From: Trypanosoma brucei
Lineage: Eukaryota
DNA: 64,000 nt
Assembly: GCA_000002445.1 (NCBI GenBank)
Contig: CH464491.1
Location: 3,456,001-3,520,000, forward strand
Direction: 5' to 3'
Positions 1 to 64,000 of the stretch are shown in pieces. The notes beneath the pieces are model-generated. The model did no database searches. It was given only the letters and a program-made list of their open reading frames with translations, and was not told where the DNA came from. Within the stretch, counting starts at the first letter, position 1, and the number at the start of each line of letters is the position of its first letter. The translations under genes and the position numbers were made by a program.

Positions 1-1034
1 TTGACGCGCGTGGACCTAGGCCCTCACACCCGTGAGTTGGCGCTTGTGGCTAACAGTCGCCTCCTAGACGAGATGGGCCACGACACCGTAACCGGCGCCA
101 CGGAATGGAGAAACGGCCGTATGGACCCCGGATTAGCACTCAAAACATGGTCACGCAGCACAAACATTAAAGTTATGACGGGGAATCCAGCTGTACCCGA
201 CCGTCAGGGCTTTGGAGTTAATTTGGCGCGTTATACCTTCCCGAGGTTGGGAGGCCTTTAACCCCCTGTCGCCCGCTTATCCGATGGGAAGGACTGGCTC
301 TAGGTAAGCGTGGCTGCGCGTTAAGTGGGACTGATTTCCACCTTGTTCCGATTCATTCACATCTCACCTGCGATTTGGTGGGTTTCGTTACGCTAATTTG
401 CAGGGCACCAAAAGCCACTCACGATAAACAGCCCCGTCGCGCGACGGAATGTAATCGGGCGCAAGTAAAAAAAGGAAACGGATGCGGCAGATCAGTCGCA
501 TAGAGATTCAGGGGTATGGCAACGTCGACGGTAGGTGTCCCGGGTTAAAAGGTGGGAGGAGGCATTGTACTGCAATCATATTGTTAGAAAAGCATACCGA
601 GTGCAAAAGGAAGGGGTCGGTTTTGTGCCCACTTACGCCACACCTTATGATGAAATTAGCTTCAAATAAACGTAGTCTCTCTGTGTGTGACAAACGACCA
701 TACAGTCCCGTTCGAAATGACTCACAGAAATGGCAAACGCGGAACTCAGTTTTACAAAGCACAGTACATCATTTCTTGGTTTATTTATTTTTTTTGAAAT
801 ACGTACGATATGCGTTTGGTCGTGTGGGCGCAACACCCTTGTAACAGGACGTGTGCATTTCTACTCTTGCTTCCTGTTGTTACTCAACAAAGTGGGGGGA
901 AAGGCCCTTGCGCCTGGGAAGGGAAAGCCGACCCTGCTCCGAAAGCGATTTTCCCTGCAGGCATTACTGCCTTCTCTCCCAACGAGCAACAGTTGACGGA
1001 GCTACCGTCTAGGAGTGGATTACGCGATTCCCAT

Positions 1035-2609
1035 CTATGGGACGGGGCCATCACTCCCTTCCCGAGCGCGGTTAGCACGACCGGGGTGACCAAGAGGTGG
1101 CTCCTTTTCGTTCGAAGCCACACCCTCTTCGATGACTGGTTCCTCTTCACGTCTTTCTTTATTCCGGGAGAAGCAGAGTAGTGAAACGACCACACAGACA
1201 CAGACCAACACAATGAAAACAAGTAGCAAACGCCATTTCATGCTAAAGTATCGACCTCCGCTGAGGCTTTGTATGCACTCCAAAGTAACACTATTGAGTG
1301 TGTAACCGCTCCCACAAGCCCATTCAGGGCACATCCGCCGTAGTGCTTTGCAGGCTTGGTTGGGTGACTCCCTTTTTTCCCCCGAGCAATCAAATAGTTT
1401 CCGATACTTATCGTTGAGGTAGCAAAGTCCAGCAGGATCCTTTGGCTTGGTGAAATCCACGAGCCGCTTGAAGTCGTGATAAGGGCATGTGTTGTTTTCA
1501 GCATTGTAGATAGAGTTCCGCTCATCCATGCACTTCAACTGAAAATCGTCCCACTGAAACAAATACTTGGTACTAGGAGTTTGGCCCGGTGCCCCACGCC
1601 TTACACATACGACATATCCGTTCGCAGCATCATCGTATAGAAGCTCAAAAGCGTACAGTTGCCCAAACGGAGGCAGAAATCCATCGAAAGTGGAGTCTCC
1701 AAGGGTGGCCGCCAGTGGTGCGAGGGTTACGTCGTGTGCACTGTAGTGGTAAAGCTTAAGCGTCGTTGTGCCATTCATGCGACTCTCAGCATTGAACAGA
1801 ATTCGTTGCGCCAAGTCCTGTCCTTGACTGCCCATGTTTACGTGTGTTTTGTCAGAACTGTTATACCCAAATTCCTCCCTGAAGCAAAATTCTGTCACAT
1901 TGCGTAACTGCTTCACATGTTGCAACAATAGCGGATGCTTAGCAATCCGCCCGTCGGCCTCCATAGAAGCACCTATGTCAAACAATGTTTGGGCACATTT
2001 ACACCTGTCTTCTGGATTGGCACACATACCCTCACTGAATACCTCCTTAGAAATGGACAGAAGCGTATCGTATTTAATGAATTTGTCGGTCGTGGGGTTG
2101 CACACGTTCCGCCACCACTCAACGTCCAAATTCAAAAAAGCGTAGGTATATGGGTTGCTGTAGCTGCGCTGCAGAACGTTTCCGCGATCATACCTAGTGT
2201 AGACAACTGGAAAGAAGGTATTCTCGTCTGGAAACAAGCCCTTCAGAAGACCTTCTGCGCTTTGGATCGTTCGATTAACATAAGTTGACTCGGTGTGAGA
2301 CACACTAAGATTGTAGCTTGTTGACGGGAAGAAAGGCACCGAACTGGCATTATTGTAGTGCTCGCGCAAGAACTTTCCCGTATTAATTAGCATCGTTAAA
2401 CCCTCACGAGTTAGAGATCCACACGGCTCGCCACCGCATATCTCGGTTGCGTTGTGTGGTACAAGGGGATACCTAGCTCCATGGCGATGCACCAGCTGAA
2501 CAAGGTGTAGCGTTTTGGTTGGTTGTGCAGCGTATGAATGTATGTGCAGGAAGGTGAAAAACACACAAACCACAGCCAGGTTAACCCAAGAGCCCTTTCT
2601 CTCCTTCAT
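1035..2609 (-). CDS. Membrane-bound histidine acid phosphatase (type I membrane protein)
   Basis: 524-aa ORF. N-terminal signal-like hydrophobic stretch is followed by the histidine acid phosphatase signature RHGARYP (RHGxRxP). A C-terminal transmembrane helix (LLLVFIVLVCVCVVVSLLCF) precedes a short basic tail. This architecture matches trypanosomatid membrane-bound acid phosphatases. Confidence 0.75.
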   Translation of the reverse strand: MKERKGSWVNLAVVCVFFTFLHIHSYAAQPTKTLHLVQLVHRHGARYPLVPHNATEICGGEPCGSLTREGLTMLINTGKFLREHYNNASSVPFFPSTSYNLSVSHTESTYVNRTIQSAEGLLKGLFPDENTFFPVVYTRYDRGNVLQRSYSNPYTYAFLNLDVEWWRNVCNPTTDKFIKYDTLLSISKEVFSEGMCANPEDRCKCAQTLFDIGASMEADGRIAKHPLLLQHVKQLRNVTEFCFREEFGYNSSDKTHVNMGSQGQDLAQRILFNAESRMNGTTTLKLYHYSAHDVTLAPLAATLGDSTFDGFLPPFGQLYAFELLYDDAANGYVVCVRRGAPGQTPSTKYLFQWDDFQLKCMDERNSIYNAENNTCPYHDFKRLVDFTKPKDPAGLCYLNDKYRKLFDCSGEKRESPNQACKALRRMCPEWACGSGYTLNSVTLECIQSLSGGRYFSMKWRLLLVFIVLVCVCVVVSLLCFSRNKERREEEPVIEEGVASNEKEPPLGHPGRANRAREGSDGPVP

Positions 2610-4069
2610 TGTTTAACCTAACTGGACACCTTAAGAGAACTCAAAAGCGCATGGCGTTAAGTTTACCTGTCCATTAGCACAACACTTCTGGATTACAGAA
2701 ATATGAAAAATAAAACAGACTATCACATAAACTACCCAGCACTAATGTGGTCTGGTCCCACATAGAAACACTGCCACGATATGCAAAAAAACTCTGTTGG
2801 AATAGTGCTTCTCAACATCGGAAGCCTAACCTTGTGGTCGTCTTCCCTCAAACGTACGAGCGATGCGGGTATCAAGGGAACAGCAAAAGCAAAAACACAC
2901 CTTTCACACAATACACGGGAAACTTGACGGCAGATATGGTGGCCGATGGGGAATCTAAGCACCATCGGGGGCACACCCTCCGGTCTCGAGTTGTGAGATT
3001 CTTGATTCTGCAAGGGCCCGTCTACGAACAGACGCGCGACGCTGCACATTTGGAGACGCACCCATTCAACGGCCCGCACGTGGTCTGCACCGACGTTGAA
3101 TTGACAAAAGGGGAATAAACTGTAACGTTCCAATACGAGGCATGGGCAACATCGGGAGGTGTACAGCCGGGTAGAATCCACATGGCATTCGACGATTACG
3201 CAACAATCAAAAGGCAACGAAGGCTCAAAACACCCCGTCAACTTCCTACCTGTAAATTTTATTTCGATCCCCCGTGCTCCTGATCAGCAGCCGCTATACC
3301 GCTCCCAGTCCGCAGTGGCTACAAAGACAGCCACCTAACCTTATCACACATTACATCGCAACTACATATAAGCAGCAACCATCCCAGAAAAGCAAGTCAG
3401 CACCAAACCGGTTCCCAGACGTATTGGATAGCAGAAAACTATCAGCAACCGCACCTACTAATCAAGAAGCACCCATCGTCTCAGGGGTTAAGAAATAGAG
3501 TGAGGTCCACACATAATCAAAGACAGTCCGCTCCCGATCTGTGCATGCGTGAAGCAGCAATCGGGTAGCCGCATCCGCTACTGGTATTGCATTAGTGAGG
3601 TTACACCGCCTCCACACCACACCTCTAAACTCCAGTGGAGCACATGAGTGCCATCCTAGTGCAGCACTACTCGGTGTTCTATCCCTTCTTCCTTCACTGC
3701 TGTGTCCGGAAAGCAACACGGGGTCTAGAAAAGAGCAAGAGGAAGCGACAAAAGGTGAGTCTCCGCTTCACGTAGAGTGCCATCAACAGGGAAGAAGTCA
3801 GCGAAGTGGAAACACCACACACGCACACGTGCGGAGCTGGAAACTGTTCGAAAACAAGTAACTAATAAAAGGCGTTCGCTCAAAATATTAATAACAATAA
3901 CAAACTACTAGTACCCATGGTTCCCATTCTTTTGTTTCAAAAGCTAACTAACATATTCACTACCTACGTTAACACTAAGTGGGGTCACATTAAGCTCCAC
4001 ACAGCACCAGAGCCTGCGATGAGGCAGAAAAGTGGTTGTTGGACTCCAACCCATCCGTTGCCGCTGGGG

Positions 4070-4534
4070 CTACCAGCCGCGATGGTAGAGGTGCTCGGGC
4101 GAACCAGTTAGTGTACACGTTAGGTGCCGGAAGAAATCCTGCCGATCACTGCCCCAGAACAGGTTGCGCCGCTCATCTGGTGACATATTTCGAAAGTCAC
4201 CCACAGTCGGATTGTTGTTGATCCGCACGAACGCTAACTCCCGCATGTAACCCATATCATCAAAGCGCCACTTTCGGGCCTCCGTGCGGACGGCAAACTC
4301 CAGCGGGTCGTTGTCCAGGTACTCAATTTCAATTGGCGGCGGCGTTATAGGAAAATGGAGAGAGCGCGCTTGTGGAACCGAGCAAGCACACGCAACGCGA
4401 GAGCCAGCGCGACGCAGCATACTTTTACCTTTCTTTATTAATGTCAATAACTTCGCTAGATAAAGGAAGGGGAAAGCATGACGAGCAAAGAGGGACGACG
4501 GTGGTACTTGTGAACTCACTCGGTTACAAACCAA
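4070..4534 (-). CDS. Hypothetical protein; possible mitochondrial presequence if started at the internal Met (MLRRAGSR...)
   Basis: 154-aa ORF co-oriented with the gene array. The internal Met is followed by an Arg/Ser-rich amphipathic N-terminus. No recognisable catalytic motif. Confidence 0.35.
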   Translation of the reverse strand: MVCNRVSSQVPPSSLFARHAFPFLYLAKLLTLIKKGKSMLRRAGSRVACACSVPQARSLHFPITPPPIEIEYLDNDPLEFAVRTEARKWRFDDMGYMRELAFVRINNNPTVGDFRNMSPDERRNLFWGSDRQDFFRHLTCTLTGSPEHLYHRGW

Positions 4535-4796
4535 TGTATGACACGACTCGATGCATCGTAGACTAGAAGTTTAATCACCAAATACACGTTGTCAGGACCG
4601 ATCGACGAGGTTTCAGTGCGCACTCCCAGACCCATCCGAGGGAAAGAGTGCGAAAGAAATTTTGTTTTCTTCACGTGCACATGCTTTAGGGATGCACAGT
4701 TGCAACCACAGCACAACGCTACGGGCAAATAAGTACCCCTTGCTGCGAACAGAATCGGTCACTTCACGCCATACCATCCAAAACTAGATCTTAGCA

Positions 4797-4817
4797 CACA
4801 CACACACACACACACAC
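4797..4817. repeat. (CA)n microsatellite
   Basis: cacacacacacacacacacac. Confidence 0.9.
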
Positions 4818-7800
4818 TGATGCAGCTACGGTTGATTAAGCTTTTCGTTCATGTGTTGCGTCTCAGATGTTAAGGAGCATATGCCCCCGTTAGGAGGGTA
4901 GAGAGGTTAGAATACAGGAATAATGAAGAACAAAGGGAATATGCAAGTCCGTTTGTTGGTTATATCGCTGTAGAGGAGTGTTTCAAATGTCTTGTCGCAC
5001 GGTGTTGCTGTATGTCTTTCAGTATACCATTGAGAGTCTTGGGCCACCCACAGTTGGAGGATACCGATGTCATTGATATATGATGAGCATTAGCTGTAAG
5101 CACAATACATTTTGTGTCGTAGCTCAACTTGAGCATTGAATCAGGAACTATTGTGGTTTAAACCCTGCTTCCGATTTTAAAAAAATATAATGGCTTCCGC
5201 GACTTTGCCTCTGGTGACCTTCGTGCTTAACCTCACAATTTTGAAGGCCTTAAGCGAAACTGTAGCCTTTTTTGTGCTTAGATGCATAACCCTTCCAGTG
5301 TCGGTTGCAAGTCGCTGTGGAGTGTTTTGTTTTTCTATCATTGTTTTCCTTCTTATAGGGCTGGGTATACCGTAACGGAATGAATCATCCGTGCTCAAAG
5401 TACAAAGGCACGCGAAGCTCCCTTCCTACGTGGTTCAACCGGGGTTCGAAGTTCATCTCCACCCACACCAAATAATGTGATACAAATCTCTCCGTATTCT
5501 CTTTCTCTCAGTTCTCACAAAGGACAACGATAGCCAACTGTGGGGTCATCTGCTGCATTCACAATCTGGCGGCTACAAGCCTTAAGTATATTTGGACAGT
5601 TCTGCATCACCAGGGTGGATTTGACATGGTCACAATTCTGCAGCTTGGATTAAATATACTGTGTCAGCTCAACAAGTGGTTCTTTCCAGTGGTATGTAAA
5701 TAATAAACGCTCCAGACAAACCACACTCAAGTTAATTTTTTTTCCAGTATAATCACCTCACCACTTTACGAAGCAGAACTTAACTTCGTCCTCCACGTAC
5801 CAACCCATCACAGCCGTACAACCAGACATAATAACCAACCCATGTACGGGTTATATTCTGTCACACTGAAGCCTTGTAAAACGCTGATTTTCTCGTTATT
5901 CGTACCCACAGCATGTGCAGTCTAAAGTCGACAAAGTGTTGAGGAGGAAGTAAATAAACGTTACTGCTCAATGACGTGGGTAACGAAGTCATACTCTCCC
6001 TACACTTCGGAAGCTTTGCATCATCCATAGCACCTTAGTCGTTTATACTTCCTTACCCCAACAACCGCGTGTGACCCACTGGGAAGCGACACGTCCGTAG
6101 TAGGAAAGAAAGCCCTTAGTACTACCATGAGCACTAGAAAAAGTGGACCAATCTCTGCCTGTTTCTTAGCAATGTAGTTTAATGGAACGTATTTTGAGTA
6201 AGAGGGAAAAGGAGGAAAACATAAGTGCATCAGGACATAGAGAAATGTTAGAAGCATTTATTTTTTTCAGGCATGAGCAGTTACTTTGTGCTTTGAGGAT
6301 GAATACTTTAATGGAGCGAAAGTGTAAGGGGGGGGCGGTGAGGCAAACTACACCTTACTAAATGGAAGCTAAGTGTTGCCGCGCTTGAAGAAACCACAAA
6401 CGCTGCATCACCGCCCCCTCCACGAAACAAGCGTCACCAACGTCATTGAATCCAAATCTAACTCAACGGAATAGTGATGCCCTTGCAAACAGATGAACCA
6501 TAGCACGCAGCGTCCCTTAGACGTCACAACCACAACAGACCCCTGATAGAGACGGAAACCGCACTGAGACACACGTTGTTGCACTCACAATGAAGAAGGA
6601 TCTCACTAAACGACACACCTCACAACCAGTCGGAAACACACACTGTGCCCGCCATTTGGTTATCGTTCACAAGCAAGTCAAGCGGATGTGCCGTCAGTAA
6701 GCATCTTCGGCAACCAGAGCACTAATTTGTTCCTAGGACTATGATACGAATTTATCATCCCTTACTCCAGAAGGATTCGCACATGCGAAAAGGAAAATAA
6801 TTCGGAGGGAGCGTGTCCCATACATGACGCCTGAGAAAAATTAAAACCAACAGCTTGACACAATCACTCACAACTCTAGGAGATGACTCAGTGTTGACAT
6901 GACCTCAATTAACCGACCGCTTCGCTCGCGTTACATACACAGTGCGAACATCCAGTAACGTGTATGTATGTAGTTTGCAGCACGGAAAGGGAATAGAACC
7001 CCTTTCCCCGGTTTCACACGAATCGTGCAGTGCACGGTGCACTAGGAGTTCAAAAGAATGTGAGCTGCCGTCCACACAGTGTACAGAAGGTCCACTATAA
7101 CTTCACGTTCAGTATTACCAGTGGCCGCTGGTTGCATGGTCGAAACGGGACACCAACAAAAAAATGTGTTATACCCATCTGTGACTTCTACAAATATCTG
7201 TTATATGGTTAACACGGTAATAACATCGAAACTTACCACTCTTACACGATGTTTACGCTGTTTTTGGATGTATTTAATATATATGTATATCCATCGACCT
7301 TCACCTATTCTCCTTTAGGCCAGATTAAAAATAACAACAGCCCAGCGTTTACTTTAAAGTGCGAGGTTATGTTACGAAAACTGACACCCAAATAGACACA
7401 CCATGACTTATTTAGCGCCGCTGGGAGAACTGTTAGAAAGGGCCCAAACCCTGGCGTGTCACTGCTTCCGCGGCTAAAAAGCGACCGCGCAGCAGCGGAA
7501 CGACAAGAGCCCCATCGACGCACCAGAAGAGTAAGTAACACCACGTATGAGCACATCACTCAGGAACGCCATCTTGGTCGATAAGCGATTAGGTCAGTGT
7601 CCAAGCGAGGAAAGAGACAAGCACGATACCAATAAAGCCACAGCCATATCATCGCAGAAATTGACGCAAGCAGCTTGATGCACTTCCATCCCAAAGGGCA
7701 ACGGCATCAGCCACACCTGCGCCACATTTCACAACCATTCACCATTCACACACGCACATACGCAAAAGCAACTGACGCCGTTACAGCAACAGTGCAGCAT

Positions 7801-8650
7801 CTAACTCATACGCCCGCGAGCATGTTTTCTCATCTCCCTTCACGTCAACTGAATCAGCACACAAGGGACGTGACTATCTGCTCAAAACAGTTCCCCCCCC
7901 TTATCATCACCAATGGAGAGGTAAGAAATGTCCAATCTGCCATCAGATATCAGACCATTCCAACAACATGGAAGCAGCGATGCCCCCTCGCACAAACACC
8001 CTTTCAACGAAAATACACACTTGCTGCACTATCCCCCAAACATCAGAAGAGCTCCATTCACACCACTTGTCGAGTAAGGTCTCAAACACTCACCGTACCG
8101 TGTGTCCCTTCACGATTTTTCTCTCCTTCTGTAATGATTTAATCAAAGTAATACTTGATGCCAGCGAATTGTTGACGGCGGGCTACATTGGAAACGCCTG
8201 GAAGAGAAAAAAAGAGAAGAGAAAGGTGAAGACATCGCTTTTCCGGCAGCTTCGTCCCTCCTACATTTATCACTACGTTCAGACACGCAGCTCAACCACT
8301 TTTAAATCCGTCTTCTCATCACTTCAACAATGAGATGCACAAAGAAAGGTACATTTTTTACCAGCACCAGCGGCCTGTAAATGCTGGAGTCAACTCATCA
8401 AATTCCGCGGCGCCAAACAGTGGATATTCGGCAGCACGACAACGCACATGTGATACTAGATCATGCACGCCGTGACACAACCAGAAACTATAGATTATAA
8501 AAATAGAAGGGAAGAAAGGATGGTAGAGAAATGAAAACTAGGAACCCCACTCGCCCATCCCAAAAGCTCTTTACGTGATCCCAGTGACTCTAAAGGCAGA
8601 AACAAAGGAAAAATAACGCTAGCACATATGTATATATTTACCTCCCCAAC

Positions 8651-9454
8651 TTAGTTGTACACCCGTTGGCGAAACTTTGTGACCTCCCGACAAACTGGGC
8701 ACTGGGATAAATTTGATGCACAAGAAACACACAAACAGTAGTGTCCACATGGTACCAGCACCGTGTCCTTTGGGCCAAAGCAAATGACACATTGAGCGTT
8801 CTCCCCTCCTGTTTGGCTAAGACATTCAGCGTCAACATCCTGACTTGCCACCAAAGACGCCCGCTGTTCTAGCGCCAGAACATTAAGAAAATTTCGGTCA
8901 ACACAAAGAGGAGAAATATTTTCCTCTTCCAGCAATTCCTTCAACCCAGAGATGACGGAGACAAGTGATGAAGAGGTTGGTCGCCAGCCAGCAAGTTCCG
9001 GTGTGTGACAACGCCCTGTGACATCCACGTACTTATGGTTGCTCAACACCTTGCACCCAGGTTCATTGCAGTGAATAAATATTGAAGGTGGATCAATAGG
9101 AAACTGTTGCGTAAGCCAAATTTGCACAGGCAAAACAAACTTCGATTTTCCGCCGTCATTCTTCGTTTGTTCAGCAGCTTCAACGCAGCACCTAACCGAA
9201 ATAGGCAAACCGCCATACACACATAGCTTCAACTGTTGAGTGCCACCCCACGGAGAAACACGACAAGAAAGGTGATACATATTGCATAGTAACGAGAGAT
9301 CATTCGCGATACGCCTTAAAACATCAGGCTTATGATAATTCGACCTAGCAAAAAAACGGGATGCATCGTCAAACATGTCCGAAACAGCTACTCCACCTTT
9401 CCCTTTCAAGTAAGATACAACGAAAAAAAGCAAATTAAACAATATGTAATTCAC
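8651..9454 (-). CDS. RING-type (C3HC4) E3 ubiquitin ligase with N-terminal UEV/UBC-like region
   Basis: 267-aa ORF. C-terminal CVICFGPKDTVLVPCGHYCLCVSCASNLSQCPVCR is a canonical RING-HC (C-x2-C...C-x-H-x2-C-x2-C...C-P-x-C). The N-terminal ~150 aa carry a UBC/UEV-like HPN-less core. Confidence 0.6.
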   Translation of the reverse strand: MNYILFNLLFFVVSYLKGKGGVAVSDMFDDASRFFARSNYHKPDVLRRIANDLSLLCNMYHLSCRVSPWGGTQQLKLCVYGGLPISVRCCVEAAEQTKNDGGKSKFVLPVQIWLTQQFPIDPPSIFIHCNEPGCKVLSNHKYVDVTGRCHTPELAGWRPTSSSLVSVISGLKELLEEENISPLCVDRNFLNVLALEQRASLVASQDVDAECLSQTGGENAQCVICFGPKDTVLVPCGHYCLCVSCASNLSQCPVCREVTKFRQRVYN

Positions 9455-9631
9455 ACCACATTAACAATACAAACCAGTTGCGACCTTCACCAACAATACG
9501 CGGTTAACTCCCATACTTCCCACATCACTGAATCATTTCACTCTAGCCAAAACAAATTTAGCGTACATGTTCAGTCAAACTCCAACACAGGTGTCCTCCC
9601 CGGACGTCCCCACATTTACAACTTCACTGGA

Positions 9632-11145
9632 CATTAACTGATGCCTTGAAAAAAGCAGCAGCGGTGGATGTTTCGGCGAGGCTTTTGCTTGAATCAAATT
9701 CATCGCATGATCCGCTGTGGGATGCAAAAGCCCTAGCCTGTGTAGCCGTCGCCTGTGGGGTGGTTCCTTTTTCGAACCCGCCGGTGCAATGAAGGTGTTA
9801 TGTGTGTATTGGGTCTCGGACTGGGTTTCCACACAGAGGGCTCGACACAAAGACATGATGGAAGGAGTCGTTGTGTCTCTGATGATGAATTTGCCTCAAG
9901 TCTTGATTGCGTGGGAAGTTATTAAGATCTGTTGTTTACCCCTTCCGCAAACGGGCCCCTACTATCGCCCCCCAAACGCACCAATGACATTGCCCTGCCG
10001 TGAGTTCTAAAGACGCAACCCCCCTCCCCACGCACACACACACATCCCGCCAGTCTCCCACCGCTGGATCTACCTAATATTAAGAAGCCAACACCAACGC
10101 GCCAACATTGATGCTGCCGGCTGCCACAAAGGTATCAGCGGCCCGTGCACTGCCTGGACGGTGTGACCCAGACGGGAGTGGCACACCTCGTTACTTTTAG
10201 TCTGCGACGAAGTGGCCACAGGGCCAAGACATCCTGGAGCACGCGACGGAAGCATTACGGAACTTGTATCGTCCCTAGAATCCCCTCATAGGTGTATCTA
10301 GAAGCGCTTTCAGCAACCCCATCCAAACTGAAGGGCCATTCTTTGGGGGTTGTGAATTCGGTTGCCACACAGATCAGCGGTATAACCCGACACCTTTCAT
10401 ACCGTATTTTACTGAGTGCGAAACGGTTGCGATGAGGCAGGCTAACGAAAATCGTGATATCGGCACGAGAGCCTTGGACCAGCCTGTGCCGGCGAATCCT
10501 GCCATCAGCTCACGGAGAAGGGGGCGAATAATACACCCTCATGTTTTACACCGTTTGGGTTTAGGCTGTTTCCCCGGTTGCTACGGCACCCCAAATTCTC
10601 TCTGCTTTTCCGCTCTTTCCTGAGAGGGACTGTCCCTGATTACCTCCGTGCTCCAGAACGCAGCACAGTGGAGGTTGCCACCTTCAACTTCTGTATGCAT
10701 TGCCACGTGATGCCTCGCAGACTGCTTGCACACTCCCCTAAGTCAATCTTCCAGCGGCAATGCCATAAAAAGGGCTGCCCTGAGCGCCTACAGCTGCTCC
10801 CCCATTCCCGCGGCACGTTCCATATCTACCTCGGCATTTGGGTGGCCCGTCGGCGCTGCGTTGGCATACGCCCTCGCGCCACTGAACAAGAGCCACTTGG
10901 CGAGTATTGTCGTAGAAGGAAGAGTGCCCGGAGGCGTGCAACAGGGAACTGGCTTCGCACATATTAACCAAGCGGTCAACCACTTTGAAAACGCGTGGAT
11001 AGCATCTATTCCTCCAGTTTTCTTGCGCAATTTCTTTCACTGTATCCCCTCTCGCCCCGCTCTTACTCACTTATTTGAAACTACGTGGCCGCTGCCCGAA
11101 CGGATTTAACGTGCGATTTAGACTTCCACCAACCCATACATGTGA
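9632..11145 (+). repeat. Copy A of a ~1.5-kb segmental repeat, inverted relative to copies B and C
   Basis: The ORF-track peptides at 9717-10010, 10432-10623, 10578-10967 and 10726-11109 reappear almost residue-for-residue on the opposite strand at 17559-17852, 15176-15367/16432-16623, 14832-15221/16088-16477 and 14690-15073/15874-16329. Direct nucleotide comparison at both ends confirms reverse-complement identity. Homology decays at ~9632 and ~11145. Confidence 0.9.
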
Positions 11146-12815
11146 AGGGCCGGAAACCTGCGCACCATGACCCTTGAAAGGACCTTACTAAAACATGGGG
11201 CACCCTCGCAAGAAGGATTTGGAAGCTCCGCACCTTAATATGTTTTTGCTAACCTGTGGTTCTTTGCCTAATGTTCTCTGGGCGAATGTGCGGCTGCTTC
11301 TAAAGCTCCAGGCTCTTTGTGTTTGCTCATATTCTTCTTACTGAGTTAAAATCGTGGGGGCGAGTGCTCTGGGTCACAACAAGGCTTTTTTTTTGTCTTC
11401 AGGTGCAGCAGTGGGTTCTGGAACTGGCCCCTTAGGCCGCAAGAGACCTAGACGGAATAACGACACTAATGGTTTGTTGCTGGCGATCATTCATCAGGAG
11501 TCAGTGAGATGGGTGTAAGTTTTCATGGCCGCGGTTCTTTGCCCCTTGAGCAAGTCGTTTTATCAGGCTTTCATTGCCGTCAACTTCCGCTATCTGACAG
11601 TTAATTTCCGGAATAACTTGCCTGTTGAGCACTTGTTGCCATGCCACGAAATTGTCGTCGAAGCGGGAGTTTCTATTTTCTCGAAACTTTTGAGAATCGT
11701 GGTTTTACTGAAACGGGGAAAGAACTTGTTCCGCATAACGGTGGTGACCAGCTCGCGCCTTCCGCAAGGTGAGTTGGGATGAACAAGGTTCTTATTTGGT
11801 CGTTCTGTGAGGGATTGTGAAAAAATGGTGTGACTCCTTGTGTGAACCAGAAAGACTTTAGTAGCGGGTGGAGAAGTTGGTTCGTTGTCCTTCCGTCGTG
11901 TTTCCGGTCCGTGTGTTTGAACTCTTTCAACTCTGGTACTTTGGAAGGTCAGGTTTTGCGCTCGGTCACATGGTTTCCGAAGACCATCTACAAAAGGAAA
12001 ACAAGTGGACGAATTCACTGATTTTCACAAACAGTGCAGTGGAGTCAGGTTCCTTCTTTTCCAAGGGGGGGGGATGGCTGCGCCTCTTCGCCTGCGACGT
12101 TGTGCTAGGGAAAAAAAATGACGGATCGGAGCCAGGAGCTTGTTATCATTTGACTTTGCGCGTGGTGCTAGTATGGCCACGGAGAGGCTTGGAGTGGTGT
12201 TGTCGTTATGACATTAGTACAAACTCCATTCATAAAAAATGTTTTTTTTTTCATGAATCGTTTTCTAAAACTCAATCACAAATAATTGGCGACGTGGGTG
12301 AGCCTGTCAAAAATCGAAATCTAAGCCTGCGGACTTTTGAAAGAAGAATAGCAATCCAGCAGTGGTCAAATACAATGACCCCTACCACCCTCGCCTCTTG
12401 GGGACATAGAAACCCTCATGGAGTCGTCCTAAATAAATTCCACGGTCACAGAGGGGCACGGTCGAACCCTTCCTCGCACCCAGAAACCGGAGTTAATCCA
12501 GCTCTTCACCGTCACAGAAAAGGTACATTCTCGGGCGTGTGTTTTTATTCCTGTTCGCCAGTGTCTGATCCATTGGAGTGTACAGGAATTCTTTCTTTGC
12601 ACAGGGATATCCACTTTGAAGGTGATTTTCATTTCCTTCGCCCTCAGTGGTGAGGAAACCGTTTAAGTAAGGCAACTGTTAAGTCGGTGGGAAAAAAGAG
12701 TTTAAATAGAACGTGAAAAGGCACGCCTTTCTCCACACGAAAATGGGAAATATAGACTGCGGGACACCCCTCTCTGAATATCCTCTTCGAGTAAGAAGGG
12801 GGGAACATCCTAGTG

Positions 12816-22087: not shown

Positions 22088-22764
22088 TTTTTCCGCTTAA
22101 AAAAATGTATTGTCTCTCCTCTTTCCTTTTTTCCTCAAAGAAGAAGGGCGAAAATTAAAGAAAAGTTCTTCCTTGCAGCGAATCGAGACCGACGTATGTG
22201 TGTTTATTCCCTTCCCTCAGAAGTTCCTTTTCTATCTGCTTTCCGCTCCCTTTTCTGTCCTGCAGTACGGGTATGTTAAGTGATATTAACCCCGCCTCGT
22301 TTAATTAAATGCAGACCTTACCGTGGACCCTTACGTGTGCCTATGAACTCAAAATGAAAACACCACCCGGCGTGGAAGCGAGAGAAAAAGATGAGGAGGG
22401 AAAAAAGGTGGATGTCGCGTTTACTCATAGCCGCCGGTGCCCCCTCCCTCTGTTCCCACAACACAAGGGACCGATCGTGTTCCGCTCCGGTGTTCGCAGG
22501 TGAAAGGGCTACCGGAGCAGAGAACATTGGGAATGGGAGGGTCAACAACGCGTATTATGTCACACTTATCTCCTTCTTTGTGCATGAATTAAAAAAGCAT
22601 AAAGAGGACCTCATTATTTCACCTACGCACTCCGTGGAAAGTAAATTATTACCTCTTACAGTTCTTCGGGCCATTGTATCCTCTGTTCGACGGTGTAACA
22701 TTACTGTGGAGATTCTCCGTTCCCGGTCAACTCGCCTTCGCACCGCATACAACTGGACACCAGA

Positions 22765-23979
22765 CTATTTAAAGACGCGGCCCTCAAGAACGGGTTTCGG
22801 AATGGTCGGACCCTCCCAGCACAGGTAGTCCGTAATTCGTTCCCTTTGGGCGCTCACGTCGGGGATCTCTTCCCAGTCAAACAACTCCGTGTCTTCCACA
22901 TCTTTCACGATCTCCGGCATACCCTTACCCCGGAACACCCACAACGCAACGATGTCGTGCTTCTTCTCTTCCCCGATGATTAGGGCAACCCCAAACGCGT
23001 ACTTGCGTGTGTGCTCCATGCGCTGAAACCACCCACGGACGAGGTTCGCTGTCATGAATTGCATCTTGTTATCTTCGTTGTACTTGTAGCGACACCAGAA
23101 CGATGTGTACCCAGCCGCGTCGTAGTTTTGGAAGAAGTATGGTGCCGCCACCGTGCGTGTGTCGTTGTTGCTGTACTCGCGCTTGAATGCATCCAGAACA
23201 AATGGGCTCGGTGGGAGCTCGTCCAGCGGGTTCGGCTTCTTCTTTTCCTTCGGGACATCATCATCATCATCATCCTTCGGAGCGGGCTTGGGAGCCTTCT
23301 CCGCCTTAGGTGCTTGCTGCTCTGCCTTTTTAGCCTTCACTGGCCCGAAAGTTGCACCCTGGGATTTTAGTACTTCCACTGTCTTGGGTTGTTGCATCAC
23401 CGTGTTGTACAATCGGTAGACATTCCTGTACTTCTTTGTCAGGGCTTCACCCTCCGCAGCATTCGCACGGTAGTGAAATTGAAGGGCAAACGCGACGCAG
23501 ATGTCTGCGACGGTCAAACGCTCACCAACCAGGAATGTGCGCGTCTCCAGCCATGTCTCAAGGCCACCAAACACCTCGTGCACGGAATCCATCGCATCGA
23601 CTGGGATGGGCACACCGCGGTATATGTTTAAACCAAATGGCTTTGCGGCAGTATCGAGTTCCGTTGCGGCGAAATCCAACCACATGTCCACCTGGCTGCC
23701 CTCAAAGGGTGTGCGGCCGTACAGAAAACTGCCGCTTTTGTCAAGTCGTGCGATGTGTCGGACGATCGCGTTTGACTCGAAGATACATCCGTCCTCCGTC
23801 TGGAGCACAGGGTAGCGGCAGCACGGACTGCAGTTGCGGCGATACTCCTCCGTCTCGTTCTCTCGCCCATATTCACACGCCTTCACCGTCACAGGAACGT
23901 TTGCAAAGGCAGCAACCACCAGTAGCTTGAGGTTGCGGGCGTTTTCGTGGTGTGGCTGAAACCAGAGTGTGAGAGACAT
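22765..23979 (-). CDS. EF1G: Translation elongation factor 1-gamma
   Basis: An N-terminal GST-like domain (MSLTLWFQPHHENARNLKLLVVAAFANVPV...) is followed by a K/E/D-rich linker. The C-terminal EF1G domain reads FWCRYKYNEDNKMQFMTANLVRGWFQRMEH. Its ~404 aa matches trypanosomatid EF1-gamma length. The 547-aa track ORF (to 24408) carries an upstream in-frame extension that I exclude. Confidence 0.85.
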   Translation of the reverse strand: MSLTLWFQPHHENARNLKLLVVAAFANVPVTVKACEYGRENETEEYRRNCSPCCRYPVLQTEDGCIFESNAIVRHIARLDKSGSFLYGRTPFEGSQVDMWLDFAATELDTAAKPFGLNIYRGVPIPVDAMDSVHEVFGGLETWLETRTFLVGERLTVADICVAFALQFHYRANAAEGEALTKKYRNVYRLYNTVMQQPKTVEVLKSQGATFGPVKAKKAEQQAPKAEKAPKPAPKDDDDDDVPKEKKKPNPLDELPPSPFVLDAFKREYSNNDTRTVAAPYFFQNYDAAGYTSFWCRYKYNEDNKMQFMTANLVRGWFQRMEHTRKYAFGVALIIGEEKKHDIVALWVFRGKGMPEIVKDVEDTELFDWEEIPDVSAQRERITDYLCWEGPTIPKPVLEGRVFK

Positions 23980-25397
23980 TGCTTTACTGTTGAGAGTAGT
24001 GTCAGAACTTATATCTACGAAACGCAGGTGTAAATCAAAGAGGGTGTAAAGGGGGGGGGGTGGAATGGAAGGACAGAAACCAGAAGATGGGGCCTGGAAC
24101 GTGAGCAAATTAACTGCCGCCTCTTCAGCAACGGTTGTTTCCAACTTGTGTAAGGAAACATAAACTCTCAGTGGCGATGCCAGAGTGATGGTACATGCCT
24201 CTGAAGTGTTATTTGAAGCAGTCCCACATGTGAAGCATTTACTGTTTAACCCCTCGAAGACGGAGTCGTGTTTCTCTTTACTTTTCATATTCGTGATGCC
24301 TCGCATCATGCACAAAGGCAAATCGCTCTCCTCCACTTTAAAATACATTTGTCTCTCACGCATGCAGTGTGGGGGAGGGGACGGTAAAACGCTACAAGGG
24401 ACCCACACTGCGACATAAAAACTGTCTGAACACCACTCTAGTGTTTATAGTTATCATGAAGTACTAAACCGCTCAGTACGCAGCGCGAGTGTAACGGAAG
24501 GATGGACGGCTGTGTGGGAGAAACGCCACCATCGCAGTACCGCTCATTTAGGAGTGCTACAGCGGTCTCTGGTAAAGGGAGTGAGTGGAGCACGCAATGA
24601 CATGCAAGCAGAAAATGTTTTTGGCACTCCATCGATTTGGAAACAAACACACGCGATATCTTTTACCTCCCCCTTCTTCACTTTTCCATTTTTTTCTTCC
24701 CCTAGCTCCCACCGCCTCCATTCCACGTTTCAACAAGCACTAAGCACCGTTGCGGCAAAACAGGCCTTAGAAGCGCGGGCATACAAACAAAAAATGTTTG
24801 GATACACAAATGCCACAAAAAAAAAAAACGTCGGTTTAGCAAACAAACGCACACAAAGGAAAAATAATAACGATAAAAAAAAACATTACCCTTGAACGTT
24901 AGTAGTGAGGTGGCTGAAAGCGCGCGCGCCCGCGCATGTCTTCGTTTTTACCTTTCGTAGAGGAAACAACAACCACGTGAACATGCGAGGAGTTGAAAAT
25001 GCATGTGGGGATAGGAACCGCTGCGCGAGCATTGTTTTATTTTGTATGTGCGATTACGTTACCGAAGAGGACGTTTAATACATATTTATTAACTGGAAAA
25101 TTTTGGCAGATGGCCCAGCAAGCGCGTGCCTTTCGTTTTTTTTCCCCATGGCCGTCGGGGTAGCCACTCACGTGTGTCATATGGGGAATTGGCGGATGGT
25201 ACAGTGGAAGAAAACAAACGGAAATAGCAAAACATCCAAAGATACAGAGCAGCACCTCCCACGTCTTGGGCAACCGGAAAACACCGAGAGAGGCTTCAAA
25301 ATGAAGGAAAAAAAAGGAGCAAATGAAGGAACAAGCAAACGGAAAAATGATAATCAAAGTTGAAGAAACAGCTCCTCTCACTCCCAGCCTACACGTC

Positions 25398-26810
25398 TCA
25401 CTCATCATCAGAGCTTTGGGGGCATATTTCGTACCGTTTCGTCCGGAGCTGAAAATAATTTTGAATATCTAGGCCTGTTCGATTGAATGTGTACCAACTA
25501 GCTTTGGGCTGCGGCAGACTGTTTCCTAAGCCTTTCTTGGCCATGCAGTACTGGATAGCAAAGGCAACTCCAACGACGAACGCCACTGAACCAACTATCA
25601 AAAAAGTAGCGGCAAACAATGTACCCGATCTTCCAAACATTGATGAGGTACGGAGTAAATATCCCTTAGTGCCATGAAATGTCGTAACATCGAAAAATTC
25701 TTCAATGTCCAAAAAGTAGTTGCCCTCGCGGAGGTCCTCGTCAATAATCCTGAACAGCTTTGAGAAGTTGGAAAGGAAGGCTGCGCGGATCCACACCTGC
25801 ATATCGTAATCTTCCGGGTCCGTCAAACGATGACCTGGTTCGTCGGCATACCAACCGTTCGTGAGATAGACATTATCATTCTTGTGTGGGTACCTCAGCG
25901 ACCACAGCTTCTTGTCGCGTTCTAAGGGCCTAAATCGTATTTTCTCATCGGCGGGCCACGAGATGCCCTTTTTTTTGCATTTGTTGGGAGTTTTGCTTTG
26001 GTAGAGCGGTTCTCCCGTAGGGCCGAAGTCACTGGTGTTACAGATCAATTCGGCTCCTTCGTCCAACTTGACGCTGTCATTTTGGGCACTACTCACATCT
26101 CGGCTGCGGTACAGCACAAAAGTATCATTGAACATGGACCACGGTGCGATTCCGCATGGATTATAAAGGAATTCTTCGTACTTAAGCGTGACATTTTCCC
26201 CATCAACCACAACCTTCACCTCCGTTTTCTCAGCCTTGTTTATGGTGCCAGGTCTTTCGTACGGCTGACATTCGGGGTATGAACCTATGATGCTCCGATG
26301 CCCGCGCAACATGTCCAACGAACGACCCTCGTGAAATGCTCGAAAGTTCTGGTGGAAATTGCCGAGCGTATAGTACAGGTAAACTGGTTTTTTCATGGGT
26401 TTCTCCAACTTAAAACTAACCCGAGTACGTGTCCCTTGTCTATGGACTTCGTTCCCAACATAAAAACTGCGGATTCCCTCATTAATGTTGACCTTAGGGT
26501 CACTTGGGATGTACTGGTACTTGTGAATATGTTGATAGTTACCCCGGACCTCGTAGTGACCGTTGCACGTAATAAACAGTGTGATGCTGATGGGGATGAA
26601 CACGAACGATACCGCGAAAAACAACGGAATGACGTACTGTGGGGCAATGTAGAAGAAAGTAGAGGGAAGCGTCTGCTGGACAATCGGGTTGCCACCATAA
26701 GCTGTTCGACCGTACTTCCCAAAGCACGACCTGCCGCCTTCTCTATCCGTCTCCGTAGATGGGGGTACGTCGATGAATGACGGCAATCTAACCACACCGC
26801 CACGGGCCAT
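25398..26810 (-). CDS. CDC50/LEM3 (TMEM30) family protein, putative P4-ATPase flippase beta-subunit
   Basis: Two transmembrane helices, near the N-terminus (VIPLFFAVSFVFIPISITLFI) and near the C-terminus (LFAATFLIVGSVAFVVGVAFAI), flank a large exoplasmic loop. The loop contains the conserved CDC50 block YYTLGNFHQNFRAFHEGRS (compare NFYQNHRRY). Confidence 0.7.
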   Translation of the reverse strand: MARGGVVRLPSFIDVPPSTETDREGGRSCFGKYGRTAYGGNPIVQQTLPSTFFYIAPQYVIPLFFAVSFVFIPISITLFITCNGHYEVRGNYQHIHKYQYIPSDPKVNINEGIRSFYVGNEVHRQGTRTRVSFKLEKPMKKPVYLYYTLGNFHQNFRAFHEGRSLDMLRGHRSIIGSYPECQPYERPGTINKAEKTEVKVVVDGENVTLKYEEFLYNPCGIAPWSMFNDTFVLYRSRDVSSAQNDSVKLDEGAELICNTSDFGPTGEPLYQSKTPNKCKKKGISWPADEKIRFRPLERDKKLWSLRYPHKNDNVYLTNGWYADEPGHRLTDPEDYDMQVWIRAAFLSNFSKLFRIIDEDLREGNYFLDIEEFFDVTTFHGTKGYLLRTSSMFGRSGTLFAATFLIVGSVAFVVGVAFAIQYCMAKKGLGNSLPQPKASWYTFNRTGLDIQNYFQLRTKRYEICPQSSDDE

Positions 26811-27727
26811 GCCAGACCCTCTCCCTAATCCACACCGTCGGAACCGTAAAACCTCTCTCCAAACACAGTTGTTTCCTGAAATCGTTACCCCTCCCCCCTT
26901 TATTACCCTGTTGAGGCAGTGAAAGAATCAATGCAAAAAAAGAGGCAAGGTTGCCTTTCCTATTCTATACAGTCTATACTCCAAACCCTCGCTTTCTCAG
27001 AGATTATGCGCACACACCTGGCCACCCTTGTTCCCTACGCGCGAAGGCCGTTACCCACTCTCCTGGCACCACCTTCTCCTTCGCACTCAGCACGTACTGC
27101 AAAGAGGTAAACTGCATGGAAGAAAAAGAAAATGATGAAAGAGAGTTGGAGATGCATTCACGAAAGCAAATTACAAAAAAGCGCCGGACAAGCATGATGT
27201 GTGTAGTTGACGAGGAGGCCATTAGAATTATTGCGATAGGGATGAAAACAACTGTCCAGACCAAGTTAAGGCGTGCATCACAAATCGAACCCTGGGAAGG
27301 GGGGGGGGGAGGAACGTCGACAAGAACGACGACTACGGACACCGTAAATACTGTGAAATGTGAGTGTGGCACCAGCAAGCAAAGCGAGTACCCCCTCTGG
27401 AACGATGGAATATGTTTTCCTAGGGCTTTGCGGCGGTAGTAGCAATGCCAATATTGGCTAAGACTATGGCCCCCTCTCCTTTTCACACCCAAGCTGAAGT
27501 CCTTGAACCGCTTTTTTCTGAAGCTGAACCAATGGTGCTATACGAGGGGAGTTTCCTCGTTAACCTTTTTGACTGAAAGTTACTTATATGTAATAAAACA
27601 GGGCAGGTATGATGCAGCAATAACCAACAAGCAACACGTGTTACACTAATGTGTGTGCATGTTTTGATTGTGTCAACGCTATTTCCAGCCTGGGTCGGCG
27701 ATGTGTTTTAAATGTGGTATCAAGTGA

Positions 27728-28756
27728 TCAACAACTGAGCCGACTGTTGATTAGTCCTTCCAGCAGACGTACCGCTTCGGCCTCTTGCAAACACCTCCCC
27801 CGCAGCAAGTCCTCCGCATCACTGCATCCATCACCATTTGCTCTAGATGAAAAGCTGACATGCCTAGAATAAGCTGCTACACGGCCCTTCCTTCTAGCGA
27901 GAGCGATGTGCAGTTCATCCAGCAGTTCACCGTGCCTTGCTTCGGCTAATCGGAGCTTGCGATTGTAAGCGTTGATCTTGGTCTGCAAAATATTCTCGAC
28001 CGAATAAAGTGCGCCCCGCCCACCACCTTTGATGGCATTGGCACAACTGCTGCCAGCACACCTCTGTTCCGGTCGATCGGACGCTCGGCCCGTAGCTTTG
28101 TTTCCTTCGGTATTTCCCCGTCGTTTTGCGGTTGCTTCCCGCGCCTTTTTGACTGCCGCTTCCACTTCCGCGAGACGGTCACGCAGTTGATCATTTTCGT
28201 TATCAAGATTCCGCACCTGACGAGTGAGGCGCCGCGTGGCTTCCTCCAAATGCATGTGCAGTACCTTCTTCTTGTCGAATTCTGCCTTCTTTTCTTCGTG
28301 GATAGCGGATTGCCTTTGTATTTCGCTCTGCAGGTACAATATTCTTGCTTCTACACCAACATCCAACTGACGCAGCGCGTCACTCGCCTCCAAATATCGC
28401 ATAACCTTCCCGGTGTTGCACACTTCCAGTGAGGATGAACTTGCTGTTCCGACCGGAGGTGTGGTCTCCAGATGTTGCCGCGCTGGACTCGCGGATGGCG
28501 ACGCGGGGGAACACTCCGTCAACTCCGAGGGGAGAGATGACTCTGGTGATACCGACACGTTCTCGTCAACCAACCCCATATGAAAACACCCTTGCGATTG
28601 CGTTGTTTCATCCCCCGTATTTCTTTGCTGTTGGCCTTCGCTATCAGTCACTGTTTTCGGTGAGGCTGTGAGCGACTCCCATGATACCAAAGACCCTGTG
28701 GAGTCCTGCGGCGGTTTCTTTGCTAATTCCCGCTGATTAGTACTTCCCAGGGGCAT
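27728..28756 (-). CDS. Hypothetical coiled-coil protein (342 aa)
   Basis: The central ~120 aa has heptad-like charged periodicity (LQSEIQRQSAIHEEKKAEFDKK...LDNENDQLRDRLAEVEAAVKK). The N-terminus is Ser/Pro-rich. Confidence 0.45.
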   Translation of the reverse strand: MPLGSTNQRELAKKPPQDSTGSLVSWESLTASPKTVTDSEGQQQRNTGDETTQSQGCFHMGLVDENVSVSPESSLPSELTECSPASPSASPARQHLETTPPVGTASSSSLEVCNTGKVMRYLEASDALRQLDVGVEARILYLQSEIQRQSAIHEEKKAEFDKKKVLHMHLEEATRRLTRQVRNLDNENDQLRDRLAEVEAAVKKAREATAKRRGNTEGNKATGRASDRPEQRCAGSSCANAIKGGGRGALYSVENILQTKINAYNRKLRLAEARHGELLDELHIALARRKGRVAAYSRHVSFSSRANGDGCSDAEDLLRGRCLQEAEAVRLLEGLINSRLSC

Positions 28757-29417
28757 TTGCTCACTCTCAGAGTTCCCCTCCTAACCTTTTTTTTGTTACA
28801 GGATTTCCTTCTGTTTCTCTATGCTGAGTGTCAAAAAAGCGTGGAGGGAAGGACCCGACAGTGCATTCATCAGCCTACAAAACATTACACCACCACGCGC
28901 AAATACCTATCGATCTGTATAAATGTGAACTGGGACCATTAGAGGCGTTTAACATTCTGTCGGGGGGGGGGGGGCGCCTCTGGGCACTGTTGTACGTTAA
29001 ATAAAGAAAAGTGAAAACGACAACAGAGGCAATACCACCCGACATATGTGGTGTAAAAAAAAAAAGTCCGACCGCTCTGCTTCCCCTCCCTCTTTTGTGC
29101 AACAGGAGTGCTATACGACTCGTCGGTGGCAGCACACACTTCCCCAAAAACTAATGATGCACGCGTTAGTAGCGCACACCCAACTTTTGAGATATTTTGA
29201 TGGTCTGTCGAGGCGAGGTGTGCGTTTGCATGTGCGTAGGACATGATAGCCGACGCTGTGGAGGTCCTACCATGCCATCCTAATCCACGTGCTTAAACCC
29301 GCACATAACGAGCTGTGCATAATGTACAACTCTGTAAACGTTTGTTCTCACCCCGACTCTTTCACACGTTCACTCACTCTTTCCCTCTTCGTTATCGTTA
29401 TCGTGACAGTCAGTTGC

Positions 29418-31337
29418 TCACTGGCCTTCCATTAAAAGACAATCTCCTGACTGTTCAATTTTCTCGTCTATATTTGAGTAGATGCGATCGCTCAATTCCC
29501 CTTCCTCCGCGTTCCCCGACACCACTTTGAGAATCGTCCACACAAGTTCGTGGTTTCCGAGAATGTCAACGTGATCTCCACTTGACGATCCCCCGCGGAG
29601 ATTCATCGACGATCCCGAGCTGTGTTTATGTTCCCGTGTGATAACGCGGCCAACGTCACGCTTCCACCCATTTTTTGCACGACACATGTACCCCAAAGAC
29701 AAAAGCGGCACAGTTCCATCTCCATCCCCATTAATCACCCCATTAACGATATGCTCCCCTTCGTTGTAGGTGTCATCCACTGCCTCGTCCTCGCCCAAAA
29801 CATATCCGATCTCCGTCTTCCTGTCTACGCCATAAAGACAAAAAACTGTCGTGTTGGGTGCTTTGGGCAAGTTGGGTCGCTTCCCGAACCGGCCCAACAC
29901 CTCACGTGCTTGTTTCACAACCGCAACATGGCCGCTTTCATTCAGCCGCCTTGTAAGTAGTCGGATGGCTTCCTTCGGTGGTAGAACCGTACCGTTGTGA
30001 AGCCTCAATATCTGTGGGTGCACCCCCTCGCAGCCACTGGGAAGCATGGCAGCCTGGCACGACCACGTGCGAAACGTTTCCGTACGGAGGTTACGGGAAA
30101 AATAATTCTCCAGGATCGCCCGTGCAGTGCCCGGTAGCGCAAGGGTATCTTTGGCCTCACCTGACAGAAGCGCCGAGACGGTTTTGGAAACTCCCATCGT
30201 CGTTCCGCCGATGTTAATCCAATTAGCAACGTGCTTGTTCGTCCACCCTGCCTCGTGCTCGTCAGCCCAGCGTAAAAAATCCACAACAACGAGACTACCA
30301 TAGCTGTGGGAAACAATAACAACTCGCTCCTCGTTTTTATGGTAGAGATACATCAGATAATTTTTCAAGTGATAATAGTATCCATCACGGCGGTGGATTC
30401 CGCGCGGCGATAACCTCCAGTCATAACTAGATATGCCCATGCTCTGCGGATCATAGCCAATATCAGCAAGGTTCACGAAGATCTTGGCCCACACCCAATA
30501 CCCCGGCATAAAAAAGTCTGCGGCGCCGAAACCCATATCAGGTCGGATTTTTACCCCTGGCGGGTCGAAGCCTGTGCCCTTGTCCAGCGAAAAGAGCTTC
30601 ATATAACACGCTGGGTCTGTGGCAAGAAGAAACAACATGGATGGACCAAACATACGCTGGCGAAATCTCGATGAATATGCCTGGGAGGTCGTACACTCAA
30701 CGACGTCCTGCCACACCTCGAGCGCTGTCGAAATGAAACCCGGAATAATCATAACGGGATGCTTTCGACGCATAGTATGGTTTTGCAAAAACCTGACTCC
30801 TGGCCGATCGGCGTCCGCCACAACAAATGAGTCCGTCAGAGACGAAATTTCCTCCTGGAAGTTGTGGTACCCGAGTAGAACGGCAATCACTAAGAAGACG
30901 AACATCACCCGACGGCGCGTGAAGAAATCAATCAGATACATTACAGGCCTTTTTGCCGCCACCAGCGCATCACAACCCACATCCCAAAGGACAGGCACGT
31001 CATCGGCCGGTGAGCTCCTGGCAGTTCCCTTGAAGAGGAACATCGCTAGTGCTCGTTCTACTTGTGACTGGCATTTCCATGCTATTTCAGACCCTTCGTC
31101 ACAGTCGCACCCGTTGGGGCTCCTTGTTACATCTTTTCGCATATTGTTATCTGTGTTGTTGGACTGTGACGTGTGCCTCATGGGGCTTTCCTCGACTCCG
31201 TCACTTCGCCCCATGTGGGGGCTCACCGGTGACGCGTCTGCAGTTCCAACTGTGGCGGGTTCGTCTTTATGTGACTTTTCCTTGCCATTTTTATTATTTT
31301 TCGCTGCACGGTGGTTTGCCATATGTTTGTAAGTCAT
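29418..31337 (-). CDS. Phospholipid:diacylglycerol acyltransferase / LCAT-family lipase-like protein
   Basis: A transmembrane helix (VMFVFLVIAVLLGY) follows the N-terminal region. The conserved PVMIIPGFISTALEVW block and the lipase nucleophile elbow VVIVSHSYGSLVV (compare PDAT SHSMG, LCAT GHSxG) are present. Confidence 0.7.
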   Translation of the reverse strand: MTYKHMANHRAAKNNKNGKEKSHKDEPATVGTADASPVSPHMGRSDGVEESPMRHTSQSNNTDNNMRKDVTRSPNGCDCDEGSEIAWKCQSQVERALAMFLFKGTARSSPADDVPVLWDVGCDALVAAKRPVMYLIDFFTRRRVMFVFLVIAVLLGYHNFQEEISSLTDSFVVADADRPGVRFLQNHTMRRKHPVMIIPGFISTALEVWQDVVECTTSQAYSSRFRQRMFGPSMLFLLATDPACYMKLFSLDKGTGFDPPGVKIRPDMGFGAADFFMPGYWVWAKIFVNLADIGYDPQSMGISSYDWRLSPRGIHRRDGYYYHLKNYLMYLYHKNEERVVIVSHSYGSLVVVDFLRWADEHEAGWTNKHVANWINIGGTTMGVSKTVSALLSGEAKDTLALPGTARAILENYFSRNLRTETFRTWSCQAAMLPSGCEGVHPQILRLHNGTVLPPKEAIRLLTRRLNESGHVAVVKQAREVLGRFGKRPNLPKAPNTTVFCLYGVDRKTEIGYVLGEDEAVDDTYNEGEHIVNGVINGDGDGTVPLLSLGYMCRAKNGWKRDVGRVITREHKHSSGSSMNLRGGSSSGDHVDILGNHELVWTILKVVSGNAEEGELSDRIYSNIDEKIEQSGDCLLMEGQ

Positions 31338-31603
31338 GCGCCGTCGACCTGCTACACCTTCCGCTCCCCTTCGCGCCTAACGCAGCCCTTCTAACTTGGT
31401 TCCAAGCTACGTTTGCTAAATGATTGGACAATGCACACAGACACACACACGGGCACAAGTGGTTGCGTGAAAAGTGTAAGAAGGTGTGGATAAAGCAGCA
31501 ACACATTCCGCAGCGATTTGGGAGGAGAGAGGGGCACAACATATTTATTGAAGGGGTTTGTACTATTACATACGGAGTCCGCCGCAAGCAAAACGTGTAT
31601 TTA

Positions 31604-31632
31604 TGTTATATATATATATATATATATATATG
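31604..31632. repeat. (TA)n microsatellite; further (TA)n runs at ~31838-31860 and ~33263-33282
   Basis: tatatatatatatatatatatatat. Confidence 0.9.
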
Positions 31633-33757
31633 TACATATGTGTGGGGATGCATGGCTCGATGAACAAAAGAAAAAGAAAGGGAAAGAAAGGGGACAAAAA
31701 TTGTGGAGGAGTTGAACCCCCCCCCTCACAAACATGCGTCCGGTCCCACACACTTACGCGTCAGCAGCGGCTGTGAATAACCCGCTCCCCCCACCTTGAG
31801 ATATGTTCAGAAGGAGTGAATTGGGTGAATTCTCCATGAATATATATATATATATATATTCACCTACTTCATCTGCTGCTTGTTTTTATTGTTTTCTTTT
31901 TTTATTTCACTTTTTAACTTTTGTTTTCTCCCTTTCACCACTTTCTCTTACTTCGTTGAAGCTATCTTCCCATCGTATATATATATATTTTAAAATTCTC
32001 CCCACTCCGTGAAACACGGAAGCCCGATTACTTCTCTTTTTTGTTTCCCCTTTCTCTTAAGGTGAAGTGTGGGCCTGAAACATGAAGCCAACAGGCCAAG
32101 TTATTTCAGGGTGGACGCTAAGATGCGTATGGCTCCTTTGCTCGCGATGTCACACCCCTCCTTCCCTTCGCACAACTCCGTGAAAAAAAAAAAACAAAAC
32201 AGAAAAAAAAACGAACATCAACCTCGACAAAAGAACAACAACCTTAATACGCGGGTATTGTTCCTTCATCCCTTTTTCCTTTTCTACATCTTCACTCAGT
32301 CGACAAGAATCAACATCACGGTCTTTTTCCTTTCCTTTCCTTCCCCTCCCTTCCATTTTAGTTTTTTTTTTTACTATATCTTTGTGTCTCCTTTCCTTCG
32401 TTGTAATTATCGTTACACCTGAATATTTTCTTCTTTTTCTTTTTCGCTCAGGTGCGGTTAAGCACAGCACCAACGGGAAGAAGGTGGAGGCGGAGGGGAA
32501 GAGGAAGGGGGAAAAGGGGGGTATACAGAATAAGAAAAAAAAAAGAAAGCTGAAAAATGTTGACAACTCCTGCCGTCGCGGTCTAAAAACGAAAAAAAAG
32601 AAAACGTAGACAAAAAAGTACAAAGAAAATGAAATGAAAGGAAAGAAAAAAAAAACAAACAAACAAGAGTGAAGAGAACATTAGTGACGGCGGGTTGAAT
32701 GACAGACGCGAACGTGAAGAAAGTGTTGAAGAGTGAAAAAGAAAATGAAGGGGGAAAAACAGGAAAGGGGAAGCAAAAACAATAATATACGATAAGGCGT
32801 GGTGCTGCGGAAACAAATGAACGAACTGAAGGCAGACACCTCCGTCTTAACTCAAGTTTTTGTCTAGTATTCAATGCGAGGGGCTTATCTAAAATTTTAA
32901 AAAGCCTTTACGTTTCGTTTTCGCAGTCCCCTTCCTTTCCTGCGTACGATCATCACCTTTATTTCTCATCCATCTTTTTTTTTGTTTTGCAATCACCTTT
33001 TTCTCTTTCGTACCGTTTTATACGCCCCAGCCTTCATCTCCCCCTCCTCCAAACCCCACACCTTCCTATCTTTATATTTCCTCCCCATATTCAATATTCC
33101 TCCCGTACTCATTATGTCGCTTCGCGTAGTGCCGAAGAAGAACGCAAAAACGCCTCAGTTCCTTTTCCTCTTGTTCCTCTAAAAAGCACCTGTAGTAGGC
33201 GAGCACACGCAAGCATAAACATACACTTATACGTACATACACGGTCACGTGCATATATGCAATATATATATATATATATATTTATATGCGTATATGCATA
33301 TAACGATGCAAAAAAGGAATAATTCAGCTCGTTCACCGTGTTGACGGGAGGGGGCGTTGCCGTGAGCCCTTCTTTTTTCTTGTGATGCACACATTTTGGT
33401 TTTTCTCTTTTCCTTTTCATTTCATCCGTTTATTAATTCCTTCATCTCCCCTCTTTTCATTCCAACACTTCCCTCCCCTTTGATTTGTCTCTCCCTGTTA
33501 CCATTACGCGAAACCTCAGCCGACTCTTCTCGCTCCTTTCCCCCCTTTCACTAGCACAAATTCGGTAGAAACATCAAACTTCTCTAAATTGGAACACGAT
33601 GAGGTAGGGGACAGTAATAAATGAAAGAAAATAAAAGGTAGGAGGAAATAAGAATAAAAAGAAAACAACAATAACAACGACGTTTGTCCCTAATTTGCTT
33701 CCTTTCTGTTCTTTTTTCCCCCCCTCTTTTCCTTTTCTGAAAGCACACTCACTGCCA

Positions 33758-34408
33758 CTAGTAGGCAAACCACCACCAGCAAAACAACGTTGCGGCTCCT
33801 CCAATAATCCACATGAGACTATTACCACCGCCCGCCTGCTTCTGGCCAGCCAGTGACGCCTTCACTTGACCCGGGACTTCTTCACGCTTCCTACTGTTCA
33901 GCACCGCAGAAATAACGTTCTTCCCCTTGCTCCCGCGGCCAGTGCCATTCCCATCGTCCCTCAGTCTAACCTCACCCCATTTACCATTGACAGCAGTCAA
34001 ATCAACTGTGCAGCGCACTGTCTTGGAGTGCACCAGGCGGCGGTCCTGCTGCTTCTTCTCTTTGATGAGGGCCGGGACGTTTGTGCACCGCGGCTCAATG
34101 CAGTCTTCCGGTTCTTGCAAACAATACTCGAGGCGGAAATCGTCAGTAGCGTTTACATCTGACACGTCCTCGCCCCTTGCTGTGGTGGGACTGAGTGTGA
34201 TGAGGACTGAGGCCGAGGCACTGGGCTCAATGACGCCCTTCGTTGGCTTGACGAGGTAACGCTCTGGAGTTGTGGTGAGCATGCGGAACAGAACTTTCTC
34301 GAAGGAGATATTTGTTATTTGAACCAAGCACTCCTCTTTCCTCTTTGCCGTCATGTGAAGCCTGTCGGGCGTCACTATAACAGACGGTGCCGCCGTTTTA
34401 CTTCTCAT
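33758..34408 (-). CDS. VAP-like protein (MSP domain plus C-terminal transmembrane anchor)
   Basis: The N-terminal MSP-fold signature reads ...LFRMLTTTPERYLVKPTKGVIEPSASASVLITLSP. The C-terminal tail anchor is LMWIIGGAATLFCWWWFAY. Confidence 0.65.
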   Translation of the reverse strand: MRSKTAAPSVIVTPDRLHMTAKRKEECLVQITNISFEKVLFRMLTTTPERYLVKPTKGVIEPSASASVLITLSPTTARGEDVSDVNATDDFRLEYCLQEPEDCIEPRCTNVPALIKEKKQQDRRLVHSKTVRCTVDLTAVNGKWGEVRLRDDGNGTGRGSKGKNVISAVLNSRKREEVPGQVKASLAGQKQAGGGNSLMWIIGGAATLFCWWWFAY

Positions 34409-34986
34409 TTTCTCGTTTATCTTACAATTTTCTGCGTTGGTTGCTTTCAGAGTATATTTGTGCAGGTACCTGTGGAAATAGGTGACCTTCTGCTCACTTA
34501 ACTTCTTTTTTTCTTTTCGCTTATTTTATGCTCTCCGTCCACCACGTCGGAAAAGGATGTGTATTTATTCGAATTGATGTCGCTACAAGTATCCTACTCC
34601 GGAAAAATTGTTTATCGAGGCAACAGTGCAGCAATGAAGAACAGAGGGGGATATATATATTTACATGCATAAGGGAGGTTGAAGCGAGTAAGGTCCGTGT
34701 GCAAGGGGGACCATAAGTTCTTAAAGTGCAGTTAATATATTATCTGTTCCCTTTTCTCATGCACCAACATTACACCATTAATGGGCACCGTGAAGAAATG
34801 CGCCGATGACACTGTATGTACAAGCGGTGATGGCGGGATGGTCAGGGGCTGAGATTACACAATCATGTTGACGACAGTCTTGCACAAAAAACACAAGCTT
34901 GTTCCTCTCTTTTCATCATCTCAAGACAATTCATCCATTTTGCTTCCTTACGTGCTCGCAATCCTTTCCACACGGCTGACCACCCC

Positions 34987-35730
34987 TCAAAACCACACTA
35001 CCGGGCCGAGTCCCGTTCCCACAAAACTGCCGTACACCTCCATCGGCCACTTCTCCACCTGTGGTTCCCTTCCCGAGTCTTTGAGACCACCAGTTGCACT
35101 GCGGGTGCCGTCAGCATTACCCATCGCATTGGAAGTCGAGCCTCTCGCCCCTTCTGCGCGATGCAGGTCCACAGGATCCCGCACAATAACGCGATCCACA
35201 CGTACAACCACTTCATCACCCTTCTCGTAGGGATTAACTGCATCCTCATCGGTGCCATCATCAACGCGAAGCATCCAACATTGATTCCCCTCGTCAAAGA
35301 AGGACGGTGCAATGAGCTGGTCACCCGGCACAAAGAACACGAACTGAAAAAAATCCAAAGAAAGAAATATACCTTCACGTGTCTGCGCGCCAATCGTTGC
35401 CCGCACACGGGCCCCTGGTGTAGGCGAGAAAACACACACACGGAACTGCACCGTAAACCAAGCAGACGCGGAGGAACCGCGCACGATACCGGATGTATAG
35501 TGCGCCACCTCATGGATAGCCACACATAAGCCAAGGGAGGGGACAATTCTCCCCACATACCGCTCCGTCAGCCGGTGCATCAGAATATCATCAACCGTGC
35601 ACTGATAAGCCTGTGCGTCAGGGGACCCCTCTCCGGTGGTATTGCGCTGTCTTTTGACTTCCCCATCGGGTAAATACACTGGCTCCACCTCTACTACATC
35701 TCGCATCGCGTAACTGTGGAAAAGGCTCAT
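34987..35730 (-). CDS. Rpb7/Rpc25/Rpa43-family RNA polymerase subunit-like protein
   Basis: The pattern ...LMHRLTERYVGRIVPSLGLCVAIHEV...AWFTVQFRVCVFSPTPGARVRATI...EGIFLSLDFFQFVFFVP...KGDEVVVRVDRV matches the SHS2 plus S1-like layout of Rpb7-type subunits (G-x-I-x-CV-x-D...F-x-V-x-Y/F-R-A-x-VF-x-P). Which polymerase it belongs to cannot be told from sequence alone. Confidence 0.5.
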   Translation of the reverse strand: MSLFHSYAMRDVVEVEPVYLPDGEVKRQRNTTGEGSPDAQAYQCTVDDILMHRLTERYVGRIVPSLGLCVAIHEVAHYTSGIVRGSSASAWFTVQFRVCVFSPTPGARVRATIGAQTREGIFLSLDFFQFVFFVPGDQLIAPSFFDEGNQCWMLRVDDGTDEDAVNPYEKGDEVVVRVDRVIVRDPVDLHRAEGARGSTSNAMGNADGTRSATGGLKDSGREPQVEKWPMEVYGSFVGTGLGPVVWF

Positions 35731-37157
35731 TCCAACTCCTTCTGCACCTTACACGCTTTTACTTATACAAGTAATCACTCTGCTTCGTATTCGTCCGTTC
35801 CCTTTCTCCGTTTCGCTTTGTTCCTCCCGCTTCCCGCTCCTACAAGTAGATATGTGCACAGCAGCACACATGTATGAGGGAGAACCACGGGGGCAAACAA
35901 GGCTGCTTGCGTGCGGTTACTTCTCGCTACCTTCTAACCGTTTCCGGGTTGGCACAAGAAGCTAAACACCGATGCCAACAACGGTAAACAACGGAAGAAA
36001 GAATGGGAAAAGTGTCATGTAAGTTGCTTCAGTAAGGGATGACTAAACAGCCCGAAGAGTGAGAGTCCCGCCGGGGTTATAAAACCGCCTTTTTACCCAC
36101 CTAAAACCGACAACAGAACTTCTGTCATGTAACTGCATCAAATTGAGGCGGACACGACCCTAGAGAAGGGGTGGTTATTGATTCCTTCGGTTTATTTCCC
36201 TTAAACAATCAAACAAAAATAAAAAGTTCCGTGTCATGTTATCTTTAACTTCCTTGGCGTTATTTTATTTTATTTTTTTGACCGTAAATGCACGTCCGTT
36301 TCACCCTCCAGAACAGTGTGTAGTGTTCGGAAAGAAGGGAACTAATAGAAGTAGAAAGGAGGGCGTAGTGGTGATGATGATGAGGCGGCGAATAAGAACA
36401 ATAGCCAAGTAAAAGAAAGTGTTGAGAGGCGTGGCATAATTAGTGAGAATAACATAGAGCTACACACGACTCAAAGGGAGGATACCACCGCAGCATATGT
36501 CAGACAGACCTGAGAGATGTGTGTGCGTGTGTGGGTTTGGTAAAGATGCCCTCCTTTTGGGTGATGCAGTATGTCGCGAACACCTTCATCCTTTTCCCTT
36601 TCTTTGCAACCTCCCCGATCCGTCACTCACATGTAAATATGCATATGTGGTTGGTTGCATACGCTCATTTCCTCTCTGTCTCATTTTCACACTACAAATG
36701 TCTCACCCTAACGCACCCTTTTTCTTCCCATGCCTCTTTTTCTTTACAACTTCACCGTAGCTCATATACACACATATATATGTATGTATATACATGCGGA
36801 TGTGTGAACGAATATGTTGGACGCCTTCTCTCCTGTTGGCATGGGGACAAGTCACTTCCAGAGCTCATCAGAGTTTGAAACAGTGACGAAGTGTCTCGAA
36901 GAAACACGAAAGAGGTACTTTGCTTACTCGAAGACAACCTTCATTTACCACTGGGAAAGTGTCGGGCCGTGACAGGGTCGGGCATCACCAAAAAAAATTC
37001 GAAGAAGCGGAGTTTCCCTCCACCCCGCTTCCCTCTTCTTTCTCCTCTCATAGCACCTCCCCAACGCATTCTTCCAACCTCACAGATTCATTTCTTTTAT
37101 TTTTTTGTTGCTTTTCTCACATGGCTTTCAAACTGGTGTCCCAGGAAAAAAAAAAAG

Positions 37158-37185
37158 GTGCAGAGAGAGAGAGAGAGAGAGAGAG
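37158..37185. repeat. (GA)n microsatellite
   Basis: agagagagagagagagagagagagagag lies immediately upstream of the eIF2-gamma region on the array strand. Confidence 0.9.
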
Positions 37186-37420
37186 AGCAAAAATAAGTGT
37201 GAGGAGAAAAAGGCAGCGACGCGTGAAAAACAAACAAAAGCACAATCGCGCCTTTGGATTGGAGAAGAATACGTAGAGCTATGTTTGCGTATAAAATTCA
37301 ATGCCCCTTCCCTATTTTATTCCCTTTGCTTTCCTCCGTTCCTCCCCCCTGCTGCACAACCTCTGCCTTCTCACCCAACTAAGCTCAACTCCCGCTCACT
37401 CACGGGATTGTAATCGCACT

Positions 37421-38854
37421 TTAATTCAGTTTCACTGGCACTCCACGGCGGATGGTGCCCCACCCAATCAGACGGAAGTTCTTTTCTACCAGACGTGAAA
37501 TTGCGATCTGCTCATCCATAGTGCAGCACACCGGCGTAACTAGAGTGAGCTTCGCAATATCGGGACTCTTTGTAATGCTTACTACTGTGGCCCCCGCCGT
37601 CAGGGTGCCCACATTGATCTGAAGTGTCTCCTGCACATTCAACTTCTGCACGCGCTTCGCGTTGCGATCTCGCTGCTTACTCTGGCCAACCATCTCGGAG
37701 AATAAATAATATTGCACCTCAATCTCCGCGTACACCTGCGGCAACGAACCTTCCTCTCCAATCATATGTCCAACCATTTTGTCCTGACGCGTCAGTGTGG
37801 GGTCAAGCGTGGTCCCCACGGCGATAAGACCACCTGGTATTGCGTATTGCAGCGAGTTGTCCTCTGCCTTTAACGTTAACGCCCGGGTTCGCAGAGGTGT
37901 ACAGCTGAATGTTCCTCCCGTTTGTGTGTGCACCTGTCCTGGCCGAATCTCAACAATTTGATTCACACGAAGAACACCTTGAATCACGGTACCCCCTGCC
38001 ACACCGCCTCGCAGAGTCTCTATATCCACCTCACCCGGCTTGTTAATGTCGAAGGAGCGCACCACCGTCATCCGTGCGGGACAATTAAGCTGACGCGTGG
38101 GAAGGGGCATACGGCACAGGTACTCCAGCAAATAATCCACATTGCGCTTCAGTTGTGCGGATATGGGAATGATAGGAGCACTGAGCCCAATGGTGCTGTC
38201 AATGTAGTCGCGTATCTTATGGTACTGATCCTGTGCGTGGACTTCTCCAACAAGGTCAATTTTGTTTTGAAGGATAATCAGGTTTCGCAGCTTCATAATC
38301 TCAACTGCTTTGAGGTGCTCAAGTGTCTGCGGCTGTGGGAATGGCTCATTTGCGGCAATGAGTAGGAGCGCAGCGTCCATGATGGCGGCACCGTTAAGCA
38401 TTGTCGCCATCAGCACGTCGTGTCCTGGACAGTCAACGAAGGAGAAGTGGCGTTTCAGCGTCAGCGGGGCTCCACAGGTTGGGCAGCCAGTTTTGTCCGG
38501 CTGCGAGGAGGGGAAGGCATGATAGGCAGCGGGAACGGGGCATGAGTCACAGCGGAACACCTTTGCGTTGGCATAGCCAAGGTGAATTGTGATATTCATC
38601 ACAGCCTCGCGGTGGTACTTCTGAGTCTTGACTCCGCTGAGCGCCTTCACAACGGTTGACTTACCGTGAGCGACGTGACCGATTGTACCGATGTTAATTG
38701 TGGCCTGACGCGACATCACTTCAAAGGTCTCCACGCTCATCTTATCGAGATCCATCGCCGAGAGGTTCTGCGCAGCGAGCCCGCAGTCGCGTGTCGGGTC
38801 GCTAGAGAGCGTCGTCTCATCGATTGTAAAGTCGGCAATGTCATTCTCGCTCAT
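37421..38854 (-). CDS. EIF2G: Eukaryotic translation initiation factor 2 gamma subunit
   Basis: GTPase motifs G1 GTIGHVAHGKST, G3 DCPGHDVLM and G4 NKIDLV are present. The zinc-ribbon CDSCPVP...CPTCG and downstream beta-barrel domains II/III follow. The N-terminal extension is typical of kinetoplastid eIF2-gamma. Confidence 0.9.
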   Translation of the reverse strand: MSENDIADFTIDETTLSSDPTRDCGLAAQNLSAMDLDKMSVETFEVMSRQATINIGTIGHVAHGKSTVVKALSGVKTQKYHREAVMNITIHLGYANAKVFRCDSCPVPAAYHAFPSSQPDKTGCPTCGAPLTLKRHFSFVDCPGHDVLMATMLNGAAIMDAALLLIAANEPFPQPQTLEHLKAVEIMKLRNLIILQNKIDLVGEVHAQDQYHKIRDYIDSTIGLSAPIIPISAQLKRNVDYLLEYLCRMPLPTRQLNCPARMTVVRSFDINKPGEVDIETLRGGVAGGTVIQGVLRVNQIVEIRPGQVHTQTGGTFSCTPLRTRALTLKAEDNSLQYAIPGGLIAVGTTLDPTLTRQDKMVGHMIGEEGSLPQVYAEIEVQYYLFSEMVGQSKQRDRNAKRVQKLNVQETLQINVGTLTAGATVVSITKSPDIAKLTLVTPVCCTMDEQIAISRLVEKNFRLIGWGTIRRGVPVKLN

Positions 38855-40021
38855 CTGCGCAGTTACAGCGTGTTGTTAATTCTTAAAACTGTTATCCTTC
38901 TCCCTTACCTTATATACTTTTCTTTCTCTTTCTTTACCTTACTTTACTTTTCCCCCTTATTATTATTATTATTTGTTTGATCTTACTGAAGTTGTGGTGG
39001 GACGTGAAAAGGAATGAAGGAAGGAAAGGGGAGAAGTGGTAGGAAAGGTAGTGTTATACCGTGCCAAAAATGAAGAAGAAAAATAAAAAAAGACCCCAGT
39101 AGCACCAGTCACGAAAGCACGCTTCGTGCCGTTGCTGTTCACTCTTTTCTCATGCTTGTACTTTCTTCACTTTTCGCCTATTTATCGGAGTAACGTTTAC
39201 AGTGTTTGATTTCCGTCTCCCTCTTCGTCCTCCCCGCCGTCCACTTTGCATGCTATTTTCTGTAACAAGCCAAGGACAGAAGGACGTCTGGGAGTGGTGC
39301 GCGTTCTTTCTGTTCGCTCGTTTGCCACCGTGGAGACCTCCCCATTGGAATGGTGAAAACGAAGGCAATAAATAAATTAAATAAATACAAGCAAATAAAT
39401 AAGATATAAGTTCCCCTTCTTCATCACTTCCCTCTACGTGAACAAACACGAATTATTTATAAACCCGTCTCACTCACTATTCGACCCACGCGGTGCAGAA
39501 TAAATAAAAGCACACACACAGACGGTGAACTCAAAGAGAGAAAAGTTTGCAGATGGAGCTGTGTCGCTACTATGGACACGACCTGATGCAAATAGGCAAT
39601 ACGATGTTAACGGTAATGGTTATAAAATAATCTCTAACATAGTAATAATAATGAGGACGGCAGTAGTAGTAATAACAAGTATAATAACTCCCAACGTTTA
39701 AGCAAGGCACTGAAGGTTGATAACATGAACAAATAACAAAACAAAGTAGAATATTTGGTTAATCACCCATGTCAACGACATGATGAAGATAAGTTAGCGA
39801 CTGGAATCGCGCACACACCACTGACCTGGAAAGGAAAGAAGGGAATGGAAGGGACGAGCGAGGGCGCGCCCGAGTCCGCCTAACAGCGAATAGAGGCTCA
39901 CGATGCGTTGCCCGTCATGTTAACTTTCCGACCCACTTTCCTGCTGCTCGTTTTCTCTCTCTCTCTCTCTCTCCTGTTTTTTCTTTATTTCTTTCCTCTT
40001 TACCTCTGCCATTCATATTGG

Positions 40022-41098
40022 TCACATCTTCAAGAGACGAAACATCTGGCGGACACTTATCCCGCTAGCTGGAACCTCCCCGCTTCCTGTTGTGGCATTT
40101 TCACTGGTATACCTTCCCTTACTGTTGTTGAGAATATCCACCAGTGTCCGAAGGTTGCCTTCAGCACTCTGCAACCCCGCCTCAAAGGCTCGCACAACCA
40201 TCCAGCGAATAACAACTGCCACATCCCCTGGCGCAGTTAGCTGTTCTCCTTTCTGAATTTGTGTTAAAAGCCCCTTCACGCAAGTTTCGTCGCCGGCGTT
40301 CATTCGCCGAACAGTGTCGGTAATGCGGCGCATTGTGTGAAGTTCCTTCTGCGCGTTCTCAAGTATTCGCTCCTCCGCTATACCACCTGTAACCACACAC
40401 CGCTTTAGGGAGTTAACAATATGCTCCACGGTGGGTACGAGAGCGGTAATCTCTCTGTTGAACTGCTCCACCTGTACGCTTATAGTTTTCCCTTCCGCTT
40501 CATCGCGCTGGTCGCCCATCTCTCTCCGAATCTCCTCTGTTCGCTTCTCCAGTTCCGTGCAAACGCGCTCGTACTCCTTCACAAGTCGGTTATTATCAGC
40601 AGCCAATCCGTCACACTCCCTCTTGTAGTTGATCGGCTTCCCGGTGTCGTCAGTTGCGACAACTGTGGCATCGCTAAGTTTCTCTTTCATTAGTTCCAGT
40701 TCCGCACTCCGTTCTGCGAGGGTTTCGTGAAGGCCAGAGACCTTCGCCCGCTCATCCGTAAGTTCGCGTGTAAGTTTATTTATTTCAAAGAGCATTCCCT
40801 CGTTTTCTTCTAGCAACCTCCTCGTAATATCATCCAAGTTGGGACGGGGAATGGGACTGCTCCCACCACTGCGGCTCGATAGCGATTGACTTAACTCTGT
40901 GGATTCACTTAAATTTCGCCCCAAAGGTGTGTGCCGTCTGTCACTTAGCGACATGCCGCTTTTTAAATTAGTGGTACTACCGTTATTATTGTTGCCTTCT
41001 TTACAAATAAATAAATAAGGGTGCATACTTATCCCCACGCCAGGTTGCGAGAATCGATTGAGCGTCGGCCTCACGGAGTCGCTATGGGCAGCAGCCAC
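40022..41098 (-). CDS. Hypothetical coiled-coil protein (358 aa)
   Basis: Long charged heptad region (LEENEGMLFEINKLTRELTDERAKVSGLHETLAERSAELELMKEKL...). Co-oriented with the array. Confidence 0.45.
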   Translation of the reverse strand: MAAAHSDSVRPTLNRFSQPGVGISMHPYLFICKEGNNNNGSTTNLKSGMSLSDRRHTPLGRNLSESTELSQSLSSRSGGSSPIPRPNLDDITRRLLEENEGMLFEINKLTRELTDERAKVSGLHETLAERSAELELMKEKLSDATVVATDDTGKPINYKRECDGLAADNNRLVKEYERVCTELEKRTEEIRREMGDQRDEAEGKTISVQVEQFNREITALVPTVEHIVNSLKRCVVTGGIAEERILENAQKELHTMRRITDTVRRMNAGDETCVKGLLTQIQKGEQLTAPGDVAVVIRWMVVRAFEAGLQSAEGNLRTLVDILNNSKGRYTSENATTGSGEVPASGISVRQMFRLLKM

Positions 41099-41141
41099 AC
41101 TTTCCGCAGCGTATGGAGAAAAAAAACGTATGTGAATGTGC

Positions 41142-41176
<35 letters not shown>

Positions 41177-43105
41177 GTGTGTGTTGCCGTTGGCACGGTA
41201 AATAGAGACGGGATATGAGAAAGAGGAGCGAAGAATATATATATCAATATAGTGATTCATGCAAATATTTCGCACACACACAAATATATATATATATATA
41301 GACAATTATGCACGTAGCTAAACACATAAAAATAACCCACCGTAAGTGGCTTCGCCAAGTATAGAAGAAATGACAGGAGGGAAAAGACACTTTCCCATTC
41401 AAGCGCACAGAGAGGCATGAAAACAAATGTATACATTCATTTACCCCTAAATATATGAATGAATGAATGAACGAATAAATAAATGTATATTCTGATGTTC
41501 TTGAAGCATCTTCTCCTCATCCTGCCGTTTACCTTTTACATTTATTTACTTAAAAACAAAGAAAGGTAAGAAAAAAAAAAGGAAAATAAAATCCAACCAC
41601 CCTCATTTACATCCCCTTCTCACTTTTTCTCCCCGTCCTTTCTTTCATAATGGCACTTACCAGACATTTCTGCCCACCCCCCATCGGGAGAAATAATGAA
41701 ATGAAAAGATCACCAAAGAAAAACAAAACTCCGAAATAAATAAATAAACACACACACACACACACACATACGCAGAGAGGGAGACACAGACATCCGAACA
41801 GAGAGAAATATATAGGAAAAAGAAACACAACAACAACAACAAAGAAACAAAAAAAAATGCTGATAATACTGATTATGACGACGAATGCGAATGGGAGTGG
41901 CGGCTCCGCATCCCCACAGATTTCCCTCCTTTATTCACCCAATACGTAACTACCGTTGGAAAGGTAAATATAGGTAAATATATAAATAAATATAAGTGTA
42001 AATATATACATAAATATATATTCGTGTGTACGCGCGTGTGTCTGAAACCAGACAAACCAAACGGAAACACACAACATCAAAAGCAGAGTAATAATGAACT
42101 AATGCACCCGTCCACCCACACGGAGTGTTACCTTGAAGAGATGGCAATTGCGCGCAACGCACGAAACGGAACAGAAATACCCCTCCTCCCCCCTTACCAA
42201 TAATAATAATAATAATAATGGTAGTAATAACAAACAAATTAGATACTGCCTCGAGGTTTGCTTGAATGTAAACATCAAATGACACGGAAATCAATCAAAA
42301 CGATCGGATGATATGTCAAACGTCCCTTTCTTTCATTCACTGCTTAATTTTCCCCTCCAGTTCTCTAATACAATATCTTATTTCACTTTTCCGGGAGGAG
42401 TGCGAGGTATTTCAGAGTCCAACCTTATTACTTTCTTCCCCTGTGCTCCCCTCTCTCTTTTAGCTTATTTAACTTTATTTAACACTAATACTAATATTAC
42501 AAACATTAATTTTTCTTTTTTTTAAAAAAAAATTTAAATTACCAGTGGGAGTAAATAAATATTTTCCTTTGCCCTCATATTTTCCCTAAATCAGTTTATT
42601 CATTTCTGAAATATCCGTCAACCACCCTCGGTCAACACTCCCCGAAACAAAGTTGAACAATCGGACGAAATTAATACTACAAGAAGCAACGAAAACAAAA
42701 CAAAACGAAAGCCATGCGGCAAATCTTCTGCTCGAGAAATATATTGCCACCTCAACACGCATTTTAGATATTTTTTGTATATCCAAATATTCCGCGTTTT
42801 CCTTCAATGTAGTTTTTCGTCTGCTCACCTCCTTCCACTTTTCTTTGGAGTAAATCTCCCGCTTATTTGCATTCGATTATTTATTTATTGACTCATTTTT
42901 TGTTTTGTTTGATATGTACTTTATTGTTTCTCATTCATGAGAGTGGGGAGATCTGCGGGAATGTTCTCGTCATCATCATCATCAATTTGATTTCTTTTAT
43001 TTCTTCGTTTTTTTTTCTTATCTTCTCCCTCCATTGTTCTCTTTTCTCTTTTTTCTTTTTCCCTCCCCTTTAAGCAGCAACACAAACGAAAGGTGTCCAC
43101 ACACT

Positions 43106-43130
43106 CTCCTATCCACTCACTCACTCACTC
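43106..43130. repeat. (CACT)n microsatellite
   Basis: cactcactcactcactcactcac. Confidence 0.85.
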
Positions 43131-44378
43131 ACTCACACGCATAAATAATTACATATGAACACACAAGCGCTTCATGAGGGTTTTCAAAAAAAAAAAAAAG
43201 AAAAAGAAAAGACACACCTTTATTTTCTGCACTCGGATTCATTTCAGTCTTTTCCCCCTTTTTTTCTTATTCATTTCTCTCTCCCCATCCCTCTTTCCTT
43301 CCATGTTGGTGTTTTTGCATTTATTGTGCATCGCTTAAATCCATTCCCTGTTTTTTTTTCTTTCTTCATTTTCATTTTTTTCTTTAAACACTTCGTTTTA
43401 TTTGTTTAAATAATTATACCTATGATATGTCGGAGGTGGTTGGGAGGGCTCTACAGCACCACCAGATGTGAAGCGAGTGAAAACAGCGGGGAAAACAAAC
43501 AAACAAAAGATAATCGGAGAGATGAGTACAACTGATGCATCGCGCAAATATTCAAAACATTCCCTCTTTTTTTTTTCTGCGCTAAGCCACCAGTGTTATG
43601 CAGCGCCAAATGCCACTAAATCAACGAGAACCGAGAGAAAAAATGAATAGAAAAATAACTAAACAATAATAATAATAATATGCATCGAGTCGAGAAATGC
43701 ACGTATGCTTACATACATACATACATACACACATATGAATATTTATTTATAGAAACAAAAATAACTTCTGCTGTTACTTTTTACCGCTATCACTTTCCTC
43801 CTCTCCTCCTCTCACTTACTCTCTCTCTCTCTATTTCACTTTGTTGTTGCGCCTCACACATGCCACTCCATCTTATCTTTGCTTTTTCTTTTTCTCTCCC
43901 TTTGTTTACCTTATTTTATGTTTTTTTGCATTGTTCCCAACAACCCCCTCTTCTTTCTTTCGTTTTGTTTTTTTTTTAATTGCTCCGCATTGTGAGCCTA
44001 CTCATGATCTCCATCATTCCACATTCCTCGTTCGTGTTCTAGTCGTTGCTATTACACATCACTTGAAAGGTTCTGGTAGACAACCATAAGCGCGGTTAAA
44101 TACTCAAAAAAGCACACAGTAATACGATCACAACCTCACATAGCTCACATGAATTGGCACAAAGGAGGGACAAAACCAATTAAAATCATACGACTATATA
44201 TACATGTATACATGTATATATCGCACAAGTTAACTAAATATGATATATTTGAACATATGTAACACGTGGGTGGTGGTTGTGGTGGTGTGTGGGACATCTC
44301 CGCTTTTTTTTTTATGAAGTATTATGTACATCATTATCGATTTTCTTCTCTCTTTTCTTTTCTTTTTTTTTTTCATTT

Positions 44379-45443
44379 TTAAATTTTGAAGGATGGTCTT
44401 ACTCCCCGTGCTGTTGATACTGTCCTCGAGCCGCTAAGCTCCAGACGCTTTTCCCACTGCTCGCGAAGGCCATCCAACTTGTACTGCCGGTCTCGCTCCA
44501 TTTGCATTCTTCGACGCCGTGCCATTGCCAAGCGGCTCTCCGTCACTGTTCGATGCTGCACAACTTTGTTAACCTTTTCATTTTCCAACTTTACATATCG
44601 GTTAAGTGCAGCTTTTTCTTTCTTTAATTCCTCAGTGACCAAAACTTCTTCTCCTTGCGCTGCTTGTACGCTGGCACGATCCCTCACATCCCTGCGTCTA
44701 AACTCCCGCTCCATCAAATAGTCGAGCATAAGTTTCCTTCCCGCAGAGCTTTGCCTCGTTGATCCCACTGAGAGGCTGCGACGTGTGCCGGAAGCCCGCA
44801 AGTTGGACAATATGGCCTCAAAGCGCAACTGCGTCACAATGTCAATGTTTTGATTGCTCGGCCGTGTGCTGGACTTCCCGCCGGATGGCAGACTTGTGAC
44901 AGATGACCGCATTCGAGGGTTTGCTCTGCTTCCACTACGTCCTCCATCATTCCTTTCGCTCTGGCCATTAATATATTCACCATCATATGAATAACCCGAA
45001 CAGCCTTGATGATCCACAGTGCGGACGCTGGAAAGTATGGGCGAGGCGTCACCAGTTACAAGTCCATGCGCGTCATCTTCTCCATGAAACACACAGTCGC
45101 TCCCGTGGGATCCGGCGTCATGTGATTCAGCAGTGGATTTAGCATACCCGTTGCTGTGCACACACACATCCAAATCATTTCCGGGGTTCATTTTCCTTCC
45201 TCTCGTCTCCTTTTTCCTTTTATCCTTCGAGACGGCACGCCGCGTACCAGCCCTGAGTTTCCGACTTTCACAACGGTATTCCTTGAAATACGGTGTGATG
45301 AGCGCTAAGGACACGGCAAGCGCCCGAAGAAATGTACGGGCGCACTCGTATGGGGAGAAAATGGTGTAGATGGTGCTTTGTATGAAACTTGGAAACTCTC
45401 TTTCCTCAATCTCAATTTTTCTTTTATTCAAATGAGTAAACAA
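44379..45443 (-). CDS. Hypothetical low-complexity protein (354 aa)
   Basis: Long ORF in the array orientation. Ser/Arg-rich with a C-terminal charged helical region. No recognisable domain. Confidence 0.35.
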   Translation of the reverse strand: MFTHLNKRKIEIEEREFPSFIQSTIYTIFSPYECARTFLRALAVSLALITPYFKEYRCESRKLRAGTRRAVSKDKRKKETRGRKMNPGNDLDVCVHSNGYAKSTAESHDAGSHGSDCVFHGEDDAHGLVTGDASPILSSVRTVDHQGCSGYSYDGEYINGQSERNDGGRSGSRANPRMRSSVTSLPSGGKSSTRPSNQNIDIVTQLRFEAILSNLRASGTRRSLSVGSTRQSSAGRKLMLDYLMEREFRRRDVRDRASVQAAQGEEVLVTEELKKEKAALNRYVKLENEKVNKVVQHRTVTESRLAMARRRRMQMERDRQYKLDGLREQWEKRLELSGSRTVSTARGVRPSFKI

Positions 45444-46604
45444 AAAAAAATTGAGACTGAGCCACCACTAACAGTTTTTGCTTTGCTTTCCTTTCTTTTT
45501 AGTGTGTATGGATGAAGTGCAAACCCACTTAAACAATGGGTACTTGCACTCGATATGGATTAATTCCGATTATATGTATATATATATGTATATTCTGCTA
45601 CTGTATAAATATATTGATTTCCCTTTTCTTCCCTACTTCTTTTCTTTCCCCCCCCAATGTTGCTTTTCTCCTTAATAGCAACAAATGAACACGAGCTACT
45701 CTTTTCGATTTGAAGCAAAAACGACCAGCGACGAGGTAAAAATAAAAATATAAAATATATATATATATCACCTGCTTACTGGAATATGAAAGCCTACAGA
45801 ACTAAGGTTAGCTTCTTTGTTCAAGATAGGTGCGATAACAACAACAACAGCAAGAAAAGAAAACGAAAGAGCGGAAGAAGAAGAAGCATCCAATTTCTCA
45901 TTTTTCCTCTTTTAGTTGCGTCCTTTTCTCGTCACACGTGCACAACAATCAGAGACGAGGAAAAAAACAAAACAAAACAGGATGAGTGGGAGAATATTTC
46001 ACCGTATAGACCCGGGGCAACATCCGAACGTGCCTTACCATTATTTATTCCTCCTACAGGTGCTCTTACGGTGAGGTGAATTGAAAACAACAACGAGAAA
46101 ACAAAACAAAACAAAAATACAGCACGAACCAATCAACAGGGGAAAAAGAAACAGGGGGCCTGGGGGAAAGAAGCAAACAGCCTGCTTCGCGAAAGTACAC
46201 AAATAGATAAACACGCATATGTCTTCTAAGCGCGTGTGTGCGTGCACCTTCGGTTGGTTCCTTGAATAAATGACCGGTGTGAAGCGGAGCGAGAACCAAA
46301 TAACTCCCATTTTTCTAAACCCTACTCTCCCCCCACCTTATCTTTTCCACTCCTCAAAATTTGCCGTCACGGTTGGATAGTTCAGCACACGTCTCAACGT
46401 CCCTCCCCCCACTTTCTCTCTCTTTTTTTTTTTGACAACATTCCCTTCCCCTGTTCCACCAATAAACTTCTTTCGTGCCCACTCCTCTTATCCTACTTGT
46501 CATAAATGCACATGACGCTGACATTCACACCCGTTATCCCGACACGCCCGACATCCTCCTCTCTTTATCCTCCCTTTTTTTCATCACGTTCCAACAAGAT
46601 TATC

Positions 46605-47354
46605 CTACACAGATGTGCGAGCGAAGCCGGTGTTGTAATGCAGAGCTTGTGTGAGGAATCGCTGCAACATAAGAGATTCTGCCACATCAAACTCTACAGT
46701 CCACTCAAATGTCTCATCGCCTTCTTCACCCGCTACTTGTTGCTTTTGTTGGGCGGGCCTCGTTGATGTGCACTTGAGCGTAAATGTGTATGGTGCTGCA
46801 GGATTCGGTGTGAAGGTGGCGTTAGTATAACGTGAGTGAACTTCCACCTTTTCTGAACGCCCCTCCAGCACAGCCAGAAAACGTGCGGTGTAAACCGCTG
46901 GCAACATCACAGAAACAACACGCTCTGCCTTATTACCTTCTTCTGTCAACATACGTGCCTGGCGATGGTAATCAAGGACAACAAATGTATCACGGTGAAG
47001 TACTCGCAATAGATGGCCTCTGCTGATATCTTCATCATTCCAATGGACAACATCAAAAGCAGGCGGGAGTTGGGCGCGGCGAGCCCGTTGTTGTGCGAGT
47101 GAAGGTCGGCGCCACTTTCCTCCAGTTGCTCTGTTGCCTTCGCCGCTACTTCCAACTTCCTTCCCATCAGCATCACTGGAAGAAGCGGCTTCTAGGCGTA
47201 GGGCTGATGTGGCAAAGAGTGCAGCACCCAGTGGTTTCCGAATGAGCGTCGTTTGCTGGCTGATGATACGTCGGAGCATCTCACTTTGCGTCCGAATACG
47301 ATTACAAAAGAAAAAAAAAAGAAAACAACTCACACGAAGGGTTTGGGTGAACAA
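46605..47354 (-). CDS. Hypothetical protein, probable mitochondrial presequence (MLRRIISQQTTLIRKPLGAALFATSALRL)
   Basis: 249-aa ORF. The internal Met gives a classic Arg-rich amphipathic N-terminus. Confidence 0.4.
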   Translation of the reverse strand: MFTQTLRVSCFLFFFFCNRIRTQSEMLRRIISQQTTLIRKPLGAALFATSALRLEAASSSDADGKEVGSSGEGNRATGGKWRRPSLAQQRARRAQLPPAFDVVHWNDEDISRGHLLRVLHRDTFVVLDYHRQARMLTEEGNKAERVVSVMLPAVYTARFLAVLEGRSEKVEVHSRYTNATFTPNPAAPYTFTLKCTSTRPAQQKQQVAGEEGDETFEWTVEFDVAESLMLQRFLTQALHYNTGFARTSV

Positions 47355-48035
47355 GGAAGGACACAGCCAAGCTTCAAGCGCTCCAAGGTTAGAGTGTTTC
47401 CCCGTCAGTTAATCGCACCTGATGGTATTAGTTTGTTTGTCACTTGTCTTCCCTTTCTCCTTCTCCCTTTTCTGTATGTGTGGTACCCTTACAACTTACT
47501 TATCCTTTTTTTTTTGGGGGGGGGGGGAAGGGTGAACATGTAATTGTGGTATGCAAGTGATAAAGTTAGATAAAGGGTTCCACGACGAGGTCAATCAATC
47601 AAAACAAGGACCAAACTCAGCCACTAGCGGTGTAAGTTGAGAGTGCAATCACGCTCAAAAGGGTTTAAATACCTTCAGAAGACGGGGAAAAACAACAGCA
47701 ACAACAACAACAACCGTTAAGTCCGACAAAAGGTTGACGGAGTAACTTGCACACATAAAAACACAAGGAGTACGATCCGTGACACAAGAGGAAGTTCGCA
47801 GCGAGATTAACCCCCTCCCCCTTTTTGGTAGTTATTTAAGTTCTCTTCACTCACCTTCCGCTCGTTGCGCCTTTTTTTTTTCAATCCCGCACACCCTCTC
47901 TTTCCCATTCACTTTCCTCCCTCCCTGCCTTCCCAACACAAACGCTCGTACAATTTAAGTGACACTAACGCCAGTGGAACGCTTTGTTCTCACTCTTGCG
48001 GCGTCCTCTCTTGTTGCCTTCCTTTTTTTTTCTTT

Positions 48036-48494
48036 TTAGCGTTGAGCCAACCCCAATGCATCCATAACACGTTCAAGCATCAAAGAAACGGCTGCACCAC
48101 CTAACGTACCACCCACAAGCCCGGGAGCTTTATAATAACGACAGCCGTACACTCCACCCAAAAGACCACCAGAAAGTGTAGCATTCCACACATCCTTACG
48201 GCCCCGTCGCTTCTCAAGCGCAACCTCAATGCCACCGAAAAGGAAACCAAAGTAGGCAAAACTGAAGCCGAGTCTGTGGGCCGTTTTCAAACTGTAACGG
48301 AAGAAGTCGGCGGTGCCCATCCGCTGCGTTGTGGATTCGGCTGAAATCATTGCACCAAAGAGGGAAAATCCAAAACCCATTACGTAACCACCAACAACGT
48401 TCATAGCAGCTGGGGTAATGGTGCTGTCCTTCAACACCATCATTGCCTTCTGTGAGGGATCAATTTGAGGTTGGGGGTCGAGAAGTGTTGTCAT
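48036..48494 (-). CDS. TIM17: Tim17/Tim22/Tim23-family mitochondrial inner-membrane translocase subunit
   Basis: 152 aa with four predicted transmembrane helices carrying G-x3-G/A glycine-zipper repeats (GGYVMGFGFSLFGAM, GFSFAYFGFLFGG, GGLLGGVYGCRYY, GGTLGGAAVSLM). These are characteristic of the Tim17 family. Its size equals trypanosomatid Tim17. Confidence 0.75.
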   Translation of the reverse strand: MTTLLDPQPQIDPSQKAMMVLKDSTITPAAMNVVGGYVMGFGFSLFGAMISAESTTQRMGTADFFRYSLKTAHRLGFSFAYFGFLFGGIEVALEKRRGRKDVWNATLSGGLLGGVYGCRYYKAPGLVGGTLGGAAVSLMLERVMDALGLAQR

Positions 48495-49561
48495 CGTGAT
48501 GAGTCTTTATGTAATGGTCTCGTTTGACAAATATACCTGTAAGATACCTATGGCCAGCTTTTCTCTACTTGCCTTTATTTCTGCTGTGAATGATATTGAC
48601 CTCCCGGTCAGTTCTGATTGATTATGTGTTGTCTCCGATGTTCCTCCCTATTGCAGTGTTGTGACTAAAGCCCACCCTGCTTGTTTGTATTCGTCTTCCT
48701 TTCACCTTCACCTGATTGTATTCGCGTAAAAAAAAAGGTTTAAACGTACACGGTCGGTCAGCAGACCAGTGGAGTCGAAGGTGCGCCACCGATGATGTAC
48801 GAACACCACGATGTTGAAAACGCGGGAGTGTCAGGAAGAAATGGAAAGAAAGAAATGTGTGGGAGGTATTGTGTAGGAAGACATTAGGTGATAACATTAA
48901 CGCATGCGTATGCACCCACTGACCTTCACAACACTCGTCAGAATATTACCATGTCTACACATAATCAAGAATCAGCACCATTCTTATAAGTAGAAACCCG
49001 CCGCAACTCTGTTGCCGTTTCAGTCCACCCTTCGCCCGCAGCGCACGTCCTCCCGGCGTACACAATAAACACCACCCATCGCCTCCAAGCAATTTCCTCT
49101 TGCTCCTTTTTTCAACCGCATTCCCTCTTCACAACAAATCCAAACAGGAAAAAAAAACGTATTATGGTTTATAGTACCTGCATAGAGCAAGCACATAAAT
49201 ATATGGCGGGCAACAAATTGAAGTGGGGCCTCACCCAAAAGAAAAAAAAAATGATATTGATCACAAACCACTGGTGTAGCGTGCCTGTTACGAATGGGTT
49301 CGCAACCCCCTCCCCCCAACTTTCTGTCCTGCCTTCAGTTAATTGAGAGCCACCTGTGTCTAACTCCCTCCTTCTATCTGCTGCTCTCGTAACAACATGA
49401 AAGGAAAAAAACAAAAAAAGAAAACAAAAAGCATCGGCAACGGCAGCGAGCCCGATAAAGAGCAAAAAATAAGTAAATGAATATATATATATATATATAT
49501 ATATATTGCATCATTCCCCGACGACCATTTTGTTCCCGACAAGTGTGCACGTTTCATAATG

Positions 49562-50038
49562 TTACATCACCACTTCAGGATTGGACTCTAGGACGGCTAT
49601 ACGCTGCTGCGACTCTTCTCCCTCTACTTCTACTTCAAATATTCCCACAAACTGGTTGTAACCTGACAGGATGCGCAAACGCAGATATCGTACGGCTTTC
49701 CCGTCACCTGTTGGGTCAACAGTTATTCGCTCCCTCTGCTTTTCATTGCCTCCCGTGCGCGGCAACGACAACTTCGAGATAACATCAAAGTTAGTGGGAA
49801 GAGCGGAAGTGCAACGTTCCACCAACACATCTTTGGCATCGTGCAGCGTAAGTGCAACACCGGATATGTTTGCCGAGGCCACAGAGCCGACGGAAAATAT
49901 AATATCTTGAGGAAAACCACCGGTTGTTAGAATAAAGGTGGTTGGATCTCCGTCAATAAGGCACGATGGAGCCATGCTTGCATCATCATTTCGGAATGTT
50001 AGATAAACAGGGTCTATGCTCACCTTTGCCATTCGCAC
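49562..50038 (-). CDS. IFT25: Intraflagellar transport protein 25 (IFT25/HSPB11-like, galactose-binding-like fold)
   Basis: APSCLIDGDPTTFILTTGGFPQDIIFSV parallels human IFT25 HPPENIIDGNPETFWTTTGMFPQEFIICF. The C-terminal AVRYLRLRILSGYNQFVGIFEVEVEG parallels ATYLRFIIVSAFDHFASVHSVSAEG. 158 aa. Confidence 0.75.
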   Translation of the reverse strand: MRMAKVSIDPVYLTFRNDDASMAPSCLIDGDPTTFILTTGGFPQDIIFSVGSVASANISGVALTLHDAKDVLVERCTSALPTNFDVISKLSLPRTGGNEKQRERITVDPTGDGKAVRYLRLRILSGYNQFVGIFEVEVEGEESQQRIAVLESNPEVVM

Positions 50039-50833
50039 TTCTCCCTCTCCTTTTTTCTTTTAAGTTTTATTTCTCTTGATTTCCACGATCTTTCTCCTTT
50101 TTTTTTAAAAATTTTCGTTCTATGCAACTACCCTATTTTAAAGTTAGTACCTTTCTTCCCTTTTTTCTTTTTTTGAAAATCCCTCTTTCTTGTTCTCGGT
50201 ACGGCAGAAATGTCGACGACCAGACGGCCACCTCTAAAAGTTTCAATATTCACAGAACAAAATAAAAGTCAGGGAAATCGGGTAATAGAGGAAACTGTAA
50301 GTGCTGTTTGCAACACGGCATCAAGAGAAGAATCAAGAAACCGGCTTATTAGAAACAGTGCATTACAAAACATTGTTAAGCGCATACATGCATATATGTA
50401 TGTTAATTGTTTGGCGGTCACATCCGAAGTTAGGGAAGAACCATCTCCACCGCCCCCTTTTCATTTCGTTCGCACTCCCTCGGAGGTTGTTGCCCACCCG
50501 CCTCTTCACCATCTTCAGTTATTTCTGTTGTGCATCTTGAGAGGCCTTGACACTCAGCATCCCCCACATTTTTAATATTCAGCGTTGTGGTCGCAGAAAC
50601 ACAATCACAAGTGTATGGATGTCGTTGGTGTTGTCACCAATAGGCATCCTTCGCTTCCTGTCCACCTTTTCCGTCCGCGCCGGTAGTCGTGGGTCACAAC
50701 ATTGACGTGACTGGGCGATGACGCAGGACCAAAATATAAGCTCACTATCATTACGTGTCTTCACCTCTCTTGCCAAATAATAATCCTAAAACAAAAATGA
50801 GTCCCTTTCCCTGTCCACACAACGGCAGCATCA

Positions 50834-51775
50834 TCATCTCTTCCCCCTGCCCTTCCTCCTCTTCCCTAAACCAGTGCGGCGGGGGCCCAAATCAAACTCC
50901 CGTGTGTATCGTATAATTCCCTGTGAAGGCCTATTCGGGTTCTCGTCACCACCACGTGGGGCCCAAATGCTCCCGCTCTTGTCGCTGCCCTTCCGCACTT
51001 TCACCTCCCGTATGCGCTCGTCATGTTTCACCTCTCGCTGTACCCTTCGTATGGTCTTGTTAAACACACGCAGTGTACCGCTGTTTAGATCATAGCGACC
51101 CGATTGTTTAAGTGGCGTCGGGTCACCCATACGGCGAAGCAGATGAGCTCTCTTGAGTTGCCGCCGCTGGAAGAGGGCAATACGCCGATCTTTAGCAGCA
51201 TGCAAGGCACTGCCCTGAGTATAATCAACTGCTTCACCATGTGTCTCCCGCTCCCAACTCGCTCGTTGGCGCAGATCCTTCTTTTCCCCTGCCAAGAGGC
51301 GAAGACGCTCAGCAAAGCCTACTCCAGTTTTGTTATTTCGTAGGTGGTCATATGTACGTGTGTGTGGAGATGCCGGAGCCCCTCCTCCACTACCGCTGTT
51401 GACAACACTCCTACTGCCGCATCCCCCTACCGATGCTGGCCGCTTGCCCCCAATGCGTTCAAACTGCCGCCACGACTCTTCAATGCGCTCCTCCATCGTG
51501 GCGTCAGGGGCATGCAAAGCTGCCGTACGAGCATACACATCTTGCAGTTGCTCGTTGATCTTTTGGTGATGTACAAGCAGGTCGCGATGATCCTGCTTAG
51601 GAGTTTTGGGGTTCTTGCGGAATGTCTCAGTAGCCTCCGTGGCTTCGTGGTAGTGAATACCGCGATGAAGCGACCGTGGCCCGGGTATGGTCCTGCGTCG
51701 TTTTACGAGCTCACGAGTGGCGCGGCTATTCAGAGGTGGCATCACTAAACCTGAGGAAAGGGGAAAACAATGCAA
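50834..51775 (-). CDS. Hypothetical basic protein (313 aa)
   Basis: Arg/Lys-rich ORF in the array orientation. No recognisable domain. Confidence 0.35.
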   Translation of the reverse strand: MHCFPLSSGLVMPPLNSRATRELVKRRRTIPGPRSLHRGIHYHEATEATETFRKNPKTPKQDHRDLLVHHQKINEQLQDVYARTAALHAPDATMEERIEESWRQFERIGGKRPASVGGCGSRSVVNSGSGGGAPASPHTRTYDHLRNNKTGVGFAERLRLLAGEKKDLRQRASWERETHGEAVDYTQGSALHAAKDRRIALFQRRQLKRAHLLRRMGDPTPLKQSGRYDLNSGTLRVFNKTIRRVQREVKHDERIREVKVRKGSDKSGSIWAPRGGDENPNRPSQGIIRYTREFDLGPRRTGLGKRRKGRGKR

Positions 51776-52173
51776 GGAAGAAACAAGCGGCGATGAGGTT
51801 GGCGAGCGACATCGTACGTACCCACTCGAAATGCGGTGTGTTAAAAGCAGAAAAATGCTTTTTCATTCTCCTTTTCCAATGTACAGACGGTCGCGGCCCG
51901 ACGCCGGCACGCACCGGGTGTCGTCACATGGCAACAACAGTTTTTTTTTTTCGAATTATACAACTCGCTCAGGTGGTTCCCAACCGTGCGATGATGATGG
52001 AACAATGGAGGATATTAATCAGAGCAACAACTGAAACCATCTTGCTATACTAAAATGCCCTGTCAAACCACAAGGTAACAAAAAGAGCAAAAAAAAATTA
52101 GGTAGGGTATTCATTTCACAACGCGAACGAAACAATAGACGATCGATGACTAAAAAGACGTATTCCACACTAC

Positions 52174-54339
52174 TCATCTGCCGTGCGTTAAACGCAATAC
52201 TTCCAGAACATCGTCTGTACACATTTTGAGGATATTTTTGGTCATGACCAACAGCTCTTCGGCAAGATCTTCTAGAAACTCGTCTCCGGGACACTCCTTC
52301 ACGGGGAGCCACACAGTCTGGTACAAGGCGTCGCCACATTCCGTAATGGCATGACACTGCACGGGAGGGGATGACTCCACCACTGGCAAGCACGCTGGAA
52401 AATGGTACAGCGGTTCAATACAGTAAAGCGCTTCCATTTGTTCGCAGCAAAAATGACATGAAGTGGCTCTATCCCTCATACCCGAGTATGTCACGATGTC
52501 CATTGAAGTGCGCAGCGGTTGCCTGCAGGTGCCTGCCGTGAGCAAGCGGCACTCTGTGCACTTAAGGACACGCTCCACCCAATCCTTGGGGTTGGGCGGG
52601 TTAGTGTCGCCGTACTCTGAGAGAGACATTGCTTCCACCTCAACAACCGCTGTAAACATTGTTTCCGCCACTCTTTCATGTGGTCTTGGATGCAGGGGGT
52701 GCCTGATACGCTCGTCAGCTAACCGCGGACTACCCGCGAGGTAGCAACTTATGGCACAACAACGTTCCAGAAACCTGCAACAACGCAGAAGTGTCCGACT
52801 TAGTGCCTCAGGTAGTGCGCCCCTATTTCCTGTCAGGACGGCCTTCTGACGCAGGGTAAGCCTCCTACGATGCTTAACTCTCTGCCGCCGCATAGCTCCT
52901 AAAAGCAGAGCAATGGCAATATCGCTCACACAAACTTCAGGACTCCCCGCGGCACGAAGCTCAATCCATTCGTTCATACAGTCTGCAGCGCTTTGAAGCA
53001 GGATTTTAGAGCAGAAAGGTGAAATGAATAACCTCACTTGCCCACCGGCGCTGTCACTATTGATGTCCTCACCACTACCTCGGGCAACATACTTAATGAG
53101 TAATGCAATGACGGTGTGAAGTGCATGCAACACAACGGCAGTAAAGCCGAACAGACCCCGGAGTAGCCTTCCAGTCAGCGTGTGCGAATCAAACAAGAAA
53201 ACGCATGCACTTGTGTGCTCGTGCTTGCGCGGGTCGGTGTCCTCCTCACCTACGTGGTCAGTACATTCATGGCTATCATCTTTACTCCTCATTGCAGTGC
53301 TAGGCTCATTATAATTGCTAGAGTCGCTGCCATTATTATTGATGTTGCTGCTGAAAACAGGGGGGGATGTTGTTGTATACTGTATAAGACCGCATTTCAC
53401 TACCAACTGCAGCAACACCGAAGCAGTGATTGCGCGGGAACGGACACGAAGTAGAATCCCACCGCGGTGGTTTCCGTCGCCCCCGCTTTGTCCCTCATCC
53501 CCACTGTCGTAAACCTTTATGTATCGTACGTCGCACACTCCATGGACGACAGACAGTGTGGACGGAGCATTCATCAACTGGGCTGCCTTCTGCTGCGCCA
53601 ACCACTTCCAGTCGCTTCCGTTACGGACCGTGTCTTGCGTTGGAGCAACGTCGCTACACTTCACGGGCACACGACCCAAACTGCCAAAAATTCTTCGATT
53701 GTCATCGCGCCTAACTGCTGGTGCATCAACTACTGTGGTAGCTTCTGCAGTGTCTGCATTCCTCTGTCCGACCCTCTTTCGTGACGAGTTGCGGCCATCT
53801 TCCTGAACGGTGGGTGACGCGTTTCTCGACATCGGTAGCCTCGCAAAGGATTCGGACACTGCGGAAGGTACGGAGACGGTTCGCGACGGCTCCCTCCGTG
53901 ATAAAGGACTTTGTTCACCACGGTGCGACGACTGGGTTGAGCGCGGTGAGGAAGCCCGGTAAGACTGATTTTGAAACATTTCGCGCATGACGATGTGCTC
54001 CCGAAAAAACACCGGCCCGATAGTTCCCCCTTCCCCTCCTAGTTTCGGCTGAAGTATCGCCGGCAAGCGCCGTTCCAATGTGGTGGTCACCTCATGGAGC
54101 GGTGGGAGTCGCGGGAACAACATCAACAGGCCTATGCCATTACCGTTATCGTCAGCGTTCCCTTCCTCAACTGATGGCGCCGCACTTGCCTTTGGTGTGT
54201 GGGAAGTCCATAGGCACCTAATGTACCGCATGCACACGAACACAATGACGGCCAAAACAAGTGAGGCAACGGTCACTTGCAGTTCGATCAGCGCGTCAGC
54301 TTCGCTGGGGAGAAGGAACTGAATGCGGACAATTCGCAT
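52174..54339 (-). CDS. Hypothetical membrane protein with C-terminal Cys-rich region (721 aa)
   Basis: N-terminal transmembrane helix (LVLAVIVFVCMRYI). A C-terminal cluster of Cys/His reads CTECRLL...CHFCCEQMEALYCIEP...QCHAITECG. Confidence 0.45.
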   Translation of the reverse strand: MRIVRIQFLLPSEADALIELQVTVASLVLAVIVFVCMRYIRCLWTSHTPKASAAPSVEEGNADDNGNGIGLLMLFPRLPPLHEVTTTLERRLPAILQPKLGGEGGTIGPVFFREHIVMREMFQNQSYRASSPRSTQSSHRGEQSPLSRREPSRTVSVPSAVSESFARLPMSRNASPTVQEDGRNSSRKRVGQRNADTAEATTVVDAPAVRRDDNRRIFGSLGRVPVKCSDVAPTQDTVRNGSDWKWLAQQKAAQLMNAPSTLSVVHGVCDVRYIKVYDSGDEGQSGGDGNHRGGILLRVRSRAITASVLLQLVVKCGLIQYTTTSPPVFSSNINNNGSDSSNYNEPSTAMRSKDDSHECTDHVGEEDTDPRKHEHTSACVFLFDSHTLTGRLLRGLFGFTAVVLHALHTVIALLIKYVARGSGEDINSDSAGGQVRLFISPFCSKILLQSAADCMNEWIELRAAGSPEVCVSDIAIALLLGAMRRQRVKHRRRLTLRQKAVLTGNRGALPEALSRTLLRCCRFLERCCAISCYLAGSPRLADERIRHPLHPRPHERVAETMFTAVVEVEAMSLSEYGDTNPPNPKDWVERVLKCTECRLLTAGTCRQPLRTSMDIVTYSGMRDRATSCHFCCEQMEALYCIEPLYHFPACLPVVESSPPVQCHAITECGDALYQTVWLPVKECPGDEFLEDLAEELLVMTKNILKMCTDDVLEVLRLTHGR

Positions 54340-55655
54340 GAACCGTTGACTTGTCTTTGCCTGCCGCCCTCAGATACAGGACCAACATCGCATCAATAAA
54401 AAAAAACAACAAACAAAAGGACCAAGTGAAGAGGGGACACGCAAAAAAAGAAACAGTTTAGCGATGATGTTGAGGGCGGAGAATACCCGCACTCATAACG
54501 GGAATAATAGATAGCATAACAGTCACATAGGCAAAAACACCTCACAATTGCTGAGCCCACTTCATAAAATATGAGAAACAGAAAGCAAAGAAAAGTTAAG
54601 CAGTATGATGAGATTGATGTGGGTGAAGCCTATTGAAAAGAGAGAATTCGTTAAACTGCCCAGAAATACAAAACATCAATTGCGTGTGAAAGCAAGACAA
54701 CCGTTCATTAACTGACTTTAACTCTTTTGCATCGCGCTGAGACCAGCGTGCACCTTCACGGTGGTTACCCACCTTTTGCGTGTTTTGGGGCAATCAATTC
54801 CATCTCTTTTATAGTGGGGTATCCCTGAGTCCTCCTTGACCAAGACGGGCGGTGATAAGGCCAAACGCCCCTCTCCGCTGCTTGGCATAGCGAGAGCATT
54901 CCTCCTGCTCTTTGAGATCGGTTTCCCCCTTTTTCTCTCCCGAAGTCAGAGAGGAAAATGGGTCTCACTGAAAACGATAAGCAACTACCGTTTAGAGTGG
55001 GAATGTGGCTGTGGCACCGCCCTTCCCCCCCAATTTGTGCAACATCCCCCGAGTCGTTGGCATAAGGCTCCATGAAATGTTCCCAAGCGAGGTTCCAAAT
55101 GCCAGTTGTGCTGGAATTAGCCTTACAAATGCCCCCGACACGATGCAGCAGGACCGGCCTCGTAGTAAAATGACTGCTTGCCGTGCTTCACCCAATCCCT
55201 CGTCACTTATCCCATAGTACCAGTGGCACACCCGGTGCTTATATGTGTAGTATTGCTCCACGAAACATGAAGATAATGAAGAAGCACAATCAACCAACCT
55301 TGATCAGTAGATGTTGCACCCACCAATCGCCAGGACTGCTGTGATGACAGCGCCAGCGATATTTTGATAGCTTCGAACAAAGAAACTACTAAGGGATCGA
55401 GACCAAAAGACAATAAAAAGGCACAAAGGGAGCTGCACTCGGGGCACGAGGATAAACTGTTACCGACGGCCATTAACGAGGGTTGGTTGAAGTCACAGCT
55501 AAAAGGCAGAGTGATTTGCGCCGGAATATGTGTCAGTCGGCACGCCCCTAACAAACTCCGTCGGTAGCCGTTCGTATGCTCAGGGAAATATAGCTCTGTT
55601 TGTGGACCAATTAGTTATACAAGCCGACGGGAAAGGGGACGGGGAAGCAGCCATG

Positions 55656-56294
55656 TTAGTATGCGAACGGGTCAACTTGTTTCGCATACCGCATCTCCTG
55701 TTCAAGGTGTTCAGTTTCTTCTTCTGTCCACTCGTTCTCCAGCTGAAGATATGTGCGCAACCTTGCAGCTCCCTCCATAATGGAAGGTGCCTCCTTTGCA
55801 ATTTCATTCACACGCTCTGCTACATAGGCACCGAGAAGCTCCCGCAGTTCCACAACGCACAAGAAGCACGCACACTCAAAGAGCGGCATAAGTATCTCAC
55901 GCCGTTCAGCACCGCGGACAAAATCCAGATTCCACTCCGGAACAAAGTCTCTAAGGGACCCTGTGAGGGGCCTACGTGCGTCAATAACGAATCTGCTGCT
56001 CTTTTCAAGGTAATCGGCAACGGCGCGCAACACTTCTGTAGAGAAACCAAGTTCGATCTCTGGCATCTCTGTGCATCCACTTTCATCTAACTCAGCGAGC
56101 CTTTGCAGAAGTCCGATATGATTCCATGCAGAAGCGGCCGGAATCGAAACGGTCTCACCATTGGGCGACACAAGTGTCACATCGCAAGCAGCCATTGGAA
56201 AAGCCACCCCCGCGACTTTACCGTTTCTTTCCTTTTCCTTGCTTCTACAAAGTCGTGCTTGACGGTGGCATCCATAAAAGAAAAGAGGTGGCAC
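55656..56294 (-). CDS. Skp1-like protein (SCF ubiquitin-ligase adaptor family)
   Basis: The N-terminal BTB/POZ-like start VTLVSPNGETVSIPAASAWNHIGLLQRLAEL parallels Skp1 [29 protein letters not shown]. The C-terminal dimerisation helices end in LQLENEWTEEE (Skp1 RKENQWCEE). Confidence 0.6.
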   Translation of the reverse strand: MPPLFFYGCHRQARLCRSKEKERNGKVAGVAFPMAACDVTLVSPNGETVSIPAASAWNHIGLLQRLAELDESGCTEMPEIELGFSTEVLRAVADYLEKSSRFVIDARRPLTGSLRDFVPEWNLDFVRGAERREILMPLFECACFLCVVELRELLGAYVAERVNEIAKEAPSIMEGAARLRTYLQLENEWTEEETEHLEQEMRYAKQVDPFAY

Positions 56295-57812
56295 ACATAT
56301 TTATTACCTCAGTTGTAGCCCCATTATCAACTCCCAAGAAATCTCTTCACAATTGATACCGACAACAAGGGATAAAGCGATCGATAACTGCTACCCGGGT
56401 AGTTTTTGTTCCCGTCGCTAATGTAGCTGAAATTGCGCACCGGCGAACGAGTGTCATTAAACACACACACAAACCAGTGTAAATATATCCCAATCATGTG
56501 CCCCTCTGCGACGCATCCATAGAATGGCTTTCAGACGCCGCGGGGTTTGTTTTTTCTCGGTGTCCATAAGGAAGAAGTCTGGCAGAGGCTTCAGAAACAT
56601 GTGAGGAATAAAAAGTAATTAAAATAAGACGCAAGGCACGGTGATTAAGGTTTTAGTTTGTGTACACTTGCATCTGAAGACAGTATCTTCCTCTGAGTAA
56701 CAGCCCCTTGATTTTCCACCCACCCATCTGTCCTTACTTCTCTCCATCCCTTTGCCTGTGCACACACTTATCCCAGCGTAGGTAAAATATACAAACGAAC
56801 ATATATATATATATATATATATATATGCTTGTGGGTGTACTTGCGTGTACGACACTGCCCATCCAGCTTCGGTTTCATTCAATTACGTCCCCTTCCTCCT
56901 CGAACCGTGGCTCAACAACCCACCTTTGGCCGTTCTGTCCCCACTTATCACAAGAAAATCGACCCCCATCCGGCGTCCCCTGCCCTTCGTCACTTTAGTT
57001 ATGCCTACGAGAGCAAGAAAGCGAAGATAGTGGCCCAAACGAAGCGCGAAAAAAACAACATGAAAACAGGAAAGGTCTAGTTGCAGCACAAACGTATTAT
57101 ATTAGCCAATGGAAAAGAGAATACCACAACATGGGGTCCGAGCACGCTTAACCAAGTGAATCAACGTGACCAGCCAGATTGTGGTGGCAACGACAACGGC
57201 AGGGGGGGGGGAGGAGGGGAGGAAGAGGATAACACCAACATAATGTGACGGAGCCAAATTGCATTGGTCACCGCTTTTTCTTTGCGTGTTTCTTATATGA
57301 AATATGATAGGGGTGTTGCGCCTGCCTGGCTCTTCACCCAAGCAAATAAGAGGTAGCCGCCTTCTCTTCGTCAGGGAAAAGGTGGAGCCACGCGCTCCCT
57401 TTTCCCCATCTGAGCTCTGACAAGAGTCGGTAAGGTAGCAACCTAGAAGTGAGTCACATAATAAACAGAGAAACACCGATACCGATGTTTTACAAACTTT
57501 CCTCCATCAACCTCTTTGACACTCATTCACTCTTAATTACACTGAACACACGACCATGACGCCCTTTTCACCCCAAACCACTTGTTTCGCCCAACGTAAT
57601 CTCCTTTTTTTAACTTTCAAAAGTCTCCCTTAGCCCTTTTCCATCCACTCTATTTGCAGTGCCGAGGAAGAATGAAACACATGCCTTCCTACCGCAGTTC
57701 AAAACCTCCCTAATCAACGAGCGACTGCCTCTTTCACCATCTGTCTGCCACACCCTTCCCCCCACCTCAATTTTGTTCCTTCTCTTCAACTAATTTCATT
57801 TTACTCACCTCT

Positions 57813-60272
57813 CTATTCTTCTTCATTTACAGGCCACTCATTTTCCAGCTTTAAGCAGTCCATTTCCTTGCGTGACCAGTCATTTTGCACTTGGAAGCAT
57901 CTGCGAACTAACGCCGCCGCCTCAAAATGGTCTCGGGCCCCATAGCTCGCTCTCACAATGAAGTCAGCACACCACGCTGCACAGAGGCTCCGCAGTGATG
58001 GGACTTGGAGCACTTCTGCCGCGCGCATGACGCGCAGCAACAGAGCAACGCGCTCCGCAGCGGGGGGCTCTACTAGAAGCACTCTGGAAATTCCAGAAAC
58101 CTTGAGGAACGGAGTGGGGTACGTATAACTCATATTTGGTGAATGCTCAACTATTTCCATCGCACGTGACACCTGCTCCTCCGTCTGACCAAGTATGTCG
58201 CGGTAGATGAAATTCCGCTCCCAGGGAGTCAAGAGTGCCACTAGAGGTGCAGTGAGAGGTTCAGGCGCGAGTGTGGGAAGGAGCTGCTCCTGGCGACTGT
58301 TCTCGTAGGGGTGTTGTTGATGGATCGTGGCGAAGTGCCGGAGGTACACGGCACAGTATCGCACGGCATCGGTTGATGGAGTTCGGTAGGGCCGCGACGC
58401 ACGCTCATCTGCGCGGGGACCACGTGCGGAATGTATTTTGCGCGTCTCCGAGGTAGTCGATACTTCAAGCGACGGAGCACCGTCTAAAGGTGCAGACAAG
58501 TCCGCTGGAATGCAAGTATTGCTTGGGCGTAGGGTACTGCTGCTGGCTGACTTCCCCAGTGAAGATTTGTGTGAGGAGTGAAATGGTATTGTCTGACTAA
58601 TCTCGAGGTTGCTACTCGCCCCGCTTCGCCTCGATTCCGTCTTTCCCGCTGCTTCCCACTCACCGGCTATCTCATTTGAATCACAAAACCAGTTCTGCAA
58701 TTTGATGACGATTTCCTTGTCAGTGATGTGCATGCATTGCCGCATCGGGCGGCCCTCGACTTCTCCATTGGCACCTTCATCATCGCCGTCATCGCCTAAA
58801 GCACTACTATTGGGTTGCTGCTTCCGGGTCTGGGAAACACTATCCGCCCTCATGCTACTCATAAGTCCACGAGGACTTAGTGACCTTTCACCTGAGAAAC
58901 GACTAGAACCCTCTATGGGAGATGACACGTCCTTACCTTTGCTTGAATGCTGGCACAGTGGCCGCGAAGTGGTCTCTAACTGCAATGTCTCCTCAATTGT
59001 GGGAGATGCACAGTCACCGCTGGGGATTGTGGAGTCGTCTTCGTCCCCGATCATGCATGGGGTGCGTTGATGGTAACTCCCGGGGGACACAAGCCCCTCG
59101 TTTGTCTGACTGTTTGGTGTGAAGAAAGGCATGACCGATCCCGTTCCTGACGCTACGAAAACCTCCTGCGTAAGCCCCTCTTCTGCCTCGTCTGTTCTTG
59201 GCGACACGACAGCAGCGGCAACGGGGCTACATTTATTAGCCGTTACCAGCTCCTCGTCCTTTGACATCCTGGAGCCGCACACCTCTGAGGGACTTGATTC
59301 CACATTGGAGGTTTTGCCATCACGTTCAAGTGTTTCGGGTGTGACCTCCGCCGATAGGGAGGGGGGGTCCTTATTATCTTCAGCACCACGGTCGCTAGTC
59401 TGTAACTCATCATCATCTGAACCAAGCGTGATGGCGTGCGCGGCGGTATTGGTGCTCGGTGACACTTCGCGTGATTTGGTTGACGATCGTTTTTGTGACA
59501 GCTCATCCTTGCAGCCGCCTTCTTCACCCCCCATTCCTGCCTGTATTTCCTCTTCCTCCCCACTCCCCCTACTTTCATCATCATCCAAGGTGCTGGGCGT
59601 GGCGCTATCATCTCCACTGGTTCCCCCCTTATCTCCCCTAAGTGGCACATGATGTTCTAATGGCGTGAAACCACCACTGTTGCCAGGCACCGTCTTGTCT
59701 CCACTGGCGTGAAATTTCTCCTGACGATCGCCTTCCAGCCCTACCTCATGTCCGCGAGGTGTCGTTCCCTTTGCTTCTGATTCGGCTTTTCCTCCGTGCG
59801 TGCACACCGTTGGAAGAGAAAACGTAACAGGTGACGGTGAAGGAGAGTCGTTATCGGCTTCATCGTCGTCAAGAACACTCGCTGTGCCATCTGTATCGTC
59901 AGAGTTTCTCGATGGACTACCCTGTTCCCTACCGTAGCACGCCCGCTCAAACCCGTTAACTTTTCTACCTCTCAGTGCTGATTTGGACCCTAAAGACTGT
60001 TCGCACACGTCGTTGATTGAACCCACATTAAGACTCCTCATGCCGCTTCGATGGCCGTCGTAATCTTCGTCACCAATTCGGTCGGGGGTCCGCTCGGAGT
60101 CAGAGTCGCTGCATACGTACGTGTCGCCGTCTATTGCTGTCCCCGGTGACGCGAAGCCGTACATTTCTTCCCAACTGTCCAACACACGCCGCACCATTCC
60201 CGAGAGCTGCGCGGCTTCCTCTGGTACCGCGATGCGCGCACCATCCTGCGTCTGCAAGAAAATTAGAGGCAT
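57813..60272 (-). CDS. Skp1-like protein with a ~600-aa low-complexity insertion between the POZ-like N-terminus and the Skp1 C-terminal domain
   Basis: The N-terminus reads MPLIFLQTQDGARIAVPEEAAQLSGMVRRVL (Skp1 start). The C-terminus reads ...LCAAWCADFIVRASYGARDHFEAAALVRRCFQVQNDWSRKEMDCLKLENEWPVNEEE (Skp1 helices plus ENEW terminus). The middle is Ser/Asp/Gly/Glu-rich and apparently disordered. Confidence 0.55.
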   Translation of the reverse strand: MPLIFLQTQDGARIAVPEEAAQLSGMVRRVLDSWEEMYGFASPGTAIDGDTYVCSDSDSERTPDRIGDEDYDGHRSGMRSLNVGSINDVCEQSLGSKSALRGRKVNGFERACYGREQGSPSRNSDDTDGTASVLDDDEADNDSPSPSPVTFSLPTVCTHGGKAESEAKGTTPRGHEVGLEGDRQEKFHASGDKTVPGNSGGFTPLEHHVPLRGDKGGTSGDDSATPSTLDDDESRGSGEEEEIQAGMGGEEGGCKDELSQKRSSTKSREVSPSTNTAAHAITLGSDDDELQTSDRGAEDNKDPPSLSAEVTPETLERDGKTSNVESSPSEVCGSRMSKDEELVTANKCSPVAAAVVSPRTDEAEEGLTQEVFVASGTGSVMPFFTPNSQTNEGLVSPGSYHQRTPCMIGDEDDSTIPSGDCASPTIEETLQLETTSRPLCQHSSKGKDVSSPIEGSSRFSGERSLSPRGLMSSMRADSVSQTRKQQPNSSALGDDGDDEGANGEVEGRPMRQCMHITDKEIVIKLQNWFCDSNEIAGEWEAAGKTESRRSGASSNLEISQTIPFHSSHKSSLGKSASSSTLRPSNTCIPADLSAPLDGAPSLEVSTTSETRKIHSARGPRADERASRPYRTPSTDAVRYCAVYLRHFATIHQQHPYENSRQEQLLPTLAPEPLTAPLVALLTPWERNFIYRDILGQTEEQVSRAMEIVEHSPNMSYTYPTPFLKVSGISRVLLVEPPAAERVALLLRVMRAAEVLQVPSLRSLCAAWCADFIVRASYGARDHFEAAALVRRCFQVQNDWSRKEMDCLKLENEWPVNEEE

Positions 60273-60946
60273 CTTTCAGTAACCATGCAGGATGGGGATG
60301 CTGTGGGAGTTCGGCGCTTGTGAACTCTTTTCTTTTCTCTACCGAGATCGGTTTCACGGGGGTTCTCTCCTTCCTACTGCCCCCTCTCCCTCTGCTGCCA
60401 GCTTTACCTCTTTTACTCCTTCCCTATATTCTTTTCCCTTTTATAACAACAACAATAAGAAAGAAAGTACTTATATATATATTGCTTAGTTTGCTAAATC
60501 AACTATACAACAATGCTATCACAAGGGCCACGAAATGAACTTTCGGGACAACTTCACTCAAGATCGACAACCGCGTGGATGTCCATTTGCCTCTTCCCCC
60601 CTTTTGTTGTTTTCCAATCCTTTAGCATCCCCTGACTGTGCTTGGAGCAGCCCCTGACGAAATTCTCTACTTTGAGAGGAGCTGTCCTCGACTTGATGCA
60701 GCCTTCTGGAAAACATAAATGCCACCAATGACTCTATCAAAAGGTGAACGGGGCAAGTCAACCCGACGGACAAAAGACAACAGTGGTTATGGGAGCAAGC
60801 GGTAGCAACGTGCGTGCACCTATGCGCATACACACATATAAGAAGTAACATCAACACAACCGATGCCTCTTTTTGTAGTCACCCCCACAAAAAAAAAGGG
60901 TGCCATAAGAAACTTGTTTTGTCCTTTTCCCCTTCCGACCACTGAA

Positions 60947-62266
60947 CTAACGATTCTTAACTTTGGACTCCAGTATGGACCGATGTCGTTTCGACTCACC
61001 TAAAACAAACCACTGAAACTGCCCACGGCGATAGTACGTTTCACATCGTGCTTGTGTGACATGCGGCGCTACTTCTCCACAGTGACCACCATCCGTGTTG
61101 CTGGAAACGTCGTAAAGACTCAGCACAGCAGACGCGAGAGGTACATCAAATGTACTGGTGCTATTCGCAATGAATGTCTTAAAGGCACACCCACCCACAG
61201 CTGTGGTGGAAGTGTTCTCCCATTCATCTCCATCCTCGCTATCATCTTCCCATTCGTCATCATCATCGTCATCGTAATCTCTGGCTCTCTTCTTGGATCG
61301 GTCTGGCGGCAAGGGCTGCTTTGCGTCAGCCTGCGGGCCCGCTTTACTTGTCATTGGGGACGCACATGCCAAAGCAGATAACATGCCTACTGTGGCAGAG
61401 AAATTATTTGAATTGTAATTCACCTCACTCACACCTAGACTTTTGCCGCGGTCGTCACAACCGATGCCATCAGCTTTCTTATAGGTGTTGAGATCAGCCT
61501 CTACCACGTGCAGCGGCACGCTAGTGGATGTGAAAGATGCATCACCTTCTGCGACCGAACACCACTCACTGAAGAGTACATCCGCCAACAACTCCACAGG
61601 TATTTCCGTGGGCTTTCGATCATCCTGCCACTTGTCGTCTCCCTCTTCTTTGACTCTCACGTCGCCCGCTGTAACAGCTACGATTTGCTCCATTGCATAA
61701 GTGAGATCTTCTCGGCGTATCGTTTTCCTCATGCCACCGACGCGCTCCCGCAGAATCTTTAGCAACTCTTCCACGAAAGTTTGCCGCCCTGCTGACTCGT
61801 AACGCCGCTGGAGGTGGCGGAGCACCCGGCACCGCGCAGCAGCTTCTGGTGGGCGTGGATGAGCCCATGGTGTCACCACTGGCGCAAGGTGGGATAAATT
61901 GAACCAACCATCCGCCATGGCACCCGTAAGAAAGGGATCTGCGCGCGTGTGGCCACTGACACGAGGGCGCAACCTGTTAGTGTCTGCCACCCACTGTGGG
62001 TTGGAGAGTGATGATGAACTTAATAGACGGACCCAAACCGGGAGAATGCCTTCAAGTGTTTTCCGCTGCTTAGCATGTAGAAGCGGACCCCCCGTGTCCT
62101 CACACTGCTGTTTTTCACCATCATACGCCGGCGAGGCTTCGTGCCCATCTAATACTGAGAAAAAGTTTTTAATAAAGCTCTCAGCGGTGCTGCCCTCATC
62201 GTGTGCCGCCATAAGCTGATGAAACGCTGTTGGAGCCCCTCTCCCCCTTTTCGTACCGTCGTTCAC
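60947..62266 (-). CDS. Hypothetical protein (439 aa) with acidic D/E cluster
   Basis: Long ORF in the array orientation. Contains RDYDDDDDDEWEDDSEDGDEWE. No recognisable domain. Confidence 0.45.
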   Translation of the reverse strand: MNDGTKRGRGAPTAFHQLMAAHDEGSTAESFIKNFFSVLDGHEASPAYDGEKQQCEDTGGPLLHAKQRKTLEGILPVWVRLLSSSSLSNPQWVADTNRLRPRVSGHTRADPFLTGAMADGWFNLSHLAPVVTPWAHPRPPEAAARCRVLRHLQRRYESAGRQTFVEELLKILRERVGGMRKTIRREDLTYAMEQIVAVTAGDVRVKEEGDDKWQDDRKPTEIPVELLADVLFSEWCSVAEGDASFTSTSVPLHVVEADLNTYKKADGIGCDDRGKSLGVSEVNYNSNNFSATVGMLSALACASPMTSKAGPQADAKQPLPPDRSKKRARDYDDDDDDEWEDDSEDGDEWENTSTTAVGGCAFKTFIANSTSTFDVPLASAVLSLYDVSSNTDGGHCGEVAPHVTQARCETYYRRGQFQWFVLGESKRHRSILESKVKNR

Positions 62267-64000
62267 AAAGGCCAGCCAACAAAGAGAGATGAGTGAATTT
62301 TCAACAAAAATGAATACATCACCATCAGCATTACCGCCGAAGTGTTGACGGGGGAAGCAGCCGCGTTAACACTGATTCCGTTTAGCTGTTGGAGGACACA
62401 CCGTTGACGGCAATCCAATCATCGGCAATGTTTTATTACGGTAGTAAACCAGGAGAGAAGAGGGAAATAATGTGCCAACAGCGGATTACCCAAATATGTT
62501 CGCTTGGGGGACAAATATAAATCAATCAGAACGGTGCTAATGAATGAATGACAAGGGAGCACATAGCCGCGGTGGTGCGACCTGTCCTCCAGCTAGAGTA
62601 AATCGAAAGTGAGTAAGGGGAACAACCGTCCCTTTTTTAAAGAAAGAGATCACGTTTGAGTCTCATGACCCTGAGTCCACACATGCAAAAAAGAATGTGT
62701 TTACACCCTCTTTTCTCTCCTTGATCGGAATACAACCCACACGATATGTATATATGCACGCTTACGACAACCCATGTGTACTAATGTAGGATTTGGAAGG
62801 CGAATTGTATGCGGTGCTACAGCTGTAACAAAGCCACCCCTCAATCCCGGTGCAGGAAGCCTGCTGTGGCGATTTTTCCGCACCAAAGCCCCACCGAAAG
62901 AACTCTGCGCAGGTGGCTCAACAGTTGTAATCACAACACTCCACGCACATTTCATTGATGTAAGCGACGCGGAAAAAGGAAGTCAGTCGATTCATGTCTG
63001 AGAACCTCCTTGTGTGTAGCGAGTTGCCACCACGGTTGCCCAAACAAATGTTGCCCGACCATTCGTCCTCCCTTCCCTTCCAAATCTCAAACACTAATTT
63101 CCCCCCTTCACCACACTGGTGGAGTAAAATAAACAAAGAAACAAAAAATACCCGCTCTTTTTCACCCAAATCACTGTCCTGCGCGGCTTTTCATTTTGTG
63201 TTCCCCCTCGTTCTTTGCCCACACCAGATGTGTTCACCACATGGAGCCACTCTAGCATTCACGTAATACCGTTCCTTTATTAGTTTATTACTCTGGGGTT
63301 GTTTTGGCCCCTTACTTTAGTTAAAAGCTCTCCTTTCCACCTCCTAATATCCTCCTTTTTTTTTCTCACCTTATTTTATTTCCTTCGCCCTCTTCTGATA
63401 ACGCGTAGGAAAAATACACCAAGACGTTAAGAGGAACCAAATTAAGAGGAATATAGCACTGCGCACCCAATTCATAGACGAAATCAGTGACGTCAACGAA
63501 AAGGTGATGTGAAAATCAACGCTAAAGTCATCTGAAGGCGTTTAACAAACTTAGGGCGCCATTAAGCGAAATTGTGCGGGCTGCACGGCAGATGTTGCCG
63601 CTACTTGACTGCGGGGAAGCGTTCAGATGAAATCAAACTTTTCGCCCGTCTCCTTCGTCTGGTACACCCCCTTCTTCTCCCGTCCTCACTATTTGTTTCC
63701 TTTCCTCTTTCCGCCGCAATTAATTAGTTTCATGATCTCGCTTCCACCCTGGAGCAATTAAGCCTTCTTCATTCCCTCCCTCTCCCCTTACACACAAAAA
63801 AAAAAGCAGGGGGAAGGGGAGGTGGGAAACGATGGTGATGGAGAGGGAGCATGACTCAAAAGTTTTTAAACAACTCCACTGTTTCTTTTAGTTATCATCC
63901 GGTCCGCCGCCAATTCGATTCATGTAGTTCCGTTGACCACAATTGTTACCCGTACCCACCCAGTTTCAATACAAGGGGGACGATTTATAATCACAAAAGT

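What the first reader, a model, noticed from the sequence alone, without database searches (positions are those of the whole stretch)
55656..60272. Tandem Skp1-like paralogues, one with a ~600-aa disordered insertion splitting the Skp1 fold
Two adjacent same-strand genes both begin with a Skp1 BTB/POZ-like N-terminus and end with the Skp1 C-terminal helices and ENEW motif. The downstream copy (819 aa) has ~600 residues of Ser/Asp/Glu/Gly-rich low-complexity sequence between the two halves. Skp1 proteins are normally ~160-200 aa. A split Skp1 with a giant internal linker is unusual. It may be a lineage-specific adaptor such as a kinetochore/CBF3-like or non-SCF Skp1 paralogue, or it may bridge additional partners.
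Basis: partly seen in the sequence, partly recalled or inferred. Interest (0 to 1): 0.6.

Follow-up and report, generated by a model that had tools for sequence, protein, structure and literature searches.

The report
Split Skp1-like protein beside Skp1.3
Next to a known trypanosome Skp1 adaptor gene lies an unannotated sister gene whose Skp1 fold is interrupted by about 580 residues of disordered, phosphorylated sequence, which makes it a probable overlooked member of the parasite's ubiquitin-ligase adaptor family.

Summary
The window is Trypanosoma brucei TREU927 chromosome 11. The short gene is Skp1.3 (Tb927.11.13330). Its real CDS is 179 aa (55656-56195, minus strand), and it is a published partner of the cullin TbCul-G.

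The 819-aa gene (57813-60272, minus strand) is Tb927.11.13340, annotated 'hypothetical protein, conserved'. It is absent from two dedicated Skp1 surveys.

Pfam on the single sequences finds nothing significant, but deeper tests do:
- Family profiles link the 819-aa family to Skp1.3 (hhalign E 7e-10) and to solved Skp1 structures (E 2e-14).

The 'insert' is really two disordered inserts (40-512 and 527-629) on either side of a conserved beta-hairpin, plus a structured 44-aa insert. It carries short motifs conserved across trypanosomatids. It is phosphorylated in vivo, and both one phosphosite and the protein level vary with the cell cycle.

The most likely role is a Skp1-type adaptor with a regulated docking arm. 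Its partners are unknown. I rate it a new variant of a known kind, of moderate interest.

The parts
55656..56195 (-). Skp1.3 (Tb927.11.13330), 179-aa CDS plus stop codon. A compact Skp1-like protein with no large insert.
   Evidence: Exact match to XP_829390.1. Its family profile matches solved Skp1 chains over the full length, E 8e-6. It is listed as Skp1.3 in PMC11732084 and co-purifies with TbCul-G in PMC12816148.
56196..56294 (-). 33-codon GTG-initiated extension of the mechanical ORF. Not part of the annotated protein.
57813..60272 (-). Tb927.11.13340, 819-aa CDS plus stop codon. The split Skp1-like protein.
   Evidence: Detected by mass spectrometry in two proteomes.
60156..60272 (-). 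Residues 1-39: Skp1/BTB strands beta1 and beta2 and helices H1-H2 (MPLIFLQTQDGARIAVPEEAAQLSGMVRRVLDSW...).
   Evidence: pLDDT 93-97. Aligns with human SKP1 residues 1-34. Weak Skp1_POZ hit. Profile positions 1-32 match SKP1 1-32.
58737..60155 (-). Insert 1, residues 40-512: disordered, Ser/Gly/Asp/Glu-rich. It sits at the H2-beta3 loop, the site of SKP1's short acidic loop.
   Evidence: pLDDT below 50 over most of it. Composition. Length is 398-588 aa in 17 orthologues, with 11-34% identity to T. brucei in the six compared. Phosphosites S55 and S271.
60063..60101 (-). Conserved island 1, residues 58-70: DSERTPDRIGDED.
59859..59903 (-). Conserved island 2, residues 124-138: SDDTDGTASVLDDDE.
59574..59609 (-). 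Conserved island 3, residues 222-233: DSATPSTLDDDE.
59034..59120 (-). Conserved island 4, residues 385-413: TPNSQTNEGLVSPGSYHQRTPCMIGDEDD. The HQRTP core is at least 95% identical in 17 orthologues.
58695..58736 (-). Residues 513-526: conserved beta-hairpin (CMHITDKEIVIKLQ). It most likely supplies strand beta3 of the BTB sheet.
   Evidence: Strands at 514-516 and 520-524, with block-mean pLDDT 90 for 511-520 and 84 for 521-530. Conserved as ITxxEIVIxLQ in Trypanosoma and IRITSSAIVFDL in Leishmaniinae.
58386..58694 (-). Insert 2, residues 527-629: second disordered, Ser-rich insert, between beta3 and H3. It contains the cell-cycle-regulated phosphosite S550.
   Evidence: Mostly low pLDDT (block means 36-59). 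Length 38-110 aa in orthologues. S550 is in Table S4 of PMC6907760.
58191..58385 (-). Residues 630-694: helix H3 (DAVRYCAVYLRHF), a linker, and the H4 region (PEPLTAPLVALLTPWERNF).
   Evidence: hhalign to Skp1.3 residues 44-94. Block-mean pLDDT is 72-97 across this stretch. Alignment.
58059..58190 (-). Insert 3, residues 695-738: a structured helical insert of constant length (44-45 aa) between H4 and H5. It is specific to the long trypanosomatid family.
   Evidence: Absent from the short relatives and from SKP1. pLDDT 90-97. Constant length.
57834..58058 (-). Residues 739-813: helices H5-H8, the F-box-binding half of Skp1, ending in ENEW. This is the best-conserved part of the protein.
   Evidence: 55-81% identity across trypanosomatids. 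Aligns with SKP1 H5-H8. Block-mean pLDDT 84-98.

Best explanation
Tb927.11.13340 is a real, expressed, highly derived member of the Skp1 superfamily and the sister paralogue of its neighbour Skp1.3.

Architecture. Its Skp1 fold is built from discontinuous segments: residues 1-39 (beta1, beta2, H1, H2), 513-526 (a beta-hairpin supplying beta3), 630-694 (H3-H4) and 739-813 (H5-H8). Two disordered acidic, Ser-rich inserts (40-512 and 527-629) loop out on either side of the hairpin. A structured 44-aa insert sits between H4 and H5.

Most likely mechanism (inferred). It works as a Skp1-type adaptor. The strongly conserved H5-H8 groove would clamp an F-box-like helical motif of one or more receptor proteins. 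The BTB face would tether that receptor to a scaffold. The scaffold is most plausibly a kinetoplastid cullin with no known adaptor; TbCul-B is the only cullin that has never been purified. The long insert would act as a flexible, phosphorylation-regulated docking arm, using its conserved T-P/S-P plus acidic islands to recruit further partners or to regulate the complex through the cell cycle.

Shown here: the gene and protein exist, homology to Skp1.3 and Skp1, the predicted fold, conservation and synteny, and in vivo phosphorylation with cell-cycle variation. Inferred: binding to an F-box-like partner, binding to a scaffold, and the function of the islands. The fold assignment alone I put at about 0.9. 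The full adaptor-on-a-cullin mechanism I put at about 0.4, and that is the confidence given for this explanation.
For: Homology:
- hhalign of the long family against the Skp1.3 family: 96.5% probability, E 7e-10, residues 625-813 against 44-170.
- Skp1.3 profile against solved Skp1: E 8e-6, full length.
- Joint profile against Skp1: E 2.4e-14, end to end.
- Long family alone, insert deleted: all 29 PDB hits are Skp1, matching both the N-terminal and H5-H8 stretches (best E 0.003).
- 19 of 32 relatives hit Pfam PF01466.

Fold:
- The AlphaFold2 model from 37 sequences gives pLDDT above 90 for 1-40 and most of 631-815, and 84-90 for 511-530. The insert is mostly below 50.

Family and synteny:
- There are 16 long orthologues (714-1054 aa) across Trypanosoma, Leptomonas and Phytomonas, plus about 19 short insert-less relatives.
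- The gene is adjacent to Skp1.3 in T. cruzi and, by locus tag, in T. congolense and T. grayi.
- H5-H8 is the most conserved region, at 55-81% identity.

Expression and regulation:
- 7 and 9 peptides in two proteomes.
- Phosphosites at S55, S271 and S550.
- S550 is among 917 cell-cycle-regulated sites. The protein is among 443 cell-cycle-regulated proteins and peaks in late G2/M.

Context:
- Four of the five other T. brucei Skp1 paralogues co-purify with cullins.
- TbCul-B and TbCul-C have no assigned adaptor.
Against: - Pfam does not recognise either T. brucei protein at a significant level.
- The long family on its own reaches only E 0.003 against Skp1, and Foldseek E-values are weak at 0.13-1. 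The assignment therefore leans on bridging profiles and on a predicted structure, not a solved one.
- Tb927.11.13340 does not appear in the table of significantly enriched proteins for any purified cullin, including TbCul-C and TbCul-G. It appears only in a whole-proteome table.
- One T. brucei paralogue, SkpZ, binds a deubiquitinase rather than a cullin, so cullin binding cannot be assumed.
- No partner is known, and I found no localisation or RNAi phenotype.
- The conserved islands match no known short-motif class on inspection.
Confidence: 0.4

Rival explanations
1. It is a Skp1-fold subunit of a complex that contains no cullin. Precedents are SkpZ in the TbUsp7-TbTpr86 (TUSK) deubiquitinase complex, and yeast Skp1 in CBF3 or RAVE. 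The insert would serve as the main interaction platform.
For: The protein is not among the significant hits in the pull-downs of TbCul-A, C, D, E, F or G. SkpZ shows that kinetoplastid Skp1 paralogues can leave cullins. The extra structured insert between H4 and H5 could alter the BTB face that canonical Skp1 uses for the cullin; that last point rests on my recollection of the 1LDK structure.
Against: Four of the five characterised paralogues do bind cullins. TbCul-B has never been purified, so absence from the data is not decisive. The H5-H8 groove is conserved as in F-box-binding Skp1 proteins.
Confidence: 0.3
2. It works together with its neighbour Skp1.3, for example as a heterodimer partner, regulator or decoy of the TbCul-G/Skp1.3 ligase, rather than as an independent adaptor.
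For: The two are sister paralogues kept adjacent in several species. A tandem Skp1-like pair also occurs in a kinetoplastid-like metagenome scaffold.
Against: The protein is not in the TbCul-G enrichment list that contains Skp1.3. Adjacent genes in trypanosomatid polycistrons are generally not functionally linked (general knowledge). The two proteins differ strongly at helix H8 and the C-terminus (ENEWP against EMRYAKQVDP), which suggests different partners.
Confidence: 0.1
3. It is not a Skp1 relative. Either it is a generic BTB/POZ or helical protein whose resemblance is chance or convergence, or the ORF is an annotation or assembly artefact that fuses two genes.
For: There is no significant Pfam hit on the single sequence. 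Foldseek E-values are weak. The first AlphaFold run with 5 sequences was poor, at mean pLDDT 36.
Confidence: 0.03

Closest known systems
TbSkp1.3 (Tb927.11.13330), the adaptor of the kinetoplastid cullin TbCul-G
   Same: It is the adjacent gene on the same strand and the closest paralogue in named trypanosomatid genomes (hhalign E 7e-10). It shares the PxPL...WExxF motif at H4, AW/AY-xA in H6, and NDW/NEW at the H7-H8 junction.
   Different: Skp1.3 is 179 aa and has no inserts. Its H8 and C-terminus read EMRYAKQVDPFAY instead of ENEWPVNEEE. It has documented partners (TbCul-G, LRR proteins, PP1), whereas the 819-aa protein has none.
Canonical SKP1 (human SKP1, yeast Skp1, Arabidopsis ASK1)
   Different: Sequence identity is 15-20%. 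The H2-beta3 loop carries 473 aa instead of roughly 10 in human or 30 in yeast (figures from memory). There are additional inserts of 103 aa and 44 aa. The protein fails Pfam's thresholds. Binding to a cullin or an F-box protein has not been shown.
Short ENEWP-type Skp1-like proteins from environmental protist assemblies (P0030-P0036, e.g. P0034 on scaffold L007)
   Same: They are the nearest relatives by profile score (E 1e-26 to 1e-18) and in the neighbour-joining tree. They share the C-terminal ENEWPxxEE and the AWC motif.
   Different: They are 189-278 aa and lack inserts 1-3. Their organisms are unnamed and nothing is known about their function.
SkpZ (Tb927.10.11610) of the TUSK deubiquitinase complex
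   Same: It is a kinetoplastid-specific, divergent Skp1 paralogue, and a precedent for a role outside cullin ligases.
   Different: It is a different clade: the long-family profile did not detect it at E <= 1e-3. It has no giant insert.

Membership tests
Skp1 superfamily (SKP1/BTB-POZ fold with the H6-H8 extension) | An N-terminal BTB/POZ core made of beta1, beta2, H1, H2, beta3 and H3-H5 | tested here: met
Skp1 superfamily (SKP1/BTB-POZ fold with the H6-H8 extension) | The C-terminal helices H6-H8 that form the F-box-binding site and distinguish Skp1 from plain BTB domains and Elongin C | tested here: met
Skp1 superfamily (SKP1/BTB-POZ fold with the H6-H8 extension) | Statistically significant sequence homology to bona fide Skp1 proteins | tested here: met
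   The homology is transitive and profile-based: long family to Skp1.3 family E 7e-10; Skp1.3 family to Skp1 E 8e-6; joint profile to Skp1 E 2.4e-14. The long family alone reaches only E 0.003.
Pfam Skp1_POZ (PF03931) / Skp1 (PF01466) | Score above Pfam's gathering threshold | tested here: not met
   The 819-aa protein scores Skp1_POZ 12.4 bits (cut-off 21.9, E 0.19) and gives no PF01466 hit. Skp1.3 gives no hit. With the insert deleted, the score is still only 14 bits. Of 32 relatives, 19 hit PF01466 at E <= 0.1 (best 4e-8).
Functional SCF-type adaptor | Binds an F-box (or equivalent) receptor through H5-H8 | not testable with these tools
   The only evidence is indirect: H5-H8 is the most conserved region.
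Functional SCF-type adaptor | Binds the N-terminal domain of a cullin through the BTB face | tested here: inconclusive
   The protein is absent from the significant-hit tables of six purified T. brucei cullins. TbCul-B has never been purified. The human SKP1 'NY' pair in H5 reads 'EV' here and 'CF' in Skp1.3. Since Skp1.3 does bind a cullin, this position is uninformative; that NY contacts CUL1 is from my memory.

The most novel reading that the evidence does not exclude
The giant insert turns this Skp1 paralogue into a cell-cycle-controlled hub. Its conserved T-P/acidic islands would be phospho-dependent docking sites that recruit substrates or regulators directly, so that one polypeptide combines adaptor and receptor or regulator roles. 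It could be the missing adaptor of the essential cullin TbCul-B, which has resisted tagging.
Probability: 0.15. Interest if true: 0.75.

Novelty: new variant of a known kind. Interest (0 to 1): 0.5.

Why it matters
Trypanosomatids have an expanded, lineage-specific set of cullins and Skp1 adaptors. Two recent surveys counted five Skp1-type proteins in T. brucei and left two cullins without an adaptor. This gene adds an unrecognised sixth Skp1-fold protein that is conserved in all trypanosomatids examined.

It has three notable properties:
- Its abundance and its S550 phosphorylation change through the cell cycle.
- Its architecture appears unusual: I know of no other Skp1 in which roughly 580 disordered residues with conserved short motifs are threaded through loops of the BTB core.
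- It gives a concrete candidate for pull-down, and a natural test of how far a BTB/Skp1 fold tolerates loop expansion.

It also shows that single-sequence Pfam screening misses real family members in these divergent genomes.

Tried and rejected
- Pfam hmmscan and phmmer against PDB with the single proteins gave nothing significant. A profile of the whole 819-aa alignment against PDB gave nothing, because the insert swamps the profile.
- The first AlphaFold2 run, with only 5 sequences, was unusable for the fold: mean pLDDT 36.
I therefore modelled the full length with a 37-sequence alignment.
- The afdb50 fold library was unavailable.
- A scan of genome contigs, which holds only bacteria and archaea, found nothing, as expected.
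- The third homologue search, with the C-terminal profile, returned only a T. cruzi fragment. The exhaustive representative search was what revealed the family.
- Supplement look-ups for an RNAi cell-cycle phenotype (PMC9464253) and for TrypTag localisation (PMC9981465) found no entry in the stored text.
- I compared the conserved islands by eye with SUMO-interaction, FHA, Cdc4/Fbw7 and beta-TrCP degron, USP7-MATH, SPOP, PP1 RVxF and LIR motifs. None fits consistently, so I assign no motif class.


Full report
**What is at the coordinates**

Both are exact matches to Trypanosoma brucei brucei TREU927 chromosome 11 proteins.
- The short one, from its internal ATG at 56195, is the 179-aa XP_829390.1. 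UniRef names it 'SKP1 component POZ domain-containing protein'.
- The long one is XP_829391.1 / Q382K2, 'hypothetical protein, conserved'.

A paper supplement gives Tb927.11.13340 as Tb927_11_v5.1:3572851-3575310(-), length 819. That fixes the window offset and makes the neighbouring gene Tb927.11.13330. A histidine acid phosphatase at 1035-2609 fits MBAP1, Tb927.11.13130.

Tb927.11.13330 is published as Skp1.3, one of the kinetoplastid Skp1 paralogues (PMC11732084). It co-purifies with the lineage-specific cullin TbCul-G, with LRR proteins and with PP1 phosphatases (PMC12816148). Tb927.11.13340 is not listed as a Skp protein in either paper. No paper in the library mentions it in its main text.

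**Is the 819-aa protein Skp1-like?**

Single-sequence tests fail.
- Pfam gives only Skp1_POZ at E 0.19 on residues 3-32, and nothing for Skp1.3.
- phmmer against PDB gives nothing for the long protein, and E 0.04 to Arabidopsis ASK1 for Skp1.3.

Family-level tests succeed.
- A 4-sequence Skp1.3 profile matches solved Skp1 chains end to end (E 8e-6).
- hhalign of the 5-sequence long-family alignment against the Skp1.3 family gives 96.5% probability, E 7e-10. It aligns residues 625-813 with Skp1.3 residues 44-170 and leaves an extra segment of about 44 aa unaligned.
- An exhaustive HMMER search with the C-terminal domain profile found 16 long proteins (714-1054 aa) with the domain at their extreme C-terminus. 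It also found about 19 short proteins (155-278 aa) that lack the insert. Those sampled among the long ones come from Trypanosoma, Leptomonas and Phytomonas. The short ones come from unnamed environmental assemblies and from Bodo saltans.
- A profile of insert-deleted long proteins plus these relatives matches Skp1 over its full length at E 2.4e-14.
- The long family alone (12 sequences, insert deleted) hits only Skp1 chains: 29 of 29 hits, best E 0.003. Separate matches cover its N-terminus (1-32 against SKP1 1-32) and H5-H8.
- Of 32 family members, 19 hit Pfam PF01466 individually (best E 4e-8). The T. brucei protein does not.

**Structure**

AlphaFold2 with 5 sequences was poor, at mean pLDDT 36. 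With a 37-sequence full-length alignment the result is clear.
- Residues 1-40 have block-mean pLDDT 93-97.
- Residues 511-530 have block-mean pLDDT 84-90.
- Residues 631-815 have block means of 72-98, most above 90.
- Nearly everything between these segments is below 50.

The secondary structure is that of Skp1, with additions: beta1 3-7, beta2 13-16, H1/H2 18-38, a hairpin 514-516/520-524, H3 634-653, H4 683-693, extra helices 698-732, H5 739-754, H6 758-778, H7 782-793 and H8 801-812.

**Refined anatomy**

The 'insert' has three parts.
- Insert 1 (40-512; 398-588 aa in orthologues) lies between H2 and the hairpin. This is the position of SKP1's short acidic loop.
- Insert 2 (527-629; 38-110 aa) lies between the hairpin and H3.
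- Insert 3 (695-738) is structured, always 44-45 aa long, and found only in the long family.

Leishmaniinae add 82-129 aa in the H3-H4 linker as well.

Identity between T. brucei and the other genera compared is 55-81% in H5-H8 but only 6-34% in inserts 1 and 2. Even so, the inserts contain short islands conserved in all 17 orthologues. The clearest is SPxSxHQRTPCM (396-407), followed by TPSxL (225-229) and the hairpin motif. Four islands share the pattern [ST][PA]xx[ILMV]x?[DE]3.

**Expression and regulation**

The protein is detected in two whole-cell proteomes, with 7 and 9 peptides. It was unchanged when SkpZ was knocked down. Phosphosites S55 and S271 (PMC11408851 supplement) and S550 (PMC6907760) all lie in the inserts.

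S550 is one of 917 cell-cycle-regulated phosphosites. Relative to early G1 its log2 values are 0, 0.66, -2.04, -1.59, -0.60 and -0.21, so it is lowest in S phase. The protein is one of 443 cell-cycle-regulated proteins, rising to 1.7-fold in late G2/M.

**Evolution**

The long gene sits directly upstream of Skp1.3 on the same strand in T. cruzi. By consecutive locus tags the same holds in T. congolense, T. grayi and T. b. equiperdum.

A rough neighbour-joining tree, without bootstrap support, places the long family as sister to the short ENEWP-type proteins. It places Skp1.3 with Bodo-like EMxY-type proteins, and both groups apart from human SKP1.

One short ENEWP-type gene (P0034) lies on a kinetoplastid-like metagenome scaffold, immediately followed by another Skp1-like gene. 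The tandem pair therefore probably predates trypanosomatids, and the insert expansion is a trypanosomatid innovation.

**Mechanism**

The following are shown here: the protein exists, it is homologous to Skp1.3 and Skp1, it has a predicted Skp1 fold, its inserts are disordered and phosphorylated, and its groove-forming helices are conserved.

The following are inferred. It acts as a Skp1-type adaptor whose H5-H8 groove binds an F-box-like element of a receptor, and whose BTB face binds a scaffold. The insert serves as a regulated docking arm.

For a cullin scaffold: four of the five other paralogues bind cullins, and TbCul-B and TbCul-C lack adaptors. Against it: the protein is absent from the enrichment tables of the six cullins that were purified, and SkpZ shows that non-cullin roles exist. 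I put the fold assignment at about 0.9, the cullin-adaptor mechanism at about 0.4, and a non-cullin complex at about 0.3.

**Verdict**

It is a new variant of a known kind: an unannotated Skp1 paralogue with an exceptional split architecture. It is of moderate interest to specialists in trypanosome ubiquitin biology and in BTB-fold evolution.

Noticed in passing
L007:9001-10542: On a kinetoplastid-like metagenome scaffold, an insert-less relative of the 819-aa protein (P0034, 202 aa) is followed directly by a second Skp1-like gene (291 aa; hhalign to the Skp1.3 profile gives 85% probability). The tandem Skp1-like pair therefore seems older than trypanosomatids.
   Followed up: partly
Orthologues P0021-P0025, P0027 and P0028 (Leishmaniinae-like), H3-H4 linker: These orthologues carry a further low-complexity expansion of 82-129 aa, rich in His, Ser and Ala, between H3 and H4. 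That is the site of human SKP1's second disordered loop. Three different loops of the fold have therefore expanded in this family.
   Followed up: partly
P0010 (L004:148-765) and P0044: These Skp1.3-clade relatives from environmental assemblies carry acidic or Gly-rich inserts of 30-50 aa at the same H2-beta3 loop. This suggests the loop is a recurrent hot spot for expansion.
   Followed up: no
window 57813-60272, residues 62-70, 130-138, 225-233 and 404-412: Four conserved islands share the pattern [ST][PA]xx[ILMV]x?[DE]3: TPDRIGDED, TASVLDDDE, TPSTLDDDE and TPCMIGDED. I found no matching known short-motif class on inspection.
   Followed up: partly
window 42001-44000: This is the lowest G+C in the window (0.36) together with the strongest negative GC skew (-0.29). 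It lies between genes of the same polycistron, and its cause was not examined.
   Followed up: no
window 58609-59652, both strands: Several ORFs of 135-177 aa overlap the insert-coding region on the opposite strand or in other frames. They are most likely by-products of the biased composition rather than genes.
   Followed up: no
PMC12816148 supplement, TbCul-G sheet: The name column beside Tb927.11.13330 reads 'Tb927.4.3000', which is an F-box protein ID, rather than Skp1.3. This looks like a labelling slip in the published table.
   Followed up: no
L001:10867-12456: T. cruzi has a 529-aa gene between Skp1.3 and the 727-aa gene downstream. The T. brucei window has only about 1.3 kb and no comparable ORF at the matching place (54340-55655).
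   Followed up: no
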